A stretch of 10,172 nt of DNA from Candidatus Iainarchaeum sp. Lineage in GTDB: Archaea > Iainarchaeota > Iainarchaeia > Iainarchaeales > 0-14-0-20-30-16. The stretch lies in assembly GCA_903916665.1 (NCBI GenBank), contig CAIWXP010000065.1, forward strand, positions 1-10,172, written 5' to 3'. Within the stretch, counting starts at the first letter, position 1, and each line of letters begins with the position of its first letter. Positions 1 to 10,172 of the stretch are shown piece by piece. The position numbers and the translations under genes are program-made. Under the pieces are notes generated by a model, which ran no database searches, was not told the DNA's origin, and worked only from the letters and a program-made list of their open reading frames with translations.

Positions 1-306
1 ATCTATATTTAATAATGAATTATCATTTTTTAATTTAATTTTATTTAATATTGGTTGTTTAAAAGTATCAAAAAACTTTTGTTCTTTTATTTTTGACATT
101 GTTTTCATTTCGCCCAATATTTTTTTTATTTGATCTTCCTTATTAGAATCTATTGTTCTTTTTACTCTCTTTTTATCAAATATAGAATCTAAAATAATGT
201 CAGAATTATTATTTTCATTAACATTAATTAATTTATCATCATTAAATCTTATTGTAATATCCTTTGCATTTAATTTAATATATCTTAATTTATCTGTAGC
301 ATTCAT
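1..306 (-). CDS. TldD/PmbA-family protein, N-terminal part (probable PmbA/TldE-like partner); truncated by the left window edge
   Basis: This ORF is not in the supplied track because it has no stop inside the window. My translation of the minus strand from ATG (306-304) stays open for 102 codons to position 1: MNATDKLRYIKLNAKDITIRFNDDKLINVNENNNSDIILDSIFDKKRVKRTIDSNKEDQIKKILGEMKTMSKIKEQKFFDTFKQPILNKIKLKNDNSLLNID. An open frame this long is unlikely by chance at this AT content. The start lies 2 nt after the tldD-like stop (309-311). The PmbA call rests mainly on the well-known tldD/pmbA pairing plus a loose resemblance to the family's N-terminal domain. Confidence 0.5.
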   Translation of the reverse strand, partial: MNATDKLRYIKLNAKDITIRFNDDKLINVNENNNSDIILDSIFDKKRVKRTIDSNKEDQIKKILGEMKTMSKIKEQKFFDTFKQPILNKIKLKNDNSLLNID

Positions 307-308
307 GT

Positions 309-1649
309 TTAACCAAGCCTCACATTTTTAATTAACATATATGGCCCAAAACAAGTAACATAGGCAGTTTGATTGTCTTTTCCACAAAACCCAGGAGATC
401 TTTCTTTTTCTGCACTTGATAAATCAACAATATTTTTTAATGAGTCTAATATATTGCCAGAAAATGATAAATTAATTTTTGTATCTACTATTTTTCTATT
501 TTTTATTATTTGTGCCTCTTTTACTCCAAATTGATAGGTCCCCAAAGCAGGATTAACCTGTCCGCCAGATCCTTTAGATAACAAAACTCCATTTTTCATA
601 GTTTCTATTAAATCAGATAATTTTTTATTTCCGGGAATAAAATAAGTATTTGTCATTCTTGGTATTTGAACATCATTAAATGTTTCTGCTCGAGACCCAC
701 CATTATTTTTTATTTTTAATAATTGTGAGTATCTAGTATTTGTAATATATTCATTTAATTTTCCATTTTTAATTAATTCTTTATTTTTTGCAATGAATCC
801 TTCATCATCATAATATAATGCACCAAATCTATTTTCTTTTGTGGGATCTGGATTATCTACTAAGTTCACAAAATCAGGTGCTAATTTAGTATTTAACTTA
901 TTTCTTAATATTGACATTTTATTATATATTGCATCGGCCTCACAGGCATGACCTATTGCTTCATGAGCCAATAAACCAGCTAAATCAGGATCTAATATAA
1001 TATCAAAAGTTCCTGAAAGTCCTTCTTTATATTTTAATTTTTCAAATGCCATTTTTTCAAATATTTCATTTTGATTTTGAAATTCAAAGAATTCATTATT
1101 TAATGCAGATGCTTTTCCTGTTCTATTTCTTTCATTTCTTAATGTGGTTCCGTTTTTTACAACTAGTTCGTTTCTTGTAAAGCCGTAGTGAGTTATTTTT
1201 TCAATTTCTGTATTTTCACAAATAATCATTCTAGATAATTTTGAATAATCATAATTTGCATAATGTGAAATTATTCCTTTTTTTAATTTTGTTTTATTTG
1301 CTAATTCTTTGGCAACAGTTTCTAAATCTAAATTTGATTCTTTTCCAATAGTTTTTTTATTTTTTATATATGATTCTTTTGGTTTATAATCCAAATTAGT
1401 ATATTTTTTAAATGCCAAATCAATTTTAAAATTATCCAAATCTTTTGGATTATTTGTTGAATAAAAATAACCGAATTTTCCAACAGTATAAAATATATTC
1501 AAACCAAAATTATCGCTTTGTGAAATTCCATCTATTTTTCCTTCTTTTGCAACTAAGTTTTCAGCATAAACGTTTTCTAACATAATTCTGTAGAAATCAC
1601 AATCTTTTAATTTTGATTTTAATTTATCAATACCGTAATCAAATTGCAT
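309..1649 (-). CDS. tldD: TldD-type zinc metalloprotease (TldD/PmbA family)
   Basis: The 446-aa ORF carries HEAIGHACEAD (aa 229-239, nt 933-965), which is the HExxxH..E metal-binding signature of TldD. Its Gly-rich C-terminal region (SKGSGGQVNPALGTYQFG ... GFCGK) is typical of the family. A GTGAT SD-like motif lies at 1658-1662, 8 nt upstream of the ATG, and the start is 14 nt downstream of the ndk stop. Confidence 0.85.
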   Translation of the reverse strand: MQFDYGIDKLKSKLKDCDFYRIMLENVYAENLVAKEGKIDGISQSDNFGLNIFYTVGKFGYFYSTNNPKDLDNFKIDLAFKKYTNLDYKPKESYIKNKKTIGKESNLDLETVAKELANKTKLKKGIISHYANYDYSKLSRMIICENTEIEKITHYGFTRNELVVKNGTTLRNERNRTGKASALNNEFFEFQNQNEIFEKMAFEKLKYKEGLSGTFDIILDPDLAGLLAHEAIGHACEADAIYNKMSILRNKLNTKLAPDFVNLVDNPDPTKENRFGALYYDDEGFIAKNKELIKNGKLNEYITNTRYSQLLKIKNNGGSRAETFNDVQIPRMTNTYFIPGNKKLSDLIETMKNGVLLSKGSGGQVNPALGTYQFGVKEAQIIKNRKIVDTKINLSFSGNILDSLKNIVDLSSAEKERSPGFCGKDNQTAYVTCFGPYMLIKNVRLG

Positions 1650-1663
1650 ATTTTCACATCACA

Positions 1664-2164
1664 TTAAAATGTATGTTTATCATCCAATCTTTCATAGGAA
1701 TGTAATTCTTTTTTCTCAAACCATAGATTAATTTCATATTCTGCTTCTTCTGGTTTTGCAGATGCATGTATTAAATTTGCAACATTTCTTTCGTGTTTAT
1801 TTGCATAATCTTTTGAAATGTGCGCAAAATCTCCTCTTATTGTGCCTGGTGCCGAATCAAAAGGAAAGGTAGTTCCAGCCATCTTTCTTACTATTGCTAC
1901 ACTATCAACACCCTCAAGAACTATTGCAATAACAGGTCCCATAATTAAATATTCGGTTAAATTATCTAAAATCTTTTGTCCGTGTCTTTCTTTAACATCA
2001 AAATAATGTTTTTCTGCAAATGCTTTATCGGCCCAAGCCATTTTCAAACCCACTATGTTCAAACCCACACGTTCAAATCTATGAATAATTTCACCACAAA
2101 CTCCTCTTTGTACTGCGTCTGGCTTTAATAAAACCAAAGTTCTTTGTAAATGTGTTCTGTCCAT
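1664..2164 (-). CDS. ndk: Nucleoside diphosphate kinase
   Basis: The ORF has classic NDK motifs: LVLLKPDAVQRG, GPVIAIVLEG, APGTIRGDF, and NLIHAS (the active-site His region, here HAS instead of the usual HGS). There is an extra segment of about 10 aa (HISKDYANKHERNVA) between GDFA and NLIH. An SD-like GGAGTGAT lies at 2168-2175, 3 nt upstream of the ATG. Confidence 0.93.
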   Translation of the reverse strand: MDRTHLQRTLVLLKPDAVQRGVCGEIIHRFERVGLNIVGLKMAWADKAFAEKHYFDVKERHGQKILDNLTEYLIMGPVIAIVLEGVDSVAIVRKMAGTTFPFDSAPGTIRGDFAHISKDYANKHERNVANLIHASAKPEEAEYEINLWFEKKELHSYERLDDKHTF

Positions 2165-2217
2165 GGTATCACTCCTTTATTGAATAAGTATATAATATAT
2201 ATAAAACAAAGGAATAT

Positions 2218-2224
2218 TTTATAA
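2218..2224 (+). promoter_or_regulatory. TATA-like box for the SpoIIM-like/XPD transcription unit (leaderless-type spacing)
   Basis: TTTATAA is centred about 26 nt upstream of the ATG at 2247, and there is no SD-like motif in between. This is the archaeal TATA-to-start spacing expected for a leaderless mRNA. Caveat: TATA-like strings are frequent in DNA this AT-rich. Confidence 0.3.
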
Positions 2225-2246
2225 GTCTTCTTGATATATTATATTC

Positions 2247-3107
2247 ATGGTATTGGAAAGCATATTTCACACTAGTTCACTTTTAGAGAACAAAGTACTT
2301 TTACTAGTTTACACTGCTTTTGTAACCTTAATTTCTGCTACCGTATCCTACATTTTTTATCAAAGTAGTGCAAGCATTTTAACAATTGCCTTTATTACAT
2401 TTGCATTTATGTATTTCTTAACAAAATTATACTTTAATAAAGAAAAAGAAGTTCTATCAAAAGAAGTGGGTTTTTTTAGAAGATATATTTTTGTTTTGGA
2501 AGTATATGTTAAAATTTTTATTGTTGTTTCAATTGTTTTTACAACAATGTATATTTTTTTACCTCATGAATATAGAGATGTAATTTTTAAGGAACAGGCA
2601 CAAACATTACAAAATGTAGGCAATCTACGAGATTCAATTAATTTATCAGGAAATTTATTTATTAATAATCCAGAAAATTTATTTATGTACATTTTCTTAA
2701 ATAATTTAGGTGTACTATTTGCAATTCTTTTATTTTCCTTTTTATATGGGGTTGGTGCGCTCTTTATTATTGTTTATCAAGCATCTGTTTTTGGAACAGT
2801 TGTAGGAACTAAAATATTATCTTTAATTCCGCAATATGTTGGTAGCGGAGTATATGGTCAGGTATTGGCAATTTTGCATGGTTCACTTTTAGGTTTGGGT
2901 TTGTTACCACATGGGATTTTTGAATTGTTTGCTTATTTTTTGGCAGCAGTAGTTGGAGGAATTGTTTCGGCAATTTTACACGGTCACTATATTGAAGTTA
3001 GAAAAAATTTAGTTAAAGTTATGTTCGATTTAGCAATTATTTTGGGTGTTGCATTAGTTTGTTTAGTTATAGGCGCAATAATTGAATCACATATCATTTT
3101 GAGTTGA
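2247..3107 (+). CDS. SpoIIM-family (DUF95-like) integral membrane protein
   Basis: The 286-aa ORF has multiple hydrophobic helices. The segments NNLGVLFAILLFSFLYGVGALFIIVYQASVFGTVVG and LLPHGIFELFAYFLAAVVGG resemble the conserved core of the stage II sporulation protein M family (NN...G...G... and PHGxxE motifs). Confidence 0.55.
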   Translation: MVLESIFHTSSLLENKVLLLVYTAFVTLISATVSYIFYQSSASILTIAFITFAFMYFLTKLYFNKEKEVLSKEVGFFRRYIFVLEVYVKIFIVVSIVFTTMYIFLPHEYRDVIFKEQAQTLQNVGNLRDSINLSGNLFINNPENLFMYIFLNNLGVLFAILLFSFLYGVGALFIIVYQASVFGTVVGTKILSLIPQYVGSGVYGQVLAILHGSLLGLGLLPHGIFELFAYFLAAVVGGIVSAILHGHYIEVRKNLVKVMFDLAIILGVALVCLVIGAIIESHIILS

Positions 3108-3108
3108 T

Positions 3109-4911
3109 ATGATGTATTTTCGTCATAATATAATGCGTCAAGGTCAAGATGCCTTAATTAAAGATATTTCTTTTTCTTTAGAAAATAAATTAATTGGTTT
3201 ATTTGAAGCACCAACAGGTTTGGGAAAAACTGATGCTGCGCTTTCTGGGGTGCTAGAATTTGCAAAAGAAAATAAAAAGAAAATATTTTTTATAACACCT
3301 AAAAATACACAACATAAAATAGTTATTGAAGCGGTAAGAGATATTAATAAAAAATATGATGCTGATTTTAAAATTGTTGATTTAGTTGCAAAAAATAATT
3401 TGTGCATAGATCCTTTTCTTTATGGTTTAGGACCAGAGTTTTATGAACTTTGTGAAAAGAAAATACATAAACAAATGTGTTTGCCCTATTTGAATGCCAT
3501 TGGTAAAGGTCCTTTAAAAAATATAGTTATAACTAAATTTTTGGCAGAATATAAACAGGTTTTACATAGTAATGAATTTAGAGAAGAATGTCAAAAGCAT
3601 GATATTTGTCCCTATGTTGCAAGTATTTTGGTTGCAAAAAATGCAGATATTGTTGTATGCGATGTAAATTATATTTTTGTTTCAAAAATAAGACAAAATT
3701 TGTTTAATGCCATGGGTATAGAATTAGAAGATTGTGTTTTTATTTTTGATGAGGCGCATAACCTTCCAAGTAGATTAAGAACTATTTTATCTGAAAGTTT
3801 GAGTGTAAAACAAATAAATTATGCAAGAAAAGAATTTGAACGTTGCCCAAAAGAAAATTTATATGATATAACTGATTTTTTAGAAACTTTAGAATATCTT
3901 TTTGAAAAACAAAAAGAAGGTTTAGTCGATGAAAATTATTTTGATAAGTTTTTTAAAGAAACTGAAATAATAGATTCATTGATTACTGCTGGTAACTTTA
4001 TTATTGAAAATGATAAGAAAAAACCCTATTTATTTAAAATTGCGAGTTTTATGGTTTCTTGGTTAAATGATAAAAAAGTAAAAACAAGATATAAAAAGCA
4101 AGATATAATTTCGATTAAAGGGTTAGATCCTAGTTTTTTATCAAACATTGTTTTTGAAGATTGTTTTGGTGCAATACTAATGAGTGCAACGTTTTCACCT
4201 ATGCAAATGTATGCGGATATTTTGGGAATTAAAAATCCATATATTAGACAATACGAAAGTCCTTTTCCAAAAGAAAATAAACTGGTAATGTATTTTGATG
4301 ATGTTACAACAAAGTATGAAGAGCGAAAAGAATCTTTACCAAACATATCAAAAATAGTTTTAGATACTATCAATAAAGTTTCTGGAAATATTGCGGTATT
4401 TTTTCCTAGCTATGATATTTTAGAAAGTGTTTATTTAAGAGTTTCAGAAAAAACAATTAAGAAAATTTATTTTCAGAAAAAGAACATGACTGTTCAAGAA
4501 ACAAAGAAATTAATTGAAGGATTTAAGAAAAATAAAGTTGGATTTGGTTCAGTTTTATTTGCAGTTGTTGGCGGTAGTTTTTCGGAAGGTGTAGATTATC
4601 CTGGTGATGATTTAATAGGTATTTTGATGGTTGGTTTTCCGTTTCCAGAACCTGATTTTGAAATGAATGCTTTGATTAAATTTTATGATGATCAAAATAA
4701 ATCTGGTTGGAATTATGCATACCTATATCCTACTGTTTCTAAAGTTGTTCAAGCCTGCGGAAGAGGAATAAGATCAGAAACAGACAAAGCATTTATTTTG
4801 CTTTTAGATAATAGGTTTGGTTGGTCAAAATATAAACCTTTATTTCCTTTAGATTATAATATTACCAAATTTGAACAAAAGAAATTCTCAGAATTTTTGA
4901 GTAAAATGTAA
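3109..4911 (+). CDS. xpd: XPD/Rad3 (DinG-superfamily) 5'-3' DNA helicase with 4Fe-4S domain
   Basis: Walker A is APTGLGKT (aa 34-41) and the DEAH box is FDEAHNL (aa 213-219). Cysteines C99, C115, C124 and C161/C167 (the latter in a CPY context) lie between them, where the XPD Fe-S cluster domain sits (nt ~3403-3609). Motif VI is QACGRGIRSETD. The start is 1 nt after the upstream TGA (3105-3107). Confidence 0.87.
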   Translation: MMYFRHNIMRQGQDALIKDISFSLENKLIGLFEAPTGLGKTDAALSGVLEFAKENKKKIFFITPKNTQHKIVIEAVRDINKKYDADFKIVDLVAKNNLCIDPFLYGLGPEFYELCEKKIHKQMCLPYLNAIGKGPLKNIVITKFLAEYKQVLHSNEFREECQKHDICPYVASILVAKNADIVVCDVNYIFVSKIRQNLFNAMGIELEDCVFIFDEAHNLPSRLRTILSESLSVKQINYARKEFERCPKENLYDITDFLETLEYLFEKQKEGLVDENYFDKFFKETEIIDSLITAGNFIIENDKKKPYLFKIASFMVSWLNDKKVKTRYKKQDIISIKGLDPSFLSNIVFEDCFGAILMSATFSPMQMYADILGIKNPYIRQYESPFPKENKLVMYFDDVTTKYEERKESLPNISKIVLDTINKVSGNIAVFFPSYDILESVYLRVSEKTIKKIYFQKKNMTVQETKKLIEGFKKNKVGFGSVLFAVVGGSFSEGVDYPGDDLIGILMVGFPFPEPDFEMNALIKFYDDQNKSGWNYAYLYPTVSKVVQACGRGIRSETDKAFILLLDNRFGWSKYKPLFPLDYNITKFEQKKFSEFLSKM

Positions 4912-4919
4912 TTATAATT

Positions 4920-4924
4920 GTGAT
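4920..4924 (+). promoter_or_regulatory. Shine-Dalgarno-like GTGAT for the MFS gene
   Basis: GTGAT lies 3 nt upstream of the ATG at 4928. It is complementary to the conserved 16S rRNA 3' end (..GAUCACCUCC). The same motif recurs before most non-first genes in the window. Confidence 0.45.
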
Positions 4925-4927
4925 AAA

Positions 4928-6109
4928 ATGAACGAATATAAATCAAATATTTGGAAAATGTATTTTTTCAATTTTTTAACTAGTCTATCTTTTTTTGGTG
5001 CTTTAATTGTTCCTTTTTTTACAACTTGGGGGCATTTAAATTTTACACAAATATTATTTTTACAATCTTGGTTTTCAATTTGGATTTTTATTTTAGAAGT
5101 TCCAACAGGAACCATTGCAGATTATTTTGGAAGAAAATATTCTGTTGCATTGGGGGCATTTGTTGTTGGAATTGGTGCAATTATTTACTCAATAACACCT
5201 AATTTTTATTTGTTTTTATTTGGTGAATTTCTATGGGCTTTAGGTGCTGCTTTAATGTCTGGAGCCGATGATGCTTTTATCTATGATTCTCTAAAGAAAA
5301 ATAAAGAAGAGAAAAAATCTAAAAAAATAATTTCAAGATATGAAACGTTTGCTTTGATAGGTGCGTTAGTTGCTGCATTGGTAAGTGGATTTATTGCAAC
5401 ATTTTTCGGAATACAATATACAATGATGTTTACTGCAATTCCTATGTTTTTAGGATTTATTGTGGCCTTTACATTAAAAGAGCCAAAAATAAAAATAAAA
5501 AAAGAATCAAAAAGATATTGGAAAATTTTTAAAACAGGTGTTAAATATTTATATGGTCACAAACCATTATGGTTTTTAATTTTAGATTCTGTTGTTATTG
5601 GCATATTATTTTATTATATTATTTGGGCCTATCAACCACTATTGCAAAACGCAGGAGTTAGCGTTGCGTTTTTTGGAATAATTCAAGCACTATTTTTTTG
5701 TAGTGAAATATTCTTTGTTAATATTTATTCAAAATTAGAAGCATTGGTAAAATCAAAAAGATTATTATTTTTTATAATTCCATTATTAGTAAGTGTTTTT
5801 TATATTGCAATTGCTTTTTTTAGATCAGTTTGGTTGATATTATTATTTGTATTTGTTGCAGGTGGCTTAGCCTATGCAAAAAGAACAATATTAAGAAGTT
5901 ATATGAATAAACACATTAAAGACTCAAGTACAAGAGCAACTGTTCTATCTTCAGTATCAATGATAAATAGATTTAGTTTGGCAATATTAAGTCCATTTGT
6001 AGGTATGTTAATGGATTGGTCACTAACCTATACATTAGTTTCAATAGGTATATTTGGATTAGTATTTACAATCTTTTCTAAAGTTAAAGAAGAACATTTA
6101 ATTGATTAA
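4928..6109 (+). CDS. Major facilitator superfamily transporter
   Basis: The 393-aa protein is hydrophobic throughout, with about 10-12 predicted helices. The loop 2-3 motif is MFS-like (GTIADYFGRKYSV, cf. G-x-x-x-D-R-x-G-R-R/K), and there is a central charged loop (KKNKEEKKSKK). The substrate is not inferable. Confidence 0.8.
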   Translation: MNEYKSNIWKMYFFNFLTSLSFFGALIVPFFTTWGHLNFTQILFLQSWFSIWIFILEVPTGTIADYFGRKYSVALGAFVVGIGAIIYSITPNFYLFLFGEFLWALGAALMSGADDAFIYDSLKKNKEEKKSKKIISRYETFALIGALVAALVSGFIATFFGIQYTMMFTAIPMFLGFIVAFTLKEPKIKIKKESKRYWKIFKTGVKYLYGHKPLWFLILDSVVIGILFYYIIWAYQPLLQNAGVSVAFFGIIQALFFCSEIFFVNIYSKLEALVKSKRLLFFIIPLLVSVFYIAIAFFRSVWLILLFVFVAGGLAYAKRTILRSYMNKHIKDSSTRATVLSSVSMINRFSLAILSPFVGMLMDWSLTYTLVSIGIFGLVFTIFSKVKEEHLID

Positions 6110-6160
6110 TTTAATCCAAACATTTATTAACTGTTTTGACCTAATTCTATTGTTATATAA

Positions 6161-6165
6161 GTGAT
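6161..6165 (+). promoter_or_regulatory. Shine-Dalgarno-like GTGAT for the first cassette gene
   Basis: GTGAT lies 5 nt upstream of the ATG at 6171. Confidence 0.45.
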
Positions 6166-6170
6166 AGGTT

Positions 6171-6374
6171 ATGACTGATGGCACAGTTAAAGTAAGAAAT
6201 CTTTCGAAGAGATTTATAGTTGTTGAAGGGGACGATGGTGCAAATTATACTGTTTCTACAAGAAGCACAGTAGGTCCTAAAGCGCAGGTTGGAGATCGAG
6301 TATCATTTGATAATGATCCAGATGAAACTAAAGGCAAGCGTGGAAAGAATATTAGAATTGCGGATTATGCTTAG
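6171..6374 (+). CDS. Small (67 aa) beta-rich protein, cold-shock-domain/OB-like fold with degenerate RNP motifs
   Basis: MTDGTVKVRNLSKRFIVVEGDDGANYTVS...VGDRVSFDNDPDETKGKRGKNIRI lines up by eye with E. coli CspA: [28 protein letters not shown]...[21 protein letters not shown]. The K-x-F-x(6)-DDG spacing is identical and G-x-[KR]-VSF is shared. The aromatic RNP1/RNP2 residues (W, F, F, H, F) are mostly replaced by aliphatic or polar ones. The gene has an SD upstream and roughly 40% G+C, against about 20% in the neighbouring MFS gene. Confidence 0.55.
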   Translation: MTDGTVKVRNLSKRFIVVEGDDGANYTVSTRSTVGPKAQVGDRVSFDNDPDETKGKRGKNIRIADYA

Positions 6375-6379
6375 GTGAT
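6374..6379 (+). promoter_or_regulatory. Shine-Dalgarno GGTGAT overlapping the upstream TAG stop
   Basis: GGTGAT lies 4 nt upstream of the ATG at 6384, and its first G is the last base of the TAG stop (6372-6374). This arrangement suggests translational coupling of cassette genes 1 and 2. Confidence 0.5.
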
Positions 6380-6383
6380 TTTT

Positions 6384-7100
6384 ATGCCAGAGAGACCAAT
6401 TTTAAGAAGAGCAGGAAAAATAGCAACAGGTATTGCATTAGGTAGCGTAGTATTAGGTTTGCATAGGGATGTTAATCCTGAACATATGCAAGCAAGAGAA
6501 GAACGAAGAATTGAAGAACGCGCATTTACATCTCCAAGTGAAATGTTAAAAAATCCTGAATTTAGAGCAGAATTAAAAGAATTAAATGATGGTTCAACAT
6601 CATTATTAAGAAAATATGAAAAAAAAGAATTAACTGCTAAAGATGTTAAAAATTTATTTTCGCAAATCGATGCAGATATTAATTATTTTAAATTAGAAGA
6701 TCCTCAATTTATGAGGGCGATGATTTTTTCTCCTGGTGACATGTATGATGATTTTAAAGCATTGGGAAAAAGAATAATTGATTTATTTGAAACTACTGGA
6801 AAAAGAGCATGGAATGATCCTCAAACTGTTGCTTTGGCAGAATTAATTGTTTTGGCAACATATATACATATGGCAAGAAATATTAGACGTAGAGGATACC
6901 AATATTGGCAAGGTGTAAAAAGTACTGATCCGTTTGCATTTAGTAATTATACTGATGTTTCAAAAAGTCAAACTGGAGAAATTGCATTCATGTTATTTTT
7001 TGCAGCAAATTATCCTAATTTAGCTGTGCCTATTGCATTATTTGGGCCCACAGTTAGATATTATTTAGCAAAAGGAATACCACGTAGAGTTAAGCGTTGA
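6384..7100 (+). CDS. Hypothetical membrane-anchored protein (orphan), Arg-rich
   Basis: The ORF track starts this gene at GTG 6375. I prefer the ATG at 6384 because the GGTGAT motif sits 4 nt upstream of it. The N-terminus (RRAGKIATGIALGSVVLGL) looks like a signal anchor or TM helix. A charged helical middle follows, and the C-terminal part has hydrophobic stretches (TVALAELIVLATYIHMA and GEIAFMLFFAANYPNLAVPIALFGP). I recognise no family motif. Confidence 0.6.
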   Translation: MPERPILRRAGKIATGIALGSVVLGLHRDVNPEHMQAREERRIEERAFTSPSEMLKNPEFRAELKELNDGSTSLLRKYEKKELTAKDVKNLFSQIDADINYFKLEDPQFMRAMIFSPGDMYDDFKALGKRIIDLFETTGKRAWNDPQTVALAELIVLATYIHMARNIRRRGYQYWQGVKSTDPFAFSNYTDVSKSQTGEIAFMLFFAANYPNLAVPIALFGPTVRYYLAKGIPRRVKR

Positions 7101-7105
7101 TTTAA

Positions 7106-7639
7106 ATGTCTGAATTAAAACGTTCGCCATTAAGAAAATTAGAAGAAAGATTTGGTAGAATAAAATCAGAAGATCAAGCGCAACAAATTGCTGATGTTGC
7201 AAGAACAGAATTAGTTAGACGAAAAAAAGAATTATTATTTGAATTTAGAAAACGAATTAATGTTGAACAAAAAGGTTTAAGTGTAACTATTACAATTCCT
7301 GATTTAAATGGAAATTATTTTGCAATATTAAAAGGACGATTAATGCAAGATGGATTTTTTCATATAGTTTTAGTTTCTGTTGGTGAATTAGAAGGCCAGG
7401 GTGATCAATCAAATTTTAAATATAGAGATCCATTACGAAAATTAGGCGTAGATAAATTATTAATGGATTATACAATAAAATGGGCAAGAATGAATGGTCA
7501 CAACGGAATAACATTAGAATGTAAATATAATTTAATGGACCATTATAAAAAATTTGGATTTGTTGAAGATCATATTCCTCAAAGTGATTATTATGAAAGT
7601 TTGGGCGAGTGGCGAACAATGACATTAAATTTTAATTAA
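7106..7639 (+). CDS. GNAT-fold N-acetyltransferase (short core) with a charged helical N-terminal extension of about 55 aa
   Basis: The C-terminal part, YRDPLRKLGVDKLLMDYTIKWARMNGHNGITLECKYNLMDHYKKFGFVED, matches GNAT motif A and B logic: R-x-x-G-x-[G/A] (here RKLGVD, aa 111-116, nt 7436-7453), then a helix, then a strand, then ...Y.K.GF. The N-terminal 55 aa (SELKRSPLRKLEERFGRIKSEDQAQQIADVARTELVRRKKELLFEFRKR) have no GNAT counterpart. The start is 5 nt after the upstream TGA. Confidence 0.62.
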   Translation: MSELKRSPLRKLEERFGRIKSEDQAQQIADVARTELVRRKKELLFEFRKRINVEQKGLSVTITIPDLNGNYFAILKGRLMQDGFFHIVLVSVGELEGQGDQSNFKYRDPLRKLGVDKLLMDYTIKWARMNGHNGITLECKYNLMDHYKKFGFVEDHIPQSDYYESLGEWRTMTLNFN

Positions 7640-8199
7640 TCTTCTTCAACTTCTAAATCTATTTCTTTTGATAGTTGATTTTTTAATACTCTTCCCTTTG
7701 GTACTTGACTTTTTATTGCACCATTATTTATTATTCCAACACCATAAACTTCTTTATTGTATTTTAAAATTAAGTAATTTTTAAATTCATTGGCTGCATT
7801 TATTTTTATTTCAGATCCGCGAGTAAATTCATCCAATTGTTCTTTAGTCATTTCATAGTAATTTTTTGTTATTTTATCATTTAAAAATACTGCAAAGTTA
7901 GTTGTCATTTTAGGAACTTCAAAGGCATTTCTCAGCGCTCTTAAACCCAGAGAATTAATATTTAAATTTTTTCCAATGCCAATCATACTTTTTGCTGCTT
8001 TATTTGTTATCCAAATATCTTTTCCTCTTTTTAATAATATTAATGATTCTAAATAATCCAAAGCTATGCCGTAGGTTTCATTCAAATAGATCTGTAATTT
8101 TTTTGTTTCTATTTTTCCTAATTCTTCTGGATCGGGGTCTATTCGTCTATCTTCATCTTGCAAACGAAAAAACCTTCGATGTTTGTTTTTTGTGGCCAT
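7636..8199 (-). CDS. Nip7-like / PUA-domain RNA-binding protein
   Basis: The 187-aa ORF has an architecture and C-terminal segment (NYLILKYNKEVYGVGIINNGAIKSQVPKGRVLKNQ) that resemble the archaeal Nip7 PUA domain (..VVVLN..G.iIGIG.....ikN..d.G..L). A GTGAT motif at 8206-8210 lies 6 nt upstream of the ATG at 8199. The first 61 nt overlap the methyltransferase gene in the -1 frame. The ORF sits downstream of a Nop2/Sun-type methyltransferase. Confidence 0.6.
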   Translation of the reverse strand: MATKNKHRRFFRLQDEDRRIDPDPEELGKIETKKLQIYLNETYGIALDYLESLILLKRGKDIWITNKAAKSMIGIGKNLNINSLGLRALRNAFEVPKMTTNFAVFLNDKITKNYYEMTKEQLDEFTRGSEIKINAANEFKNYLILKYNKEVYGVGIINNGAIKSQVPKGRVLKNQLSKEIDLEVEED

Positions 8200-9071
8200 A
8201 GTTTTATCACTTTTTTAACTTCTTTATTATATTCTTTTCCATCAAATTCTGTTCTTCCTTGTGATGTTTCTAATCCTTCAAAAGAAACTTTTTCCAATGA
8301 AATATTATCATATTTATTTAATGCATAGTCAATTATTGCCTCATCTTCTTCTGGAGATAAAGTACAGGTAGAATAAATAATTGTTCCACCTTTTTTTGTG
8401 CAGGCAATTGCACTATCTAATAGTTGTTTTTGTAATCTTGAATTTTCAATAACTTTGTTTTGAGACCAAACATATCTTGCTTTAATATCTTTTTGAAACG
8501 TGCCTTCTCCAGAACAAGGAGCATCCAATAAAACTTTATCAAACATTCCTGTGTAATGAGAAAATTTTCTACCATCATTTCTTGTTATACAACAATTAAT
8601 ACAACCAGATCTATCCAAATTATCTTGCAAAGGACTAATTCTTTGTATGCTGGGTTCATTGGCAACAATAATTCCTGTATTTTTCATGTGCATACACATT
8701 TGTGTAGTTTTTGATCCTGGTGCTGCAGCCATATCTAAAATATATTCTCCTTCCTTAGGATCTAAAGCAATAACAGGTAGCATTGATGATGCTTCTTGAA
8801 CATATATTTTCCCAAGGTAATGGTCATAGGTATTTCCTATGGCTTGTTTTTTGGCAGTTTTAATAAAATATCCATATTTATACCAAGGCATTTTATCAAC
8901 AACATATTCATAGGACTCTAAAGATTCAACCACTTCTTTAGTAGTACCTCTTAAAGTATTTACTCTTATACTTTTTCTCAAAGGCGTGTCTAAAGCAGTT
9001 TTTAACTTTTCAAGCTCGGCTTCAGTTAACATTTTTGCCATTTTATTTATGAATGCTTCAGGAAAGAACAT
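8139..9071 (-). CDS. NOL1/NOP2/Sun-family RNA (cytosine-C5)-methyltransferase (archaeal Nop2/Trm4-like)
   Basis: The SAM motif I is DMAAAPGSKT (aa 113-122). Motif IV is DAPCSGEG with catalytic Cys186, and motif VI is YSTCTLSPEEDE with Cys236. IYVQEASSMLP and the C-terminal EGFFVCKMK strand are also typical of the family. A GTGAT motif at 9075-9079 lies 3 nt upstream of the ATG. Confidence 0.88.
   Translation of the reverse strand: MFFPEAFINKMAKMLTEAELEKLKTALDTPLRKSIRVNTLRGTTKEVVESLESYEYVVDKMPWYKYGYFIKTAKKQAIGNTYDHYLGKIYVQEASSMLPVIALDPKEGEYILDMAAAPGSKTTQMCMHMKNTGIIVANEPSIQRISPLQDNLDRSGCINCCITRNDGRKFSHYTGMFDKVLLDAPCSGEGTFQKDIKARYVWSQNKVIENSRLQKQLLDSAIACTKKGGTIIYSTCTLSPEEDEAIIDYALNKYDNISLEKVSFEGLETSQGRTEFDGKEYNKEVKKVIKLWPQKTNIEGFFVCKMKIDE
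8166..8172 (-). other. Canonical -1 frameshift-type slippery heptamer U UUU UUC inside the 61-nt gene overlap
   Basis: The plus strand reads GAAAAAA at 8166-8172, so the mRNA reads GGU UUU UUC in the methyltransferase frame (I checked codon phase against the stop at 8139-8141). A -1 slip would enter the frame of the downstream PUA ORF. No function is demonstrated, and the run is also a homopolymer prone to indel error. Confidence 0.3.
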
Positions 9072-9165
9072 TAAATCACAGTGTATATTTATAAAGTTTA
9101 TCTCACAATTAATATTTACAAATTATATATTACTAATTTATATATCTTAGAATATTAGATACATA

Positions 9166-9175
9166 AAATATATAT
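9166..9175 (+). promoter_or_regulatory. Possible TATA box for tRNA-Lys
   Basis: AAATATATAT is centred about 37 nt upstream of the mature tRNA 5' end, which would give a short 5' leader at the usual archaeal TATA-to-TSS spacing. The context is AT-rich, so specificity is low. Confidence 0.25.
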
Positions 9176-9207
9176 TCCAGTTGCCTTTGTCTTTTTTAAA
9201 AAGCTTT

Positions 9208-9281
9208 GGCCCCTTAGCTCAGTCTGGTAGAGCATCAGGCTTTTAACCTGAGTGTCGTGGGTTCGAATCCCCCAGGGGTCA
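9208..9281 (+). tRNA. tRNA-Lys (anticodon UUU), no encoded CCA
   Basis: I folded the cloverleaf by hand. The acceptor stem is GGCCCCT/AGGGGTC (with a G2-U71 wobble). The D arm is GCTC-AGTCTGGTA-GAGC. The anticodon arm is TCAGG-CTTTTAA-CCTGA, with the anticodon TTT at 9242-9244. The variable loop is GTGTC. The T arm is GTGGG-TTCGAAT-CCCCC, with one U50-C64 mismatch. The discriminator is A at 9281. Total length is 74 nt. Confidence 0.9.
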
Positions 9282-9284
9282 TAG

Positions 9285-9299
9285 TTTATTTTTTTCTTT
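9285..9299 (+). terminator. Oligo-T termination signal after the tRNA
   Basis: The sequence TTTATTTTTTTCTTT begins 4 nt after the tRNA and includes a T7 run at 9289-9295. Oligo-T tracts are the usual archaeal (and Pol III-like) termination signal. Confidence 0.5.
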
Positions 9300-9325
9300 C
9301 TCGAAAATCAAAAATAAACTAAGAT

Positions 9326-9360
9326 CCTCGAAAGCTCTGTTTTCACAAGCCGATTCGAGG
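9326..9360. repeat. 7-bp inverted repeat (CCTCGAA / TTCGAGG) inside a roughly 50% GC patch; candidate structured RNA or binding site
   Basis: CCTCGAA at 9326-9332 pairs perfectly with TTCGAGG at 9354-9360, leaving a 21-nt loop. A further GCT/AGC pairing (9334-9336 with 9348-9350) is possible inside the loop. The patch 9323-9363 has 21/41 G+C by hand count, within an AT-rich spacer. Confidence 0.4.
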
Positions 9361-9413
9361 CTCATAATATTATATTTATTTACTTTTTCTAATTCTATTT
9401 TATATTTAAATTT

Positions 9414-10076
9414 ATGCTCTTTATTAATATTATGACTAAATCTAATTATTTTTGCAAATCTACAGAAGAAGACTTTTCAACAAAAACTTTAAAAGGAAAA
9501 AATAAAGTTACTTTTCAAACCATAGAGGACATGGTTAAAACTAAAACAATTAAACCAAATACAAAAAGTTTTGGAAAACAAATGCGGTTATCTTGCACTT
9601 TTTTGAATAAAAATTATTTGAAAACCTATAGACCACAAGGAATAATTTTTAAGACAAATCAAAAACCTCATGAAGTATATCCTTTTGATTTAGTTTTATT
9701 AAGTAATGCAAAAAAAATAATAGTTCATTATTATAGAATAAAAAATAATTTACATCTTTATTATAATCATCATTTGATTCCTGGTTTTGAAAAATTCGTA
9801 TTTAAAGATTTCGAATCAATGTTAAAAACAATTTCTTCTCCCAAAGATGGTTGGAAAAAAGTAAATGCATTTAGAAAGAAAAATGGATTTGGTGTTTTAC
9901 AAAAACAAAAATATAGATTAGTAGAATATAATGAAATAGTATTTCAGAAACCCGTTAAAATAATTCCCATTGCTATTTTTGGCTATAGAAAAGAATCAAA
10001 GGAATTGGCAAAAAAACTAGGGCTAAAACACTATATTTCTGCAAAAGCATTTTATGAAACAATAAGGAATGTTTAA
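9414..10076 (+). CDS. Hypothetical protein (orphan, Lys-rich, host-like composition)
   Basis: The ORF is 220 aa and I recognise no motif in it. The in-frame ATG at 9432 (MTKSNYF...) may be the true start, because a TATA-like TTTTATATTT (9398-9407) lies about 27-29 nt upstream of it and no SD is present, which fits a leaderless pattern. Confidence 0.55.
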   Translation: MLFINIMTKSNYFCKSTEEDFSTKTLKGKNKVTFQTIEDMVKTKTIKPNTKSFGKQMRLSCTFLNKNYLKTYRPQGIIFKTNQKPHEVYPFDLVLLSNAKKIIVHYYRIKNNLHLYYNHHLIPGFEKFVFKDFESMLKTISSPKDGWKKVNAFRKKNGFGVLQKQKYRLVEYNEIVFQKPVKIIPIAIFGYRKESKELAKKLGLKHYISAKAFYETIRNV

Positions 10077-10172
10077 TTAATTCAAATATTTACTAATTTT
10101 TGGTTATTGTTACAGTTAAATATATATATTGTATTTGCGTAGGTTTACTATGACTGATAATATCCTGTTTAG

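What the first reader, a model, noticed from the sequence alone, without database searches (positions are those of the whole stretch)
6110..7639. Compositionally distinct three-gene cassette (CSD-like mini-protein + membrane-anchored orphan + short GNAT) with no recognisable pathway
Seen in the sequence: three same-strand ORFs are separated by only 9 nt (TAG 6372-6374 to ATG 6384) and 5 nt (TGA 7098-7100 to ATG 7106), with SD motifs before genes 1 and 2, so they almost certainly form one operon. My hand counts of G+C per 60-nt line are 23/60 (6181-6240), 26/60 (6241-6300), 24/60 (6421-6480) and 20/60 (7381-7440). The adjacent MFS gene gives 12/60 (5701-5760). The middle of gene 2 is host-like (9/60 at 6601-6660). 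The products are Arg-rich: by hand count the 241-aa protein has about 21 R against 16 K, with runs such as REERRIEER, RNIRRRG and PRRVKR. The flanking proteins are strongly Lys-biased. The neighbours are ordinary housekeeping or transport genes. Inference: this looks like a laterally acquired accessory module. Combining a small nucleic-acid-binding-type beta-barrel, a membrane anchor and an acetyltransferase does not correspond to any operon I know. It is not the RHH/DUF1778-GNAT toxin-antitoxin layout, and it is not a RimI-type housekeeping context. Plausible roles are an acetyltransferase-based conflict or toxin-immunity module, or an acetylation-controlled nucleic-acid-binding protein analogous to the Pat/Alba logic. 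Both are speculation.
Basis: partly seen in the sequence, partly recalled or inferred. Interest (0 to 1): 0.72.

Follow-up and report, generated by a model that had tools for sequence, protein, structure and literature searches.

The report
Native archaeal operon, not imported cassette
Three tightly packed genes in an AT-rich archaeal contig are real and have an odd base composition, but they are native genes: a conserved cold-shock-like core gene followed by two fast-evolving optional genes (a rare membrane protein and a divergent acetyltransferase), not a laterally acquired three-part system.

Summary
The region is the strongest tetranucleotide outlier in the window. That anomaly comes from the amino-acid sequences, not from foreign DNA. 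GC3 and synonymous codon usage match the host, and re-encoding the three proteins with host codons reproduces the anomaly.

- **g1 (67 aa):** a divergent cold-shock-domain/OB-fold protein. It is present in every relative, has its own conserved archaeal promoter, and is under strong purifying selection.
- **g3 (177 aa):** a GNAT acetyltransferase with a conserved ~50-aa N-terminal helical extension. The assignment holds at family level; the window copy alone is weak.
- **g2 (238 aa):** belongs to a tiny family, 7 clusters among 1.84 billion representatives. It has no Pfam or PDB relative and has borderline hydrophobic segments.

Across about ten related lineages the order g1→g2→g3→(convergent PUA/RsmF) is fixed, but g2 and g3 come and go independently. 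The observed combinations are g1 alone, g1+g2, g1+g3, all three, and 1+2+2.

Lateral acquisition and an obligate trio are therefore not supported. "Accessory" fits g2 and g3 only. Function remains inferred. Interest is modest.

The parts
6116..6130 (+). BRE/TATA-like promoter element (CCAAACA TTTATTAA), about 45 nt upstream of the g1 start
   Evidence: The core 'CAAAnnTTTATTAA' is conserved upstream of g1 in window, L014, L015, L033, L016 and L020, with a variant in L021. Promoter function is inferred from the archaeal consensus, not shown.
6161..6169 (+). SD-like GTGATAGGT before g1
   Evidence: Sequence. GTGAT is conserved in close relatives.
6171..6374 (+). g1: 67-aa basic (pI 9.2) divergent cold-shock-domain/OB-fold protein; the core gene of the clade
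   Evidence: The family profile hits cold-shock proteins (9 of the 10 best PDB matches), best E=1.6e-3 over the full length. The AF2 model has five strands and pLDDT 70-83 over residues 1-48. Foldseek top hits are CSPs, TM 0.59-0.74. The gene is present in all related loci. dN/dS is 0.03.
6373..6379 (+). AGGTGAT SD for g2, overlapping the g1 stop codon
   Evidence: Sequence. In relatives the annotated g2 start (an upstream ATG) overlaps g1 by 8 nt; the conserved MP start lies 5-20 nt after the g1 stop.
6384..7100 (+). g2: 238-aa basic protein (241 aa from GTG 6375) of a very small uncharacterised family. It has a conserved Gly-rich N-terminal hydrophobic motif and two further hydrophobic segments.
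   Evidence: Only 7 hits at E<=1e-3 among 1.84 billion representatives. No Pfam, NCBIfam, PADLOC, PHROG or PDB relative. Homologues of 41-51%, 30% and 23% identity follow g1 in L014, L015, L033, L010 and L034.
6420..6461 (+). g2 residues 13-26 (IATGIALGSVVLGL): Gly-zipper-like hydrophobic segment after the RRAGK motif
   Evidence: This is the most conserved stretch of the family. Kyte-Doolittle 19-residue peak is 1.22, borderline for a TM helix.
6828..6884 (+). g2 residues 149-167 (VALAELIVLATYIHMARNI): conserved amphipathic or borderline TM helix, followed by RNIRRRG
   Evidence: KD peak is 1.35 in the window protein and 1.4-1.9 in relatives. The LAELIxLAxYLQ motif is conserved.
6987..7043 (+). 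g2 residues 202-220 (FMLFFAANYPNLAVPIALF): the most hydrophobic segment and a probable TM helix
   Evidence: KD peak is 1.52 in the window protein and up to 2.16 in L010.
7106..7639 (+). g3: 177-aa basic GNAT-fold acetyltransferase, the most divergent member of its small family
   Evidence: On its own it matches only Acetyltransf_10 at E=0.11, Sat3 at 0.005 and RimI at 0.09. The family profile hits Ard1 4pv6 at 1.1e-8, Naa50 at 3.6e-7 and GNA1 at 5e-7. Five of six family members hit Pfam GNAT models, best 2.8e-7. Homologues of 29-35% identity lie before the PUA gene in L010 (two copies), L018, L020, L021 and L032.
7106..7270 (+). g3 N-terminal ~55-aa basic helical extension (SPLRKxExxFGxIKSxxxAQxIxDxAxxELxRRKKELL)
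   Evidence: It is as conserved as the catalytic core in five family members. It has no PDB relative. It is predicted helical, but the model has low confidence.
7436..7453 (+). g3 motif A, the acetyl-CoA pyrophosphate loop: R111-K-L-G114-V-D116
   Evidence: It aligns to Ard1 RRMGVG. Paralogues have RGLGIG, RNLGIS, GSLGLS and SKIGLG. Asp at the last position is atypical.
7636..8199 (-). Convergent neighbour: PUA-domain protein (the C-terminal part of a split RsmF-type m5C methyltransferase). Its stop overlaps the g3 stop by 4 nt. It marks the fixed right-hand boundary of the variable slot.
   Evidence: NCBIfam RsmF match at E=6e-10 over the C-terminal part of the model. The gene is syntenic in all relatives.

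Best explanation
The region is a native, vertically inherited transcription unit of a small clade of AT-rich (22-29% GC) DPANN-type archaea.

**g1.** Its first gene, g1, is a core gene with its own conserved promoter. It encodes a strongly constrained, basic, 67-aa cold-shock-domain/OB-fold protein. Most of the canonical aromatic RNP residues are lost, and an invariant DPDE-x-KGKRGKN loop has been acquired. Its most likely role is a small nucleic-acid (RNA or ssDNA) binder or chaperone. This is inferred from the fold only.

**The slot.** The space between g1 and the convergent PUA/RsmF gene holds zero to four optional, fast-evolving genes that ride on the g1 promoter.

**g3.** g3 is ancestral to the clade. 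It is an acetyl-CoA-dependent N-acetyltransferase of the GNAT fold. Its conserved basic N-terminal helix probably docks it to its substrate or partner.

**g2.** g2 was inserted later between g1 and g3. It is a membrane-associated protein of an otherwise undescribed family.

**Relationship between the genes.** g2 and g3 are co-transcribed when both are present. They occur without each other, so they do not form an obligate three-part machine with g1.

**Composition.** The compositional anomaly is a by-product of Arg/Gly/Ala/Asp-rich protein sequences encoded with host codons.

**Shown:** gene structure, homology and fold assignments, phyletic pattern, and native codon usage. **Inferred:** promoter activity, nucleic-acid binding by g1, catalytic activity and target of g3, and membrane topology of g2.
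For: - **Composition:** GC3 and a leave-one-out synonymous-codon test are host-like. The recoding control reproduces the anomaly. g1 orthologues are GC-elevated through GC1 and GC2 in six lineages.
- **g1 identity:** CSD profile, AF2 model, Foldseek, and a Pfam CSD match of the L020 orthologue at E=0.044 over the full length.
- **g1 is core:** present in every related locus. dN/dS is 0.03. The upstream BRE/TATA-like element is conserved.
- **g3 is a GNAT:**
- **g2 family is tiny and unannotated:**
- **Phyletic pattern:**
  - window: g1-g2-g3
  - L032: (contig cut)-g2-g3-PUA
  - L010, L011, L018: g1-g2a-g2b-g3a-g3b
  - L014, L033: g1-g2-PUA, without g3
  - L020: g1-g3-PUA, without g2
  - L021: g1 beside the helicase and g3 beside PUA, with about 7 kb between them
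  - L009, L016: g1 only
- **Evolutionary order:** in the helicase NJ tree, the g3-bearing, g2-less lineages are basal.
- **Archaeal identity:** EF-1beta, Csl4, Rpo11, aIF5A, S19e and L31e lie on syntenic contigs. The related MAG titles read 'uncultured archaeon'.
Against: - No experiment or transcript data was available.
- The window g3 alone is only a marginal GNAT match, and its motif A ends in Asp. It could be catalytically impaired.
- The single-sequence AF2 model of g3 failed (pLDDT 50), and g2 could not be modelled.
- g1 lacks most nucleic-acid-contacting aromatics, so binding is not assured.
- g2 and g3 are both duplicated in the L010 lineage. This hints at a functional link that the 'independent passengers' view does not explain.
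- Only about 10 lineages were seen, many on short contigs. Absence of g2 or g3 elsewhere in those genomes could not be checked.
- Codon statistics rest on one 10-kb contig, not a genome.
Confidence: 0.62

Rival explanations
1. g2 and g3 are a functional pair: a membrane-associated acetyltransferase system. The g3 N-terminal helix docks onto g2, and the enzyme modifies a membrane-proximal or envelope substrate. g1 merely supplies the promoter.
For: g2 and g3 are adjacent in a fixed order in three independent lineages: window, L032 and the L010 group. Both genes are duplicated in the same lineage, giving g2a-g2b-g3a-g3b. Both evolve fast relative to their neighbours: g2 is 45% and g3 29-35% identical where the helicase is 84% and 72-76% identical. 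Both are basic, and the g3 extension is conserved without a known role.
Against: g2 occurs without g3 in L014 and L033, and g3 without g2 in L020 and L021. Adjacency is forced by the layout, because g2 always follows g1 and g3 always precedes PUA. The counts of both/g2 only/g3 only/neither are about 3/2/2/2, which shows no association. A g2-like gene stands alone in a different context in L030. The g2a-g2b-g3a-g3b order is not what a segmental duplication of a pair would produce.
Confidence: 0.18
2. It is an acetyltransferase-based conflict module of the toxin-antitoxin or toxin-immunity type. g3 would be a GNAT toxin, for example acetylating aminoacyl-tRNA. g1 or g2 would neutralise it.
For: In L020 a small upstream gene (g1, 63 aa) overlaps a ~170-aa GNAT (g3), which superficially resembles a type II GNAT TA pair. 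g3 is patchily present and fast-evolving: g3a has dN/dS 0.52.
Against: g1 has a CSD fold, not RHH/DUF1778. It is universally present with or without g3 and under strong purifying selection. g3 exists without g2 (L020, L021) and apart from g1 (L021). The locus is fixed and syntenic, not mobile. There are no PADLOC hits. No TacT, AtaT or KacT chains appear among the 60 best PDB matches of the family profile. None of the three families was found on viral contigs.
Confidence: 0.05
3. It is a recently laterally acquired genomic islet.
For: The region has the highest GC and tetranucleotide deviation in the window and is Arg-rich. g2 and g3 are absent from some relatives. Distant g2 relatives exist in somewhat higher-GC organisms: L030 at 32.5% and L031 at 35%.
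Against: Codon usage is host-like, and the recoding control explains the anomaly. Orthologues occupy the same site in relatives with divergence proportionate to or greater than their neighbours. g3 is present in basal lineages. There are no repeats, integrase or adjacent tRNA at the borders. g3 GC equals the window mean.
Confidence: 0.05
4. It is a Pat/Alba-like regulatory pair: g3 acetylates invariant lysines of g1 (K7, K13, K56, K59) to tune its nucleic-acid binding.
For: The two genes are co-transcribed. g1 has invariant lysines in a conserved KGKRGKN loop. The best PDB matches of g3 are protein N-acetyltransferases, Ard1 and Naa50.
Against: g1 functions without g3 in at least four lineages, and the two genes are separated in L021. 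The PDB similarity covers only the generic acetyl-CoA-binding motifs A and B, so it does not indicate substrate.
Confidence: 0.07

Closest known systems
Bacterial cold-shock proteins (CspA/CspB; Pfam CSD PF00313)
   Same: g1 has the same length (about 67 aa) and the same five-strand OB-type barrel. It aligns over its full length at 25-28% identity, including the GTVK-x-x-N start, K13, F15 and the DDG turn.
   Different: It falls below the Pfam threshold (no hit for the window protein; 14 bits against a cut-off of 27 for the L020 orthologue). RNP1 KGFGFI is replaced by KRFIVV and RNP2 VFVHF by YTVST, so most base-stacking aromatics are gone. It has an added invariant DPDE-x-KGKRGKN loop. The host is archaeal. 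CSPs have been reported as expressed in Woesearchaeota MAGs (PMC11606122), so a CSD in DPANN archaea is not new in itself.
GNAT N-acetyltransferases, closest solved: archaeal Ard1/Naa10 (4pv6), Naa50, GNA1
   Same: Motif A (RxxGxG/A-like) and motif B (FYxKFGF) align with family-profile E-values of 1e-8 to 5e-7.
   Different: Only the C-terminal half (profile positions about 83-165) aligns. The N-terminal ~55 aa is a family-specific basic helix with no known relative. The window copy has Asp at the last motif A position. The gene is not universally present in the clade, unlike a housekeeping Ard1 or RimI.
GNAT-RHH type II toxin-antitoxin systems (TacAT, AtaRT, KacAT)
   Same: A small upstream gene is followed by a ~170-aa GNAT. 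In L020 the two overlap.
   Different: There is no RHH/DUF1778 partner. The upstream gene is a conserved core CSD-like protein. The locus is fixed and vertically inherited. There is no specific similarity to TA GNAT toxins.
Pat/Alba acetylation control of an archaeal nucleic-acid-binding protein
   Same: The concept is shared: a GNAT encoded alongside a small basic nucleic-acid-binding-type protein that has conserved lysines.
   Different: There is no homology to Pat or Alba. g1 is retained where g3 is absent. No evidence of acetylation exists.

Membership tests
Cold-shock domain (CSD, PF00313): g1 | Five-stranded OB-type beta-barrel of about 65-70 residues | tested here: met
   The AF2 model built with a 7-sequence alignment has strands at 2-10, 15-20, 25-29, 43-46 and 61-63, with pLDDT 70-83 over residues 1-48 and below 50 in the 49-67 loop and tail. 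Foldseek top hits are CSPs, TM 0.59-0.74, probability 1.0.
Cold-shock domain (CSD, PF00313): g1 | Significant sequence match to the family model | tested here: inconclusive
   The window g1 has no Pfam hit at E<=1. The L020 orthologue matches CSD at E=0.044, 14.1 bits against a cut-off of 27. The family profile against PDB gives cold-shock proteins as 9 of the 10 best matches, best E=1.6e-3.
Cold-shock domain (CSD, PF00313): g1 | RNP1 (K-G-F-G-F-I) and RNP2 (V-F-V-H-F) aromatic nucleic-acid-binding motifs | tested here: not met
   From the alignment and the family alignment: W8 is replaced by V/S, F17 by V, H29 by S, and F30 by T/S. Only F15 (F/Y) and one aromatic at position 26/27 are kept.
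Cold-shock domain (CSD, PF00313): g1 | Binds single-stranded RNA or DNA | not testable with these tools
   Needs EMSA or fluorescence titration.
GNAT acetyltransferase superfamily: g3 | Significant match to GNAT profiles | tested here: met
   Met at family level: the A5 profile matches Ard1 at 1.1e-8 and 22 GNAT chains at E<=1e-3, and five of six members hit Acetyltransf_1/7/10. The window protein alone is marginal, at E=0.11. It is linked to the family by BLASTP at 1e-20.
GNAT acetyltransferase superfamily: g3 | Motif A Q/R-x-x-G-x-G/A (acetyl-CoA pyrophosphate loop) | tested here: inconclusive
   The window protein has R-K-L-G-V-D, with the Arg and the invariant Gly present and Asp in place of G/A. 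The L010 paralogue has the canonical R-G-L-G-I-G.
GNAT acetyltransferase superfamily: g3 | Motif B / helix alpha-4 (x-F-Y-x-K-x-G-F) | tested here: met
   HYKKFGF aligns to Ard1 FYKKYGF. Y147, K149, G151 and F152 are invariant in the family.
GNAT acetyltransferase superfamily: g3 | Complete mixed alpha/beta GNAT fold, including the N-terminal beta1-alpha1-alpha2 arm | tested here: inconclusive
   The single-sequence AF2 model has pLDDT 50 and its Foldseek matches are meaningless. Profile matches cover only the C-terminal half.
GNAT/RHH type II toxin-antitoxin | Adjacent RHH/DUF1778 antitoxin | tested here: not met
   g1 is CSD-like and g2 has no Pfam match.
GNAT/RHH type II toxin-antitoxin | Strict toxin-antitoxin co-occurrence and mobile, patchy genomic location | tested here: not met
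   g1 occurs without g3 in L009, L016, L014 and L033. g3 lies apart from g1 in L021. The syntenic site is fixed. PADLOC gives no hit.
Laterally acquired genomic island | Atypical synonymous codon usage or GC3 relative to the host | tested here: not met
   GC3 is 0.107-0.206 against 0.12-0.19 in the neighbours. The leave-one-out codon test gives z=+1.8 (g2), +1.8 (g3) and -2.5 (g1, 66 codons; SpoIIM gives -2.1). The recoding control gives 0.349±0.016 against 0.340 observed. The test covers this window only, not the genome.
Laterally acquired genomic island | Absent from the syntenic site of relatives; bordered by repeats, a tRNA or an integrase | tested here: not met
   Orthologues occupy the same site in relatives. 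Only AT-rich chance repeats were found. The single tRNA lies 1.5 kb beyond the PUA and methyltransferase genes.
Housekeeping N-terminal acetyltransferase (Ard1/RimI) | Conserved presence across close relatives and full-length orthology | tested here: not met
   g3 is absent at this locus in L009, L016, L014 and L033. RimI TIGR01575 scores 12.9 bits against a cut-off of 86.4. The Ard1 match is limited to motifs A and B.

The most novel reading that the evidence does not exclude
g1, g2 and g3 form a clade-specific regulatory module. A GNAT is positioned by its N-terminal helix on the g2 membrane protein. It acetylates the invariant lysines of the KGKRGKN loop in an aromatic-depleted cold-shock-domain protein. 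This would switch the protein's nucleic-acid (or membrane) association. It would be a new CSD-based analogue of Pat/Alba control in ultra-small archaea.
Probability: 0.07. Interest if true: 0.6.

Novelty: new variant of a known kind. Interest (0 to 1): 0.3.

Why it matters
The main value is as a corrected annotation and a caution.

- **Method:** in very AT-rich genomes, a local GC or tetranucleotide anomaly can come entirely from amino-acid content. A recoding control separates this from lateral transfer.
- **g1:** it defines a strongly conserved cold-shock-domain variant without the canonical RNP aromatics, present in every related locus found for this DPANN-type clade. That makes it a candidate small nucleic-acid-binding protein worth a binding assay.
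- **g2 and g3:** they are two small, fast-evolving families: a GNAT with a conserved basic N-terminal helix and a near-orphan membrane protein. They occupy a gene-content hotspot between an XPD-like helicase and a split RsmF.

None of this changes current understanding unless a functional link between the three genes is demonstrated.

Tried and rejected
- **Word-indexed homologue searches.** For g3 and g2 these returned only self-hits. This was a sensitivity artefact: homologues of 23-51% identity were later found through g1-anchored contexts and the exhaustive search.
- **P0001, the sole g3 'homologue'.** It is a truncated gene call on a chimeric scaffold. L001 carries 525 bp that are 100% identical to window 7297-7821, fused to unrelated high-GC DNA. 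It was rejected as evidence.
- **AF2 model of g3.** The single-sequence model had pLDDT 50 and its fold search gave meaningless hits. It was discarded.
- **g2 family and g3 N-terminal extension.** Neither has a PDB relative. No PHROG or PADLOC signal was found.
- **g1 scan of GTDB genomes.** This found nothing. The helicase-anchored scan recovered two related MAGs.
- **Viral-contig scans.** Scans for all three families were negative. Two alignments were too divergent to scan.
- **afdb50 fold library.** Unavailable.
- **Sigma-70 promoter and terminator scan.** Uninformative for an archaeon, with counts equal to those in shuffled sequence.
- **Sample provenance.** A literature search for the sample name found nothing relevant.
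- **Twin-arginine signal in g2.** Considered because of the RRAGK motif followed by a Gly/Ala-rich hydrophobic region. Rejected because RR is not conserved in the family; KR and RK also occur.


Full report
**1. Observation**

The window is a 10,172-bp contig with 27.5% GC.
- g1: 6171-6374, 67 aa.
- g2: 6384-7100, 238 aa (241 aa from GTG 6375).
- g3: 7106-7639, 177 aa.

The spacers are 9 nt and 5 nt. SD-like motifs precede g1 (GTGATAGGT) and g2 (AGGTGAT). All six G+C hand counts and the R=21/K=16 count are exact.

The region holds the highest 300-nt GC value in the window (0.373). It is also the top tetranucleotide outlier, rank 1 of 36 windows with z about 3.

**2. Why the composition is odd**

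The excess G+C lies only in codon positions 1 and 2. GC3 is 0.206/0.126/0.107, against 0.12-0.19 in the neighbours.

A leave-one-out synonymous-codon likelihood test shows that g2 and g3 fit host usage better than expected (z=+1.8 each). g1 deviates mildly (z=-2.5 on 66 codons), about as much as the SpoIIM gene (-2.1).

The decisive control was to re-encode the three proteins with the synonymous preferences of the other eight genes. This gives a tetranucleotide distance of 0.349±0.016 against 0.340 observed, and a GC of 0.322 against 0.310 observed. The anomaly is therefore fully explained by the amino-acid sequences.

g1 orthologues in five relatives show the same elevation, 3-11 GC points above their loci (7-11 in all but the most AT-rich relative, L021), again through GC1 and GC2.

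The Arg bias of g2 is shared with its closest homologue (L014, R/(R+K) 0.68). It is absent in more AT-rich relatives (0.16-0.34).

No flanking repeats, integrase or adjacent tRNA were found.

**3. What the genes are**

*g1*
- It has no Pfam hit.
- A profile of seven family members hits cold-shock proteins (9 of the 10 best PDB matches) over the full length, best E=1.6e-3.
- The L020 orthologue hits Pfam CSD at E=0.044.
- An AF2 model from the alignment gives the five-strand pattern, with pLDDT 70-83 over residues 1-48.
- Foldseek ranks CSPs first (TM 0.59-0.74, 25-28% identity), followed by IF1, CusF and PAN OB folds.
- The canonical RNP1 and RNP2 aromatics are mostly replaced: W8 by V, F17 by V, H29 by S and F30 by T.
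- A DPDE-x-KGKRGKN loop is invariant.

*g3*
- Alone it is only marginally GNAT-like: Acetyltransf_10 at E=0.11, Sat3 at 0.005.
- Its family (six sequences) matches archaeal Ard1 (4pv6) at 1.1e-8, Naa50 at 3.6e-7 and GNA1 at 5e-7.
- Five of six members hit Pfam GNAT models.
- Motif B is canonical. Motif A in the window copy is RKLGVD, with an atypical Asp.
- A ~55-aa basic N-terminal helix is as conserved as the core and has no known relative.

*g2*
- It has no relative in Pfam, NCBIfam, PADLOC, PHROGs or PDB.
- An exhaustive phmmer search of 1.84 billion representatives found 7 proteins at E<=1e-3.
- It has a conserved Gly-rich N-terminal hydrophobic motif and two further hydrophobic segments with borderline Kyte-Doolittle scores of 1.2-1.5. 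'Membrane-anchored' is plausible but not proven.

**4. Context in relatives**

The organism is an archaeon. Syntenic contigs carry EF-1beta, Csl4, Rpo11, aIF5A, S19e and L31e. Two related GTDB MAGs are titled 'uncultured archaeon'.

The block TldD/PmbA - NDK - SpoIIM - XPD-like helicase ... PUA - RsmF-type methyltransferase is conserved. The genes between the helicase and PUA vary as follows.

| Locus | Gene order between helicase and PUA |
|---|---|
| window | MFS-g1-g2-g3 |
| L033 | MFS-g1-g2 |
| L014, L015, L019 | ASCH-g1-g2 (L014 complete; L015 and L019 end within g2 and g1) |
| L032 | (contig cut)-g2-g3 |
| L010, L011, L018 | (NUDIX)-g1-g2a-g2b-g3a-g3b |
| L034 | g1-g2-(contig cut) |
| L009 | GNAT160-ASCH-LeuRS-g1 |
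| L016 | g1 only |
| L020 | MFS-g1-g3 |
| L021 | g1 after the helicase; g3 stays next to PUA, with about 7 kb between them |

A distant g2-like gene stands alone in another context in L030 and L031.

Three patterns follow:
- g1 is universal.
- The order g1→g2→g3→PUA is fixed.
- g2 and g3 are independently present, absent or duplicated.

On a helicase NJ tree the two basal lineages have g3 but not g2. The parsimonious history is that g1 and g3 are ancestral, g2 was inserted later, and several losses followed.

A BRE/TATA-like element (CAAAnnTTTATTAA) about 45 nt upstream of g1 is conserved across lineages. This is consistent with g1 heading the transcription unit.

Between the close pair L010 and L018, g1 has dN/dS 0.03 and g3a 0.52. 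Between lineages g2 and g3 diverge much faster than their neighbours. For example, g2 is 45% identical where the helicase is 84% identical.

**5. Interpretation**

The best-supported reading (confidence about 0.6) is a native operon with two kinds of gene:
- a core CSD-variant gene, g1;
- two optional, fast-evolving passenger genes, the GNAT g3 and the membrane-associated g2, sitting in a gene-content hotspot.

It is not a laterally acquired, integrated three-component system.

Mechanistic inferences, none of them shown:
- g1 acts as a small basic nucleic-acid binder or chaperone, with an altered binding surface.
- g3 transfers acetyl from acetyl-CoA to an unknown amine. Its N-terminal helix serves as a docking element.
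- g2 is membrane-associated.

Rival readings:
- A g2-g3 functional pair, confidence 0.18. It is supported mainly by co-duplication in one lineage and contradicted by independent occurrence.
- Pat/Alba-like acetylation of g1 by g3, 0.07.
- A GNAT toxin-type conflict module, 0.05.
- Recent lateral transfer, 0.05.

**6. Comparison with known systems**

- g1 works like a cold-shock domain in fold, but it fails the RNP-motif criterion and the Pfam threshold. It is best called a CSD variant. CSPs have already been reported as expressed in DPANN (Woesearchaeota) MAGs (PMC11606122).
- g3 is a GNAT superfamily member. It is neither an Ard1/RimI orthologue nor a TacT/AtaT-type toxin.
- g2 is an undescribed small family.
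- No known operon type matches the trio. The data also do not show that the trio is a system.

**7. Verdict**

Novelty: new variant of a known kind. Interest 0.3.

Noticed in passing
window 8139-8199 (overlap of the methyltransferase gene 8139-9071 and the PUA gene 7636-8199, both on the - strand): The RsmF/NOL1-NOP2-Sun-type m5C methyltransferase is split into a catalytic gene and a PUA-domain gene. The two overlap out of frame by 58-61 nt (always length mod 3 = 1) in five lineages: window, L009, L010, L020 and L021. The conserved overlap could be ordinary gene overlap or a programmed frameshift site.
   Followed up: partly
L001 (ENA scaffold_9154) 4923-5447 = window 7297-7821: This scaffold is chimeric. 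It carries 525 bp that are 100% identical to the window, joined to unrelated high-GC DNA with runs of N. It yields a truncated 127-aa 'homologue' of g3 (P0001), which is an assembly artefact.
   Followed up: yes
L010 3338-5959 versus L018 155-2776: Divergence between these two related contigs is mosaic. g2a and g2b are 100% and 99.7% identical at the nucleotide level and g3b is 99.2% identical. The flanking g1 is only 88.7% identical (dS 0.67) and g3a 91.3%. This indicates either recent recombination or a sweep of the g2 segment, or mixed-strain assembly.
   Followed up: partly
Between the helicase and g1: window 4928-6109; L014 4623-4946; L009 6634-9814; L010 2892-3314: A second variable slot lies upstream of g1. 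Its content differs between lineages: an MFS transporter (window, L020, L033), an ASCH-domain protein (L014, L015, L019, L009), a canonical GNAT plus ASCH plus a class-I tRNA synthetase (L009), a NUDIX hydrolase (L010), or nothing (L016, L021).
   Followed up: partly
window 7636-7639; L014 5913-5916; L009 10201-10204: Whichever gene is last in the slot (g3, g2 or g1) shares a 4-nt palindromic stop-stop overlap (TTAA) with the convergent PUA gene. This reflects extreme compaction of the boundary.
   Followed up: partly
window 9207-9282 and 9414-10076: A tRNA-Lys(UUU) is present. It is followed by a 220-aa Lys-rich ORF with no family match. That ORF is not homologous to the 216-229-aa gene found beyond the methyltransferase in relatives (L009, L010).
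   Followed up: no
The word-indexed protein search reported g2 and g3 as having only self-hits. Homologues of 23-51% identity nevertheless exist in public assemblies searched with the other tools. 'Orphan' calls from that tool alone would have been wrong.
   Followed up: yes
L021 12053-13141: In the most AT-rich relative (22% GC), the gene following g1 is a 362-aa TPR-like protein instead of g2, g3 or PUA. This marks a rearrangement breakpoint directly after g1.
   Followed up: no
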